Shown: piece by piece, positions 1 through 64,000 of the stretch
Numbering within the stretch: the first letter of the stretch is position 1
Layout: each line of letters begins with the position of its first letter
Assembly (NCBI GenBank): GCA_963921275.4
Contig: OZ001293.3
Span: 384,001 to 448,000 of the forward strand
Length of the DNA stretch: 64,000 bases
Origin: an uncultured Hormoscilla sp.
GTDB taxonomy: Bacteria > Cyanobacteriota > Cyanobacteriia > Cyanobacteriales > Desertifilaceae
Reading direction: 5' to 3'
Made by a program: the position numbers and the translations under genes
Notes under the pieces: model-generated
What the model saw: the letters and a program-made list of their open reading frames with translations, nothing else
Told to the model about the DNA's origin: nothing
Databases searched by the model: none

Positions 1-939
1 AACTCCCCGCAGCGCGTCAGTATGAATAGAGGTTTCCAACTCATCAATCAGTAGAACACCCCCTCGCACCTTTGCCAGGGTTAAGGCGTAAAGCAGGAGA
101 CGACGCACAGCATTACCGCAGATACTCAAAGGTGCTAGCCCCAACTGTTTGTGGTCAATATAAAGGCCCGAACCTATGCCCTGATTATCCAGAATTTCCA
201 AGCCAACAATTCCTGAGTCTATGACTTGCAGAAGCTTGATGACTTCGGGCTTAAACCTTTGTAAAATGGCTTCTGATAGCAGCCCCACATGCAACTGTTC
301 GATCCAGTGGTCTAAGGGTGTAACGATTTCAACTGGTAGCATTAGATTCCCTGATGCTAAGTCCTGATGTCGGACTTTCTTAGGGCTAAGGACTTGACTC
401 CTGGTAATCAAACGCCCAGAGTTCCACAACTGGAAATGTTCGGAATACTCCTGCTTTTCCTGATGCTGTTGTGGGTTGAAGATCGTAGCAACTAATTCTA
501 TATCCGCTTTATGTTCGCCTGACTCCCCTACACCTATTAACTCTCTGTATCCCCAAGGAACGCTACTCCCACTACCCGGGGGATACAGTCTGTAAATTGC
601 CCGAGAATCAATGACTGGGAAACTGCCATCGCCAGAGATATGTGTTTGGACCTGGTAAACATCGATTTTCCTGTCGCCATTCTGCTGATTTTGTGGTAAT
701 GCTGGAAACAGCCATTTGAGCCGTGATAGCAGATATTGACGATCGCCCTTTAAATCTCGTCCCCTAGTCAGCCATTGTAGCGGATCCAAGGGACGACAGT
801 AGGTAGAGATAGCTTCTAAAACGCTGGTTTTGCCTGAGTTATTGACGCCAACGAGCAGATTTATTTGCCCCAAGGAATCCCAACTCAGATCCCGCAGTCC
901 CCGGAACTGATGGATAGTAAGGTTTTTGATGTGGCTCAT
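1..939 (-). CDS. AAA family (AAA_15/AAA_21-like) ATPase, runs off the window edge
   Basis: Manual translation: MSHIKNLTIHQFRGL...VGVNNSGKTS (Walker A) ... VLLIDELETSIH (Walker B). Confidence 0.8.
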   Translation of the reverse strand, partial: MSHIKNLTIHQFRGLRDLSWDSLGQINLLVGVNNSGKTSVLEAISTYCRPLDPLQWLTRGRDLKGDRQYLLSRLKWLFPALPQNQQNGDRKIDVYQVQTHISGDGSFPVIDSRAIYRLYPPGSGSSVPWGYRELIGVGESGEHKADIELVATIFNPQQHQEKQEYSEHFQLWNSGRLITRSQVLSPKKVRHQDLASGNLMLPVEIVTPLDHWIEQLHVGLLSEAILQRFKPEVIKLLQVIDSGIVGLEILDNQGIGSGLYIDHKQLGLAPLSICGNAVRRLLLYALTLAKVRGGVLLIDELETSIHTDALRGV

Positions 940-998
940 TCGCTGGTGACCCGAATATCTCTATTGATTAATTGTAACATCAACAATCAACCATTTGA

Positions 999-2333
999 CT
1001 ATCGAATCACTTCCTCTGCTACTTTCGGTACCGCAGCAGTCAACACCTCACGTCCAGAATCTGTCACCAAAACATCATCCTCAATTCTAACTCCAATTCC
1101 GCGCCATTGCGGGTCTATCTCTGGTTGTTCCTCCGCAGGTTTTGTTTCCGAACTAATGTAAAGACCGGGTTCCACTGTAATTATCTGACCTGGTTGGAAT
1201 GTCAGCCAATCTTCTTCTCCTTCCCCCTGCTTGTAAAACCCCGCATCATGCACGTCTAAACCTAACCAATGACCAGTTCCGTGCATGTAAAAAGGTTTGT
1301 ATTTCTTCTCTTTAATCAGTTCTTCTATCTCACCCACTAGCAGTCCGATTTCTAGCAATCCTTCTACTAGTACTTTTACAGCTGTCCCATGCATATCATT
1401 GTAAGTCTTGCCCGGCTTTACCTGCTCGATAGCCTGTCTTTGGGCTTCTAGTACTATCTCATAAATCACCCGTTGTTGCATGGTAAACTTGCGATTTACC
1501 GGAAAAGTCCGAGTAATATCAGCATTATAATACTCGTAACAACAACCAGCGTCAATCAGCAATAAATCTCCATCTTGCAACTGGCGATTGTTCTCCACAT
1601 AATGTAATATGCAGGCATTCTGACCAGAGGCGACAATGGAAGGATAGGCCGGTCCCATCACCGACTGCTGGCGAAAAATATACTCCATTTCCGCTTGAAT
1701 TTCATATTCGTAAATCCCCGGACGGGCTAATTCCCGGGCCCGCTGATGGGCCTCCACCGAAATGGCGATCGCCTTTTTCATTAACTGCAATTCTGCGGAA
1801 CTTTTGACCGATCGCAAGGGATTGAGAATGAAAGCAGGATCTTCCAGGGCCATCGGTCCAGTGCCCCGTCTGGGATATGCTTTCAATTGCCGTTGCCAAT
1901 GCTTGATGATAGTCTGATTAAAAGCCTCATCCCGCCCGAGATGATAATAAATTCTGTCCGCCTTTTCCAGATACTGGGGCAACTTTTCATCCAGTTCTGT
2001 AATCGGATACACCTCATCGGCACCAAACTGTTCCTTTGCTGCATCGACGCCCACCCGGTAACCATTCCAGACTTCTTTTTCCCACTCCTTCGATCGGACA
2101 AACAGCACAAATTTATGTTCTTGGTGGTAGGGTGCCAAAACCGCCACCGCTGACGGTTCGTTGAAACCAGTCAGATAGAAAAAATCACTATCCTGTCGGA
2201 AATTGTACTCCACATCATTGTGCATCACGGCCATCGGGGCACTTCTAAAGATGGCAGTTCCTTGACCAATCTTCTCCATGAGGCGATCGCGACGCTGGTG
2301 GTATTCTGCTTGCATATATACTTGGCGAGACAA
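999..2333 (-). CDS. pepP: Xaa-Pro aminopeptidase P
   Basis: FRQDSDFFYLTG, DAGC..ADITRT, HWLGLDVHD, TVEPGLY and GVRIEDD M24 motifs. Confidence 0.93.
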   Translation of the reverse strand: MSRQVYMQAEYHQRRDRLMEKIGQGTAIFRSAPMAVMHNDVEYNFRQDSDFFYLTGFNEPSAVAVLAPYHQEHKFVLFVRSKEWEKEVWNGYRVGVDAAKEQFGADEVYPITELDEKLPQYLEKADRIYYHLGRDEAFNQTIIKHWQRQLKAYPRRGTGPMALEDPAFILNPLRSVKSSAELQLMKKAIAISVEAHQRARELARPGIYEYEIQAEMEYIFRQQSVMGPAYPSIVASGQNACILHYVENNRQLQDGDLLLIDAGCCYEYYNADITRTFPVNRKFTMQQRVIYEIVLEAQRQAIEQVKPGKTYNDMHGTAVKVLVEGLLEIGLLVGEIEELIKEKKYKPFYMHGTGHWLGLDVHDAGFYKQGEGEEDWLTFQPGQIITVEPGLYISSETKPAEEQPEIDPQWRGIGVRIEDDVLVTDSGREVLTAAVPKVAEEVIR

Positions 2334-2613
2334 CTCGTGCGACCATCATCCTATCACAGAAAAACTAACGGGTTTTGACCACACCCATCCCGCTATTCTG
2401 ACGACCGCAGATGTCACCGGTTACTACTTGCCACCTGTGGCTCCCTTGCTGGGGCTTGCTGGGGAAGATCTAGCTTTGACTGCGGGGATCTGAACATTAT
2501 GCTGCCGGTGCTCAACGCAGAGAAACCAGGTTTTGAGCGCGACGGCGTCGCCTGACGCCCAACGCGCGGCACTGCGCTTCCCGGAAAAACCGGGTTTTTT
2601 TAATGCTGCGAGG

Positions 2614-2701
2614 TTACTGCTCGCAGGGTGTAACCTTACTGCTCGCAGGGCGTAACCTTACTGCTCGCAGGGTGTAACCTTATTGCTCGCACAGTGTAAC
2701 C
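2614..2701. repeat. Tandem repeat, 22-bp unit x4
   Basis: ttactgctcgcagggtgtaacc repeated with few substitutions. Confidence 0.85.
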
Positions 2702-2864
2702 GGGTGTAATCAAAAGTAGTTGTATAGGGGATCCCCCCTAACCCCCCTTCTTAAGCTTCTTAAGGGGGGCTTAATAAGCCCCCCCTTTTGTAAGATACTG
2801 TGGGGCAATTAACTGGGGGGTGTAACCCCCCAATACAGCCAAACCCTCACCAAGAGAGGACTTT

Positions 2865-2898
2865 CTCCCCACTCCCCACTCCCCACTCCCTACTCCAG
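2865..2898. repeat. STRR-like heptamer tandem repeat
   Basis: (ctcccca)n, about 4-5 units. Confidence 0.7.
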
Positions 2899-3394
2899 AT
2901 CGTCGAGATCTCGTAATTCGCCCACAGCATCTTGTAAGGGGGGGTTTGGGGGGGATCCGACGACTGGAAGAGGCCATGAACGATCAACGGGTTTTGACCA
3001 GTTTTGACCACACCCCTTGCCATAACTGCGCTCTCCTATGCTATAATGGCTGAAACGCTTTCAGAGAAAGAGAATGGTAATGATTATTGTTTTTGTGCCT
3101 GGCGACAAAATTGATTCTCTGGCATCACAAGGAAAGCATCCTCTTGAACTTGTTTTTCTCATCTAGGGCATCGAGTAGAAGCGGTGAAACCGGGTTTCTT
3201 GTCAGGCTATCAACGAGATCTCAATACTTTGACCAGAGAAACCCGGTAACATGAGCCGACGTTCTAGGGGGTGCGATCTACTTCGGTATCGAGAAAATCG
3301 GCGATCGCAAGGGGAAATATCACATAAATTTAAGGCGATCGCCTCCCCTCCCAATCCATGTTATAATTGAAACGAAAGTATTATTGTTCCCACC

Positions 3395-3973
3395 ATGACC
3401 AGTACATCTGTTCTAGATTCAACCTTGGAAGCCTTCCTCAAACTGCCTTACATTGAGGAATCCCCTGCATGGGAATATAATGGTCAAAAAATTCAAAAAC
3501 CAATGCCCCAAACCCAACATAGTCGATTGCAATTCAAACTTTGTGAAGCCATCAATCAAGTTGGAGAAGATCGAGAGATTGCTTGTGCTTTTCCAGAATT
3601 ACGGTGTACATTTGGCGATCGCTCCCTCGTTCCCGATATTTCCATATTGCGTTGGGAACGAATTCCCATGACAGTCGAAGGGGATCTCATCAATAAGTTT
3701 AATTCATTTCCCGATTGGACTATTGAAATTCTTTCTCCAGACCAATCTTCCAACCGCGTCACGGCTAATTTTTTACATTGCTTAAAATATGGGAGTCAAT
3801 TGGGTTGGTTGCTCGATCCTAGCGATCGCTCCGTGCTCGTTTTTCAACCCCGGCAAGAACCGACGATTTTCTCACAAAGGGATCCCTTGCCAGTGCTGAC
3901 GGGAATGGAACTGGAAATGAATGCCATGGAAATCTTTGCTTGGTTGAAAATGAAACCAAAAAGAACTAGGTAA
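3395..3973 (+). CDS. Uma2 family endonuclease
   Basis: QKPMP..HSRLQ, PELRC, VPDIS, PDWTIEILSP motifs. Confidence 0.9.
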   Translation: MTSTSVLDSTLEAFLKLPYIEESPAWEYNGQKIQKPMPQTQHSRLQFKLCEAINQVGEDREIACAFPELRCTFGDRSLVPDISILRWERIPMTVEGDLINKFNSFPDWTIEILSPDQSSNRVTANFLHCLKYGSQLGWLLDPSDRSVLVFQPRQEPTIFSQRDPLPVLTGMELEMNAMEIFAWLKMKPKRTR

Positions 3974-3985
3974 GCAAGAAGTTGC

Positions 3986-4192
3986 TTATTGTCCGCGTCC
4001 GGGTTGACAATCGACAAAACTCAATGCCTCTGTATCGAGGAAGCTGGCGATCGCCATCTCAATGACTGCTTCAACCGGATACTCAATTTCAGCGGCACGG
4101 GCTATTAGGACCGATCGAATCCGTTCTGGTAAGCGTTCCAAGATAATTTCGGCATCAAAGCCAGAAAGTCTATCCTCTAGTTTTGCTTGCAT
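3986..4192 (-). CDS. Small conserved cyanobacterial hypothetical protein
   Basis: ORF with EYPVEAVIEMAIASFLD motif; a related fragment lies near 56906. Confidence 0.6.
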   Translation of the reverse strand: MQAKLEDRLSGFDAEIILERLPERIRSVLIARAAEIEYPVEAVIEMAIASFLDTEALSFVDCQPGRGQ

Positions 4193-4204
4193 CAATTGAA
4201 ATAA

Positions 4205-4999
4205 TCAAGAGTTAAACTCATAACTGAGCACTTTAATCTCAGAGCCATTTTCTGGCAAATCAGCAGCACTAAGGGCGATCGCATCTCCATCAATGCGGCG
4301 CACCGACATGCCATCCATCAGGGCCAGAAATTCATTCACCATGACAATATCGCAAGCATTAGCATCAGCAGCAGCCGTGCGGTAATGGGTAGGAATGACA
4401 AGCTTCGGGTTCAGCACCGTCAGGGCCTGCTTGGCTTCCGAGGGATTATAGGCTTTGGGACCGCCTCCTACTGGGATGAATACCACATCCGGAGTCCCCA
4501 TGAGAATCTTCTGTTCGATCGATATTGGTGCCGCGACCCCTCCCAAGTGCAGGATCTTGATTCCTGCTTGGTTCCAGCACCACGCCACATTAGTTCCAAA
4601 CCGGCGTCCCCCTTCCCGATCGTGGTCAGTTTTAATTCCCTGAATCTGTATCTGAGAACCTATATTATAGGCTCCAGGCTGATATAATAACTGTGGCTTG
4701 CCTGGGAGAGATTCGATCGCCCCTTCATCCAGTAACTGACTGCTGATCAACACCACATCCGCCTCTACATTAGGAGGACGATATCTCGCCGTGCAGCCGA
4801 GAGTGCGGAAAGGATTTACCAGGATGCGTTGCCCCTCTCCGGTAAACATAAAACAAGTGTGACCCAACCACTCAATTGACAAGGACTCTGCCTTGGGAAC
4901 TGCAACAGAAGCCTGTAAGGACGCCGCCCTAGCTGTGAGTACAGCAGTGAGTAAACTTGGACCCGCGTAGCGCATCAACTGTCGCCGTTTCATCATCAT
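4205..4999 (-). CDS. MBL-fold metallo-hydrolase with Tat-like signal
   Basis: MKRRQLM.. twin arginine; WLGHTCF, HLGG, IPTHY motifs; start chosen by inspection. Confidence 0.85.
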   Translation of the reverse strand: MMMKRRQLMRYAGPSLLTAVLTARAASLQASVAVPKAESLSIEWLGHTCFMFTGEGQRILVNPFRTLGCTARYRPPNVEADVVLISSQLLDEGAIESLPGKPQLLYQPGAYNIGSQIQIQGIKTDHDREGGRRFGTNVAWCWNQAGIKILHLGGVAAPISIEQKILMGTPDVVFIPVGGGPKAYNPSEAKQALTVLNPKLVIPTHYRTAAADANACDIVMVNEFLALMDGMSVRRIDGDAIALSAADLPENGSEIKVLSYEFNS

Positions 5000-5025
5000 C
5001 AATTTCTCTAATTTCTCTACAATCA

Positions 5026-5613
5026 CTACAGCTGGTTCAGGAAATTTCGCAGCAACTGCTTGCCTGCTTTTGTGAGAATACTCTCCGGATGGAATTGGAC
5101 GCCCTGAATGTGAGGATATTGCCGATGTCGCACCGACATAATTGTCTCATCTTCCACCCAGGCTGTAATTTCCAGCACCTCTGGACAAGTCTCCCGATCA
5201 ATTACCAAAGAATGATAGCGCGTCGCCATCAATGGACTTTCCACCTCTTGGAATACCCCCACACCTGTATGATGTACTAACGATGTCTTGCCATGCATCA
5301 ACAATGGAGCCGAAACTATCTTACCACCAAACACTTGACCAATGCTTTGATGTCCCAGACAGACACCCAGAATTGGTAAACTCGGTCCCAACTCTCTAAT
5401 CAAATCTAAAGAAATACCCGCATCTTCCGGACGTCCCGGTCCTGGAGAAATCACCACCGCATCTGGTTCCATCTGACGAATCTCTGCGACTGAGATTTTA
5501 TCATTCCGATAGACCTGAATATCTTCAGCTACGGGCAACTCATTGCTTAACTCTCCCAGATATTGTACCAGGTTATAAGTGAAACTGTCGTAATTATCGA
5601 TAACTATGATCAA
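5026..5613 (-). CDS. trpG: Anthranilate/aminodeoxychorismate synthase component II
   Basis: IDNYDSFTYN, SPGPG, GVCLGHQ, QFHPES glutamine amidotransferase motifs. Confidence 0.92.
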   Translation of the reverse strand: MIIVIDNYDSFTYNLVQYLGELSNELPVAEDIQVYRNDKISVAEIRQMEPDAVVISPGPGRPEDAGISLDLIRELGPSLPILGVCLGHQSIGQVFGGKIVSAPLLMHGKTSLVHHTGVGVFQEVESPLMATRYHSLVIDRETCPEVLEITAWVEDETIMSVRHRQYPHIQGVQFHPESILTKAGKQLLRNFLNQL

Positions 5614-5648
5614 CTTTTTTACTCCTAATATCTCTTGTTCATTAACTT

Positions 5649-5832
5649 GGCTCTTCTCAATCTAGTATGCCAAATTTATAGCTAATGTGCCTGAAACCCT
5701 TTACCAGTGAGGGTTACAACACCTGTGCCTTGCCAATCAGCCGATCTTGTTCGACAAAAACCTCAAATCTAGGTATAGCAAGGCTTTGAGGCTATTTTGA
5801 GGGCAATTTAGCATACCATTTCACGAAGAGCC
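5649..5832. mobile_element. MITE, ISL3-like ends
   Basis: Terminal inverted repeat GGCTCTTC...GAAGAGCC flanked by 8-bp direct repeat ATTAACTT (5641-5648, 5833-5840). Confidence 0.8.
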
Positions 5833-5863
5833 ATTAACTTTTTCTTTTTATGTTATCTGATTT

Positions 5864-6805
5864 CTATTGCCAAGTTTTTACCATCATAGCGATCAGGGGA
5901 GGAAACAGCAGCAACCCCGCCACCAGCAGAGCTACCAATGCCGAAATCAGCACCGCACCCGCAGCGCAATCCTTAGCTATTTTAGCAAGTTCGTGGTATG
6001 ATTTATTTACGGTTAAGTCAACAACCGCCTCAAGGGCCGTATTGAGTAACTCCATCGTCAAAACCAGTCCACTTGTCAGTTCAATTACAGCTATTTCCAC
6101 TAACTGTAAATGGAAAATAAAGCTGCCGCTCATCGCCAGAGTGCCAAGCACCAGATGAATGCGAAAATTGCGTTGGGTATAAAAAGCGTACCTTACTCCC
6201 TGCCAGGCATATTTGAAACTAACTAGGAGGTTTTCAGCCACCTGCCAGGATGATTCCCGGTTGGGTTTTAGAGCCTGATGAGAGTTGTTTTGAGTCTGCA
6301 TCTCTACCGTCATCCCCGATGGTATAACATTCGTAACAATTCCAGCTGTTTGCAGTAGCATATCTTGCTGCTCCAACATTCGCGTTTTGCTCTCGTCGTC
6401 AGGATGATCCCAGCCCAGGAGATGGAGAAAACCGTGGGCTGCAAGCCAAGCTAGCTCATATGATAGTGAATGTCTTTGCTGTTGCGCTTGTCGGTCAGCT
6501 GTCTCGACCGAAATCACGATATCACCCAGAGTCAGAGGATGCAACTCATGGCACTCGGGAAAGTCCACTTCCAACGCTGCGAAAGCCAAGACATCTGTGG
6601 GCTGATGCTGATGGCAATACTGGGCATTAATTGTCTGAATTTCGGCATCGCTAGTCAGAAGGAGACTCAGTTCATAGCCCTTAGCTAGTGGCAGTTTTGG
6701 ATGCATTTTTTCTAACCATAGATAGAACCAACCCGCCCAAGTTCGATCGTCAATTGGGCAATTGGTACTGGCAAAATGCCTCTGAATACTAACTTCAACT
6801 TCCAC
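5864..6805 (-). CDS. ybeY: YbeY rRNA maturation endoribonuclease fused to diacylglycerol kinase (DgkA)
   Basis: PTDVLAF, LGDIVIS, HGFLHLLGWDH, then SFKYAWQG, ELLNTALEAVVDL, KIAKDCAAGAV in one ORF. Confidence 0.85.
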   Translation of the reverse strand: MEVEVSIQRHFASTNCPIDDRTWAGWFYLWLEKMHPKLPLAKGYELSLLLTSDAEIQTINAQYCHQHQPTDVLAFAALEVDFPECHELHPLTLGDIVISVETADRQAQQQRHSLSYELAWLAAHGFLHLLGWDHPDDESKTRMLEQQDMLLQTAGIVTNVIPSGMTVEMQTQNNSHQALKPNRESSWQVAENLLVSFKYAWQGVRYAFYTQRNFRIHLVLGTLAMSGSFIFHLQLVEIAVIELTSGLVLTMELLNTALEAVVDLTVNKSYHELAKIAKDCAAGAVLISALVALLVAGLLLFPPLIAMMVKTWQ

Positions 6806-6860
6806 TCTGGAGTTCCCTCATACTATTCGTTCCTTGTTGCGCTTTTGCGCCGTTCCTCAA

Positions 6861-7205
6861 GTAAACCTCCGTGAGCTTGGAATCCCCGTCGCGGAGAGCG
6901 CGAAAAGCAAGCGAGCGGCTTTAGTCGCAGTCAGGCTACACATAGTCGGTTATATCTCCTAATTAACTGTACTTTGTTGACGCTGAACTGCCCGACCCGC
7001 TTCCAGTTATGGTCGTAAATGGACAGATTTTTTGTCCTGGCGGTATCGGTATAACCACCAATCCAGCCCCGAGCAACTTTGCCCGCCTTCTCAGCTTGCA
7101 CATAGTCCCCACTTCGGAAACCCCAGGGTGTAACTGTCCCGCCTTTGCGTTTGCAGACGCCACCTTCTTACCCAAGCTCCGTCGCTTCAGCGCGGAGAAG
7201 GTGAC
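6861..7205 (-). mobile_element. IS200/IS605-type deletion derivative carrying an RRXRR/IsrB-like C-terminus
   Basis: Left end GTCACCTTCTCCGCGCTGAAGCGACGGAGCTTG; minus frame ~7168-6931 reads GGVCKRKGGTVTPWGFRSGDYVQAEKAG...YDHNWKRVGQF...RLCVA*; hairpin right end followed by TTGA. Confidence 0.7.
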
Positions 7206-7420
7206 CGAGTCAAATAGGACAAGAGGATGAGGATGCCTACAAGACCAACAGTTGTCAGGACAAAATGCTTTAAGGAAGTGCCGCCTTTACGCACCATGTT
7301 GCGCATCGCTAGCTTGACGTAACTTGGTTGGGGTTCTGTTGCTGCTGGTGCTTCCCGATCTACCACCGGTTCTGCATTAACTGGCGCTTCTACCCGGTCA
7401 GTTGGAGATGATTGGCTCAT
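7187..7420 (-). CDS. DUF3285-like small membrane protein, C-terminus extended by an insertion
   Basis: PSYVKLAMRNMVRKGGTSLKHF motif. Confidence 0.75.
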   Translation of the reverse strand: MSQSSPTDRVEAPVNAEPVVDREAPAATEPQPSYVKLAMRNMVRKGGTSLKHFVLTTVGLVGILILLSYLTRSPSPR

Positions 7421-7567
7421 AAGCTGAGTGCAAACAATTTCTCTCTAGTCTAGCAGTTTTGTTACATTTTGTTAAGTAAAGACCACAAAAAAATCTCTAC
7501 ACCGCCAAGGCACCGGCGTATTGCGGAAAGGGGGATGGGGCGATCTCCCCATCCCCGATCGGCTCTA

Positions 7568-8693
7568 TTAGGCACCAATACTCTCGACCAGCTGGTTTTC
7601 CTGGCGGAGATAAGCTTGGATGAAGGGGTCAAGATCGCCGTTCATCACATCTGTAATGGCTGTCGTTTCCGCAGTAGTACGGAGGTCTTTCACCATTTGG
7701 TAGGGGTGGAAGACGTAATTGCGAATCTGGTTGCCCCAGGCTGCTTCTACCATATCACCCCGGATATCAGCAATTTTTTGGGTGTGCTGTTCCTGGGCGA
7801 TCACCAGTAGCTTGGCTTTCAGGAGGGCGATCGCCTTCTCCTTGTTTTGCAGCTGACTGCGTTCCTGGGTACAGCGCACGGCAATGCCAGAGGGAATATG
7901 AACAACCCGCACGGCAGTTTCCACCTTGTTGACATTCTGGCCGCCCTTGCCACCAGAACGAGAGGTAGTAATTTCCAAATCTTTTTCGGGAAGGTCCAGC
8001 TGCACCTCCTCATCCAGGATGGGCATGACTTCCACCCCAGCGAAGCTAGTCTGGCGCTTGCCATTGGCATTGAAGGGAGAGATCCGCACCAGTCGATGGG
8101 TGCCTTTTTCTGCCTTCAGGTAACCGTAGGCATAGCGACCGGAGATTTCCAGGGTGGCAGACTTGATGCCCGCTTCATCCCCTTCCGAGATTTCGGCTAA
8201 ATTTACCTTATAACTGTGGTCTTTGCCCCAACGATCGTACATCCGCAGTAACATTTCGGCCCAGTCTTGAGCGTCTGTGCCGCCAGCACCAGCATTAATC
8301 GTGAGTACCGCTCCTTTTTTGTCATAGGGGCCCGACAACAATCTTTGCAATTCCCACTGATCGAATTGGCGGCTTAAGTGGGAAATATTAGATTGGGCCT
8401 CTTGGAGCAGCGACCGATCGACTTCTAACTCCAGCAGATCCAAGACGGCCCTCAGATCTTCTATGCTAGCTTGCCATTGTCCAAACTGTTCCCAGTGAGA
8501 TTTCAGCTCGTTGAGTTCTTGCAATGTCTGCTGGGCACCTGTATGGTCCTCCCAGAATTCTGGTTGTGCTGCCAGCTGTTCTAAGTCTTGGATTTTCGCA
8601 GTCAGTGCGGGAATGTCAAAGATAGTCCTGGGTTTTACCCAGGCGCAATGACAAGGTTTCGATTTCCCGCTTGATGTCTAGAAGTTCCATCAT
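7568..8693 (-). CDS. prfB: Peptide chain release factor 2 with programmed +1 frameshift
   Basis: SPF and GGQ motifs; upstream frame [25 protein letters not shown] ends at CTT TGA C. Confidence 0.95.
8615..8630 (-). promoter_or_regulatory. prfB +1 frameshift site
   Basis: Minus strand CCAGGACTATCTTTGAC: CTT TGA C with AGGA just upstream. Confidence 0.9.
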
Positions 8694-8755
8694 GGTTTCG
8701 ATGCTTGATTATTGGCGAGTTACTCTCTGGTCGATCTTAGCTTTTTTTTCCACTA

Positions 8756-8788
8756 AAAAATGGCAGGCAACTGTTGCCTGCCATTTTT
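8756..8788. terminator. Intrinsic terminator-like hairpin
   Basis: aaaaatggcaggcaac-t-gttgcctgccattttt perfect inverted repeat with A/T tails. Confidence 0.75.
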
Positions 8789-8809
8789 GCTCTATTCGAC
8801 TACCGCTTT

Positions 8810-9544
8810 TTAGTCGCGACTACCACCACTAATGGCAATCAGCAACCGCAGGATGAAGATAAACAGGTTGATGTAGGTCAGGTACATCGACAAGGCAGCG
8901 GATAGATACTGGTCATCGTTATAGGTCCGGGGCAGAATGTAGAAATCCACCACGGCGACACCGGCAAACAGAAAGACGCCGAAGCCGGAGATGGCAATTT
9001 CTAGCCAAGTAGGTGTGTAGACCCCGAAGATGGCAAACAAGAATTGGGCAACGATGACTATGAAGAAGCCAATCATTGCTATAGAGATCGCTTGAGTCCA
9101 GGCTAGACCATCAGTATCTGAGAGATTGGATCCTATCTGCCTGGCGACCACAAAGGTAATCCCACAACCGAGGGCGGCGATCGCAATTCCTTCGGCGCCA
9201 ACCCCCTGTGTCCCCAGGGCTACATAAATTAAGCCGCTGAGGGTGTAGCCGGACAACAGGCTGTAGAGCGCCAGCAGGGGCAGGGCCGTGCTGTTATTCC
9301 CATTTACCGCGACGCTACGGGCAACAAAGAACAAGGCTAGTTCTGCAATTATGGCCACAAAGAAGGTGGACATGAACAGCCCTGGGTTGCTATTGATCAT
9401 GCCAATGCCCCCGTAGCTGCCAACTGCGGTTAACAACAGACCGCCACCCACGTAGGGCAGGGCGTTGGGGATGACATTGGGGCCAATAATTGCCTGACCT
9501 CGGGCTTCGCTTATCGCTTGCCGGAAATTGCTGCTATTACTCAT
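8810..9544 (-). CDS. Bax inhibitor-1/YccA family membrane protein
   Basis: Multi-TM ORF ending YLSAALSMYLTYINLFIFILRLL. Confidence 0.88.
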   Translation of the reverse strand: MSNSSNFRQAISEARGQAIIGPNVIPNALPYVGGGLLLTAVGSYGGIGMINSNPGLFMSTFFVAIIAELALFFVARSVAVNGNNSTALPLLALYSLLSGYTLSGLIYVALGTQGVGAEGIAIAALGCGITFVVARQIGSNLSDTDGLAWTQAISIAMIGFFIVIVAQFLFAIFGVYTPTWLEIAISGFGVFLFAGVAVVDFYILPRTYNDDQYLSAALSMYLTYINLFIFILRLLIAISGGSRD

Positions 9545-9692
9545 GATACTTCTTTTTGACAAACCACTTTACTACCGTGACTTTTATGATAACACAAATC
9601 TCTAAGAGCTGAGCTGCGGTACCTGGAGCATGTCATAACTCATTGTCACCTCTTGGGGATCTGCTCCCTTGATTATAGGATTTTTCTCTCAC

Positions 9693-9940
9693 TATACTCT
9701 GAACGGTCAGAAACTGCGCATATGAAGGCAGGCAATATGTCATTGCGAGGGGGGAGTAATTGAGCCTTGTGCTTTTTGAGTAACTGAGTAACGTCCTCCC
9801 CCCCGAAGCAATCTCCCAGCGCGTGGAGATTGCTTCGGGGGGGTCTGATAGTTGTGCTCTCCAGAGTTACTGCTGCGGTAGCCCCCCTCGCAATGACACC
9901 AACAATGCCTTAAGCGCAAGTCGATGCCTTTCAAAGTATA
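9693..9940. mobile_element. MITE-like element, family shared with 16143-16418
   Basis: Imperfect TIR TATACTCTGAACGG...CCTTTCAAAGTATA; subterminal blocks ggtcagaaactgcgc and caatgacaccaacaatgc shared with 16143-16418. Confidence 0.6.
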
Positions 9941-10130
9941 AATCAACTCTGCCCGCTCGCAGCTCTAAAAATATCCCCTTGTGTATACTATTAATATTTA
10001 ATTGTGCTAATATCAAGTAGGGATATCCCCTCGATTATGTGGGAGCGAGGAGGCTGCCCCCGGATCTACGATCTGATTCACCAGTAGCCCAGAAACCCTG
10101 TTTTTCCAAAAAACAGGGTTTCTTAATTCT

Positions 10131-11322
10131 TTAATGCTCCCGAATATTACCAAAGGCGCAGTGGAATCTCAATGACAAATTCCGCTCCTTCACCGTGGAA
10201 ATGCATGATAACTTACCACCATGACGCTGTACCACGATCTGGTAGCTAGTAGATAACCCCAACCCAGTCCCCAACCCCACAGGCTTAGTGGTAAAGAAGG
10301 GATCGAATATTTTCTTCTGAACCGACTCACTAATACCAGTACCATTATCTGCAATTGAGATTTGCACTCCCTCATCTTTAATTAACAAGGTGCGAATTCT
10401 AATTTCCGGAGAGGGGATGTCCGCCGTCGATCGCATTGGCGAGCAAATTCATAAACACCTGATTCAGTTCCCCGGCGTAGCACTCCACCAGGGGTAACTT
10501 GCCGTATTCCTTGACCACCTGAATGGCTGCCCGATCGGCCTTAGCTTGCAGACGGCTTTCTAGGAGTATTAAGGTACTATCGATTCCCTCATGCAGATCT
10601 ACTGCTTTATGTTCCGCTTCATCTAACCGGGAAAATTTCCGCAGGGACTGAACAATCTCCTGAATGCGTTTAGTTCCTATCTGCATCGAGTCAAATAGCT
10701 TGAGTAGGTCTTGTTTGATAAATTCCAGGTCAATTTCTTCTATCCGATCCTGAATCTCTGGGGCTATGTAACTGGATTGGTTTTTCTCTAATATTTCTAA
10801 CAATTATAGCAATTTTTGGGTGTATTGCATAGCGTGGAACAGGTTGCCGTGAATAAAATTTACCGGATTATTTATTTCGTGAGCCACCCCTGCCACTAAT
10901 TGTCCCAAGGAGGACATTTTTTCACTATGCACTAACTGTATTTGAGCTTTTCGCAGTTGGATATGGGTATTGATCCGCGCTAAAACCTCTTGGTTTTGAA
11001 AGGGCTTGGTGATGTAATCCACTGCCTCCATTTGCAACCCTTTAACCTTGTTCTATACATCCGCAAGTGCTGTGATAAAAATCACGGGTATTTCTTTAGT
11101 TTTCCGGTCCGCTTTCAGCCGACGGCAGGTTTCAAACCCGTCCATTCCTGGCGGCATCATCACATCTAGCAAAATCAGGTCTGGTAATGTATTTTGCAGC
11201 CTTTTGATTGCACTTTCACCACTTTTCGCTACTGATACTTTGAACCCGGCATGATGCCAAAAATAAAAAAGCGAGATTCGTTGGGTTATCATCCACAATT
11301 AAAATAGAGCTTTTTTGAGCAT
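10131..11322 (-). pseudogene. Response regulator-histidine kinase hybrid, fragmented
   Basis: REC (DLILLDVMMP), H-box ([10 protein letters not shown]) and HATPase (FFTTKPVG) split over 4 ORFs by stops and frameshifts. Confidence 0.85.
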
Positions 11323-11557
11323 TTTCCAGATCTTTTACTCTCCCGATCGGATTGCCGATCGTATTGCTTAACGTGAGTTATACAGTTACTCAAACCCTCT
11401 CAACTTCCCTCCGGCACTCCGGCCTGGCAACCGGAATTCTTACCTTTGGATAGCTCTAACTATGAACTACGAACCGCGTAGCGTTGCGAGGTACGAAGCA
11501 ATCTCGAACTACGAACTCATCTTGCTTAGGGGCGATCTCCGCTGCTAAAATAATTTA

Positions 11558-11745
11558 GGCTCTTCGGTACTTGGTTGGCAAATTAGGGGTTCAAAAATCT
11601 CCGAAAGCCTTGCTCTGTAAGGCTTTAGCGACTTGCTAGACCCAATAGTTGCCTAAAAAAGACAGTCTATCGTCTGAAAGCCTTGCTGCGCAAGGCTTTC
11701 AGCCTAAATCTATTGCTAAAATACCATACTAAGTACCGAAGAGCC
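11558..11745. mobile_element. MITE, ISL3-like ends
   Basis: TIR GGCTCTTCGGTACTT...AAGTACCGAAGAGCC with 8-bp direct repeat ATAATTTA. Confidence 0.85.
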
Positions 11746-11890
11746 ATAATTTATATCATTGTCCTTCACCTGCTGACATATTTTCGACAAAGTTCAGAAT
11801 TTCTTTATATTCAAACTCATCAGCCTCCAGCAGCTGGCGGGCAGGAAATGGATCCCGTTTCAGTCACTGGCCCATGCTGATTCTGGACAA

Positions 11891-14800
11891 TTACTTCATC
11901 TGATGAGGAATCTCGATCGCAAAGGAGGTTCCTGCACCCGGTGCGGAAATACAGGATAACTTACCGCCATGATGTTTCACCACAATAGAATAGCTTGTCG
12001 ATAAACCCAAACCAGTCCCGGAACCCACTGGTTTTGTGGTAAAGAAGGGGTCAAATATCTTGGCCTGCACTTCCTCACTCATACCAGAACCATTATCAGC
12101 AATCATGATTTGCACGGAGGAGGCATCAGTCACTTTTGTGCTAATAGTAATGGTAGACGTCCAGTCTGACTTTTCTCCCTGAGACTTGGCTGAGGATATG
12201 GCATCAATGGCTTTTGTCAGAATATGCATAAATACTTGATTCAGCTCACCTGCGTAGCATTTGACTTTGGGTAGCTGACCATACTCTTCGATCAGTTTAA
12301 TGTCTTGCAGCTGACTCTGCAAGATTACTAAAGTGCTATCAATTCCTTCATGAATATCTACTGTCTTTAGTTCTGACTCGTCTAAGCGAGAGAAATTCCG
12401 AAGCGATCGCACAATCTCGGCAATTCTTTCCGCCCCGATCTGCATGGAAGAGATAATTTGAGGTAAATCTTCTTTGATAAATTCCAGGTCTCTCGCTTCT
12501 ATCTCCTCTTGAATCTCCGACACTGGCTCTGGGTAATACTGCCGATAAATCTCGATAATGTTGAGTAAGTCTTGACTATAGCTATCGGCATGATTGAGAT
12601 TCCCAAATATGAAGTTAACCGGGTTGTTAATTTCATGGGCTACACCTGCTACCAGCTGTCCTAAACTAGACATCTTTTCAGTTTGAATCAGTTGTGTCTG
12701 AGTGCGGCGCAGTTCCTGCAAAGCTGATTCTAACTCCGTTGCTTTCTGACGCGCCCGCTCTTCTGCTTCCCGCAATGCTGACAAATTACACAACTCAATC
12801 TGCGTTTTAATTCGTGCCAGCAATTCATTTTTGGCAATAGGTTTAGTTAAATAATCATTAGCCCCCGCATCTAATCCTGCTACCAGATCCTTGACTTGAT
12901 TTTTGGCCGTCAACATTAAGATTGGTAGTTCATCCAACTCATACTGTTCGCAGATTTTTTCGCAGACTTCATAGCCAGTCATGCGCGGCATCATCACATC
13001 TAGTAAGATTATATCTGGTTTACCTTCCGACTCAATTACTGCTAACGCTTCCTCTCCATTCGTGGCTGAGACTATGGTATAGTTTTCTAAGGAAAGATAG
13101 TTTACCAGTACCTGGAGATTTACTGGCTCATCATCCACAATCAGGATTTTGAACTCTGATTGGAAATTGTCAATTGTTAATGGTGAATTGTCAATTTTTT
13201 CGGATGTATTGGCAAGCGCTTGTTTCACAGCAGGTGGAGAATAGATAGGTTGGTCATGGACAATTCTTTCCCTGGAGACGATCGCCATTGGCAGAGTAAA
13301 GGTAAATCGAGAACCAACGTTAACAGTTGAGGCAACGCTAATTTCGCCGCCGTGCAATTCCACTAGCTTTTTGGTAACAGCTAAACCTAAGCCAGTCCCA
13401 CCATACTCTCTAGCTGTGGAACCATCAGCTTGTTCAAAAGATACAAAGATGCTGTCTAATTTATCTGCGGGAATCCCGATGCCAGTATCAGACACGGTAA
13501 TTGCTAATTGTCGATCGGGCCTGTTTGCTGCTGATATTTCTACCCTGCCGCTGCTTGAGAACTTAATCCCATTCCCAATCAGGTTAATGCAGAATCTGCT
13601 GCACCCGATTTTCGTCTGCATTTGCTAGTGGTAAGTCAGGAGGAATGGCGTTAATTAGCTGCAAATCTTTATTGCCAATCAGAGGTTTGCTAAGGGTAAG
13701 TACGACCTCGGCCACTTCTCGCATGCCCACAGGAAGCAATTGTAGTTCAATATCTTTGTGTTTCAGTTGAGAAAAATCGAGGATGTCATTAATCAGATTA
13801 GACAGACGCTTACCGCTAGCAACAATCAGGGATAGATTAGATTTGGTTGAAGTGGGCAGTTCTCCAGTAACTCCTTCCATCAGGGACTCAGCAATACCGA
13901 TAATGCCATTCGTCCGCAGTTCGTGGGAGGTATTCGCCAAAAACTCATCCTTTTGTTCAGACGCTGCAATTCCCGATTTTTGGCTTCTAAGGTAGCAAAA
14001 GACTCTTGCAGTTGTCTGGCCATAGCATTAAATGACTTGGCCAGTTCCCCTACCTCATCAGAACGTTTAAATTCTAAAGAGTCCCCTTGCTTCCATTCAC
14101 CTTGGGCCAGTTTCTTCGCAGCTGTATTTAACCGCCCGATCGGTCGGATAACCCACCGCGAAGTGAGAATACCAATGGCGATCGCCACCCCCAAGGCCGC
14201 CAGACATAGGAGAATTGTGGTGCGAGTATTAGCATTAATTTGCTCCATAAAGTCCGCTTCTGGGATGACTACCACCACGATCCAGTCAATTCCGCGACTG
14301 TCAGAAAAGGGCGTCACTTGCAGGAATTGTCGATCGCCCTTGAGTACAAAGGTCAGTTCCTTGGGAGTATCAATGTTGCTAAATTCACCAAACTCTGCCT
14401 TTAAATATTGGGCTGTAGCACTAAGGCAGGCCGCTATCTATGGCCCTGAGGCGACTGACTTCATCGATATTTTCGCTTTTGAGCGCGGGTTGATCTGAGG
14501 TAGAACTTGCCACGAGCAGTCCCGAACGTTCTATAATAAAGGTCTCTCCCGATCGACCAATTTCTAAACCTTGCAGGAACTCACCAATTTGTGATAGCAG
14601 TAGATCTATTCCCAAGACTCCCTGCAAAGTTCCAGTGGAGTCGTAAACAGGCTGGCTAATGGTGATCGCAGGTTGCCAGCTGAGAAAATCTGTATAAATT
14701 TCACCCCATGTGGCTTGACCGGTTTGCACGGCAGCTTTGTACCAGGGTCGCTGACTTGCGTCATAGTATTTACTGACAGACAACAGTTTTTGGCGATCGC

Positions 14801-16118
14801 CCAAATTATCTGTAGAATAGATGTGCCTGATCCCACTTTTTTGAGGGTTTTCTGAGACTTTAATCGTCACAGGTGAAGCCACAGTTCCGCCGTCAGGAGT
14901 AACCCCAACAAATCCTCCCTGGGAATAGCCAAAATAAATGTCATCTAGATTTTGTGCTAAAGCAAAGACGCGGTATTGTTGCCATAAGTGACGCTCTATA
15001 TCTCTGCCCTCTTGTATATCTAACAAACCGATTCGGATCGCCTCAGCGGTGCTTTGATTGAGTGCAATTGGTTTTGCCAAATAATCAGTCAGGTGTTGCT
15101 CGATGCGAGCCGTTATTTCCCTACGCAACTGATTAGGGGTCGAGCTGGGAATCGCTTCGGAACCCTCCCGTTCGGAACCTAAAGAGCGACTTTCACCGCA
15201 TCCGGCTACTGGGTAGTAGGCCCAAGTCATTGGTAGGTAACTTTTGGATTACTCCCTTTGTCCCTTATCTCATGCAATTTCGCTCCTTTCCTGGTTGGTG
15301 AGTGGCCGGAAAACCTTTAGTATCACCATTATCGCGTCCGTTTTACCAGTAATCTATTCCTCAATCACCGAAGTGACGGGCTTATAACGTATCTAGAGTT
15401 ACTTTCACCTGAGACTTCCTACTATCACCCACCCTCACCGCACGTCGGCGTATCCTAAGCATTACCCCAGGCATTTGCTTCTTGGGGGCAGGCTTGGGCT
15501 CCCACTCGTGGCTTACGCTTCACATCTGACTGGTCCAGTTGGACAGCTCACGAGGGGTTACTTCGTCCCCTGGTCTCCGGAGCGCGATGCCTTTAGGTCC
15601 CTACTCTACCCCGGTAGTTCTTTGAGTACGATGTTAGCCAACAACAAAGACTAACACTAATTACGGTGACTTTTGTCTCCGGCGCATAAAGCCTTATTTC
15701 GCCGGTTTGAGGTAACGAGGCTTCTATAGGTTTGCTTGATCTAACCTTGGACATCATCGAGCGCGGAGTCGCCAAGGCTGCCAGCTATCCTACATTTAAG
15801 TTCTCGCTTAGCACCACGATGATGTTACTTCGCAACACCTCCAACCGGTGTTACCCCCGTACTTGGGGAGGCGGAATTTAACCCCCATGAATACCAGAGT
15901 TCCTAGTTTCCTAGGCTAGCGTTCCGCGTTTGAACAGGTTAGACTAGAACGAATCGCACGGTGGTAACCTCATTGACAGCTTTCTGTCCGTTGCGTAAGG
16001 AAAGATAGCCTGTCAATCCTACCGCTGCGCAGATTTGCAGCACAAAGGGGACGATGAAGACGGTTCGCAGCCCGACAGTTCCAGAAAGTTTGTCAACTAG
16101 ACGGTTGAGAGTTTTCAT
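11891..16118 (-). pseudogene. Cache-HAMP hybrid sensor histidine kinase (HK-REC-HK), intron-interrupted and frameshifted
   Basis: Fragments: TM, Cache (RPWYKAA), HAMP (RSDEVGELA), ANTSHELRT, HATPase, REC, second HK. The C-terminal 576-aa frame is open. Confidence 0.85.
15132..15959 (-). ncRNA. ORF-less group II intron (828 nt) inside the sensor kinase gene
   Basis: 5' GTGCGATTCGTT; D5 gtAGCcggatgcggtgaaagtcgc; 3' ctcgAcccctaat; removal restores the reading frame. Confidence 0.9.
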
Positions 16119-16142
16119 GGGAAAGGTCTCGTGGTATGGGAC

Positions 16143-16418
16143 TATACTGCTAAAGGTCAGAAACTGCGCTTCACAGTGCAACCAATATGTCCGGAGCGAG
16201 GGGGAACTTTTTTCGAGATCCTTGTGAGCGCAAGAGTAACACCCCCCGTAGCGCTACGCGCACTTCGTAAAAGCGCACGTAGCGCTACGGAGGGTCTGAC
16301 GGCTGTGCTTACTAGAGTTACTGCTGCCAGAGCCCCCCCTCCCAATGACACCAACAATGCAATAAAGCGCAAGTCGTATCCCTTACGGGACGCGCAGCGC
16401 AATCCCTTTCAAAGTATA
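16143..16418. mobile_element. MITE-like element, family shared with 9693-9940
   Basis: Same ends and subterminal blocks as 9693-9940, different interior. Confidence 0.6.
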
Positions 16419-16435
16419 ATCCATTTTAACTCGAT

Positions 16436-18424
16436 CTACCTGGACTTCAGGTCGGCGATCGCCCCCTTCGTCAGCCCCGCGATCGCATTATCCGTGGCCT
16501 TGCGTAAGTGATAATATTTCCCCCCGGCTGTTTTCGCCAACTCCTTCGCGAACCCAGTAGAAATAAACTTATTTTCCGTATCGATCGCCAAAAGTTGTAT
16601 CCCCAAAGCTCTAATTTTGGCTGCAATTTCCAACAGTTCCCCTTTAATATCTGGTTTTTCTCCTGGTTCCATCGCTTCGCCCAAAGAACGGGCCAAGGGA
16701 ATATTACCCCGTCCGTCAGTAATGGCCACCAGCACTACTTGCCCGATATCTCCCGACTGTTGAGCATTCACCCCCACCCTGACAGCAGTAGTCAAACCAT
16801 GAGCTAAGGGCGAACCGCCACTGCAAGGCATAACTTCCAAACGTCGCCGCGCTGCCGCGATCGACCTGGTCGGCGGTAGCAACACCTCCGCCTGTTCTCC
16901 CCGAAAGGGAATCAAGGCCACTTGGTCGCGATTTTGATAAGCTTCCGTCAGCAGTTGCATCACCGCCCCCTTGGCCGACTGCATCCGATTGAGGGCCATT
17001 GAACCGGATGCGTCCACTAGGAAAATCACCAAAGCACCCGCCTTTCTGACTAACCGCTTGGCACGCACGTCCCCCGATTCTACAATTACCTTCCTACTCG
17101 GTTGGCGCGATCGCCTGGCCTGCTGATAAGGTGCCGCTGCTCTCAAGGTCGCATCCACGGCAATGCGGCGCACCTTTCCTTTCGGCAACATGGGTTTCAC
17201 GTACCGTCCCCGATCCTCAGAAAAAATCACGCTGCGACTGCCGGACTTACCCTGCCTTTGTGCCATCTGAGCAAAGTACAGCACGCTGTCATCCAGAATT
17301 ACTCCCTCTGGATCGAAGACAAACTCTTCGGGAATGCTAGTTTCTTCTTCTTCTGGTTCTTCGGGACTGTTCTCATCATCCTCATCATCCTGCTGTTCGT
17401 CGGACGGTGGCGGTGGTGGAGGGGGCGGCGGTGCCTCATCTGGTGGCGTTTGCACGACTGTGGCCCGGGGGACGATTACCAATTCCACCGCACTGCGCAA
17501 ATCTTCCGCGCTGACATAGGTCCGTCCCTCCAGTGCAGCGCTAGCTTTGGCCACTTTCACGGCAAATAATTCCGCCCGATGTCCCTGCACCCCAGCCCGA
17601 ATGGCCTCCTCTACTAGATAGGTAATTTGTTCGCTCTTTATGCGGACATCTTTGAGCCATTCCCGCCCCAGGAGAATTTGAGTTTTCAAGTCCTCCATAT
17701 CTTCGCCGTACTGCTGGAGAAATTCCTGGGGAGATTTGGCGTAGGCCAGGGCCCGATCGACCGCTTGCACCCGATCTTCCAACCCCAAAACCCCATCAGC
17801 TGAAAGGTTAATGGCAATGCGATCGAGTAAATGGCGGCGCAGGGGACCTTCTTCCGGGTTGTAGGTAGCAATTAACAGAGACTTGCTCTGATGTTCAAAA
17901 CTAATCCCCTCTCGTTCAATTAGGTTCCGTCCTTCACTCAAAACCGTTAGCAGCTGGTTGCTGATTTGGTTATCGAGTAAATTAATTTCATCCACATACA
18001 GGACGCCTCGGTTAGCAGCGGCAAGCAACCCTGGTTGAAATACCGTTCTCCCTTGCTGCACCGACTTTTCCACATCCACTGAACCTAAAAGTCTGTCTTC
18101 CGTTACCCCCAGGGGAATTTGCACGAAAGGCGCGGGAATAATCTCTGTATCCTGACTTTCTTGGGTAGGTTCTTCGTTGCTCAGGGTTCCTTTCACCACT
18201 TCAATGGGTGGCAGTAAGGCGTGTAAAGCCCGTGCCATTACTGATTTTGCCGTGCCCCGACGACCCGCGATCGCCACTCCTCCCAATTCCGGGTCGATCG
18301 CCGCCAGCAGCAGCGCTAATTTGATCGCTTCTTGACCGACAACAGCCGTGAGGGGAAAGGTTGTGATAGTAGACGACATTGCAGGCATGATTTGAATGAT
18401 TGTTTTTCCGTGCTCAAATAGCAT
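16436..18424 (-). CDS. chlD: Magnesium chelatase subunit D
   Basis: AAA domain GRRGTAKS, poly-Pro/acidic linker, vWA DASGSM; true start may be 18388 or 18379. Confidence 0.95.
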
Positions 18425-18462
18425 AGCAATATCGATAATATCAGTGCGACTCGTTCAGTGTA

Positions 18463-19297
<835 letters not shown>

Positions 19298-19897
19298 AAC
19301 CACCGGTGATAACCGAAGGGGGACCACTGGCAAGGCTCCATTAGCCTTGATAACTTTTAGATGATGGTGGTGAAAGCCCACCCCTCCAGGTGCAGGAGTG
19401 ACAGCACTTACCCCACGGTAGCGATGGCATCAATCCGTGAAGCGGGTACGAAAGGCGCCCTGGCTGGTAGCCTAAACCGGTCATCGCCGATTTTTCGCGC
19501 AGCGTGCAAGTAGTCACGGTGAGCGAAAGCAAAGATTTACAGTGTCGTTACGACAAACCAGCGTAATAAGGCTAAACACGCTGGCCCAAAAGGGAAAGGA
19601 TAATGGTCATTGGCGGTTTGAATTCTGACCAATAAGCACCGACAATAAACCCGGCATAAGGAATCCACCTAAAACTACGACCAATCATCTAGAGGAACGA
19701 AGTAAACCAGGTACATACTCTCAACCACCGGTCGATAGGTTGAGCAGCCACCAAAGGCGCAACATCTGCTTACATTCGGCAGGTTATATCTGGGAAAGAT
19801 TTCGCGGAGAAGCTAACGCCTTTCTGTAATGGATGGGATATGCTGACGCCCTCACGGTAACGTCAATTGTAAAGTTGTAAGTAGCAATACATACGTC

Positions 19898-21671
19898 ATG
19901 AGCACGATGTCAAAATCGATGAATGAATGGAAGGATATCCCCTGGCCTCGGCTGGAACGGGTAGTCTTTAAGTTGCAAAAACGAATTTACAGAGCGGCAC
20001 AAGAAGGCAATAAGCAAAAAGTTCGCAGGCTCCAAAGGTTACTGGTAAGCTCCCGGGCTGCCAAATGTCTAGCGGTACGACGGGTTACACAAGATAACCA
20101 GGGAAAGAAGACAGCCGGTGTGGATGGTGTGAAATCACTAACCCCAAAGCAACGCCGAGAACTGGTAGGACAGATTGAAATCTCAAACAAGGCTAAGCCT
20201 ACACGTCGTGTATGGATTCCTAAGCCAGGGAGAGAAGAAAAACGTCCTTTAGGAATACCCACGATGCACGACCGCGCGAATCAAGGGCTCCTCAAGATTG
20301 CGCTTGAACCCGAATGGGAAGCATATATGGAGGGGAACTCATACGGATTCAGACCGGGTCGGGGATGCCACGATGCAATTGCGGCAATATTCAGCAGCAT
20401 TAAACAGAAACCCAAATGGGTATTAGATGCAGATATTGCGAAATGTTTCGACAGGATAGACCACAAAGCGCTAGTCGAAAAATTAAATACTACGTCACCA
20501 ATCCGTAAACAAGTACGGGCATGGTTAAAAGCCGGGGTGATTGACAAGAAGATATGGCACACAACTGAGGCAGGAACGCCACAAGGGGGTGTCATATCCC
20601 CACTGCTAGCCAATATAGCCCTACAGGGGTTAGAGGAAGCAGTAATGGAATTAGCAAAGACACAAAGGGAAAAGCGAAAGCTGACGGTAGTCAGATACGC
20701 AGACGACTTTGTGATCATGCATGAAGACAGGGAGATGATAGACAGAGCGCAAACAGTGGTGGCAGAGTGGCTAAGAAGAATAGGGCTTGAGTTGAAGGCC
20801 CGAAAAGACAAAGATAGCCCACAGGCTAAATGGAGAAAACCCGGGATTCGACTTCCTAGGATTCAACATAAGGCAATATAAAGAGGGAAAATACAGAACC
20901 GGCAAATCAACAAACGGAACACCCCTAGGATTCAAAACCCTAATCAAACCCAGTAATAAGTCCATAGGGAAGCATAAAGAACGGTTATCAGAAATGGTAA
21001 CTAGCCATATAACAGCACCACAAGCGGCCCTAATAAGCAGGCTAAACCCGATAATAAGGGGATGGTCAAACTACTTTAGGACAGTGGTAAGCAAGGAAAT
21101 TTACAGCGATATGGACAACTACCTATGGAACATCCTATGGCAATGGGCCAAAAGGAGGCACCCTAACAAGTCAAGTAACTGGATAACCTATAAATACTGG
21201 TCTGTAAACCAGGATGCTAAATGGCGATTCCGAAGCAAGACAAAAGAGGGTGATATGAAGATACGTAAACACTCCGAAACTGAGATAATCAGACACGTAA
21301 AAGTGAAAGGGACCGCAAGCCCATACGACGGGAACCTCACATATTGGAGCACAAGATTAGGCAAAAGCCCCGAACTGAGTAAAAGGGTAGCAACGCTACT
21401 CAAGCAGCAAAAGGGAAAATGCCAACAGTGCGGACTAACGTTTATGGATAGTGACAAATGGGAAGTTGACCATATCATGCCCCTTTCACTAGGAGGTAAG
21501 GACCGGTATGACAACCTACAGTTGCTACACAAACACTGCCACGACAAAAAGACTGCCAGCGATGGCAGTAGCCGTACCCATGACAAGGGTGGCGTGACCG
21601 AGGAGCAGGATGAGGCGAAAGTCTCATGTCCGGTTTTGAAGACGAGTCGGTCCGGTGACGGACTGGCTTAG
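19898..21671 (+). pseudogene. ltrA: Group II intron reverse transcriptase/maturase with HNH, frameshifted
   Basis: TAGVDG, RPLGIP, PQGG, YADD, HNH (EVDH..DNLQLLHKHCH); extra G at ~20798 (AAG G CCC GAA) breaks ELKPEKT. Confidence 0.9.
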
Positions 21672-21677
21672 TTTAAT

Positions 21678-22444
21678 TAGGTACGGCAACTACCATCGTT
21701 AGCAGTCTTTACGTCGTGGCAGTGTATTGCCACGTTGTGCCGCTCTGTAAATTCGCTTTTGCAGCTTGAAAACCCTCCGTTCTAACTTTCGCCAGGGGAT
21801 GGTCTTCCATTCATACATCGGTTTTGAAACCTTGTTCATAACGTTTGTACTGTTACTTGCAACTTTACCTTTGACATTACCGTGAGAGCGTCAGCGTATC
21901 CTACTCATTACAAATAGGCGTTTGCTTCTCCACTCAATCCTTTTCCGGCTACGACCTGCCTAATGAGAGCAGATGTTACGTCTTTGGTGACTACTCTACC
22001 TATCGACCGGTGATAGAGAGTGCGTAACCGGGTTACTTCGTTCCTACAGATGATTGGTTGTAGCTTTAGATGGATTCCATACGCCGGGTTTATTGTCAGT
22101 GCTTGTTGGTCAGAGATAAACCTGCCAACGACCATTATCCTTTCCCTTTTGGGCCAGTGTCTCAGCCTTATTACACTGGTTCATATTTACGACGCTGCAA
22201 ATCTTTGCTTTATGCTCATCATGGCTACTTGCTTGACGTTGACTGGTTTAGGCTACCGGCCAGTGCGCCTTTTATTCCTGCTTTACAGATTGATGCCATC
22301 GCTACTGTAAGGAATATGCTTTCACTCCTGCACCTGGAGGGGTGGGCTTTCACCACCATCATCTGTAAGTTGTCAGGGCTAATGAAACCCTGCTAGCGGT
22401 CCCCCACCAGTTATCACTGGCGGTTTATGCTAAACGAATCGCAC
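21678..22444 (-). ncRNA. 5' half (D1 to D4) of group II intron X, RT ORF internally deleted
   Basis: 5' GTGCGATTCGTT at 22444; RT start MNKVSKPMYEW...AAQRGN joined directly to HNH-tail sequence; ends abruptly at the copy A 3' end. Confidence 0.88.
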
Positions 22445-22623
22445 TTACCAATATATAATATACCATCAACCCGATGACGGATAGCATACAAACCCGGTCT
22501 AACCATCAGATGGGAAAATTGTTTGGTCAAGGGCCAGCAGTCTTCAAACGGTGTTACATAAAGTATCTCCAGCAGTCTTTCTGCTTCGGCGCGAATTTGG
22601 GAATAGTCCATCTTATCTATCAA
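22445..22623 (-). pseudogene. GIY-YIG nuclease family protein, exon 1
   Basis: PGLYAIRH...ILYIGK, cut by intron X after AA of the Lys codon. Confidence 0.8.
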
Positions 22624-22946
22624 TTATAGTCTACAATTGTCATCGCAGATGCCCTGCATCAGTGAAGATGGTTTTACCATTAATTGAGCTTCGTGGGAAT
22701 GTCCTCAATTTGACAATTCCAAATCTCTCCAACGATCCTCATGTCCGGCGATCGCACCGGCGGATGGGAGGCCATGGATCGCCGTTCTCAAAGCAAACGA
22801 TCGCGCTTCCTGATGATATCATAACTCAGTACCGCCCACCAGAAGCTAAATCTAGGACTCGGTTTGACAATTTGCCTCAGTCCTGTATATAATTTACTAG
22901 GACCGTCGCCGGGGATACAAAATAACCAGTTTACGGAGGCCAAACA

Positions 22947-23699
22947 ATGGGATTAAAGCTAGATAACGTAGTCCCCTGGGGCCGATCGCACTCTGAATAC
23001 CTGAGAATGTTCGACATTACTATACCAGAGTTAGATTTAAAGATCCTTGATTCTGGTGGCGGTCCTGCTAGCTTTAATGCGGAAATGACGCGGCGATGTG
23101 CGAGGGGTAGTGCGAGTAGCGTGCCCCGAGGGCATCGAAAGGGCTACAATAATGTGATTTCCTGCGATCCAGTTTATCAATTCAGCGCTGATGAAATTGC
23201 CCGACGCATTCAAGCAACTTATCCAGTTATTGTCGAGGGAGTAAAGGCAAATCAAGATCAATATGTTTGGCAAGGAGAAATCACCTCTCCCACTCAGCTA
23301 GGACAGGTGAGAATGGCAGCCATGCAGCAGTTTTTGGCTGATTTTACCGAGGGGAAAAAGTCAGGGCGTTATGTGAAAGCTAAATTGCCAGTACTACCTT
23401 TCAATAAAAAAAAATTTGATTTAGCCCTCTGTTCTCATCTATTATTTCTTTATTCCGACCAACTTGATGCAGCATTCCATTTCCATGCTATACTAGAACT
23501 ATGTCGAGTCGCTAGGGCAGTCCGCATCTTCCCCCTGCTGGATCTATCGGGAGAACCTTCTCCACACCTGTCAGGTACTATAATGGAATTAAGACAGCAG
23601 GGTTATCATGTAGAAACCCGGCAGGTGGATTATGAATTTCAGCGCGGCGGCAACCAAATGTTGCGAATTGAGAATGGCGAATGGAAAATGGAAAATTGA
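22947..23699 (+). CDS. SAM-dependent methyltransferase-like protein with a 42-bp in-frame insert
   Basis: ILDSGGGPASF, FDLALCSHLLF, RIFPL, YEFQRGGN motifs. Confidence 0.8.
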   Translation: MGLKLDNVVPWGRSHSEYLRMFDITIPELDLKILDSGGGPASFNAEMTRRCARGSASSVPRGHRKGYNNVISCDPVYQFSADEIARRIQATYPVIVEGVKANQDQYVWQGEITSPTQLGQVRMAAMQQFLADFTEGKKSGRYVKAKLPVLPFNKKKFDLALCSHLLFLYSDQLDAAFHFHAILELCRVARAVRIFPLLDLSGEPSPHLSGTIMELRQQGYHVETRQVDYEFQRGGNQMLRIENGEWKMEN

Positions 23700-23701
23700 G
23701 A

Positions 23702-24100
23702 ATGGCGAATAAACAAATTACTAGGACATTTTCGGGAACGAGTTGGGAGGAAAAAGCGGGTTACTGTCGCGCCCTCAGAGTGGGAAACCAGATTTATGTT
23801 TCCGGGACCGCACCTATCGATCAATCTGGAGGCGTATTCGCCCCCGGAGATGCTTACGCCCAAACTAAATATTGCTTGTCAATTATCCAAAAATCTTTGC
23901 AGGATTTGGGGGCTGACTGTAGCGATGTTATCCGAGTACGCTTGTTTGTGACTGATATTAGTCGCGCCCAAGAGTTTATTCAGGCCCATCGCGAATTCTT
24001 TGCAGAACATCCCCCAACCAGTACAATGGTTGAAGTTAGCGCTTTAGTAGATCCGGCGATGCTGGTTGAGGTGAAAGTAGAAGCAATTTGTTTCTCATAA
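23702..24100 (+). CDS. RidA family protein
   Basis: GYCRALRVG, VSGTA, PTSTMVEVSAL. Confidence 0.88.
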   Translation: MANKQITRTFSGTSWEEKAGYCRALRVGNQIYVSGTAPIDQSGGVFAPGDAYAQTKYCLSIIQKSLQDLGADCSDVIRVRLFVTDISRAQEFIQAHREFFAEHPPTSTMVEVSALVDPAMLVEVKVEAICFS

Positions 24101-24159
24101 TTGCATGACGGAGGTAAGGACTAAAGTCCTTACTACGAACGAATGATAAGGATAAAAAA

Positions 24160-25356
24160 GTGAAATTAGGAGTATTTTGGCGACAGATAGGTCAACCAAT
24201 GGTATATTATCCTCAGGTGGCTAAAGTTACTGGTGGGGTAACTGCTGCCGTGTTTTTCTGTCAACTGTGTCAGAGTCATTCCTCGGGTAATTCTCAAGAA
24301 TGGATATCCATTACTGTCGAGCAAATGGAGGCGGAAACCGGTTTGAATTCTTCGGAACAAGATCTGGCACGCCGCCAACTTAAGGCCCGATCGCTCTTGA
24401 AAGAGAAAATAGTTAGCGGGAAAAGTGGGGCCCTGGAGTTTTGGCCGGACCTGGAGGTCCTAGAAAAAAGATTAGAGGATAATTTGATTACACCAGAGGA
24501 ATCTCAAGCATCTCTAATTCAGGTTCAAGATAAAACTCCCAGAACAATTAAAGAAGATAAATATTTCCCGGTGCGACGTCAAGCTATTGCCGTGCAAGTC
24601 ACTCCGAATTATCAATTTAGCGGTCCCTGGAAGTCTCCTGCTGAATTAGAGGAATTTCAACGGACTTTATTAGAGTATGCTAAGATCCAAGGGTATCCTA
24701 ACCCTTCGGGATGGGTTTTTAAGGTGATCGATGGCATGACTAAAGGGTTATTGTCTCCCTTTTGGGATGAATTTGTCGCCGGAATAGCTTTAGGTGAAAG
24801 TCAGAAAGTTAAGCGGGACTGGGAGATAGAACCTGGTGTTCCTTATCCCGCCTTTGAAGAAGAACGCATTCAATATTACGTTAGCAAAGGAGAACCCCTA
24901 GAAGCAGCAGTCTCTAAAGCCAGTCACGATCTCAGAAACCCCGTTATGGGACAAGATTTGTGGTCCGGGTTCCTCCGCAAGTGCGATCGCATCGCTGAGG
25001 AGGCGTTAGCTGCGAAGAAAATGGGCGTGCAGACCCCCTATCTGCCCTCTTCCTTTACGGAGAGACCGGAAATTACTAAGGAAAGTGTCATGCAGAAGCT
25101 AGCAGCAGTTAATCCGCAATTTTCCCTGGAAGCATCTCCTTCCGACTCCCTGAACGAACTAATTTTAGCAGCGGTGGATAAATCAGCAGAACAGAAAGAA
25201 CAGAAACCAGCATCCGATGTTCCGCCTCTTGCTACTTTGCAGGAGATGTTTAAAACTGCGATCGGGCGATCGCTGGTGAAAAAGCAAATTGCCGAACACC
25301 CGGAATGGGGATATGAAATAGTTGACGGGAACGTGGTAGACTCAATTCCTTTTTAG
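24160..25356 (+). CDS. Hypothetical protein with N-terminal winged-helix/replication-initiator-like region
   Basis: Long open ORF; GGVTAAVFFCQL...MEAETGL..EQDLARRQL resembles phage/plasmid replication HTH domains. Confidence 0.6.
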   Translation: MKLGVFWRQIGQPMVYYPQVAKVTGGVTAAVFFCQLCQSHSSGNSQEWISITVEQMEAETGLNSSEQDLARRQLKARSLLKEKIVSGKSGALEFWPDLEVLEKRLEDNLITPEESQASLIQVQDKTPRTIKEDKYFPVRRQAIAVQVTPNYQFSGPWKSPAELEEFQRTLLEYAKIQGYPNPSGWVFKVIDGMTKGLLSPFWDEFVAGIALGESQKVKRDWEIEPGVPYPAFEEERIQYYVSKGEPLEAAVSKASHDLRNPVMGQDLWSGFLRKCDRIAEEALAAKKMGVQTPYLPSSFTERPEITKESVMQKLAAVNPQFSLEASPSDSLNELILAAVDKSAEQKEQKPASDVPPLATLQEMFKTAIGRSLVKKQIAEHPEWGYEIVDGNVVDSIPF

Positions 25357-25366
25357 AGGGAGAAAC

Positions 25367-25603
25367 ATGAGAAAAGTTAAAGATATTGATGGCTTTAGTT
25401 CCGCCGGACGTCCTCTTCTGTCAGCAAAAGAATGTCAAAAACTGCGTCAGGAGAAAATTCAGCAACAGCAAGAGTCAAACTATCAACTGTTGGCAGAACT
25501 TTGTCGCTTAGGGGAGGAGGACGCTGCCAAGCTACTGACAAACCGCAATTATAGCTGGGGTTATGAAGTAGTTGACGGAGTGGTCAGGGAAAGGTTAGAT
25601 TAA
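25367..25603 (+). CDS. Hypothetical protein
   Basis: RBS GAGGGAG; shares the WGYE(I/V)VDG motif with the upstream gene. Confidence 0.65.
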   Translation: MRKVKDIDGFSSAGRPLLSAKECQKLRQEKIQQQQESNYQLLAELCRLGEEDAAKLLTNRNYSWGYEVVDGVVRERLD

Positions 25604-25805
25604 TTGCAAATTGGGAATTGAGAATGGCGAATTATTTGATGGCAAGTGGGGGCGATGATTGGAAAATTTTTGGCGATCGCATGTGGTTGGTGTACGCAGG
25701 ACATTGGCGTAAGCATGTGGCCGGGGCACAAATCAGTAATATAATAATATGAACCGAAAGATCTCTGATGCCGTGCCCCTTGTATACTAAGATTAGTCTG
25801 GTGGA

Positions 25806-26633
25806 GTGCGATTCGTTCTAGTCTAACGTAGTCAAACACGGAACGCTAGCCTAAGAAATTAGGAACTCTGGTAATCATGGGGGTTCAATTCCCCCTCCCC
25901 AGGTACGGGGGTCGAGGGTACTACCGGTCGGAGGTGCTACGGAGCGACATCGCCGTGGTGCCTCCCGAGGACTTAAATGTAGGATAACTGGCAGCCTAAG
26001 CCGGTGACGCCGCTAGGAAAGATGCTAATGGTTAGAACAAGCGAACCTATGTAAACCTCGTTAACTAGAACCAGCGGAATAAGGCTTATGCGCTTGCCCA
26101 AAAAAAGGGAAATGGTAGTTAGTATTAGCTCTTCTATCTGGCTAATAACGTACTCAAAGAACTCCCGGGGTATAGTAGGAACCTAAAAGCATCGTGAAAT
26201 GATACTAGGGAACGAAGTAACCCATCGTGTGCTGTCTACCGAGACCAGTCAGATGTGAAGCGCAAGCTACGGTGGGAGGGATGGCCCAAGAAGCAAAAGC
26301 CCTAATTAATGCCTGGGATAAGCAAACAGGGGTCGGTGACAGTAGGAAATCTCGGGCTAAAGTAACCCTAATACGCCCCAATACCTAGCATGCGAAGGTG
26401 GGATAACTGGTGAAACGGACTCAGATAAATTGGTAATACTAAAGGTTATCCGGCAGCGCCACTTACCAACCAGGAAAGGGGAGAAATTACATGAGATGAG
26501 GGACAACGGGAGTAATCCCCAGTAATCCTACCAATGACAAGGCCCTACTGCCCAGTAGCCGGGTGCGGTGAAAGTCGCAAGCCCGGTTCCGCTCTTGGAG
26601 GGTTGGGGAGTGATTCCCAGCTCGACCCCGACC
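25806..26633 (+). ncRNA. ORF-less group II intron (828 nt) in the IS110 left end
   Basis: GTGCGATTCGTT; D5 gtAGCcgggtgcggtgaaagtcgc; ctcgAccccgacc; EBS1 TCTATC pairs 6/6 (2 G-U) with GGTGGA. Confidence 0.9.
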
Positions 26634-26851
26634 AGAGCACTCAAACACTCTCTCTACTTCGGTCAGGTGAAGCTGGCGTGCCCCTAAGACACCTTAAGGC
26701 TAAGTCTGTTGTGTAGATTAGCTCCCTGCAGGTGAATCACGACTGGTTTGATCCTGATACTGTCCAGTATCTTAGGCCACCCACGCTTTGTTGAGCCTGC
26801 TAAACCGCGGTTAGTTGCATTGACCAGTCAGCATACAATTTGTATGCTATC
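26634..26851 (+). ncRNA. Putative IS110 bridge RNA
   Basis: CGTGCCCCT (26677-26685) equals the left target flank; TGTAG (26712-26716) is the reverse complement of core plus right flank; CAGTATCT (26765-26772) equals the donor end. Confidence 0.75.
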
Positions 26852-27686
26852 GTGCGATTCGTTCGGACGTAAACCAGTAATGGTGAAAGTCTGATCTGGT
26901 TCAGTAAGCCAGATAACTCTGGTCATCATAGGGGTTAAATTCCCCTCCCTCAGGTACGGGGGTGACACCGGTCGGAGGTGCTGCGGAGTAACATCACCGT
27001 GGTGCTGAGCGAGGACTTAAATGTAGGATAGCTGGCAGCCACAGCTGGCAACTCCGCTTGTTAGAGGCTCATGGTTAGAATAAGCGAATCTCTGTAAGTA
27101 TCGTTAACGCAAACCAGCGAAAGGGCTGTTACGCTGGCCCAAAATGGGAAAGCAGTTAGTATCAATGTTGGTATCTCATTGGTATCGTACTCGAAGAACT
27201 GCCGGTATAGAGGAGAGACCTAAAAGCCTCGTGAAATGATATCAGGGAACGAAGTAACCCCACGTGAGCTGTCCAGTAGGACCAGTGAGATGTGAAGCGC
27301 AAGCCACGTGTGGGAGAGATGGCCCAAGAAGCTAATGCCTAGGGTAATGCCTATGGATATGCAGACGTGGGTCGGTGATGTCAGGAAACTACTGGAATAA
27401 GTAGCCTTAAAACGTCATAGGCCCATTCACAGCGTTAGCTAAAGTGAGTTGAGGAATGTATTACTGGTAAAACGGATATGTAAATGGTGATACTAAAGGT
27501 TTTCCGGCGGCGCCACTCACCAACCAGGAAAGGGGCAAACATGTAAGTAGTAAGGGACAACGGGAGTAATCCAAAAGTTACCTACCATGAAAAAGGGCCT
27601 GGCACCCAGTAGCCGTGTGCGATGAAAGTCGCATGCACGGTTTCGAAAGGGAGGGTTGGTACGCGAGTACCAGCTCGACCCCGGCT
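26852..27686 (+). ncRNA. ORF-less group II intron (~835 nt) in the IS110 left end
   Basis: GTGCGATTCGTT; D5 gtAGCcgtgtgcgatgaaagtcgc; ctcgAccccggct; EBS1 GGTATC pairs 5/6 with GCTATC. Confidence 0.88.
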
Positions 27687-27721
27687 CACTTAAAATTGAG
27701 TTAAAATTGAGGTACAGTGCT

Positions 27722-28162
27722 ATGACACAAACAGTTCTAGGCATCGACAGAGCGCAAAAAGACATTTCATGTCGCTCTGATGCTTGAGAACGGCAAAACT
27801 CTCACCAAAACACTTCTACAACGACGACAAAGGGTTCAGCCAGCTGAGCACCTGGCTAGAGAGACATGAGGTAACGACAGTCCATGCTTGTATGGAAGCC
27901 AGAGCGCATCTATGGCGAAGCATTGGCAGAATATTTGTACTCTGCTGGTCATATTGTTAGTATCGTGAATCCCGTTCGCATTAAAGCTTTTGCGCTCCGA
28001 CATAATTCTTTGCTCAAAGCGTTCAGCGACCGATTGCTGAATCGCGGTAAGGTAAAGATGCAGGTGATTGGAGCGGTGATGCGCAAGTTGTTACATATGG
28101 CTTTTGGAATATTAAAGTCCCAAAAGCCCTTCGATCCGAATTTTTTATCGGCAACCCCTTGA
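27722..28162 (+). pseudogene. IS110 transposase remnant
   Basis: MTQTVLGID, VHACMEA, VSIVNPVRIKAFA joined to C-terminal GKVKMQVIGAVMRKLL; frameshifts and a large central deletion. Confidence 0.85.
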
Positions 28163-28184
28163 CAGTTCGACACAGTATCTACAT

Positions 28185-29270
28185 TTAATTGGCGCTCGCC
28201 ACCCGATGCGAGCGCATCGGGGTCGGGGCACAGATAATATTGGCGATCCCATGTGGCCGGGGCACAGATAACATTGGGGATCGGATCTCTTCCCTGACAT
28301 CTATGGTAGGGGTACGGAAGAAATTTATCAGGATATAAACTAAAAGATATCTATTGCCGTGTCCCAGCCCTAAATTTGCGATCTCCTCCTGACATTTGAT
28401 TGACATTATATTCGCGATCGGGCATCGGGTGGCGAGCGCATCGGGCCGGGGCACGGCGTATTTATCATAATAATATGAACCGAAAGATATCGGATGCCGT
28501 GCCTCTACGGAACATTGGCGATCGGATGCAGACAGAACATTGGCGAGCGCATGTTGTCGGGGCACAGATAATATTGGCGAGCGCGTGAGACCGGGGCACG
28601 GCGTTTTAAACATTTTCATTATTAGGGAAAATTTTCGGATACGCTGGCGCTGTGCTCCTACAGGAAATTGGCGATCTCGCATCAGGGGGCGAGCGCATGT
28701 GTTCGGGGCACAGATAATATTGGCGAGCGCATGTGTTCGGGGCACAGATAATATTGGCGATCTAATTTATTTCCTGACCAGCATTGTAGGGGCATGGCAT
28801 CGATAAATTAGGATAGAAACTGAAAGATATATATCACCGTGCCCCGGCCCCACGAATGAGTGACATTTAATTGGCGATCAGGCATTGAGGGGCCATCGCA
28901 TGTTGTCGGGGTACAGATAATATTGGCCATCGTAAGCTGTGATGCATCTAAATTGCATATTTCCCTATCAGGTTAAATCGTGGCAACCCTGTATACATAA
29001 GCGTTTCCGCCATAATGGCCAACGCATGACTATGCATTTTAAATGCGCGACAGCTTATGTTGTCGGGGCACAGATAATATTGGTGATCGCATGTGGTCGG
29101 TGTACGCAGGACATTGGCGATCGCATGTGGCCGGGGCACTGCGGATTTAATATCATAATATGAACCGATAATCTGCGCTATGCCGTACACCTACAGTTCA
29201 TATGAGATCGCATCCAGACATAATATTGGCGATCGCATATGAACGTTGACATTATATTCGCGATCGCCCC
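28185..29270. repeat. Degenerate REP/HIP1-associated repeat cluster
   Basis: Many variants of ggggcacagataatattggcga(g/t)cgcatg interleaved with ggggcacggc...gccgtgcc hairpins; similar blocks at 25670-25780 and 31890-32280. Confidence 0.75.
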
Positions 29271-29618
29271 CGCTTCTTAAGACCAAGAAACCGGGTTTCT
29301 TTGAGAATTTTATCATCGACACCGAGAGGTGACTTAAGAAACCCGGTTTCTCAACTCATACGCGATCGCTCCCCGCGCCGTCAGACCAAAAAACCGGGTT
29401 TATGCTAGAATTATCGCATCGACACAGAGAGGTGACTTAAGGAACCCGGTTTCTCAAGGACCGCGCGAAAGCCAGTGATTCGCCGGAGGCCATCATCGAT
29501 GCAGCCTCTTGTCCAAACCAGTTTCTGGGATTATGCTAGTTAACAAAATTTAACACACCCGACAACGGCCAAAGAGTTAGAATGACAGCATGTTTCCATC
29601 AGTTGAGATAGGTGAAAG

Positions 29619-30704
29619 GTGATGATGAATACATTGTATAAATCATTAATGGCGATGCTGGCAGCAGGGGTACTGGCAGTGGGAAGCAGCAGCTACGCTA
29701 CCACTCGCACAGAGTCTAACCCAACGGTGAAGTCCGACAAGGTGGAGTTCCGCTGTCTTAATGGTTACGATATAGTCCTGGGCAAGCGTGTTTGGTATGC
29801 ACGTGGGTTAGCGCTGAAATCACAGTTGAAACCTCAAGAAGCATTTGTATCTTTTGATAAAGCTACCGAAATTAATACTCAGTTTGTTCAGGCTTGGCGT
29901 GAGCGAGGTGAGATGCTTTTATGGTTGAGGCGATACCAAGAGGCGCTAGTATCTGTGGATAAGGCGCTCTCTCTCAAGTCTGAAGATTTTATGCTTTATT
30001 ATTGGCGAGGCATGGTGCTGCATGCATTAAAAAGGTACACAGAAGCAGTGGAGGCTTACAGTCAAGCCATTAACATTAACCCGACTTATTATTTATACAA
30101 GGTCAGGTCTGCAGCACACCAGATGTTAGGAAACCATCAAGAAGCGCTTGCAGATTCCAATAAAGCGATAGAGCTTAACCCAGAATTAGCCCCAGAATTA
30201 GCCGAAGGAGGCGTCAACTCGGAAAATGAAAGCAGAGACTCGCAAGAATTACAAAGGGCGCTCGCAGAACAAAGGGCGCTCGCAGATTTAAATCAAGCGA
30301 TAGAAATTAACCCAGACAATGCCGAAGCATACTTCAATAGGGGTGTGGCACGCTATAACTTGGTAGACTTATACGGGGCGCTTGCAGATTACAATAAAGC
30401 AATAGAAATTAAGCCAGACTATGCCGAAGCATACTCCAAAAGGTGGATGTTACGCTTATTAATCTTGGGAAACTCACAAGGGGCGATCGCAGATTTCAAT
30501 AAAGTGATAGAAATTAAGCCAGACGATGGAAAAGCTTATTACTATCGTGCGGTTTTATATAATCTACCAGGAGGAGATAGGCAAAAAGCGATCGAGTATC
30601 TGCATAAAGCTGTACAACTTTTCCGCGAACAAAAGGATTGGATTTGGGGCTACTTAGCTGAGGATTCACTCAGACAGCTTCAGCAGCAGTTAGACATGGA
30701 CTAA
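29619..30704 (+). CDS. Tetratricopeptide repeat protein with signal peptide
   Basis: Repeated ALADYNKAIEI.P..AEAY units. Confidence 0.85.
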   Translation: MMMNTLYKSLMAMLAAGVLAVGSSSYATTRTESNPTVKSDKVEFRCLNGYDIVLGKRVWYARGLALKSQLKPQEAFVSFDKATEINTQFVQAWRERGEMLLWLRRYQEALVSVDKALSLKSEDFMLYYWRGMVLHALKRYTEAVEAYSQAININPTYYLYKVRSAAHQMLGNHQEALADSNKAIELNPELAPELAEGGVNSENESRDSQELQRALAEQRALADLNQAIEINPDNAEAYFNRGVARYNLVDLYGALADYNKAIEIKPDYAEAYSKRWMLRLLILGNSQGAIADFNKVIEIKPDDGKAYYYRAVLYNLPGGDRQKAIEYLHKAVQLFREQKDWIWGYLAEDSLRQLQQQLDMD

Positions 30705-30914
30705 CTCCTGGGACGCCAGCCGATCGCCTTAACATCAGAGGCGATCGGGCCTAGTCGGAGATCGGGACTTTGTGGAGAAGATGAGGTGCGATCGCATCCG
30801 GTCCTTGTCCAGAACAAAAGCATAGGAACTGAAAGATATCTAACTATCGGATTTGATATTACCGCTTGATTCGGTGCTATATTGGTAATTGGAGAAAGCA
30901 TATCTGGAGGAATC

Positions 30915-31163
30915 ATGCAAACGATCGCTTTACGCACCCGGATCGGAGGCGATGGGATCTTACATTTGGAAGTTCCCGTCGGGCTAACTGATACTGAATT
31001 AGATGTCAAGGTTACGATGCAACCTGTCAAAGAGGAAATAGATAGTCCTGAAGGACGGGGATGGCCTCCTGGCTTTTTTGAAGAGACTTTTGGTTGTTAT
31101 CAAGATGACCCTTTGATAATTGATTTTGAAGGAGAATTCGAGGATCGCGAAGCGTTACTATGA
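30915..31163 (+). CDS. Putative type II antitoxin-like protein
   Basis: MQTIALRTRIGGDGILHLEVP...WPPGFFEETFG, RBS GGAGG. Confidence 0.55.
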   Translation: MQTIALRTRIGGDGILHLEVPVGLTDTELDVKVTMQPVKEEIDSPEGRGWPPGFFEETFGCYQDDPLIIDFEGEFEDREALL

Positions 31164-31394
31164 GGTATTAGTACGATACAGTAGTTGGGCGCGAAGGGAG
31201 AGGCGATCGAGGGAAGGAGATCGCAGATAGTTCCCAGGTTCGCAGGTTAAAACCTGCGGCTACACAAACAAAGCCTGCCTGCGCAGGCTAAGATTCAGAT
31301 AAAGGGGCGATCGCATCATTGCAGAAAGCAGCACAACATCTTACATAGGAATGATTTGGGCTATAATAAGAGAAATTAAGTTGGAGAAAGGCTC

Positions 31395-31874
31395 ATGAGT
31401 GAAAGACTAGACAGAATTGAAGCTATTCTAGAGCGGATGGCAGAACAGCGAGAAGCGGATCGCCGTGCGATGGCAGAACAACGAGAAGCCGATCGCCGCG
31501 AACGAGAAGCAGAATGGCGCAAGATGGCAGAACAACGAGAAGCCGATCGCCGTGCGATAGCAGAACAACGAGAAGCCGATCTCCGTGCGATGGCAGAACA
31601 ACGAGCAGCCGATCGCACGGAGATGGCAGAACAGCGAGAAGCCGATCGCCGGGAGATGGCAGAACAGCGAGAAGCCGATCGACAAGAGATGGCAGAACAG
31701 CGAGAAGCCGATCGACAAGAGATGGCAGAGTTAAGGAAAACCGTCACAGCTTTAGTCCAGATAGTTGAGATCCATCAGCGTAACTTTGATGAAATCATGA
31801 CTTATGTTAGAGGTATACAAGTCGAGAACCGTCGCATTTTAGAGCGGGTGTTTGGTCCTGATTTCGATAGGTAA
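31395..31874 (+). CDS. Coiled-coil protein with an 11-aa tandem repeat
   Basis: MSERLDRIEAIL, about 9x MAEQREADRxx, IQVENRRILERVFG. Confidence 0.8.
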   Translation: MSERLDRIEAILERMAEQREADRRAMAEQREADRREREAEWRKMAEQREADRRAIAEQREADLRAMAEQRAADRTEMAEQREADRREMAEQREADRQEMAEQREADRQEMAELRKTVTALVQIVEIHQRNFDEIMTYVRGIQVENRRILERVFGPDFDR

Positions 31875-32351
31875 TAAGATGGAAATGAGGGTGAGCGATC
31901 GCATGTTTTCGGGGTACAAATAGCATGTGCGATCGGGCATGTGGTCGGTGTAGGGCGGATTTAAAATTATCATATTAACCGATAGCGGATGCAGAGGCAC
32001 GGCGGCAGTTACATTTTCATCTTCACAGATAATTGGTGGATACGCGCTCCGCTGTGCCCCTACAGGTGGCGATCGGATGCATCCAGAATAAATGCGATCG
32101 CATATGGTCTGGACATAGATAAAATTGGCGATCTGATTTATTTTCTGACATAAATGGTAGGGGCACAGCGCCAGCGTATCCATAAATCAGGATATAAACT
32201 AAAAGATATCTATTGCCGTGCCCCGGTCCGACATTCGCGATCTGTTGGGTGACATTTAATTGGCGATCGGGAATTTGTGGAGAAGAGATGATCGGGCAAT
32301 CATGAGTTACACTTGTAGCATAGTTAAGCAAAAAGTTGGGAGAAAAGATCA

Positions 32352-32885
32352 ATGTTGTCAGTAACAACGACCCCTCTAGCGGAATTTCTCAGTCAACCCA
32401 ACATAGAAGCATCCCCAGCATGGGAGTTCATTTTAGGACGGGCGATCCAAAAACCAATGCTAACACTTTTTCATTCTAGGCTACAGCGCCACCTAGTTAA
32501 CTACATCAACGATCGTACAGAAAGATTTGAAGCCGTGCAAGAACTGCGTTGTGTCGTGCCTCCCTATTCACCAGTACCCGATATTTCCGTCGTTGCCAGC
32601 GATCGTCTGCCCACAGAAGATGGTTCTCTAGAAGGTGCGCCAGATTGGTTAATAGAAATCCGTTCTCCGGACCAAAGCACCCTCAACTTACAAAACAAAA
32701 TTATTCACTGCTTGGGCAACGGAACGCAACTTGCTTGGTTAATAGACATGAAAAGTCAGCAAGTTTGGGTGTGGCAAGAAGATGATTTACCCCTTATATG
32801 TTCGGGAGAAGATCCCTTGCCCATTTTAGGTACAATACCCCAACTGACTGTAAACATGGTAATGGCGATGCGGAGTAGGCAATAA
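32352..32885 (+). CDS. Uma2 family endonuclease
   Basis: QKPM..FHSRLQ, QELRC, VPDIS, PDWLIEIRSP. Confidence 0.88.
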   Translation: MLSVTTTPLAEFLSQPNIEASPAWEFILGRAIQKPMLTLFHSRLQRHLVNYINDRTERFEAVQELRCVVPPYSPVPDISVVASDRLPTEDGSLEGAPDWLIEIRSPDQSTLNLQNKIIHCLGNGTQLAWLIDMKSQQVWVWQEDDLPLICSGEDPLPILGTIPQLTVNMVMAMRSRQ

Positions 32886-32974
32886 GCAGCGGTTTGCAGT
32901 GGTTCGCAGTGATTCCCAGGTGGTTGCCGTCGCCGGTTCCAGAATAAGCAGGATCGAATTATGAAACTATGGTA

Positions 32975-33419
32975 TTATCCATTAGATCGCGGTAATTTTT
33001 CTCTGACTTTCTCTTCAACGGAGTTGAGCAAGTTAACAATATTTTCACTCAGGGGTTCGATCGCGTAGCGTGCGCGCAGCGCATTCTGGGCAAGTTCTAA
33101 TTCCGCAGCATCAACCTGCCCCAAATTCTTCATCTCCAGTATACGAGATGCGATCTCGATGTCTCCTGTGTGCCGAGGCCCCTGGGACGAGAGCTCTGGC
33201 AGAGATATCGAAGTGGAGTTCCTGATGCAGAGTTTCCAGAGATTGCCTTTCTGGGATCCGTACTCAGCCATACCTAGAGAATACAACCACTTCCCTAAAT
33301 TGGCAGTCCCTGTGAGAAACGAAGTCCGTCAGTTTAATATCTAACTCTCCATGCAGAAAGGATCTGAGTTTGATCTTCCACAGGGAATGTTGAGCTTTTG
33401 CTAAGGAGAAGTCAATCAT
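32975..33419 (-). pseudogene. CZB (chemoreceptor zinc-binding) domain protein, disrupted
   Basis: AKAQHSLWK...SHRDCQF/GKWLYS; frameshift plus two mini-element insertions. Confidence 0.65.
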
Positions 33420-33447
33420 ACCACTCATCCCTTCGGGGGGGATACAT

Positions 33448-33608
33448 CTACGAACGGGAAACACTAAATTGTTTACTACGAACGACGGAAAACACTAAAT
33501 TGTTTACTACGAACGACGGAAAACACTAAATTGTTTACTACGAACGACGGAAAACACTAAATTGTTTACTACGAACGACGGGAAACACTAAATTGTTTAC
33601 TACGAACG
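33448..33608. repeat. Tandem repeat, ~31-bp unit x5
   Basis: gaacgacggaaaacactaaattgtttactac head-to-tail, no spacers. Confidence 0.9.
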
Positions 33609-33656
33609 AGGCACGGAAAGGTGGGCGATGCCCACCCTACCTAAGACTCTGGGAAA

Positions 33657-34859
33657 TTAAGCCTCATCTAAGGCCGCAATGCCCGGGAGAACTTTTCCTT
33701 CCAGTAACTCCAGACTAGCACCCCCACCAGTGGAAATGTGACTCATTTGCTCTGCTACGCCTACCTTTTCTACCGCTGCAACCGAGTCCCCGCCCCCGAC
33801 GATCGTCGTAGCGCCTGTCTTCGTCAGATCCGCTAGCGAGCCCGCGATCGCCTCAGTCCCCACCGCAAACTTATCAAACTCAAACACTCCCATGGGGCCA
33901 TTCCAGATCGCAGACTTGCAGTCTGCTAGCGCTGCTTGGAAAGTCTTCACCGAGTCAGGGCCAATATCCAACCCCATCCAACCCTCGGGGATGGCCTCAA
34001 CTTTGACGGTTTGGGCATTAGCATCAGCAGCAAAATTATCCGCTACCACCACATCCGTGGGCAACAGCAGGTCCACCCCCTTTGACTTGGCCTTCGCATC
34101 CAGTTCCTTGGCCAACTCCAGCTTGTCATCTTCCACCAGAGACTTACCTACACTCAGTCCCCGGGCCTTATAGAAGGTAAAGATCATCCCGCCACCCAGC
34201 AGCAGCTTGTCGCATTTTTCCAGCAAAGTCTCAATCACCCCAATTTTACTGGAAACCTTGGAACCACCAATAATCGCCGCCAGGGGACGCTGGGGATTTT
34301 CGATCGCCGCTTGCAAATATTGCAGTTCCTTCTCGATCAAGAACCCGGCCACCGAAGGACTCAGGTATTTGGTCACCCCCTCCGTGGAAGCATGGGCCCG
34401 GTGGGCAGTACCAAAGGCATCATTCACATACACATCCGCTACCGAGGCCAACTGCTTGGCAAATTCCGGGTCATTGGCCTCTTCTCCCGGGTAGAAGCGG
34501 ACATTTTCCAGCAACGCCACGTCACCATCCTTCATTCCGGTCACCGCTTTGGCCACCTCGTCACCAATGCAGTCATCCGTCTTGACCACCTTCTGGCCCA
34601 GCAACTCCGAAAGGCGATCGGCCACCACATTCAGGCGCATGCCCTCGTTCACCTTACCCTTGGGACGCCCGAAGTGGGAAGTGAGAATCACCTTCGCACC
34701 CTTACTGGTTAAATCCTGAATCGTTGGCAAAGCCGCCTTGATGCGAGTATCATCAGTAATGCTGCCGTTATCCACTGGCACGTTGAAATCCGCCCGCATC
34801 AGCACCTTCTTGCCCGATAGATCGGACTTCGATAAACTTGCTATAGTTTTCTTGGACAC
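33657..34859 (-). CDS. pgk: Phosphoglycerate kinase
   Basis: [35 protein letters not shown]. Confidence 0.98.
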
Positions 34860-35012
34860 AGAGCGACCTCCTTTAATAATCTGTTTGTCAGATCCAAATA
34901 GTTACCTGCAAACAGTTCTCGACGTCTTCCGCATGCTCTTGTCCTGAAGGACTCGGCATGCTTCAGACGCCGCGTCAACATTTTATCGGAGTACGTGTCC
35001 CGGAGGTAATTC

Positions 35013-35420
35013 ATGTTTCAGACAGTCCTATTTCCCGTCAATGACAGTCGCGAGTCCCGCGAAGCCGCTGAAGTGGTAGCCAATGTCGTGCAAAAGTACA
35101 ATAGCCGGTTGGTGCTGCTGTCCGTCCTAGTACCGGTGGCCGACGAAGCAGCCTCCCAACAGTCCATGTCCAATCATGAGGCGATCGCCAAGCTGCTGGA
35201 GGGAGCCAAGGCCATGTTTGCCCAGCAAGGCATCGAGACCGAAGTGATGGAACGTGAGGGCAAGCCAGCATTCGTCATCTGCGATGTGGCCGATGAAATA
35301 GAGGCCAATTTAATTGTCATGGGCAGTCGGGGCATGGGCTTGACAGAGGAAGGGATCAGTGATAGTGTAACCAATCGGGTGGTAAATCTATCTCCCTGTC
35401 CCGTGCTGATTGTGCCTTAG
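35013..35420 (+). CDS. Universal stress protein
   Basis: LIVMGSRG...SVTNRVV..SPCPVLIVP. Confidence 0.92.
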   Translation: MFQTVLFPVNDSRESREAAEVVANVVQKYNSRLVLLSVLVPVADEAASQQSMSNHEAIAKLLEGAKAMFAQQGIETEVMEREGKPAFVICDVADEIEANLIVMGSRGMGLTEEGISDSVTNRVVNLSPCPVLIVP

Positions 35421-35458
35421 ATGCGATCGGCTAATGGCAACGCCATTATGAACGAACA

Positions 35459-36313
35459 ATGACAATCCAGTGGTATCCCGGACATATTGCTAAGGCAGAA
35501 AAGGCACTCAAAGAACAACTCAAGCGAGTAGATGTAGTGCTGGAAGTCCGGGATGCCCGGATCCCCTCAGCTACGGCCCATCCCCAAGTTCCAGAATGGG
35601 TGGGAGATAAGGGGCGGGTATTGGTACTCAATCGTCAGGACATGATTTCTCGCCAAGTGCAGACCCTCTGGGCAGAGTGGTTTGCTGCCCAAGGGAGTGC
35701 AGTTTATTTTACCAATGCTAAGTTGGGTAAAGGGATAAAAGTTTTGGCAGCTGCGGCTACAGCGGCGGGGGCCGCGATGAACCAAAGAAGGCGCAGTCGG
35801 GGAATGCTACCCCGTCCAGTGCGCGCAGTGGCGATCGGGTTTCCAAATGTGGGCAAGTCAGCATTGATTAACCGGTTGCTGGGCCAGCGGGTAGTAGAAA
35901 GTGCAGCCCGTCCGGGGGTCACCAGACAGTTGCGTTGGGTGCGGATCTCCAAGGAAATAGAATTGCTCGACGCACCGGGAGTGATACCCGCGAAATTGGA
36001 CGATCGGGATGCGGCATTTAAATTAGCCATCTGTGACGATATCGGCGAGGCGTCTTATGACAATCAACTGGTAGCGGCTGAGTTAGTAGAATTGCTCAAG
36101 CAGTTGGACGATCGGGTTAATAGCTTAAATGATTTGCGCAGGCGCTACGAACTCGACCCCCTGCCTTACGCCGGAGAAGAATACCTCCATGCTTTAGCTG
36201 AGTTGCACTATCAAGGAGATACCGAACGCACCGCACGTCAGTTGTTGACCGACTTTAGAAAAGGACAGCTAGGGGCTCACGGTCTGGAATTGCCGCCTCA
36301 TATCCAAACCTAA
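35459..36313 (+). CDS. ylqF: Ribosome biogenesis GTPase YlqF/RbgA
   Basis: IQWYPGH, DARIP, GFPNVGKS, LLDAPG. Confidence 0.95.
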   Translation: MTIQWYPGHIAKAEKALKEQLKRVDVVLEVRDARIPSATAHPQVPEWVGDKGRVLVLNRQDMISRQVQTLWAEWFAAQGSAVYFTNAKLGKGIKVLAAAATAAGAAMNQRRRSRGMLPRPVRAVAIGFPNVGKSALINRLLGQRVVESAARPGVTRQLRWVRISKEIELLDAPGVIPAKLDDRDAAFKLAICDDIGEASYDNQLVAAELVELLKQLDDRVNSLNDLRRRYELDPLPYAGEEYLHALAELHYQGDTERTARQLLTDFRKGQLGAHGLELPPHIQT

Positions 36314-36380
36314 AATAAACAGCTTACGGTTAATAGTTGCCGAATGCCTTGGTCGTCAGAGTTCAAAGAGGTTGGGAGTA

Positions 36381-36680
36381 ATGACGGAACTTTCGCTGCG
36401 CATACAGGTTGAGGCCAAGACTTCAAAAACGGTTAACGTGAATTTGGATCGATTTACCGTAGGCCGATCGCCAGAATGCGACCTGCACTTGCCTTTCTTT
36501 TTCGTTGCCCGGCGTCATGCCCGCTTTACGCGGACCGAGTCGGGAATGTGGGAAGTTGAAGACCTAAATAGCCTCTGCGGTATTCTATTGAATCAATGCC
36601 CGGTGACAGCCCCTCAACAGATACATCATGGCGATATGATTCAACTGGGGCAGGTGTTTGGTGAATGTGGTGTTGGTTGA
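36381..36680 (+). pseudogene. FHA-domain fragment, diverged duplicate of the 5' end of the next gene
   Basis: GRSPECDL..RRHA..EDLNS; 36343-36693 is similar to 37200-37547. Confidence 0.75.
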
Positions 36681-37238
36681 GGCGACGCGGCCTTAGTGAC
36701 TTGCGTAAAAATATTTTACCTGTCAAACGATCTGCACTCAAGAAATAGCTTTACCTGATTGGTACAATAAGAGTTCTCTGTTTTCTGTTCTCTGTTTGGA
36801 GTTACAAGTCCCTATCTGACCCTTCCGAGAGTCACCAATGACCCAAAGAGACTCATGTAATGATCTTCTGAGAGTCACCGATGACCTTCTTTGACTCATT
36901 ACCCTTCCGAGAGTCACCGATGACCTCCCGAAAGTCATCCCCACAGGAGACAGCGCCCCGAGACTGCTCAGTCTCTATCCAGCGACGGAACTATTCCGAC
37001 AAGGTAAACTCAGAGAATATATTTGGGACAGGTCTGCTTCGGGGCCCCCCGTGAGTTAGTATCGCGTTGGAGTCATACTTAGAGAAAGATTGTCTATTAT
37101 CAGTGGAGATATTGTCAAGGGTTCGTCTGGTAAATCACGCTGAAAACGTCCCTGGGGAAACAGGATCCAGATTTAACCAGAGGGTTTGCAGGAGTTGAAA
37201 ATGCCTTGGTCGCCAGAGTTCAAAGAGGTTTGGGAGTA

Positions 37239-38908
37239 ATGACGGAACTTTCGCTGCGCCTACAAGTTGAGGGAAATACAGAAACGACGGTTAACGTGCA
37301 TTTGGATCAATTTACCCTGGGCCGATCGCCAGAATGCGACCTGCACTTGCTTTTCTTCGGAGTTTCCCGGCGTCATGCCCGCTTTGCGCAGCTGAGGGAA
37401 TGTGGATTCTTGAAGACCTAGGTAGTCTCAACGGTACCCTATTGAATCAATTCCCGGTGACAGTCCCTCAACAGATCCGTCATGGCGATGTGGTGCAAGT
37501 GGAGATGGTGTTTCTGAAGGTGGTGTTGGTTAGGGCGACGCGGCCTAAGAAAACCGCCACTCACCATATCACTGACAGCACGACGATCTTGCGCAATGTT
37601 CAGGACTTGCAACAACAATGGATATGGGCTGATACCGGAGAAGAGACTGCTGGCAACCACCGCAAAGCCATTGCCCGCCTGAAGGACCTGGTGGAGATCT
37701 CTAAAGGTCTGAATTCGGCTGAATCTATAGAAGCAATTTTTTTAAGGGTGCAGTCCATAGTTTTCCGCGACCTGAAGCGGATTGAGCGTCTAGCCTTATT
37801 AATAGATGTTAATGGTACAGGGCAAACCAAATTGATGAATGCTGCTATGAGACACCCTGATGAAGAGGAGGATATAGTAGCTGATAGCAGTTGGATTAGT
37901 CATAGCATCTGTCAAAAGGTATTTACCGAGAGGGTAGCGATTCAAACAATTGATGCCCAGGAAGACGAACGTTTTGAGGCAGAAATGAGTATTTTAAGCA
38001 AGGGCATCCGCAATGCTATGGCCGTGCCCCGTGGGATGAGAATAAAGTGGTGGGCGTCCTCTATGCTGATGCCCGTCTGTCTTCTAGCTATGGAACTGCC
38101 GAAGTAGAGGAAGACTTGAGCTTTTTTTCGGCTTTGGCAAATCTAGTAGCTTCTAGTATCCAGCGTTGGCTGTTGCAGAGGAAACTGAGAAGCGAAGAAG
38201 TGATTCGGCAAAGACTAGAACGCTAATCATACTCCGGCAGTGGTACAGCAGATGCTGGCTGCTGGAACCCTCCAGGATTGTCGCTTACCTCTAGCAGAGC
38301 ATGAAATCAGCATCCTGTTTGCTGATATTGTGGGCTTTACTGCCCTTTCCTAACGCTTGAGGCCATCGGAAATTGCGGAATTGCTGAATAATTTCTTTGA
38401 GGAAATGTTGCAGGAAGTGTTTGTCGCCAAGGGGACTTTAGATAAGTTCATTGGAGATTGCATTATGGCATTTTTTGGCGCTCCCGAACCGCAGCCGGAT
38501 CATGCCGAGCGGGCGGTAGCAGTTGCGAGGGGGATGCTATCGCGTCTGGATCATTTGAATGGGATTAAGCGCTGGAAGGAACCGATCCAATTAAGAATTG
38601 CGATTAACAGTGGTAAAGCTGTGGTGGGAGATATCGGCAGTTTCCAAAGAGTGGACTATACAGTGTTAGGATCGACAATTAATCTGGCATCGCGGATGGA
38701 AGGTATTTGTCCTCCTGGTGAATGTGTGGTGAGTGAAGCAACCTATAGATTGTTGCGCAAGCGTCAAGGTCTAGTGCAGATGGGAAGTTACCGTTTTAGA
38801 GGCATTGGGCGACCGGTAACAATTTTTCAGACCAAGCGGAATCCTTTCCCTGCCCCCTCTCCTCCTCCTCCCCCTCCTCCTGCTTCAGAACGTCAAGTCA
38901 ATGGGTAA
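37239..38908 (+). pseudogene. FHA-GAF-adenylate/guanylate cyclase, disrupted
   Basis: FHA, GAF, LFADIVGFT, DKFIGDCIMA, INLASRME; frameshifts and in-frame TAA stops. Confidence 0.85.
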
Positions 38909-38928
38909 TGTAGAACAGGCGTAGAACA

Positions 38929-40116
38929 TTAAACATGAAAGTCCATTTTAGCTAGTTCTGTACGGATGCGTTTAGCTTCGGCCGGGTTATGTTGTTCGTG
39001 GAGGGCGATCGCCTCTTTGAAGGCGGCCAAACTTGCCCCTACATTCCCGCCTTTCAGCAGGGCGACTCCTAAGTTTTGATAGGCTTCTGCATGGGTATGA
39101 TTTAGTTTCAGAGCTTGTTGGTAGGCGGCGATCGCCTCTTCTAATTTACCCAATTGTTTCCAGGCCATACCCAGATTATAGTATCCGACAGCAAAACTGG
39201 GGTCAATCTCGATAGTTTGCTGATAGAGCATAATCGCTCCGACTATGTTACCCGATTCCTTGCGCAAATTTCCCCAATTATTGTAAGCCCCGATTTTTAA
39301 CTTGCGCATAATGGGCAATTCTGCTGCTGACTGATAGTGATGTTGGGCTTTGGGGAGATTTTCCTGGCGACTGTAAGCAATACCTAAATGATAATGGAGT
39401 TCGTAGAGAACCATTTTTTCTGAGGTCAAGGGTAAAGATTTTTCTAGCAGGGCGATTCCCTGGGCCACTTCCTGCATTTGCACGTACAAAGCTCCCAATT
39501 TACTACAAGTATAGGGGTCATCTGGATGTGCGGCCAGGTATGCTTCCATTGCTGTCAGGGCTCTGATATATTTATTTTTAGCAGCAATTGTGCCTGGCTG
39601 ATAGCCATAATGGGCAATGGCTACTGACTCCATATGGCCTACTTGCCACTTTGGTTCTCGCTGCAACAACTGCATGATGCTGTCATCTACCATTTGATGA
39701 TAGGAGCGATCAAACTTGATATCCGGGTGCTTTCTAAATAGCCGCGAGACTAGAGAATAGGGGGATTGGGTGGCTCCGATTTCTTGACGAATTAAGTTGA
39801 TTAAAATGTAGTTTTCCTGGGCGATCGCCTGTTTGAGTTGCGGTCCTATATTAGCAGAGAGTTCTTCATCAGCATCTAAAACCAGGATCCAATCCCCTGT
39901 CGCCTGTTCTAGGGAGAAATTTATGGCCGGTGATAGGTTTAAGTCCTGGGGAAAGCGATATATTTTCGCGCCCAATTCCTTGGCAATGGCCGGGGTGCGA
40001 TCGGTCGAACCGGTATCGACTACCACCATTTCATCGACGACATCCTTGACACTGTTCAGACAGCTAGGCAAGGACGCCTCTTCATCTTTGACAATCATGC
40101 ACAGGCTGAGTTTCAT
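38929..40116 (-). CDS. GT2 glycosyltransferase with TPR repeats
   Basis: LSLCMIVKDEE, VVDTGSTD, LDADE; C-terminal TPRs. Confidence 0.92.
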   Translation of the reverse strand: MKLSLCMIVKDEEASLPSCLNSVKDVVDEMVVVDTGSTDRTPAIAKELGAKIYRFPQDLNLSPAINFSLEQATGDWILVLDADEELSANIGPQLKQAIAQENYILINLIRQEIGATQSPYSLVSRLFRKHPDIKFDRSYHQMVDDSIMQLLQREPKWQVGHMESVAIAHYGYQPGTIAAKNKYIRALTAMEAYLAAHPDDPYTCSKLGALYVQMQEVAQGIALLEKSLPLTSEKMVLYELHYHLGIAYSRQENLPKAQHHYQSAAELPIMRKLKIGAYNNWGNLRKESGNIVGAIMLYQQTIEIDPSFAVGYYNLGMAWKQLGKLEEAIAAYQQALKLNHTHAEAYQNLGVALLKGGNVGASLAAFKEAIALHEQHNPAEAKRIRTELAKMDFHV

Positions 40117-40266
40117 CTTGCTACTGGTTTGGGAGTACCTTTCTTATGGTATAGTATAAAGGAACGAATGGGGATATGCAATATTAGATCGGGGGGATGC
40201 GGAGCCAGAGAACGAGAAATCGGTGGGATGCAGCAATTCACAATTTTCAATTCACAACTTACAACA

Positions 40267-40867
40267 ATGTCACAATATGATGCTATACTAATTCCCGGAG
40301 GCGGGGTGAGAGCAGGTGGCGAGTTGCCGATCGCAGGGTCGATTGGATCGATCGCTCTCAATCCAACGGGGAGAATATATCGTTACTATCAGTGCGGGCA
40401 CGACTCATAAACCCCCTCCTTTGGATGATAATAGCTTTCCGATCGCGTAGCGTGCGCGCAGCGCATTCTTTGAGGCGATCGGGGCGGCAAATTATTTGGT
40501 GAAAAGGGGATGCGACCCCAAGAAAATCCTCACAGAGGTCAGTTCCTATGATACGATCGAGAATGCCTACTTTTCTCGGGTAATTCATATCGAGCCGAGG
40601 GGCTGGCGGAAATTACTGATAATCACGTCGGAATTTCATCTGGCCAGAACGAAAAGCATTTTCCAATGGGTTTACGGTTTAGGGGTGCCAGCAAATTATT
40701 ATCAGTTACAGTTTGAGTCGGTGACAGATGCAGGAATTGAGCAGGAGGCCCTGAAGGCGAGAAGAGAAAAGGAAAGACAGAGTTTAGAAAGGTTAGCGGA
40801 TATTCAAAGTCAAGTGCATAATTTTCAAGAGTTGCACGAATGGTTATTTACGGAACATGGTGCTTAG
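40267..40867 (+). pseudogene. YdcF/DUF218 family protein, disrupted
   Basis: DAILIPGGG, SYDTIENAYF, ITSEFHLAR; frameshift plus a 24-bp insert carrying TAG. Confidence 0.75.
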
Positions 40868-40914
40868 TCGGTACGGCCCCAAGGAGTAAATGATATCAAA
40901 TTGGAGATGTATTA

Positions 40915-42288
40915 ATGCGCTCGCGGCTTACCCAACTCATGTTAGAAAGGTTTAAGAACTTTCTGGATGCCTCACTGCATCTGGGTGAGGCGACTATAAT
41001 AGTGGGAAGCAACGCTTCTGGAAAGAGTAACATTATAGATGCTTGGCGTTTCCTAAATGGAGTATCGAGGGGATACAATTTAGCAGAAATTATCGGAGAA
41101 AAATGGATTGACGCTGGGACTGGGCAAGGCATTAGGGGCGGCACGCGGGAAATCACTTTCTGTGGCGCATCGACTTTTGCCTTGACAGTTGATATAAGCA
41201 TCCCAGAACCAGAGGTGACAGTCAATTATCGCATCGAAGTCGATCCGGGTAGGGTCGGGAAAATTCCTCGGGTAATGGCCGAAAGAATAACCGTGGGATC
41301 GGCATCCCTGTTTGTAGCCGAATCAGTTGTTAAAAATGGGGAAACTCGTTTATTGGTTAATGTCGATCGTACTGTCAGTACAGCAGCTAACTGGCAATTA
41401 AACCGGATGCTCCCATGCTGCCACAACTGGCCCTTCAGAGTCAACATTATGCAATTCAAGATACCCTGAAAACACTTTATGGTATCCGTTGCTTGGATCT
41501 GCGCCCCGAGGTGATGCGTCAACCCTCTTTTCCCGGACAGCGGATTTTAGGCTATCGGGGAGAAAACCTGTCTTCAGTCGTGCAATCTCTGGGGGAAAGG
41601 GGGAAAGGGGGAAAGTGACGCTGCTAGACTGGTTGGATAAATTTACTCCGATAAAACAGATTTATTTCGAGTTTGTCGGCGATTTTCAAGGCAAGATTTG
41701 CCTGCACATTTTGGAGGCAAATGGACAAAAAATTCTGCCTATAGTCTTTCCCCCAGTACATTGCGTTTGCTGGCGATTTTAGCGGATTTACTGGAAGATA
41801 ATCCGGCTCAATTATATTGCTTTGACCCCTTGGAAACGGAAATCCATCCTACCCGGTTGCATCTGCTGGTCGCAATGATTGAAGGGGTGGCTAAATCTCA
41901 AAATATCCAAATCTTAGGCACGACTCACTCTTCTAAATTCCTCCGCTTGTTAGGTCCAGAAACTAGAGAATATGTTTCCTTGATTTATCGTCTGGAAACG
42001 CGATCGGATGCCGGGATAGTCAGAATTTTAGATCTGGCAGACGCTAGGCGCGCGATCGAGGAATATGACCTAGGAAGCTTGCATGAGTCGGCTTGGTTGG
42101 AGAATGTGGCAGAATTTGTATTAGATGATGAGTTAAAGCGGTTTAACCTCCTTCACTTCGCTGTTAGCCCGCCTGTGAAAGGGTTTGATGCCATTTTACG
42201 CCTATTTTTTCTCACAATACTCCGGACAAAATTAGGAGGCTATGGCCCCGTAGGCAAGCAGGTTCTGGTAGTAGGGCGTGAGATTTAA
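40915..42288 (+). pseudogene. AAA family ATPase, frameshifted
   Basis: FKNF, VGSNASGKSN, ETEIHP, TTHS split over 4 frames. Confidence 0.8.
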
Positions 42289-42436
42289 TCCTCGTTGGCT
42301 CATACAAGGAAATAAATAAGTTCATGCATATGCTCCCAATCGCGCGTTTAGAGGAGGCAACTCTTGAAACTCAACTCCGTGGCTGTGTCCCTTGACTGTT
42401 GTCAAGCTGTTTTGGCTTTCCGGACTGGCCGTGAAA

Positions 42437-42935
42437 GATATCTCTGCCAGAGCCAGAGCTCTTGTCCCAGGGTCCATGGCTGCGCCACCCATGGCTGCGC
42501 CACGCTACGCGATACGCGATACGCGATACGCGGACAGCACACAGGAGACATCGGAGACTCACAGACCTCACCACCTTCGATATCTATGCCAGAGCCAGAG
42601 CTCTTGTCCCAGGGTCCATACGGCACACAGGAGACATCGCTGTCTCCTACTGGACGCCGTCCAATGCGGGTCTTAACGAACTGAAAGCGACTGGGGAAGG
42701 TTTTATCGACCTTACCAGCGTAGTGTGTAGCGCGACTTCGATATCTCTGCCAGTGCTCTTGTCCCAGGGTCCATGGCTGCGCCACCCATGGCTGCGTATC
42801 ACGTAGCGTGGCGCAGACGGCACACAGGAGACATCGTCGTCCCCTTCTTTTCTGTGGTCCGATACACTTCTTACTTTTCGATATCTCTGCCAGATCTCTT
42901 GTCCCAGGGGACATGGACGGCACACAGGAGACATC
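42437..42935. repeat. Cluster of four ~52-bp mini elements, two with nested inserts
   Basis: gatatctctgccag..ctcttgtcccaggg..ggcacacaggagacatc x4; same family at 33156-33211 and 63419-63495. Confidence 0.8.
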
Positions 42936-43224
42936 TGGCGTACCCGTTTGTCAGCAAGGGAAATGGCCCTGTGGCAAGAACTTGCCGGAGATGTCCTGTC
43001 CGACCTTGGCTATGAAACAGGTTCGTAGCAGGTTCGTAGTCAGCACTAAAGTGCTTGCCCGCAGGTTCGTAGTCAGCACTTTAGTGCTTGCCCGCAGGTT
43101 CGTAGCTAGGGAAACCCAACATGAGCATGGTAGCGTTGTCGAGTTGGGTTTCGTGCCTCAACCCAACCTACAGTTACTCTGACATTTTGAATTTTGAATG
43201 AGAGAATTTTGAATTCATACCCAA

Positions 43225-44937
43225 TCATTTTCCCAGACGGAAAAAGATGTCCGCTTTCCGTTCTCCTACCTCGCTACCGTAGCTGCTAATAGTGAGAGTG
43301 CGCAAATTATCGAACAGGGGTTTGCCTATGACTTCCACTAACCTCAACAAAGGCACCTGACGTTCCCAGATTTTCTGACTATCCACCCAGTCCAGATAGA
43401 AATAGCCATCATTCGACTCGGCCAAAGGCGCAATACTCTCCTGAAAATTCCTCGTAGTCAGTACAGAACCAGCCTTTGGGGCATTAATTGCCGCCTCCAT
43501 AGCTTCCAGGGAGGTAGCAAATATCTCGTACTTTCCTACCGTAGCACTAACCACACTCACTTGCTCATTTAATTCCTCCTCGATGTCTCGGGAGTAGTGC
43601 GAATAGCGCTTTCCCGAGACATCGAATGCTGCCGTAACTTCTGCTGTCTCTGGCAACTTTGTCCAGACTGAAACAGGACGATCGGCGACCTGCAATTTCC
43701 TGATATTGTATCCTTGCTGCTGGGCGATTGACTCTAAACGGGCCATTAACTCGGGAGTATCTCCTTGCTGTGTCCCCCGGGTAGTGCGGCTAGGGCTCCC
43801 GGGGGACACAGCCGACTTTTCTGCCACAAAAATCCCATCTATCACCTTGCCATCTGGGCGAGGCAATAATCCCACAGCATATTCCCCACGCACCGCATTA
43901 AACACATCTGCAGGTAAATCAATGCCCCAGCGCGTTTGCAAGTCAGCGATCGACTGACTGACCATATTTTTCAGGGACTCATAACCCGATATTCCCCTTT
44001 GCAGCTGTTCCCACAGCTGTGCCAAGTCTTTGCTAGCAGCTACTATCGCACTTGTCCCTGGAATATATTGTAACGCTTCCACTGGTTTAGAGAAAGCTGG
44101 CGCTGTCCTTGTCAATTTCTGGTTCCCTGCGGCAAACAAAGTTGTTGACGCCAGCCAACCCTGCTGGCTTGATTTTAGAGTGCTCGCCATCCCATCATAA
44201 ACCCCCTGTCTGTTCTGCTTGCTACCAGTCAGATTCAGATAAATTAAGCCAAGCTTGGGATCAGTTAAATCTACTTTATTGAAATTAGCAAGATTAGTGA
44301 TATTTCTGTCAGCAACCTGGACATTATTAATAGCATCCCGTAGTACCTTCGGATAGTTAGCAAACAAGACAAACTTGGCACCTACTACCGCCGTAGCGAT
44401 ATCCAATGGCTGACTACAGGAGATAATCTCAATGCCATTATAGGATGCAAATGCCAAATCTTTTCCCTCCACCCCCTGACGCTGCCAGAACAGTTCCAAG
44501 AGTTCCCGGGCCCGCTGGCCATCTTTAGTCCTAGCTACCAATAGATAACCCGGTTGACGCCCATTTTTCTCGTCCCGATCGATATCCAGAGAAGTAATTG
44601 CCAGAGTTATTTCATCTCCCACCCAAGGAGCGATATATTCCTGGTAATCTAAACCCGAGGCGGCTAGCAGGGATGATTTAACTAGATCCAGGTATGCACC
44701 AGATCTATTGCCATTTGACAGTCCCAACGCCTCCAACCAATCGGGATTCACCAACAGCGACAGCATCGCCGTGGCCGTTTTCGGCACGAACATTGCTGTT
44801 GTCGGAGTGGCCATTGTGCTATCCTGTCCCTGCAGATTCAGAGTCCGACTGTGGGAGAACCAGTAAAAACCACTGGCGCCGATCGACAACACCAGTACAA
44901 TAGCTACCAGACCCGCCAAAATTGAGCTTCGCTTCAT
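43225..44937 (-). CDS. DUF3352-like periplasmic protein with two in-frame hairpin inserts
   Basis: N-terminal TM, IAPWVGDEITLA, GEYAVG, NDGYFYLDW motifs. Confidence 0.75.
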   Translation of the reverse strand: MKRSSILAGLVAIVLVLSIGASGFYWFSHSRTLNLQGQDSTMATPTTAMFVPKTATAMLSLLVNPDWLEALGLSNGNRSGAYLDLVKSSLLAASGLDYQEYIAPWVGDEITLAITSLDIDRDEKNGRQPGYLLVARTKDGQRARELLELFWQRQGVEGKDLAFASYNGIEIISCSQPLDIATAVVGAKFVLFANYPKVLRDAINNVQVADRNITNLANFNKVDLTDPKLGLIYLNLTGSKQNRQGVYDGMASTLKSSQQGWLASTTLFAAGNQKLTRTAPAFSKPVEALQYIPGTSAIVAASKDLAQLWEQLQRGISGYESLKNMVSQSIADLQTRWGIDLPADVFNAVRGEYAVGLLPRPDGKVIDGIFVAEKSAVSPGSPSRTTRGTQQGDTPELMARLESIAQQQGYNIRKLQVADRPVSVWTKLPETAEVTAAFDVSGKRYSHYSRDIEEELNEQVSVVSATVGKYEIFATSLEAMEAAINAPKAGSVLTTRNFQESIAPLAESNDGYFYLDWVDSQKIWERQVPLLRLVEVIGKPLFDNLRTLTISSYGSEVGERKADIFFRLGK

Positions 44938-45052
44938 TGTTCTGTTCTCGGTGAAAAGTGATGGTCGAGAGATAAGTATAAAGTCCTAGTAGGATATAAA
45001 TAGAGAAAAAGATAACGTCAGGTAACATTGCTCATCCTACAGGAGCAAGATT

Positions 45053-47309
45053 ATGAATGTCAAACGCAGACAGTTCTTAATGTTCCTCGGTGCGGGGGCT
45101 GCCACCATTGCCTTTGGTGCCTGCGGCAAGCACCAGGGATAGAAATTATCTATGCCCTTTAACCAGGGCCCCCTGAAGGGGGGCATGAGCTTTAAACCCA
45201 TTAAAGTGCCGGTTCCCCTAGAGATAGACGACCAGCTAGCGCCAGCGCAAATCGCTGCCTATAGTAGCTACAAAGTTGTAGATGATATTGTACTGCCAGA
45301 AGGGTTCACCTATGACCCGATTGCAGCCTGGGGCGACAAGATAGGAGATGATGGGCGCTGCGGCTATAACAATGATTATCTATCCTTTGTGGAAACAGGC
45401 CCCGATCGAGGATACTTGACGATCAACTTCGAGTATATCAGTGGCTTTACCTGGATGCAGACCTATGGACAGGCGATCGGGCGATCTTTACCCTTCCAGG
45501 AAGTAATAGCTGCAACCCGGGGCGATATCAACGCTTTTGCCCTGTCTGAAGATAACCCTCTGAAAGCTAAAATCCGGGAAATCTGTCAGGAATGTTTAAT
45601 AGACCAGGGAATAGAGGTGATTTCCCTGGGCCGCAACTCCGATGGTAAGTGGGCACGCACCTTTTCAGAGGCCGATCGCCGGATAACAGGCTTCTCGGGT
45701 TGGCAAGACGGACGCTACCTACGCGCTACAGGCCCCGCTGTGGCCGTGTTCGAGAAAAGGTATAAGAGAGGTTACGAGGACGGGTTGGGCGATCGCATCA
45801 TCGGCACCTTTGCCAACTGCGCTGGCGGGACCACCCCTTGGGGGACAGTCCTGAGAGCAGAGGAAAACTTCCAGGCCCAGGTACCAGAACCAGTATTTGC
45901 TGATAGTTCCTCAACGGACCCTGGACTGAACCGCTTTTATATAGAAAATCGATTTATAGCAGGTCAGGGGAATATCTTCGGTCTCGCAGGGAACAAGTAT
46001 AGCTGGATAGTAGAAGTAGATCCAGCCAACCCCAATGATTATGGCACCAAGCATACCTGGTTGGGACGTTTCCGTCACGAAGCCGTCGGAGTCAGGGCAG
46101 AAGCAAGAAAGCAGTTGGCTGTATATTCCGGATGCGATCAGCGGGGGGACACCTCTACAAATTCCTCAGCCAAGAATTAGTCAGCAACCCGCAAGACAAA
46201 GCCAACAGCAGGCTAATGACAGAGGGCATGCTTTACGGTGCCAAATTCCATCCCGATGGTACAAGCAGTTGGATTGCCCTCAACCCCAATACTCCCGTAT
46301 ATCCAGTATTGCCCAGTCAAGTATTGAGTAACAATGTCACTCTACCCAACCCCGATCGCGTAGCGTGCGCGCAGCGCAATCGTCGGGCCGGGGGCGCGGT
46401 CAAGATCGACAACAATGCCCAGGCGATCGCCATTGGGAAGCAGCATCGGACCTTGGAGAACACTACCCCAGCAACTATATAAAAACAAGAGGCTATTCTG
46501 ATTGATGCCCATTACCCTGCCAATGCGGCAGGGATCACCTGCACCGCCCGTCCCGAAGACACCGATGTTGCCAGCGACAGCACTCTTTACATTGCCTTTA
46601 CCTCGGGGAGTCCCGACAGTAGCGGCGGTCCTGACAAGGAAATCTTCACCGGACCCAACGGCGAGTCTCCCTACGAGTATGGCTGGATCGTGAAGCTGCG
46701 GGAAGATGGGTTAGAACCCTCTGCCATGACCTTCCGCTGGGAAATGCTGGCCCTAGAGGGCGAACCCGGCCGGAGGCTGTCTGGGTTTTTCTAATCCCGA
46801 TAACCTGGAGATCGATCTCGATGGCAATATCTGGATGGTAACAGACATCTCTACTGGCAGTCAGAACAGACCTCTGCCCAGTCGAGTGAAGCCTGACAGT
46901 ACCCCTATCAACCAGAATAAAGAGCTAGGGGTATTTGGCAACAAAGAGATTTAGTTTATTCCCACTTCCGATCCTAATGCTAGCCTTACCTACCTCTTCG
47001 CGATCAAGCCTATGGAAACAGAAACCCGCAGACCAGGCCTCACCCCAGAACAACAGACATAATTCATCTCCCCGCAACATCCCGGGGAAAAGAGTGGTAT
47101 GCGTCGCAATGGGGCCGCAGAAGTCCGCAAAATTAGACAGAAGCGGGACTACCCGACAGTCGGGAACTCATCCAGGAACGGAAAGAGCCGATCGGTTCCA
47201 ACTGGCCCGGTAAGGGTCCGGACGACCCGCCCAAACCCGCCGTTGTAGCCATTCATCGCGCTGTGTCTCCGGGTAGTGCTCCTAGCGCTCCCCGGAGACA
47301 CAGCTTGTA
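45053..47309 (+). pseudogene. phoX: PhoX (DUF839) alkaline phosphatase, disrupted
   Basis: Tat RRQFL, NNDY, NFEY, NCAGGTTPWGT, GRFRHEA, ARPED, NPDN; several stops and frameshifts. Confidence 0.85.
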
Positions 47310-47514
47310 GGGTTCCCTGTCCCACCATTTGCGAACTCAAAGATGATCCCCTACCCGGTTTCTTCTGCGAAACCGGGTTTCTCAATTTTCACAACTGATT
47401 GGGAATTGCTATGTATCACATCTAGCTTTTAAGGTCAATATTTTTAACGTAAATTAATAGTCAGATAGCAATTTTTAAGCAAAAGACAAATAAAGCTTAA
47501 CTAGATAATTAGCA

Positions 47515-48349
<835 letters not shown>

Positions 48350-48552
48350 AAGCTTAATCTTATACATGTAGAGGTATGTTAGTTTTTTGAGGAAAGGAAA
48401 TCCAGATCGCTTCTAGAGCGTATCCCAGTAGAAGTGCTAGCTAAAATAACAATGTTTGTTTTTAGTCGGTTAAAACCGACTTTAGCTATTAGCCGGAGGT
48501 TTGAACCCCGGGCGGGTTAACTGTGAAATCGGGGAGAACAAAAGACGGTTTT

Positions 48553-51500
48553 ATGTCTAAAATAACTCGCAGAGAACTGCTGATTTTCTTTGGCTGCGGT
48601 GCAGCAGCAGCGGTAGTAGCAGATGGGGGATTGGAAAGAAAAATATTGGGCGCTGGCGGCAACATAGCCCAAGCAATTGAAGGGGATCTGTCATTCACCC
48701 CGGTGCGCTTGCTCCATCCTTTAGAGATTTACCAAGATAAGGAAAGCTTCTTGCCCACGGGAATTGATGGTGCAGGGAAAACTCTGCCAGCTGTAGCAGA
48801 TCCTAGCTTAGATAGCTACAAAGTCATAGATGACGTGGTGGTGCCGCCAGAATACGAACGTTACGTGATTGTCAAGTGGGGCGATCAGGTATTTCCCAAT
48901 TCAGAAGATTACGTGAGCTACAACTGCGACCTCACAGGTTACATTCCCATTCGCGGCAGCAATAATAACGGTTTCCTCTGGGTGAATCACGAGTATGTAT
49001 CCTATCCGATGAGCATTTTGCCAGTCGAAGATCCAACAGAATACGCAGGATTCCCCCACAACTGATGATTTAGTGCTTAACCGAGACTTGTCAGAACTAA
49101 ATCCCGCTACTCTGGGAGAATTTATGTATAACCAGAGCGGTTCGATCCTGCGGGTGAGAAGGAATGCAGCAGGTCGCTTTCGAGTGGTAAGTAAGAATCT
49201 CTTTAATCGCCGCATCCACGGTCTTTCAGGCTTAGAAATTAACAGCCAGCGCACGAACCGCCATCGGCGGGTCATATCCTGGGGCGATCAGCAAGGAGAC
49301 CAGAACTTTCTGGTAAAGACTGGACCTGCTGCCACAGAGGACTTTGAGGAAGTAAACTCAAATAAACTGGGCAATCGGATTATCGGCACGGCCTACAACC
49401 GTTCTGGGGGAACAACACCTTGGGGAACCATCCTGACGGCAGAGGAAAACTTTCAGAGCGTTGTAAATGAGGATGTCAAGCCCCGAGCCTGCCCACCCAG
49501 ATGGGCTATATGGAAGATTCGATCGGGGAAGTATTCGGTCTAGAGGGGGAGAAATACGGCTGGATGGTAGAAATCCCGGTCCTGCGGCCCCGACAACAGG
49601 CCAAGAAACACACGGCCTTAGGTCGCTTCCGTCATGAAAATATTACCTTCCGGGTAGAAGCAGGGAGAAAGTTGAACGCCTACATGGGAGACGACCGTCG
49701 GGAAGGTCACACCTGGAAGTTTGTCAGTAATGGCGTAGTCACAGATCCGAGCGCTCCGAACAATAGCCGCTTGTTGGAAAATGGCATTCTCTATTGTGCC
49801 CAGTTGAATGCTAACGGTACGGGGACATAAATTCTCTTACTGCTTAATACTCCCACCAATCCCAATATCCCGTCACAGATTGCCTCGCGGGAACTGGCCG
49901 CCCTAGGAGAAGCGCAAAGAAACGGTCACGTCCTCCTACCAAAGCGCAGCGGGATTGCTGGCCAAACTGAAGATGGCGGTCCCTTTGTGGTAGACCTGAC
50001 CAATGAGGATACGGCACTATCCGATTATCGGGGTAAGAGGCCGAGGGATTTCTATGACAGCCAAGGTGCTCTTTTAGTTGATGCCTTCCTGGCTGCCAAT
50101 CTGGTGGGCAGAACTCCCACGGCCCGTCCAGAAGATCTGGAAGTCCACCCCACAACTAAAGAAGTGTTCATTGCCCACACCGACGGCACCCCACGCAGCG
50201 ACGGCCATCCTGACTCGCGAATTTTTCAGAACGGCAAGTTCAGTACAGCTGCGAACGCGAATCAGCAGTCGGGGGACTGTACAAAATTATAGAAAACAGT
50301 GCCGACGGTAGGGGAAATAGCTTCCGTTGGGAACGCTTCGCCCAAAGCGGAGAACAGGGAACCCTTTAGGAGCTGGTTTTGCCAACGTGGATAACCTAGC
50401 CTTTGACAACTTTGAAAATGTCTGGGGTATCACGGATATGTCCACTAGCCGACATAATGGTTTTCGCACTGGTTCCGAACCCGAAGAACGGACGATCGAC
50501 CACGCGCAAACAGGCAATGCGGATGCCTTGGTGGGAGTTTTCGGCAAAAATTGGCTGTTCTACATTCCTACCAGCGGACCAGATGCGGGAGCAGTGATCC
50601 CCTTTGGCTACGGTCCCGTGCGCTGTGAGATGACTGGTCCTACCTTCGTAGGGGATACCCTCATCATAGCAGTGCAGCATCCAGGAGAAGATGTGCCGAT
50701 CGGGGGATGGAACTCAACTGAATCGCGACATTGAGATGTTGAACTTGAATGGTCGCGTATTTAATCGGGTGCATCTCAGTTAGGCGATGAGTATATTTAC
50801 TCAGCAAAAGTGGATTTACTGAGTCTGATTAGGCAACTAATGCGCCATTCAGGTAGGCACAGCGATGCTTCAACACCTACGGTCCGCGGACGGCCCAAAA
50901 AATCGGCACATTCTCGGCTCGCCATTGTGCCCCCGGTAATTTCACCCTTAACCCAATTTGTTTCACCAGGGACTCAACCCGACCAGAGCCAATCGAGTGC
51001 CGAGCTGCCTGCCCGTTCGCGCAGCGGCCCGACGCCAGGAGGGCTAGCCTGGTAGTTGATCAACCCTGTGGCTCCCCGACATTGCTGTTGGCGCAGATAA
51101 CTAATCGCCCTCTGGGTCTCCCCTCGCCACAGGAGTGCACGGTCCGCGGACGGCCCGAAAAATCGGATCTGCACGGTCCGCGGACGGCCCGAAAAATCGG
51201 ATTGAGCCGGTGTCCCTTGCACCTTATTGGCATTTTCCATTAGGTGATACCAATCGAGCACTTCGATACGTTGTTCTGGTGTCCCGATACCACTGAAAAT
51301 GTTCCACACCCCATCATGACCATCTCCGAGACCGGTGAACTGCGCCCCTAGGGGCTGGGCATTCACCCACTCAAGCAGCCCTTGATTATCCTTGAAGAAA
51401 GCCACACTGCCTTGCTCATGGACATTTAAGGCTTTGTATTCTCGCCACTCACTAGGTTGACCCTCCACGGTCCGCGGACGGCCCGAAAAATCGGTACGAA

Positions 51501-52237
51501 GGCGAATCATGCCGCCATCCAAGCTGAGCTCCTGAATCGGTTCAGCTATCTCTACCTCAGACCAGTCCTCTCGTTGAACAAAGCGTTGGAGCGTACTGTG
51601 GGAGATGCTCACCCCAGTCAGCATCGCGAGATCTTGTACGGTCCGCGGACGGCCCGAAAAATCGGCTCTCTGGTAAGAGGCATTGGCACTGACGACCCAA
51701 CAACATTTTTCCACATACGGACTCCAACGAGTTCCCGGTTTAACTTGCAGTTGTTGGGCTTGAGCAGTGGTGAGGGTTAGTTTGCCCAGGATACTGGTCA
51801 GGGTGCGCTGTTTTCCGGTGCGGCGGGAAGTCGCCGTGTTGATAAAAAAATTCCTAGTTGAGGCCAGACGTGTTCTTGGGCAAGCGCACGAACGTTTTTC
51901 TCAATGCCTTCAAGGGTGGTGAGTTCAGTGGGGTCGGCTTCCTGGTAGAGAATCGCGGCAATCGCGTCAAGATGTTGCTGGAGTTCAGCCTGCTTTTGGG
52001 AGTTCATGGGTCAAGGGTGGTCAACAGTGCCTAAATTATGTACCGTTTTGAGGGAGACAAGCACTAAGTATAATTACTCATCGCCTAACTGAGATGTACC
52101 CATTTAATCAGACTCGAACAGTACCGCGAGGCAGTAATTGGCCGAGTAATATTGAGGGGGATGCGGATGGTCCGCCGCTGCCCACGGTGATTGGCATTAA
52201 ACGCCAGGGCTCCACTGGCGGTAACAGTTTTCTGTAA
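48553..52237 (+). pseudogene. phoX: Second PhoX paralog, disrupted and IS-interrupted
   Basis: RRELL, WVNHEY, GGTTPWGT..AEEN, GRFRHEN, ARPED, AVQHPGE; frame resumes after the IS (QTRTVPRGSNWPS). Confidence 0.85.
50767..52101 (-). mobile_element. ISKra4-like insertion sequence with degenerate transposase
   Basis: TIR GGGTGCATCTCAGTTAGGCGATGAGTA, 8-bp TSD ATTTAATC; DGG, GDGHDGVW, LDWYHL; T7 slippery run near 51845. Confidence 0.85.
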
Positions 52238-52591
52238 TTAAGTACCACCCCATCCCCACCCTAAATGATTCTGTTGGCGAATTACCATTCTGGAGCGATC
52301 TGCGAGAGCATCCGAGCAGGGAGCACCCGAGCAGGGAGAGGCGAGAAAATCATTGATTTCTAATGGTTGGGGGTCGCTGGGGGGCGAGGCCCCCAGTTGA
52401 TTCGCCAACAGCAACAAAAAGGGGGGAGCCAGTTGCTCCCCCCCAATCGGCGCGGGGGGGGCTGGGGGGGATCGCCCGCTACCGACCAGAGTCAAAAATT
52501 GCTCTACTCTATCAACAAATGCATGACCGCACCCCAGATGAAGGCCAAATTAAATATGCAAGAAATACAAGGAAAAACTTAGGAAAAAATA

Positions 52592-53747
52592 TTAGTATTT
52601 TTGATAGGTACGGCCCGATTTTGAAGAGTAAGACGGACAATTTGTTCTGTGGGATAGCCATGTTTGGGAAGAGTGCGAAACCAACGGGGAAAACCTTGCC
52701 AAATATCTCCTGACATTTCCAGACTTAGCAATTGTAAAATTCCCAAGGCTGTTCAGGTTTACAAAGCGCTCCATAGCAGCCATCTTAATCTTGAGAAGTG
52801 GACGGTCCTTTACAGGAAACTGGTCAATGATAAGATTTTTAGGCCACCGAGGAGTGGGCGGAAGACTTTTCATCTCATTGCGATAGCTGAAACCCCATAA
52901 CAGCGTTTGGGAGTATACGAAAAGTCACCTCAATCTTAAACCGCCATCCATAAGCTTCAATAATTTCCGACCCTGATAAGGTGATATCTGTTGACAGAAG
53001 AATCATTTGCTTACCACAAGGTAGTACAGTCAATACAAACCGTACCAAATGTTGTGGACTTCGATAATGCAAGTCAATGGTGCGGTAGCGCACTGTTACT
53101 TGCTTTCCGTAGAGTGCCACTGTAGAACTGATAAAATTCTCTGTTGAGGTAAATAAAGTTCGTAACTGTATACGCTCTCCCCATATGCGTGGTAACCCTT
53201 GTCCTCGCTTGGGCGGAGGAGGTGGCAAAGGGTGTTTCCCAACTGTATTGATTCGCACACGACTGATCAGGTGTAACTGATTTTCACGGAACAAAAGCTA
53301 CAAGTTCCCGGCAGCAAAGAACGCATCCAGTACAACGTAACTACCTTCTGTGGCTAAGCGCACACACAATGCGGCCATCCGGTCAAAAGCGGGTAATTGT
53401 CTCCACTTTGTGCTGCTGTAATCCCGGAATGGATTCGTAAAACTATGGGTACAGCAAAAAGAGCATCAGCATATCCTAATAGGAGGCATAAGCATCCCTT
53501 CGTAATGGCCTCTAATCCAGTCGGGTTTGTTTGTATTGTCTGACTCTTGATGCAGCTTTTTAACTGCTGGCATCTTTTGTCCTTCCTTGCTGACTTTAAT
53601 TCCATCTCCGACATAAACCGGTTTTCCACGTAGCTGATGTACATTAGGGTGCTTAATTAACCATTTAGCCCAAGGGCGAAACCTGCGGGAGTGTTTTTTT
53701 GTCCTACCTCTGTTCCCTTTGGCTTTTGTATTCCTAATGGCATACAT
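52592..53747 (-). pseudogene. DDE transposase remnant (IS4/IS701-like)
   Basis: VGDGIKVSKEG.KMP.VKKLHQES, YVVLDAFF, YGWRFKIEVTFR fragments. Confidence 0.7.
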
Positions 53748-53962
53748 CTAAAGAACTTCGCACTGTCCAGTGATTTATCCATGGGGTAAGATGATTTATA
53801 TATGCTATTGGATAAATTATTATGGGGTGGGATAATTTATCGGTGCGGTGGGAATAAAGAGACCGGCGATGAGTAGAAAGAGACCGGCGGTGGGAGGATT
53901 GTTCAATTCAAGGGACACAGGGAGAAGAGATCATTGCCAGTCGGAAAGGGAAGGAGAAAAGA

Positions 53963-56360
53963 ATTAAACTAAGCCAGTCCGTCACCGGACCGACTCGTCT
54001 TCAAAACCGGACATGAGACTTTCGCCTCATCCTGCTCCTCGGTCACGCCACCCTTGTCATGGGTACGGCTACTGCCATCGCTGGCAGTCTTTTTGTCGTG
54101 GCAGTGTTTGTGTAGCAACTGTAGGTTGTCATACCGGTCCTTACCTCCTAGTGAAAGGGGCATGATATGGTCAACTTCCCATTTGTCACTATCCATAAAC
54201 GTTAGTCCGCACTGTTGGCATTTTCCCTTTTGCTGCTTGAGTAGCGTTGCTACCCTTTTACTCAGTTCGGGGCTTTTGCCTAATCTTGTGCTCCAATATG
54301 TGAGGTTCCCGTCGTATGGGCTTGCGGTCCCTTTCACTTTTACGTGTCTGATTATCTCAGTTTCGGAGTGTTTACGTATCTTCATATCACCCTCTTTTGT
54401 CTTGCTTCGGAATCGCCATTTAGCATCCTGGTTTACAGACCAGTATTTATAGGTTATCCAGTTACTTGACTTGTTAGGGTGCCTCCTTTTGGCCCATTGC
54501 CATAGGATGTTCCATAGGTAGTTGTCCATATCGCTGTAAATTTCCTTGCTTACCACTGTCCTAAAGTAGTTTGACCATCCCCTTATTATCGGGTTTAGCC
54601 TGCTTATTAGGGCCGCTTGTGGTGCTGTTATATGGCTAGTTACCATTTCTGATAACCGTTCTTTATGCTTCCCTATGGACTTATTACTGGGTTTGATTAG
54701 GGTTTTGAATCCTAGGGGTGTTCCGTTTGTTGATTTGCCGGTTCTGTATTTTCCCTCTTTATATTGCCTTATGTTGAATCCTAGGAAGTCGAATCCCGGG
54801 TTTTCTCCATTTAGCCTGTGGGCTATCTTTGTCTTTTCGGGCCTTCAACTCAAGCCCTATTCTTCTTAGCCACTCTGCCACCACTGTTTGCGCTCTGTCT
54901 ATCATCTCCCTGTCTTCATGCATGATCACAAAGTCGTCTGCGTATCTGACTACCGTCAGCTTTCGCTTTTCCCTTTGTGTCTTTGCTAATTCCATTACTG
55001 CTTCCTCTAACCCCTGTAGGGCTATATTGGCTAGCAGTGGGGATATGACACCCCCTTGTGGCGTTCCTGCCTCAGTTGTGTGCCATATCTTCTTGTCAAT
55101 CACCCCGGCTTTTAACCATGCCCGTACTTGTTTACGGATTGGTGACGTAGTATTTAATTTTTCGACTAGCGCTTTGTGGTCTATCCTGTCGAAACATTTC
55201 GCAATATCTGCATCTAATACCCATTGGGTTTCTGTTTAATGCTGCTGAATATTGCCGCAATTGCATCGTGGCATCCCCGACCCGGTCTGAATCCGTATGA
55301 GTTCCCCTCCATATATGCTTCCCATTCGGGTTCAAGCGCAATCTTGAGGAGCCCTTGATTCGCGCGGTCGTGCATCGTGGGTATTCCTAAAGGACGTTTT
55401 TCTTCTCTCCCTGGCTTAGGAATCCATACACGACGTGTAGGCTTAGCCTTGTTTGAGATTTCAATCTGTCCTACCAGTTCTCGGCGTTGCTTTGGGGTTA
55501 GTGATTTCACACCATCCACACCGGCTGTCTTCTTTCCCTGGTTATCTTGTGTAACCCGTCGTACCGCTAGACATTTGGCAGCCCGGGAGCTTACCAGTAA
55601 CCTTTGGAGCCTGCGAACTTTTTGCTTATTGCCTTCTTGTGCCGCTCTGTAAATTCGTTTTTGCAACTTAAAGACTACCCGTTCCAGCCGAGGCCAGGGG
55701 ATATCCTTCCATTCATTCATCGATTTTGACATCGTGCTCATGACGTATGTATTGCTACTTACAACTTTACAATTGACGTTACCGTGAGGGCGTCAGCATA
55801 TCCCATCCATTACAGAAAGGCGTTAGCTTCTCCGCGAAATTTTTCCCAGATATAACCTGCCGAATGTAAGCAGATGTTGCGCCTTTGGTGGCTGCTCAAC
55901 CTATCGACCGGTGGTTGAGAGTATGTACCTGGTTTACTTCGTTCCTCTAGATGATTGGTCGTAGTTTTAGGTGGATTCCTTATGCCGGGTTTATTGTCGG
56001 TGCTTATTGGTCGGAAAAGGAACCGCCAATGACCATTATCCTTTCCCTTTTGGGCCAGCGTGTTTAGCCTTATTACGCTGGTTTGTCGTAACGACACTGT
56101 AAATCTTTGCTTTCGCTCACCGTGACTACTTGCACGCTACGCGAAAAATCGGCGATGACCGGTTTAGGCTACCAGCCAGGGCGCCTTTCGTACCCGCTTC
56201 ACGGATTGATGCCATCGCTACCGTGGGGTAAGTGCTGTCACTCCTGCACCTGGAGGGGTGGGCTTTCACCACCATCATCTAAAAGTTATCAAGGCTAATG
56301 GAGCCTTGCCAGTGGTCCCCCTTCGGTTATCACCGGTGGTTTACACTGAACGAGTCGCAC
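53963..56360 (-). mobile_element. Group II intron with RT ORF (copy B), two frameshifts
   Basis: Inverted near-identical copy of copy A without the nested intron; ORF 55741-53969 has the shared +G and an extra 1-nt deletion near 55223. Confidence 0.93.
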
Positions 56361-56458
56361 TGACAATGGTGACATTACTGAGGAGCCGGATGAGGTGAAA
56401 AGCAGATCGTCCGGTTCTGAAGACGAGTCGGGGAGGTGACTCCCTGGCTTAGTTTAAC
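56361..56458 (+). ncRNA. 3' half (end of D4, D5, D6) of group II intron X
   Basis: tgacaatggtgac..gAGCcggatgaggtgaaa..gtccggttc..ggcttAgtttaac; continues exactly from 21678 on the minus strand. Confidence 0.88.
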
Positions 56459-56663
56459 ATTTGCCAATATTAGAGAACGCTTTAAACAAGGACATAAGGC
56501 TTTGGTCTGGGCTTTCATCGAGCGTCTGCATCCCGATGATGTCAGAATTGCGGCGACTTCTGTGGGGTTTGAATGGCATAAGTTACTATATGAATTAGAG
56601 GGAATAGTGATTCGACAGGTGAGACCACCATATAACATACAGATTCCCAAGGAGAGAGTATAA
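56459..56663 (+). pseudogene. GIY-YIG nuclease family protein, exon 2
   Basis: FANIRERFKQGH...YELEGIVIRQVRPPYN, in frame with exon 1 (AA+A = Lys). Confidence 0.8.
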
Positions 56664-57230
56664 TGCTGTTGAAAGATTTACATATCCAAAGACAAATATG
56701 GGATGATTATCCTGAGCCTGTTAAAAAAGTAATAGAGTTCTATTCTCTGGCCATATCATTATCTCCTCAAGATGTGATATAATATGCGATCGCATGTTTT
56801 GTCGGCATTGAGCAAAAGCCCTCAGATATAGATAGACTCTCGATCGAAGAGGGTGAGATATCTGCGTTTAGTCCCTATATCCAGAAGGGAATTCATGCTC
56901 ATGCTTTGACAATTGAATATCCTCCTGAAGCAGTGGTGGAAATGGCGAGCGCAAGTTTTATCGACCCAGATGCTATCACTTTTGATGATTGTCTTCCTGG
57001 GATCGATCGGGATAAAGTCGAGGGGCTAAAACGTTTCTATGGCATATTAGAGACTCCTGTGAAAAATCCCCCTAAATACCCCAGAGAAAGGAGGACTTTG
57101 AACGATCCTGTTACCCCCGCATCATCGGGGGGTTAGGGGAGATGAAAATTTTGACAAAATTTCAAACTGAAGACTTGACAGTTGCTCAAGTTGAGTGCAA
57201 TAATAGATGAGAGCTGCGATAGCACGAGAC

Positions 57231-57970
57231 ATGATTACCCAGTTACAGGTAGAAAACTTCAAATCCTGGCAGGAGACAGGTGAGATGGCGATGGCCCCCC
57301 TGACGGGCTTGTTTGGCAACAACAGTTCTGGGAAAACCGCCATCCTGCAACTGCTGCTGATGTGGAAGCAAACCGTAGAAAGCGTAGACCGGCAGCGGGT
57401 GCTGGAAATTGGGGGCGATCAGGCGACTAGAGTTAACCTGGGCAGGTTTAAGGATATCATACATCAACATCTTTTACCAGGCTAGATGAGCTTCAGTTTA
57501 GACTGGAAAGTCCCCCACCCCTTAGAAATAGCATATCCACAAGGAAAGCCCCAGCAAATATTATTTTCAATTCCCGCAGTCCAGTTTGCCACAAGGATCT
57601 TGGGCACGGACAACAGGATATCTGTAGAAAAATTGTCCTACAGCCTCAGGGCCAATGGCAACAGCTACAAATTTGGCATGAATTGCATCGAGGAGCAAGC
57701 TTATGATTTAATCGCCCAAGGGTATGAGATCCAGCGGCTTCCCGGTCAGAACTGGCCACTCCCAGTCAAAAGTTACCTATTCCCCGATCGCGTCAATGCC
57801 TACTATCAAAATGCCAGTTTCTTGTCCCAATTAGTGCTAGCATTCGAGGAGATATTTAGCAAGATATACTATCTGGGACCATTGCGGGACTATCCAAGCC
57901 GCAGATACTTATGGACCGGGGAACCGCCACAGGATGTAGGACAGCGAGGAGAGTTGGCGATTTCAGCCTT
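57231..57970 (+). pseudogene. AAA ATPase (DUF3696-type), truncated
   Basis: MITQLQVENFKS, GNNSSGKT, in-frame TAG at 57483, YYLGPLR; 3' half missing. Confidence 0.75.
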
Positions 57971-59219
57971 GCCATTGTCATCAAAATAGCGATACTCCAA
58001 CACACAGCGACTAAACAATAAACTACGATGCACGTCATCATTCTCGATCTCCTTAGACTCATGCACCGATCCCAATACCTCCCACTGATACTCCTCTACT
58101 GCTCTTCGGTACACGTCCCGCAGGTCATCCACAGCCCGTTGCACCGCCTGCGCCCGAATGGGAAGTTCGTCCGTTTTTGTAATCGCTTCCTGCATCAACT
58201 GTATCAAATCCCGCACGTAGCCGCCACTCATCAGGCACAATTTCTGTAGGACTTCCTCTGACTCAAAGACATCAGATATCAACGAATCCCTGAAACTCGA
58301 AGGAAGCCGTCGGCGAATGATATCTTTGAGGATATCCAATCCTTTATTGTAGGGGTCGCCATTTTCGCCATTTTCCAGATGCACCATAATCGACGGTAAA
58401 ACTTGGGGAATGTCATAGTTATCCTTGAGTTCCGTCGCCCAGCGAGAGTAAATCAGGGAAATGGGCACCGTATAGATAATATGGCAAGCCAGCGCCTTCA
58501 GTTGCTCGTGGCGATCGAGAAAAATCTCCTCCTGGTTGCTGCGTCCGTTTTCCCGGAAGATCGGCACAATGCGATCGAAGTTATCCGCGATCGCGAGCAA
58601 CCGCGTTTTCTGGGGCAAATGACTCCTAGCATCTTCAATAAAGGCATTGAGAGCTTGGATCAAAGTTTCCGTATGGGGTTCTATACGCTCCCGGATCTTC
58701 TGGCGTTGGCTTGGTTCCGCCCGCATTGTCGCCGTCAACTTAGCAAATTCCTTTAACCCCACCTCCAAATTTACATCATCAATGTTAATTTCTGTCAGCA
58801 TCACATCTTTCAAATCCCGCCGCCGCGCCTTGAGCCAATTGAGGATGGGACTGGGGTTCGCGTCTTTGAGTTGTCGCAGCAAATGGCGGGTGCAGGCTAG
58901 CAGAATATCCGTATATTGGGCATCCTGAACGCTGATATCTTCTTCATCGGCGGCAAAATATACCACCACATGACCGCGATCTTCCAAATCTTTCTTCAAC
59001 CGCAATAACTCCGTCATTTTCCCCGACCCTCGGTAACCAGAATATAGCTGGTAGGTCCCGCGATCGCCTGATCGTGCGTCCCAAGTCCTCCACTACATCC
59101 TCATCGCCGCGCACCGATCGACAGTCCACATAAGCCTGATCTCCCGGTTGCAAGGGTGTAGGGGTAAAAGCGTTGTAAATCTCATCGAGGATATCTTTCA
59201 TATCTTGGAGGCTAGTCAT
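57971..59219 (-). pseudogene. P-loop ATPase, frameshifted and truncated
   Basis: YVDCRSVRG, GYRGSGKMTEL, ADNFDR, SGGYVRDL; ends at a junction with the opposite gene. Confidence 0.75.
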
Positions 59220-59540
59220 AGTTCTAGATTATGTGTTGACTAAGAAAATAGAGAGGCTACAAATATTTTTAAATTATCCTCCTAGTCGGTTTTAACTCAT
59301 ATCTTGCACCATTCTCAACTAGAGGCGGAGCCTCGATAGCCCGTTCCCTGGATCCGCCGGGGAACGAGGGTAAAACGCTTTCTTTATAAGGTTTTCAGTC
59401 GGTTTTAACCGACTTTAGCTATTAGCCGTGGGTTTTAACCCACGGCGGGCCAGGAGATTAAGTGTAGCATTTTTTTGTAAATGTATTCGACCAAAATTTT
59501 TTCCTCTGAGGCCAAAAGGAAGTTACCGAAGCCCCACTAC

Positions 59541-60473
59541 GGTCGGGGTCGAGCTGGGAATCACTCCCCAACCCTCCAAGAGCGGAACCGGACTTGCGAC
59601 TTTCACCGCTGGGGCTTGTCCTTAGGCATATCATCATCAATAATTAGGTCACCCCGTATTCCCCTTACCCTCTGTAATTTTACCCCTTATGGTCAATCCT
59701 ATTGGACCGTTAATGATTTCAGCTCCGGAAGGTATGCGCTGCGCGCACGCTGCGCGATCGCGGAGGGTAGTTCAGCAAACCATTCTAGCCGCTCTTCTCT
59801 AACATTTCCCCATTCTGGCAATTTATCGGGGCTCTGAACTTTACCCGGCTGAGACTCTAGTCCATATTCATACTTTTGGATTTCTCCTAAGTTTTGCGAT
59901 GTGTTAGGGCTACTTTCACCAAAGGCTTCTTACCATATCCGTCCTACGTCTGCATATCCCAGGCATTACCCCAGGCGTTGGCTTCTTAGAACATCCTTCC
60001 TCTTCGCGGCTTGCGCTTTACATCTAACTGGTCCAAATGGGGACAGCTCACGTGAGGTTACTTCGTTCCCTGGTATCATTTCTCGATGCTTGTAGGCCCC
60101 TGCTATACCCCGGGAGTTCTTTGGGTGCGATGCTGGCAATAGATGACTACCAACACTAACTACCATTTTCCCTTTTGGGCCAGCGTATAAGCCTTATTCC
60201 GCTGGTTCTATGTAACGAGGCTTTAACAGGTTCGCTTGTTCTAACCATGAGCATCTTTCCTAGCGGCGTCACTGGGTTAGGCTGCCAGCTATCCTACATT
60301 TAAGTCCTAGCGGAGCACCACGGCGATGTGACCCCGCAGCACTAAGGACCGGTAGTACCCTCGACCCCACACCTGGGGAGAGGGAATTTAACCCCCATGA
60401 TAACCAGAGTTATCCGGCAAATGAAACCAGACCAGACTTCACCGTCGCCAGTTTACGCCTGAACGAATCGCAC
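59541..60473 (-). ncRNA. ORF-less group II intron (933 nt), D5 partly degenerate
   Basis: GTGCGATTCGTT at 60473; aAGCcccagcggtgaaagtcgcaagtccggttc; ctcgAccccgacc. Confidence 0.85.
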
Positions 60474-60966
60474 CATTAAAGCATAGTCTCTGTCCCCTGG
60501 TGAGGATAGCCAGGCCATCGAGTAGCAAGCGTGAAACCGGGTTTCTGGTTCATCTCGAACGAGATATCAACGATCTGACGACAGATGGCAGGTTTATCAA
60601 CGCCTGCAAGAATTAGATATCGCTTGTGAGTGTTCCATCAATCAGCCCTTGAAGGTTGATATCCACAGTCCCACAGTAGCAATTCAACTCCAGAGCGTTA
60701 TCAAGCAATTTATCGCCGCTCGCCCAGCCCCTGGTGGAATGGTTAGAAAGCTGCTAGCATAGCGAAATTTAAACTTCTATCCCGAATTACCGGTGGCAAT
60801 AATGGTGTTTTGTTGATAATATACTTCAACAAAGGAGGTGCAATTGCCAAAATCCTCAGACAAGATTCTACCAATGCCATGCTAGGGCCAAAAATATGGG
60901 GGCGCGATCGCGCCCCCATCAACTTGCAAAATTGAAAAGATAAAGGCAATAATGATTTTCAAGATT

Positions 60967-61380
60967 CTATTGTCCGACTTGTGTCTGTAGCCAAGGATTA
61001 GAATTTAGCGAAGCGTGCATTTCCCCTGGCCCTAAATACTCAACAAACTGATTTTCTTTGTCAACAAGAATCATCTTCGGATCGACGGGTGTACTTGTAA
61101 CTTGGAAAGACATGACTATCAGGCAGTTACCCTTGCTACTCAGCCTAGCGGCGGCTCCCTGTATCGAGCAGACGCCGGATCTCCGTTCTCCCGCGATCGC
61201 GTAGGTCTCAAAGCGATTGCCGTTAGTCACGTCGCAAACTAGCACCTTTTCAAAATTCCAGATGTCTGCCTTATCCATCAAGTCGGCATCAATGAGAATA
61301 CTTCCGATGTAGTCGGGATTAGCATCAGTCACCCAAACACGATGGATCTTCGACTTCAGGACAATTCTCATTCTCTTCAC
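60967..61380 (-). CDS. panD: Aspartate 1-decarboxylase
   Basis: KSKIHR, YIGS cleavage site, NGNRFETY, GAAAR. Confidence 0.9.
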   Translation of the reverse strand: MKRMRIVLKSKIHRVWVTDANPDYIGSILIDADLMDKADIWNFEKVLVCDVTNGNRFETYAIAGERRSGVCSIQGAAARLSSKGNCLIVMSFQVTSTPVDPKMILVDKENQFVEYLGPGEMHASLNSNPWLQTQVGQ

Positions 61381-61650
61381 CTCTGCAAATATAAGTTGCT
61401 TCCTGCACTGGCGTTTTACGATAACAGGATAATCAGCTGTTGTGCATCATCATTAAGTAGGTAGGCACAAATGGGAGGGCAATGTATTTCGAGCATTTAA
61501 CGCCAGACAATCTTCTCTGCCATGCTAGGGCCAAAAATAAGGGGGCGCGATCGCGCCCCCATCAATTTGCAAAAAAACTGGATAATCGAGAGTGCTGGCT
61601 GTTGCAGCAACCCGAGACCAATGATTAAGTTTGCCCAAAGGCCGGAAAAA

Positions 61651-62730
61651 TTAGACTGCAACAGGAGTCTTCGTCACAGCAGTCAGTTCGCCCTGAGCAT
61701 ACTTAGCAGCAAAATCATCGAGACTTACCTGCTTGATCTTGCTAGCATTACCGGTGGTCCAGAACTGCTGATAACGATCCAAACACACCTGCTTCATGTA
61801 CTTGATGGAAGGCTTCAGGAAGTGACGAGGATCGAAGTTAGAAGGATCCTTGGCCGCAGCTTCGCGAATAGCAGCAGTAATAGCCAAACGGTTGTCCGTA
61901 TCGATGTTCACCTTGCGGACACCACTCTTAATGCCCTTTTGAATTTCCTCAACCGGTACGCCGTAGGTTTCGGGAATGTTACCGCCGTACTGGTTGATAA
62001 TTGCGATCAGGTCTTCTGGTACAGAGGAAGAACCATGCATCACCAAGTGGGTATTAGGTAAACGCTTGTGAATTTCTTCAATGCGGCTGATGGCCAGAAT
62101 TTCACCAGTCGGCTTGCGGGTGAACTTGTAAGCGCCGTGACTGGTCCCGATCGCCACAGCCAGGGCATCCACTTGGGTCTGTTCCACAAATTGCACAGCT
62201 TCGTCTGGATCTGTCAACAACTGATCGTGACTGAGTTTCCCTTCTGCGCCGTGACCATCTTCCTTGTCACCCATACCAGTTTCCAGAGAACCCAAACAAC
62301 CCAGTTCCCCTTCCACGCTGACACCGATCGAGTGAGCCACTTTCACCACTTCAGCAGTGACATTCACATTGTACTCAAAGCTCGCAGGCGTCTTCGCATC
62401 GGCTTCCAGAGAGCCATCCATCATGACGCTGGTGAAACCGTGGCGCATGGCCGAGTAGCAAGTGGATGGTGCATTACCATGATCTTGGTGCATAGCAATG
62501 GGAATATGGGGGTAGGATTCCACCGCTGCTGTAATCAGGTGCCGGAGGAAGTTTTCACCTGCATATTTGCGGGCTCCCCGAGAAGCTTGTAGAATCACTG
62601 GACTATCAGCTTCATCCGCAGCCTGCATGATGGAGATAATCTGCTCCATGTTGTTCACGTTGTAGGCTGGAATGCCGTAACTGTTTTCAGCTGCGTGATC
62701 CAGCAGCAGACGCATTGGTACCAGTGCCAT
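61651..62730 (-). CDS. fba: Fructose-bisphosphate aldolase class II
   Basis: [33 protein letters not shown]. Confidence 0.97.
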
Positions 62731-63640
62731 GTAATCGTCCTCCTAACGAAAGTTGTCGCGTCGTCTCTGATATACAAGTTGAATCCTTATAACAATCTTA
62801 AGATATTTTGTTGCTTTTGCCAAAAAATTTTTTTCTCTTGTATTATTTATCCTGTTTATCCTGTTTATCCAGCATCCCATAGCAGGCTAGGATCCCCATC
62901 GGGCAAAGCTTCTGAACTTTTTCGGGACCCCCAATATTTAAACGAAGAGGGCAAGTAGTCCCACTTACCACCCCTCAGTTAGAGAGCGAGCCCATAGAGG
63001 GGGGACCGGTAGTCCATGACGAATCCCTCGAATAATAAAACGAAGTCCAGTGGTAAACAAGGAACACTCTTGACGGAAGCGTATGATGCTCCCCTTTGGC
63101 AAAGGCGTCTCATCACTCATACCGGCAGATGTTGACCAATACATAGCTAGAGCCATAACCTTGCATCAAACGTTCAATAGGATCTGCATGTTCTTTTTGG
63201 GTCTGGAGTAATACCAAAACCTCGGGATTTTCAATCAGAAAACATGGCTTCAATCGGCCAACGCATTCCCTAATCGAGAGTTTTGTATTCAGAGGCGGGG
63301 CAATCCATCGCGGTAGAGCGGTAGGTTCATCATAGCCAGGGTCTTGAAGGATGCCAATATTGGTTTTCACCTCTGTGGCGTTAAAGCAAGCTCCGTTCAG
63401 GACTTTTACTCCCAAGGGAGATATCTCTGCTCCTTGCTCTTGTCCGGTGGTGACATGGCTGCGCTCCCGCAAGGGATACGGCACACAGGAGACATCCCTG
63501 GGGCATCTCTAACCGTAATTTCTCCCCCCCTGCCCTGGTGGAGCGAAAATTAAGTTACCCTTCAAAGGAATACGGTAGCTCCAAGCCATGGTTTTGACAC
63601 CATTCCACCAATGATGAAGTGCCATAGAACCGGTCAGCCA

Positions 63641-63900
63641 TCAACAATATGGAAACTCGGAAGGCAATCGGAACCTATACTTTTGAGAGTAATTGCCAAT
63701 GCTGCTGAAAACCCTATAGCTCCCGAAGGTTTCTTTAACAAGCCAGAGCAATGGTAAAGCTCTTTTGCCCATACTTATACTCACCATCAACATTTTTCTG
63801 GCCATTTCCCACCTTGCGCAAGGTCTAACATCAGTATTAACTGTTCTCCACAAGCAGTCATTCACACAACTGGAGTCCTTCTGAAGCCATTACCGCAGGG
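63641..63900 (-). pseudogene. IS4-family transposase fragment
   Basis: LMVSISMGKRALPLLW resembles cyanobacterial IS4 transposases. Confidence 0.5.
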
Positions 63901-64000
63901 TAACGCAGCCATAGCAATCTCGAACTACTTATATACTACCAGTAGCGTAGGGGTGGGCAGTGCCCACCCTACTATAGCTACATTATAACGAGTCTAAATC

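Follow-up and report, generated by a model that had tools for sequence, protein, structure and literature searches.

Does the insertion sequence at positions 25781-28180 of a cyanobacterial contig still work, and does its guide RNA spell the site in which it lies? The window, by which we mean the whole stretch of DNA analysed, comprises 64,000 nt from an uncultured Hormoscilla sp. (GCA_963921275.4, contig OZ001293.3, 384,001 to 448,000, forward strand), and all positions refer to it. A preliminary description had proposed an IS621-like IS110 element whose bridge RNA encodes its own target. The analysis presented here indicates, with a probability of about 0.9, a decayed IS621-type (IS110 group) RNA-guided insertion sequence, subsequently invaded by two group II introns, both ORF-less. 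The element is an ordinary relic of a known kind of RNA-guided element, not a working system.

Results

Borders of the element and its host site

Direct reading of the sequence placed an IS110-family element at 25781-28180, bounded by two CT cores; the element, its parts and its flanks are given on the plus strand. The left flank (25719..25780) is a unit of a REP-like host repeat, the 3' end of which forms the left target CGTGCCC plus the core CT (25772-25780). It reads ...gatgccgtgccc-CT (core 25779-80) and is followed by TGTATACT..., and the right end reads ...acacagtat-CT (28179-80) followed by acattt, so that the empty site is gccgtgcccCTacat, as previously proposed. The right flank (28181..28200) begins with the right target ACA... 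and continues the REP-like unit (ACATTTAATTGGCG.TCGCC).

The first 25 nt of the left end (exon 1, 25781..25805) include TATACT (25783-88), the −10 box of the promoter formed at the circle junction, and the beginning of the guide-RNA leader. The right end (28159..28180) contains the −35 box TTGACA (28159-64), the left donor ACAGTAT (28172-78) and the core CT (28179-80), and was seen identically in at least 50 relatives and in IS621. When the two ends are joined, they give ACAGTATCT+TGTAT and set TTGACA and TATACT 18 nt apart across the junction; the proposed circularisation and junction promoter therefore hold at the sequence level. The promoter boxes were also found in relatives, a conservation partly due to selection because the regular expression by which the relatives were chosen demanded TTGAC. 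Without the introns and with a deletion restored, the element would measure 2400−828−835+531 = 1268 bp, versus 1252 bp in the relative L004, in which the open frame is itself missing its first codons.

The target is a low-copy REP-like host repeat, with nine perfect empty sites (12-mers) and four occupied left junctions in the genome, which bears out the earlier claim that the element is programmed against this repeat. The repeat context ..AACCGAAA..GATGC CGTGCCCCTACA TTTAATTGGCGATCGC is present at nine uninterrupted genome sites, and all four left junctions read CGTGCCCCT|TGTAT. The near-matches reported earlier are real, located at 28496 (plus strand, 3/15 mismatches), 28798 (minus strand, 2/15, covering ~28784-98) and 32051 (plus strand, 2/15).

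The left end contains a bridge RNA interrupted by two group II introns

The left end, 1.9 kb long, had been described as non-coding. It does contain a bridge RNA, but 1,663 of its ~1,940 bases belong to two group II introns, leaving a bridge-RNA region of ~278 nt interrupted by two ORF-less introns (25806-26633 and 26852-27686). The entire bridge-RNA core lies in exon 2 (26634..26851; covariance model match 26644-26831), and exon 3 (27687..27721) is the leader from the guide RNA to the start codon of the recombinase (ATG 27722-24).

In the target loop, the left target guide (LTG) CGTGCCCCT occupies 26677-26685 and the right target guide (RTG) (T)GTAG occupies 26712-26716. The inner stem, AGAC 26687-90 with GTCT 26704-07, and the outer stem, GGTGAAGCT 26666-74 with AGCTCCC 26720-26, were both read directly, and the 9-mer, TGTAG, internal loop and stems were all found as first described. 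The comparative structure delimits the donor loop by an outer stem (26741-48/26822-29) and an inner stem (TAGGC 26773-77/GCCTG 26795-99), and the loop carries the left donor guide (LDG) CAGTATCT at 26765-72 and an aberrant right donor guide (RDG), AACCGCGG, at ~26803-10. A 3' hairpin (26830-48) ends the core. The left end thus encodes, ahead of the recombinase, a bridge RNA with target and donor loops, as is characteristic of IS110/IS621 elements.

We built a covariance model, R1, from this clade, and it matched at 87 places in 95 sources. Pairing in the five helices amounts to 93.6%, versus 26-41% in slid controls, with changes on both sides in 25 of 28 pairs; these counts come from alignment A2, which was fitted to R1 and favours them. 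The 168 bits scored by the window copy follow by construction because its sequence is in the R1 seed. R1 also matched the left end of the genuine E. coli IS621 (35.6 bits, E 3e-9), and the covariance-model check against IS110 bridge RNAs thereby came out in favour of the earlier proposal. No family of Rfam 15 matched the bridge-RNA region at E up to 1, the only matches being intron D5-D6 and chance hits.

Folding that buries the guides had been named as an observation that would speak against the proposal, and it applies in part. Single-sequence folding of the spliced left end did not recover the canonical loops; the minimum-energy fold of this copy as free RNA is 10.3 kcal/mol better than any fold with the canonical helices and pairs seven of the nine LTG bases. 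In the comparative structure, on which the description above relies, and in the folds of intact relatives, the helices bounding the guide loops are kept, with some guide bases paired inside the loops.

The left guide covaries with the left flank among relatives

In IS621, the LTG reads in the same sense as the top strand and the RTG in the opposite sense, and the element has a junction promoter (PMC11208160). This copy follows the same rule, with the CT core included in both guides: the LTG CGTGCCCCT equals the flank at 25772-80, and the RTG GTAG is the complement of CTAC at 28179-82. The LTG was compared with the left flank in 59 elements representing 16 distinct pairs, and all seven positions matched in 46 elements and six of seven in 10. 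The remaining three matched at 5/7 (L007), 4/7 (L082) and 0/7 (L095, probably a wrong boundary call). Among 12 LTG classes, 72 of 84 positions matched the left flank, a value reached by none of 20,000 permutations; the covarying left guides include CGTGCCC, CGTGTCC, CCCGCCC, CCCACCC, ATTATGC and TGACATC. The left guide and left flank therefore covary as expected if the guides encode the target. Sibling flanks agree with the guides at six or more of seven left positions in 56 of 59 cases and disagree in the three elements named above and in the right flank of L006 (CTCC versus guide GUAG).

Constraint on the RTG is confined to positions +1 (32/33) and +2 (33/33), and the permutation test for its covariation was not significant (2,752 of 20,000), GUAG being common to nearly all relatives. 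The regular expression used in this test left out L081-83, whose RTG GGAG and flank CTCC were read by eye. The right guide first given as TGTAG thus stands for GTAG, which is constrained as in IS621, and not for its unconstrained initial T.

In the donor loop, the LDG CAGTATCT equals the right end at 28173-80. The RDG position reads AACCGCGG here versus CACAAGG (complement of CTTG) in most relatives, and AACCGCGG would not pair with CTTGTAT, so that a match between the donor loop and the element's left end is missing. Further RDG variants (GACTCTCG) are carried by copies whose recombinase is intact, so a match with the left end may not be the rule at this position.

Two ORF-less group II introns flank the guide core

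Intron 1 (25806..26633, 828 nt) lies 25 nt from the left end and intron 2 (26852..27686, 835 nt) just 3' of the guide core. Both start with GTGCG, at 25806 and 26852, and match RF00029 above its cut-off of 40 (41.9 and 47.4 bits), and in each alignment D5 begins with AGC. Domains V-VI span 26554-26632 in intron 1 and 27608-27685 in intron 2. The two introns are ~78-80% identical (repeat segments found, 70-88% identity), and their 3' ends, ..GACC and ..GGCT, lack the usual AY. The ORF list contained no frame of at least 60 aa with a reverse transcriptase role inside either, and both are accordingly considered ORF-less.

The borders of intron 1 were set by intron-less relatives, which run ..GTCTGGTGGA|AGAGGA.. 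uninterrupted (GGTGGA|AGAGGA), and by homology with intron 2. For intron 2 an exact empty site is provided by a duplicate at G000:C1:4100254/4100250, which reads GCTATC|CACTTAAAA. Among the 358 copies, 45 perfect 6-mer matches fell at intron positions 300-350 and thereby located the EBS1 loop. In intron 1 (TCTATC, 26133-38), all six of its bases pair with the exon end GGTGGA, two as G-U; in intron 2 (GGTATC, 27170-75), five of six pair with GCTATC.

A contig joint 26851>27687, which skips 835 bases and falls on the borders of intron 2, was seen in three of four sequencing runs of unknown kind. This joint and those at 25805>26647 and 25805>26702 correspond to paralogous loci of the same genome and are uninformative on splicing or alleles. 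The other copy with intron 1 is one segmental duplicate that includes the upstream host gene. The duplicate shares the first 177 nt of the recombinase gene, already frameshifted, and lacks intron 2, indicating that intron 2 entered an already dead element. None of the 59 relatives with a mapped left end has a left end of intron-containing size, and Rfam at the gathering threshold detected no intron in the longer relatives L002, L040, L042, L048 and L069. RNase P RNA adjoins L002 (Rfam), and the elements L040/42/56/57 are ~400 bp longer.

The recombinase gene is a remnant

The recombinase remnant (27722..28162) comprises codons 1-90, spread over several frames with premature stops, and intact codons 268-323. 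In tblastn with intact relatives of 323 aa, the segments that align are aa 11-59, 62-90 and 268-323, and a deletion of ~531 bp near 27992 removes the equivalents of residues ~91-267. D11, E60, D102, D105 and S241 are essential in the IS621 recombinase (PMC11208158); the equivalents of three of these five catalytic residues, D102, D105 and S241, fall in the deleted part. No Pfam domain was detected in the two remnant fragments tested. An IS110 recombinase is recognised by an N-terminal DEDD RuvC-like domain (PF01548) and a C-terminal Tnp domain with a catalytic serine (PF02371); both are present in intact relatives (L010 and others), one of which matches the IS621 structure 8wt6 over residues 6-317 (E 5.5e-78). 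Since only homologous remnants of a recombinase are left, this copy is a relic of an IS110/IS621 member and not a functional member. The element is dead, judging from its sequence, with its recombinase frameshifted, 531 bp lost and the right donor guide replaced.

When the DNA of this genome (96.7% complete) was searched with PF01548 and PF02371, no intact IS110 recombinase came up. The best locus, C1:1850158-1850901, contains two TAG stops; the remaining loci are fragmentary, at 79-161 aa.

Discussion

The assignment to an IS621-like IS110 element is borne out by the 8wt6 match of an intact relative, the match of R1 to IS621 and the identical donor 14-mer ACAGTATCT|TGTAT. Like IS621 (E. coli, PDB 8wt6), the element has a left-end bridge RNA with two internal loops, a CT core, a junction promoter, an RTG GUAG that specifies the right target CT+AC, and an insertion into a REP-type repeat; the intact relatives share the RDG core CAAGG, and their recombinase is collinear with that of IS621. 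It differs in its cyanobacterial host and its left guide (CGUGCCC versus AUCGGGC in IS621), and this copy additionally in the loss of recombinase aa ~91-267, the altered RDG and the two group II introns. ISPpu9 and ISPpu10 of Pseudomonas putida, also of the IS110 family, insert in REP or other conserved intergenic repeats, as described in PMC12288879 and 10.64898/2026.03.19.712850. They resemble the present element, by description and not by sequence, in targeting one conserved intergenic repeat, although their target is described there as copy-rich and ours is low-copy (nine perfect empty 12-mers).

By homology with IS621, for which this is known, a working element of this kind would excise as a circle. 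The joined ends, ACAGTATCTTGTAT, would form a sigma-70 promoter (TTGACA-18-TATACT), from which the bridge RNA of the left end would be transcribed. The target loop spells the flanks, as the site lies in the low-copy REP-like repeat, and the donor loop would hold the element's own junction (CAGUAUCU), at which a DEDD/serine recombinase would swap strands at the CT core. Owing to the frameshifts, the 531 bp loss, the replaced right donor guide and the two introns, this copy could not move. The introns landed by ordinary EBS1-IBS1-guided retrotransposition, the second after the death of the element.

Other readings were weighed against this one. That the identity of loop and flank is a coincidence, or a captured host repeat with no guiding role, is scarcely credible. 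The 9-mer CGTGCCCCT is not rare enough to decide the matter by itself: the host repeat is dispersed, with 58 occurrences of the 9-mer genome-wide, and the window contains exactly two, one at the junction and one in the loop, versus 0.5 expected from shuffles, of which 10 of 100 reached two or more. This coincidence alone is weak evidence, and the support comes from position and covariation: in every relative, the 9-mer occupies the same loop of a conserved structure that covariation supports, and the guide changes with the flank in at least six classes from different genera and phyla. The LTG/flank test (72/84, 0/20,000 permutations) contradicts coincidence. Somewhat less remote, though still very improbable, is a non-autonomous element that is still mobilised in trans by the recombinase of another locus in this genome. 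Its ends, LTG, RTG, LDG and promoter boxes are intact, and fragments of relatives lie at four copies of the same target. However, the genome holds no intact IS110 recombinase (at 96.7% completeness a gene may have been missed), the RDG does not match the left end, and there is only one full-length copy.

The remaining alternative, that the system works or recently worked through splicing, with the junction transcript spliced to release guide RNA and recombinase mRNA, is unlikely. If true, both the guide RNA and the recombinase message would need release by group II splicing. Both introns are sense-oriented, with GTGCG 5' ends, D5-D6 above the Rfam cut-off and EBS1 loops that pair with the 5' exons; they flank the guide core 26644-26831 without cutting it, and intron 1 is older than a segmental duplication. 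Yet the sole other copy of intron 1 is that segmental duplicate and not an independent transposition, the frameshift is shared by the duplicate and intron 2 is not, and 0/59 relatives have an intron-sized left end. Neighbouring introns are also common in this genome, with 29 pairs within 1.1 kb seen versus ~20 expected by chance (358 copies). It is equally doubtful that an ancestor with an intact recombinase and intron 1 still moved, with splicing gating bridge-RNA recombination. We therefore favour the decayed insertion sequence, colonised later by two introns.

The relic has no function, and its value is that of a worked natural example. The cyanobacterial clade of IS621 relatives to which it belongs (Microcoleus, Tychonema, Chamaesiphon, Pseudanabaena and others, going by the titles of their records) shows readable covariation of guide and target and keeps the donor junction of E. 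coli IS621; it lends support to bridge-RNA rules of general validity and is a source of naturally varied guides, with intact 323-aa recombinases, that could be put to the test. The introns nested in this copy illustrate that a guide-RNA gene can be struck by retroelements. The literature searched contains no description of introns inside a bridge-RNA gene.

Group II introns nested in insertion sequences are familiar, e.g. RmInt1 in ISRm2011-2. Such nests share with ours the sense orientation of introns within a mobile element, but here the introns lie in the guide-RNA leader and the recombinase-gene leader rather than in coding sequence. Proliferation of ORF-less group II introns is described for Thermosynechococcus (PMC2882425), and the introns there are likewise ORF-less and present in many copies per genome. 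Having no ORF of their own, such copies presumably rely on reverse transcriptase provided in trans. At least 340 group II intron copies are present in the Hormoscilla genome, and this abundance accounts for the element having been invaded twice; the figure is no census, as RF00029 scored 150 of 867 candidates, and strict regular-expression pairing of 5' and 3' intron ends gave 153 simple copies, an undercount. Across the family, the 5' exons differ widely from copy to copy, so the spread is one of dispersal rather than homing to the insertion sequence. The literature searched contained no report of more than 101 group II introns per genome. The intron load of this host, which may merit separate study, is more than three times the highest published figure found.

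Element ends and the target repeat

Direct reading of 25500-28900 placed the IS621-like, IS110-group element at 25781-28180 (window positions, the window being C1:384001-448000; C1 denotes contig positions), with gatgccgtgccc-CT on its left (core 25779-80) and acacagtat-CT (core 28179-80) at its right end, followed by acatttaattgg. Excision of the element from the sequence gives gccgtgcccCTacat, the empty site proposed in the preliminary description. The other features proposed there were also found: by direct reading, the guide loops CGTGCCCCT (26677-85) and TGTAG (26712-16), the inner stem AGAC/GTCT (26687-90/26704-07) and the outer stem GGTGAAGCT/AGCTCCC (26666-74/26720-26); in the sequence, a junction promoter made of TTGACA (28159-64), 18 nt over the joined ends and TATACT (25783-88); and all three near-matches to the target repeat, each with 2-3 mismatches per 15. 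The 9-mer CGTGCCCCT has two sites in the window, the flank junction and the loop, and no others; because 10 of 100 shuffled windows had at least two copies, this identity is by itself weak evidence.

The intact 12-mer target CGTGCCCCTACA occurs nine times in the genome, always within one longer repeat unit (..AACCGAAA..GATGC-site-TTTAATTGGCGATCGC), three of them in tandem at C1:667434-667611. Downstream of the element, 28190-29200 is dense in related short repeats (..GGCGATCGCATGTGGCCGGGGCACAGATAATATT..) and HIP1-type GCGATCGC sites; these repeats belong to the REP-like repeat landscape of the target.

Kinship with IS621 and covariation of guides with flanks

A DNA search across the order, covering 401 genomes, found relatives in 14 of them, the Hormoscilla genome included, and a protein-seeded scan of genome contigs added 76 loci, with record titles naming Microcoleus, Tychonema, Kamptonema, Chamaesiphon, Pseudanabaena, Leptolyngbya, a gammaproteobacterial MAG, Brevefilum, Superficieibacter and Buttiauxella. 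The recombinase of an intact relative contained both Pfam domains (PF01548, PF02371) and aligned with the IS621 transposase 8wt6 over 312 collinear residues (E 5.5e-78).

A covariance-model alignment had been proposed as a check of the bridge RNA. The model (R1), built from nine aligned left ends and RNAalifold helices with pairs within the guide loops omitted, matched 87 places in 95 sources; in the alignment fitted to R1, which favours such counts, the five helices were 93.6% paired, with changes on both sides in 25 of 28 pairs, against 26-41% for slid-partner controls. In an E. coli RefSeq record, R1 also matched the left end of a genuine IS621 (35.6 bits, E 3e-9), placing the left and right target guides (LTG AUCGGGCCU, RTG GUAG) and donor guides (LDG GACAGUAUC, RDG CAAGG) in the expected columns. 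The E. coli junctions read ATCAGGCCT/TGTAT and ACAGTATCT/AC, and the donor 14-mer is identical to that of the window element.

Left ends were located by their conserved TGTATNYT start, independently of the guide. Of the 87 matches, 59 combined a located left end with an LTG that ends in CT; the remaining 28 comprised truncated copies, copies at the end of a contig and copies whose loops lack CT (e.g. L005/16/17, L047). Over seven non-core positions, guide and flank agreed at 7/7 in 46 elements, 6/7 in 10, and 5/7, 4/7 and 0/7 in one each, the last (L095) probably owing to a wrong boundary assignment. Agreeing pairs include CGTGCCC, CGTGTCC, CCCGCCC, CCCACCC, ATTATGC and TGACATC. With one representative for each of 12 guide classes, 72 of 84 positions matched, a value reached by 0 of 20,000 permutations, although the classes are related and this is not a clean probability. 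The claim that the guide encodes the target is supported by this covariation of left guide and left flank among relatives.

The guide polarity, with the LTG in top-strand sense and the RTG antisense, is the one established for IS621 (PMC11208160). For the RTG, only the two positions following the core were constrained (32/33 and 33/33; third position, 12/33), so the working RTG is GUAG, as in IS621; of the TGTAG previously named as right guide, GTAG held and the fifth base did not. Right targets differing from the common one covaried with the RTG in two classes, L079 with CTAA and L081-83 with CTCC (read by eye in L081-83).

Two group II introns in the left end

The earlier picture of the non-coding left end had overlooked two group II introns. 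Rfam gave two domain V-VI matches over the gathering score, at 26554-26632 (41.9 bits) and 27608-27685 (47.4 bits), and a repeat finder returned two bodies of ~830 nt spaced ~1,040-1,050 nt apart, with 70-88% identity across the repeat segments found. Intron 1 (25806-26633, 828 nt) was delimited by intron-less relatives (...gtctggtgga/agagga...) and homology of the two 3' ends, and intron 2 (26852-27686, 835 nt) by a 99% identical duplicate, C1:4100472-4100074 (-), uninterrupted at this site (...gtatgctatc/cacttaaaattg). Contigs of three runs carry the joint 26851>27687, which skips 835 bases; these contigs probably derive from the duplicate paralogue in the same genome.

Both introns start with GTGCG, and the ORF list showed no sizeable ORF inside either. 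The EBS1 loop, which pairs with the 5' exon end, was located by 45 perfect matches to the complement of the six terminal exon bases, concentrated at intron positions 300-350 among 358 family copies in the genome. The loop of intron 1 (TCTATC) pairs 6/6 with GGTGGA, including two G-U, and that of intron 2 (GGTATC) 5/6 with GCTATC. Intron 1 lies in the leader, ~10 nt upstream of the model start, and intron 2 directly 3' of a 3' hairpin, with the guide core entirely within the middle exon; introns subtracted, 25 + 218 + 35 = 278 nt of left end precede the ATG (27722). Among the 59 relatives whose left ends were mapped, there was no intron-sized left end.

In the relatives L008, L010, L012, L013 and L018, whose recombinases are intact, arrays of a ~19 nt repeat (gatcgaaccgacaatcagg-like) lie between the -10 box and the guide RNA, ~150-350 nt before the guide core, and lengthen the left end to up to 480 nt; these recall the 'tandem non-coding repeat units' of preprint 10.64898/2026.08.14.744561. 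Four loci of one MAG (L040, L042, L056, L057) share ~240-390 extra bases within the recombinase match, in which no intron or other Rfam family reached the gathering threshold.

A relic with a defective recombinase and an altered guide

In tblastn with intact 323-aa relatives, three stretches aligned, namely residues 11-59 in a frame interrupted by a stop, 62-90 in a second frame and, directly following, 268-323, leaving ~177 codons (531 bp) absent between residues 90 and 268; the ATG frame stops at 27785-87. With the deletion restored and introns subtracted, the element measures 1,268 bp, versus 1,252 bp in relative L004. The IS621 catalytic residues D11, E60, D102, D105 and S241 are each given as essential in PMC11208158, and alignment to IS621 places the predicted equivalents of D102, D105 and S241 in the deletion. 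PF01548 and PF02371 searches found no intact IS110 recombinase in the genome's DNA, the best locus carrying two TAG stops.

At the RDG position, the window element has AACCGCGG, versus CACAAGG in most relatives, and its best fold with canonical helices lies 10.3 kcal/mol above the minimum-energy fold, versus a gap of ~1 kcal/mol in the intact relatives L010 and L004; both argue against the guide of this copy being functional. The preliminary observation is confirmed and its interpretation supported, but the window element is a relic, and its kind is a known one. An alternative RDG, GACTCT(C/T)G, recurs in place of CACAAGG in the R1-fitted alignment (L013, L022, L025-like copies, L033, L038, L046, L061, L062, L068, L075, L077), in copies whose recombinase looks intact and whose left end still starts with CTTGTAT.

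Duplicate and fragments elsewhere in the genome

The region C1:4098000-4102700 (-) is the counterpart of window 24.2-27.9 kb. This 99% duplicate arose by segmental duplication, not transposition; a terminal part of the host gene upstream of the element is fused into its intron 1, and the intron parts are 100% identical. Both copies have the recombinase gene's initial 177 nt, frameshifted, and the duplicate lacks intron 2, which suggests that intron 2 joined an already dead element. The duplicate also carries a ~1 kb IS within intron 1 and an ORF-bearing group II intron, antisense, that splits the recombinase remnant at nt 177.

Left-end fragments, all CGTGCCCCT/TGTAT, occur at further copies of the target site (C1:4140001, C1:4123720, C1:155329), and a single right-end fragment at C1:1085392 has the terminus ACAGTATCT/ACAG. 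The fragment at C1:155329-155365 (+) may be an excision scar: its sequence is CGTGCCC-CT-tgtatgctaagattagt-CT-acatc, in which the initial 17 nt of a left end abut the right target directly at an internal CT.

A burst of one intron family

The intron family has 358 matches to its 5' end in the genome and 339 BLAST matches extending to the 3' end, with at least 153 simple copies of ORF-less size (~1.9% of the genome) and, with 150 of 867 candidates scored, at least 148 D5-D6 matches over the Rfam cut-off. Its 5' exons are very diverse. Within the window, 5' ends lie at 15959(-), 18444, 18463, 25806, 26852, 47515, 56360(-) and 60473(-). The genome has undergone a burst of a single group II intron family, to more than three times the highest printed count found (101 introns, Arthrospira platensis, PMC8919778). 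The copies are only mildly clustered, with 29 neighbour gaps of 1.1 kb or less where a uniform distribution predicts ~20 (500 simulations reached at most 32). Twelve pairs on the same strand have a spacing like that of introns 1 and 2, and at such copy number and spacing two introns in one small element need no special explanation.

Follow-up and report, generated by a model that had tools for sequence, protein, structure and literature searches.

Two different group II introns flank a short non-coding piece of an insertion sequence (IS) of the IS110 family in the genome of an uncultured Hormoscilla sp., and the locus raises the question of whether this arrangement is a device that processes a guide RNA or an accident of intron accumulation. 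The window that was analysed is a stretch of 64,000 nucleotides (G000:C1:384001-448000), and positions given here without a contig are those of the window. The initial annotation described a putative bridge RNA bracketed as a 218-nt exon between two self-splicing introns and offered two readings, one in which splicing rebuilds or processes a working guide and the IS ferries the introns to REP sites, and one in which the introns simply accumulate in a safe harbour. The reading favoured here, with a probability of roughly 0.8, is a neutral pile-up of two introns in a dead IS110-family element with no processing device.

The IS spans 25781-28180 and measures 2400 bp with the introns and 737 bp once they are subtracted, the latter value as in the initial annotation. 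The ends of this IS lineage were set by comparing four copies each from the genomes G327 and G057. In these copies the left flank ends in CCCGCCCCT and is followed by TGTAT, and the right end contains TTGACA and closes with GACAGTATCT, followed by AC; the right end GACAGTATCT and the TTGACA motif are kept in the copies of both genomes. In the window the core dinucleotide CT is found at 25779-25780 and at 28179-28180. The left end contains a -10-like TATACT (25783-25788), and the right end features a -35-like TTGACA (28159-28164) and a terminal ACAGTAT (to 28178) that is followed by the core CT. Joining the two IS ends in a circle would, from a reading of the sequence only, place TTGACA 18 nt from TATACT. 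The available text of Durrant et al. 2024 (PMC11208160) describes a promoter that is restored where the ends meet in the circle, and by analogy the junction of this IS may have the same role. A promoter scan of the linear locus returned 4 sites versus 3.4 expected, and the one site located just upstream of intron 2 (26820-26848) is not separable from chance. The coordinates of the features are collected in Table 1.

Table 1. Features of the IS110-family element and its two introns, in window positions, with the evidence used to place each.
Feature	Position	Strand	Basis
REP-like left target; its last two letters are the core CT (25779-25780)	25766..25780	+	copy comparison
IS left end, first 25 nt	25781..25805	+	IS start fixed via copy comparison
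Intron 1, ORF-less group II, 828 nt	25806..26633	+	Rfam, empty sites, EBS1 covariation
Putative bridge RNA core, 218 nt	26634..26851	+	guide matches versus shuffles, flank covariation, 13-homologue alignment, stem covariation
LTG CGTGCCCCT	26677-26685	+	guide match versus shuffles
Candidate RTG (G)TGTAG	26711-26716	+	position and one covarying case
Donor-loop basal stem GACTGGT / ACCAGTC	26741-26747 / 26823-26829	+	covariation in 12/13 homologues
LDG CAGTATCT	26765-26772	+	guide match versus shuffles
Mutated RDG position, CCGCG	26805-26809	+	alignment of 13 homologues
Intron 2, ORF-less group II, 835 nt, singleton lineage	26852..27686	+	Rfam, empty site in paralogue
26-nt leader, intron 2 site to recombinase start codon	27687..27712	+	alignment with relatives' upstream regions
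IS110-family recombinase pseudogene	27713..28162	+	tblastn with three intact 323-aa relatives
IS right end	28159..28180	+	sequence reading; G327 and G057 copies
Right target flank ACATTTAATTGGC, part of REP-like array	28181..28193	+	sequence reading, copy comparison

The target of the IS is recognizable from its other copies. The motif CCGTGCCCCT is located directly before the IS start in 4/4 copies or relics in the genome, the IS family accounts for at least four independent insertions there, and the motif CGTGCCCCTAC has 21 further unoccupied occurrences. The intergenic spacer that contains the repeat array is about 3990 bp long here, versus about 125 bp in the congeners G003, G004, and G005, and this contrast in size identifies the IS-bearing repeat array as lineage-specific filler. 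HIP1-type GCGATCGC motifs, which also occur in the 64-kb window, point to a cyanobacterial host.

Both introns are recognized by the Rfam model for domains V-VI (RF00029, gathering score 40) on the + strand, intron 1 at 26554-26632 with 41.9 bits and intron 2 at 27608-27685 with 47.4 bits; four further RF00029 matches are found elsewhere in the window. Both introns start with GTGCG and feature the domain V AGC triad and the domain VI bulged A. The longest ORF inside either intron is 82 aa, and none of the seven intron ORFs of 41-82 aa matches Pfam at E≤0.01. The intron borders are exact to the base because intron-free paralogous sites exist. For intron 2 the empty site is a 99.5%-identical paralogue (G000:C1:4100471-4100074) that is contiguous across 26851/27687, and for intron 1 the empty sites are two diverged relics (C1:4140016-4139890 and 4123732-4123678) that are contiguous across 25805/26634. 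The borders set by the empty sites agree to the base with those of the two different ORF-less sense introns that had been annotated initially.

The two introns belong to different lineages, each about 75% identical to the family of the other. Intron 1 is present elsewhere as three full copies that are >99% identical, as one internally deleted copy, and as fragments in the paralogue. The four copies outside the paralogue have unrelated flanks ending in GATAGA, GATTGA, GGTAGG, and GAAAGA, each followed by A, a pattern that would fit retrotransposition into look-alike sites. Intron 1 was mobile recently. For intron 2 no other copy that is >90% identical was found in the assembly, and its nearest relative is 86% identical.

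The EBS1 loop was located by covariation over an alignment of 333 of this genome's introns, those with lengths of 750-1000 nt, in which the loop and the last six exon bases covary family by family. The loop AGACTC is found with exon ends resembling GAGTCT (139 copies), TGCACT with AGTGCA or AGTGTA (70 copies), and TGCCTC with GAGGCA or GAGGTA (16 copies). At this loop the EBS1-IBS1 pairing that the initial annotation had given as 6/6 and 5/6 was reproduced: the EBS1 of intron 1, TCTATC (26133-26138), forms 6/6 pairs with IBS1 GGTGGA (25800-25805), two of which are G-U, and the EBS1 of intron 2, GGTATC (27170-27175), forms 5/6 pairs with the exon end GCTATC. No consistent assignment of EBS2-IBS2 was found across the intron families. 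A candidate IBS2 (ATTAG) for intron 1 recurs in 3/5 family members, and intron 2 has no convincing IBS2.

The 218-nt piece between the introns carries guides that can be read against the flanks and ends of the IS. The LTG CGTGCCCCT (exon positions 44-52) is identical to the left flank plus core over 9/9 nt, which is equalled by 7/2000 shuffles, and the LDG CAGTATCT (exon positions 132-139) is identical to the right end plus core over 8/8 nt, which is equalled by 37/2000 shuffles; the LDG is invariant across 13/13 homologues. The candidate RTG TGTAG (26712-26716) pairs with the right flank CTACA over 5 nt, a match that is not significant alone (1669/2000 shuffles equal it). The guides also covary with the flanks. 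In G327 the sequence CCCGCCCCT appears in both the RNA and the left flank, and CGTAG faces the right flank CTACG; G057 has CCCGCCCCT or CCTGCCCCT. The RDG is the exception. It reads ACAAG, the complement of the left-end start CTTGT, in 10/13 homologues, and CCGCG in the window and its duplicate, with 2/5 positions matching.

The structure of the RNA was approached in several ways. The 7-bp stem that closes the donor module is fully paired in 12/13 distinct homologues, in four compensating versions (GACTGGT/ACCAGTC, GATAGAC/GTCTATC, GACAGGC/GCCTGTC, and GACAGAC/GTCTGTC). Pairing in the two apical stems, AGAC/GTCT and TAGGC/GCCTG, reaches 95-96%, with hardly any variation in sequence. RNAalifold returned a partial structure of the bridge RNA with almost no covariation, and a structure drawn by hand is 81.7% paired, with helix 3 misaligned. 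The single-sequence fold of the 218-nt piece is no better than that of shuffles (z = -0.75). An Rfam scan of 25400-28400 at E≤1 found no family matching the 218-nt piece; apart from the two introns, the scan listed a 17-nt tmRNA fragment and two plastid domain-V families that score below threshold.

The layout resembles that of IS621/IS110, as far as the accessible parts of Durrant et al. 2024 (PMC11208160) describe it. A non-coding RNA is located in the left end upstream of a recombinase with DEDD and Transposase_20 domains, the 5' side of the first loop corresponds to the left target plus core (9 nt here), the 5' side of the second loop corresponds to the right end plus core (8 nt here), and a short candidate guide on the 3' side would pair with the right target. 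A core CT and a REP-like target are likewise shared, and a -35/-10 pair would form only across the circle junction. In contrast to IS621, the recombinase at this locus has suffered a deletion and frameshifts, the RDG is mutated, and the left end is interrupted by two group II introns; the putative RNA matches no Rfam family. Because of the left-target and donor guide matches and the covariation with the flanks, the 218-nt piece is accepted as the putative core of a real IS110-type bridge RNA, in which one defining feature, the RDG, fails. It is proposed that this bridge RNA would once have guided the IS into a REP-like repeat at CGTGCCCCT|CT|ACA.

Both introns interrupt the IS left end. The intron 1 site is 25 nt into the IS left end, inside the 5' arm (GTGGA) of a 5' stem-loop predicted by RNAfold (GTGGA-A-GAG with CTC-TCTAC); this hairpin is predicted in 4/7 related left ends. 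Intron 2 enters downstream of the donor-module stem, 26 nt before the start codon of the recombinase gene, so that the target- and donor-binding modules are both located within one exon. The initial annotation regarded the bridge RNA as left intact by the introns, and this holds for the two guide modules, which are whole in the 218-nt piece. It does not hold for the RNA as a whole, because intron 1 splits the predicted 5' stem-loop, and the RDG is mutated; a complete RNA would exist only after splicing of intron 1. Both introns look intact, so the RNA could still be transcribed and spliced. Ordinary splicing ligates the middle exon to its neighbours, and a free 218-nt species is therefore not expected. 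In contigs from four sequencing runs of unknown kind the joints 26851>27687, 25805>26647, and 25805>26702 are present; all of them are DNA forms with a counterpart among the paralogues of this genome and carry no information on splicing or expression.

The recombinase gene has decayed, as the initial annotation had stated in reporting a deleted transposase. By tblastn with the 323-aa relatives the remnant comprises two blocks. Residues ~1-90 are spread over two frames and contain frameshifts and an in-frame stop, and residues 268-323 follow directly; about 177 residues (~91-267) are deleted. The closest intact relative (locus L018) matches DEDD_Tnp_IS110 (PF01548) at 1e-24 and Transposase_20 (PF02371) at 1.5e-24, and the window remnant alone gives a weak PF01548 match (E 0.039). 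The assembly, which is 96.7% complete, was searched with both Pfam domains and with the N-terminus of the relative, and an intact IS110 recombinase was not found. PF01548 has one match in the genome, with two stops, among five candidates. For PF02371 there are four, and the open frames that hold them are 79-264 aa long. The best genomic recombinase locus lacks its N-terminus and is frameshifted, and the N-terminus of the relative detects only broken pieces. The IS is dead.

The anatomy, the intron borders, the guide matches, the decay, the duplication, and the intron density are established from the sequence. They are best explained by a pile-up of introns, whose neutral and functionless character we infer, together with the order of events. 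An IS110-family IS would have inserted at a REP-like repeat, guided by its own bridge RNA, and would then have lost the middle of its recombinase gene, with no working recombinase of the family left in the genome. The genome carries a swarm of roughly 400 ORF-less introns, which dozens of intron-encoded proteins would mobilise in trans, and two unrelated members of this swarm would have reverse-spliced into the non-coding left end of the dead element, at landing sites that pair with the EBS1 loops by happenstance. Intron 1 would have come first, before the segmental duplication of the locus, and intron 2 would have come later, or would subsequently have been lost from the duplicate. The insertions would persist because nothing here is under selection, and the bridge RNA core would be bracketed because matching sites happened to lie there. 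The safe-harbour pile-up of the initial annotation is thus the reading that fared well, in keeping with the dead IS, the lineage-specific repeat array, the number of introns, and the other close intron pairs around unrelated sequences.

The intron background of this genome determines how surprising such a pair is. Intron-end profiles detected 489 5' ends and 492 3' ends, and 403 of the 5' ends are paired with a 3' end within 5 kb, of which 56 overlap another pairing, either because introns are nested or because a 5' fragment is involved. Two lengths predominate, 871 nt with 123 copies and 835 nt with 64. GIIM maturase has 75 matches in the genome, many in long open frames, a number that makes trans mobilisation and splicing of ORF-less introns plausible by analogy with Thermosynechococcus. 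Two hits in one pre-specified 737-bp segment from about 400 randomly placed introns have a chance of about 1e-3. Several two-hit cases are nevertheless expected somewhere in this genome, and more still if insertions into dead DNA are tolerated. Other close intron pairs bracket coding repeats of the LRR and pentapeptide types, and also unrelated DNA. The low chance for a pre-chosen segment suggests some bias toward such DNA through tolerance, sequence, or accessibility, and a bias toward this kind of DNA is probably present. By chance alone, two introns would both lie in sense to the IS in 1 of 4 cases, as these do.

An unlikely alternative, though the one that survives best, is that the IS left end or the REP arrays are a preferred landing zone, so that the pair would be non-random and still functionless for the IS. 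Resemblance to a homing site, single-stranded or structured DNA, or a replication-strand bias could be the cause. Close pairs are up to about twice as frequent as expected under uniform placement, with 19 non-nested neighbour gaps <600 nt versus about 13.6 expected and 11 gaps ≤218 nt versus about 5 expected. The two introns of 15/19 close pairs are on the same strand, an excess that hints at a non-random process, and the full EBS1 pairing and the recurring candidate IBS2 of intron 1 would also suit a preferred site. The same intron 1 site is unoccupied in two relics, however, and intron 2, with its incomplete EBS1 pairing and no convincing IBS2, looks ectopic; the lack of a consistent EBS2 assignment also argues against targeting.

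The second copy of the locus bears on whether the introns travelled with the IS. This copy is an inverted duplication (≥8 kb) of window 19298-27866 at C1:4100074-4108914, in which the segments 19298-22462, 22456-25067, 26164-26438, 26434-26851, and 27687-27866 recur at 99.4-100% identity. The gene that flanks the IS on its left in the window is found just upstream of the truncated intron 1 of the duplicate, which is missing 25068-26163 and intron 2. The intron 1 of the duplicate has also acquired an insert of 1012 bp. A reading of this insert as part of the intron, in domain IV, was ruled out, since it is an IS in its own right, present in many copies (112 HSPs in the genome). The second copy thus reads as a segmental duplicate with the same left flank and not as a product of transposition. 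The initial annotation had suggested searching the genome for copies of the composite with different flanks, and the only other copy found is this duplicate, so that the composite is in effect single-copy.

The duplicate also presents a puzzle regarding intron 2. Intron 2 is missing from the 99.5%-identical duplicate, yet the assembly holds no donor that is >86% identical to it. With the donor missing and the duplicate so similar, a simple order of events with a recent insertion fits poorly. The donor may have been lost or unassembled, intron 2 may have been lost precisely from the duplicate, or gene conversion may have kept the duplicates alike.

A very unlikely alternative is that intron 1 entered the IS when it was active, spread with it, and left the decayed traces that are seen now, a history of the kind proposed for Thermosynechococcus introns located in insertion sequences. 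Insertion into another mobile element is a named route of intron proliferation in the available text of Mohr et al. 2010 (PMC2882425), the IS family has inserted repeatedly in this genome, and intron 1 is older than the duplication of the locus. These points are outweighed by the other copies. In the two older relics the target site GGTGGA|AGAG is unchanged and holds no intron. Three other independent left-end copies or relics are known in total (4139976, 4123696, and 155323) and none of them carries intron 1 (0/3); two, the relics just named, keep the exact target site, and the third contains only the first 20 nt of the left end and stops upstream of that site. No intron was found to recur at one position in IS copies from different sites of this genome, the four other copies of intron 1 are in unrelated flanks, and no intron-bearing IS copy was found among the homologues recovered from four congeners.

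The weakest explanation, in which splicing rebuilds or gates a working bridge RNA and the IS carries introns to REP sites with a recombinase supplied in trans, could draw on the sense orientation, EBS1-IBS1 pairing, and intact domains V-VI of both introns, on the two loop modules in one exon, on a split 5' stem-loop that only splicing could restore, and on the unoccupied CGTGCCCCTAC sites and many maturases in the genome, and it is the least probable of all, given that no intact IS110 recombinase was found by either Pfam domain or by the relative's N-terminus, the RDG position is mutated, the sole other copy is a segmental duplicate, the relic sites are empty, and ordinary splicing frees no 218-nt species. 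The corresponding proposals of the initial annotation, a working guide rebuilt or processed by splicing and an IS that ferries introns to REP sites, are not supported, given the same recombinase, duplicate, and relic evidence. It is also very unlikely that the IS110 lineage, before its decay, transposed with intron 1 in the 5' stem-loop of its bridge RNA, with a guide complete only after splicing. If true, a self-splicing retroelement would have gated the guide of an RNA-guided transposon, and the introns would in exchange have been carried to REP sites.

Group II introns in mobile DNA are familiar. Dai and Zimmerly are said to have reported in 2002 that bacterial group II introns are often located in IS elements, plasmids, and intergenic DNA, where they do little harm; compared with that pattern, this locus has two different introns in one small IS relic. 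The TeI3/TeI4 family of Thermosynechococcus elongatus reportedly numbers 28 copies. The available parts of Mohr et al. 2010 (PMC2882425) describe these TeI3/TeI4 introns as often ORF-less, with a few intron-encoded proteins acting in trans and with some introns located in insertion sequences or in other introns. The window shares with them a cyanobacterial swarm of related, largely ORF-less introns, some of them in IS. Unlike TeI3/TeI4, the present genome has about 400 introns, the IS is of the RNA-guided IS110 type and is hit in its guide-RNA region, and no sign was found here of an IS spreading introns. Among the papers listed as naming both group II introns and bridge RNA, judged by title and abstract, no report of an intron inside a bridge RNA gene was found.

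Group II introns in IS and bridge RNAs are both known, and because their combination is found here in a dead element, it reveals no new mechanism. The mechanistic weight is small, as the locus adds one case to the intron pile-ups in dead mobile DNA that have been described before in cyanobacteria. The locus is modestly informative in other respects. It documents a putative cyanobacterial lineage of IS110 bridge RNAs in which, for several genomes, a direct comparison of guides with REP-like targets is possible. The duplicate without intron 2 also allows a dated comparison of the states before and after an intron was inserted or lost. The background is more striking than the composite: the intron count of this genome is roughly four times the maximum of 101 group II introns per genome given in the accessible text of a 2022 survey (PMC8919778).

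The source genome assembly (G000, GCA_963921275.4) carries a very large set of related ORF-less group II introns, of which 403 paired ends were recovered across the whole genome with intron-end profiles. The introns include size classes of 871 nt (n = 123) and 835 nt (n = 64), and 75 maturase-domain matches were found in the same genome. The largest number of group II introns in any prokaryote genome is put at 101 in a 2022 survey (PMC8919778). First-look counts gave 449 candidate introns in G000 versus 193, 176, 163, and 8 in the compared genomes, which suggests that the intron expansion is common to the whole genus and that it is greatest in G000. Examples from the window are listed in the table together with two copies of an intron of a different kind, which features a maturase ORF. 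Domain V of both maturase-bearing copies matches the plastid ndhA/ndhB-2 family, with a score barely over the threshold (54.4 vs 53 bits).

Group II introns in the window, in addition to those flanking the bridge RNA
Feature	Window position	Strand	GIIM match
ORF-less group II intron	15133-15959	-	
ORF-less group II intron	18463-19296	+	
Intron with maturase ORF, copy 1	19298-21677	+	20970-21200
ORF-less group II intron	47515-48348	+	
Intron with maturase ORF, copy 2	53963-56360	-	54440-54670
ORF-less group II intron	59542-60473	-	

Introns of G000 are also found in direct contact with one another. At three places on contig C1 (G000:C1:5447656-5450268, 824934-826675, and 524521-526114), two or three introns follow one another head to tail with zero spacing, and many intron 5' fragments lie 238 nt upstream of complete 835-nt copies, forming "1073-nt" units (n = 8). 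These arrangements may represent tandem or nested (twintron-like) insertions. At G000:C1:3351297-3353182 a pair of 835-nt introns, separated by 216 nt, occupies consecutive LRR-type coding repeat units, each of which seems to have been hit at an identical target site.

The segment at 19298-27866 of the window recurs in inverted orientation at G000:C1:4097695-4108914, a segmental duplication that covers at least 8 kb with 99.4-100% identity. The duplicate was rearranged after copying: the equivalent of window 25068-26163 is deleted, intron 1 holds an inserted 1012-bp IS, and position 27866 is joined to an inverted copy of 19298-21678. Intron 2 (window 26852-27686) is missing from this 99.5%-identical duplicate, and its closest relatives in the assembly show at most 86% identity; either its donor is lost or missing from the assembly, or the duplicate may once have held intron 2 and undergone a precise loss of it. 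The 1012-bp IS is bounded by terminal inverted repeats and encodes a DDE-like product of ~280 aa. It occurs at G000:C1:4100672-4101683 and ~100 further places in G000 (112 HSPs, at least 25 full-length copies, and at least 99.3% identity among the matches listed), and it is a second highly active mobile element of this genome.

Upstream of the IS110 relic, window 24160-25603 encodes two ORFs of 398 aa and 78 aa that share a C-terminal W-G-Y-E-(I/V)-V-D-G motif. A Pfam search of the two ORFs gave no match, and both are kept in three congeners with ~92% nucleotide identity.

The bridge RNA homologues at L009, L011, and L014 (loci in the congeners G003, G005, and G004, respectively) form a sister lineage in which every core-adjacent position is changed together. 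In the homologue alignment this lineage reads CGTGCCCCG, CAGTATCGG, and ACAGCGG at these positions, joint differences that may mean its core dinucleotide has changed from CT to CG.
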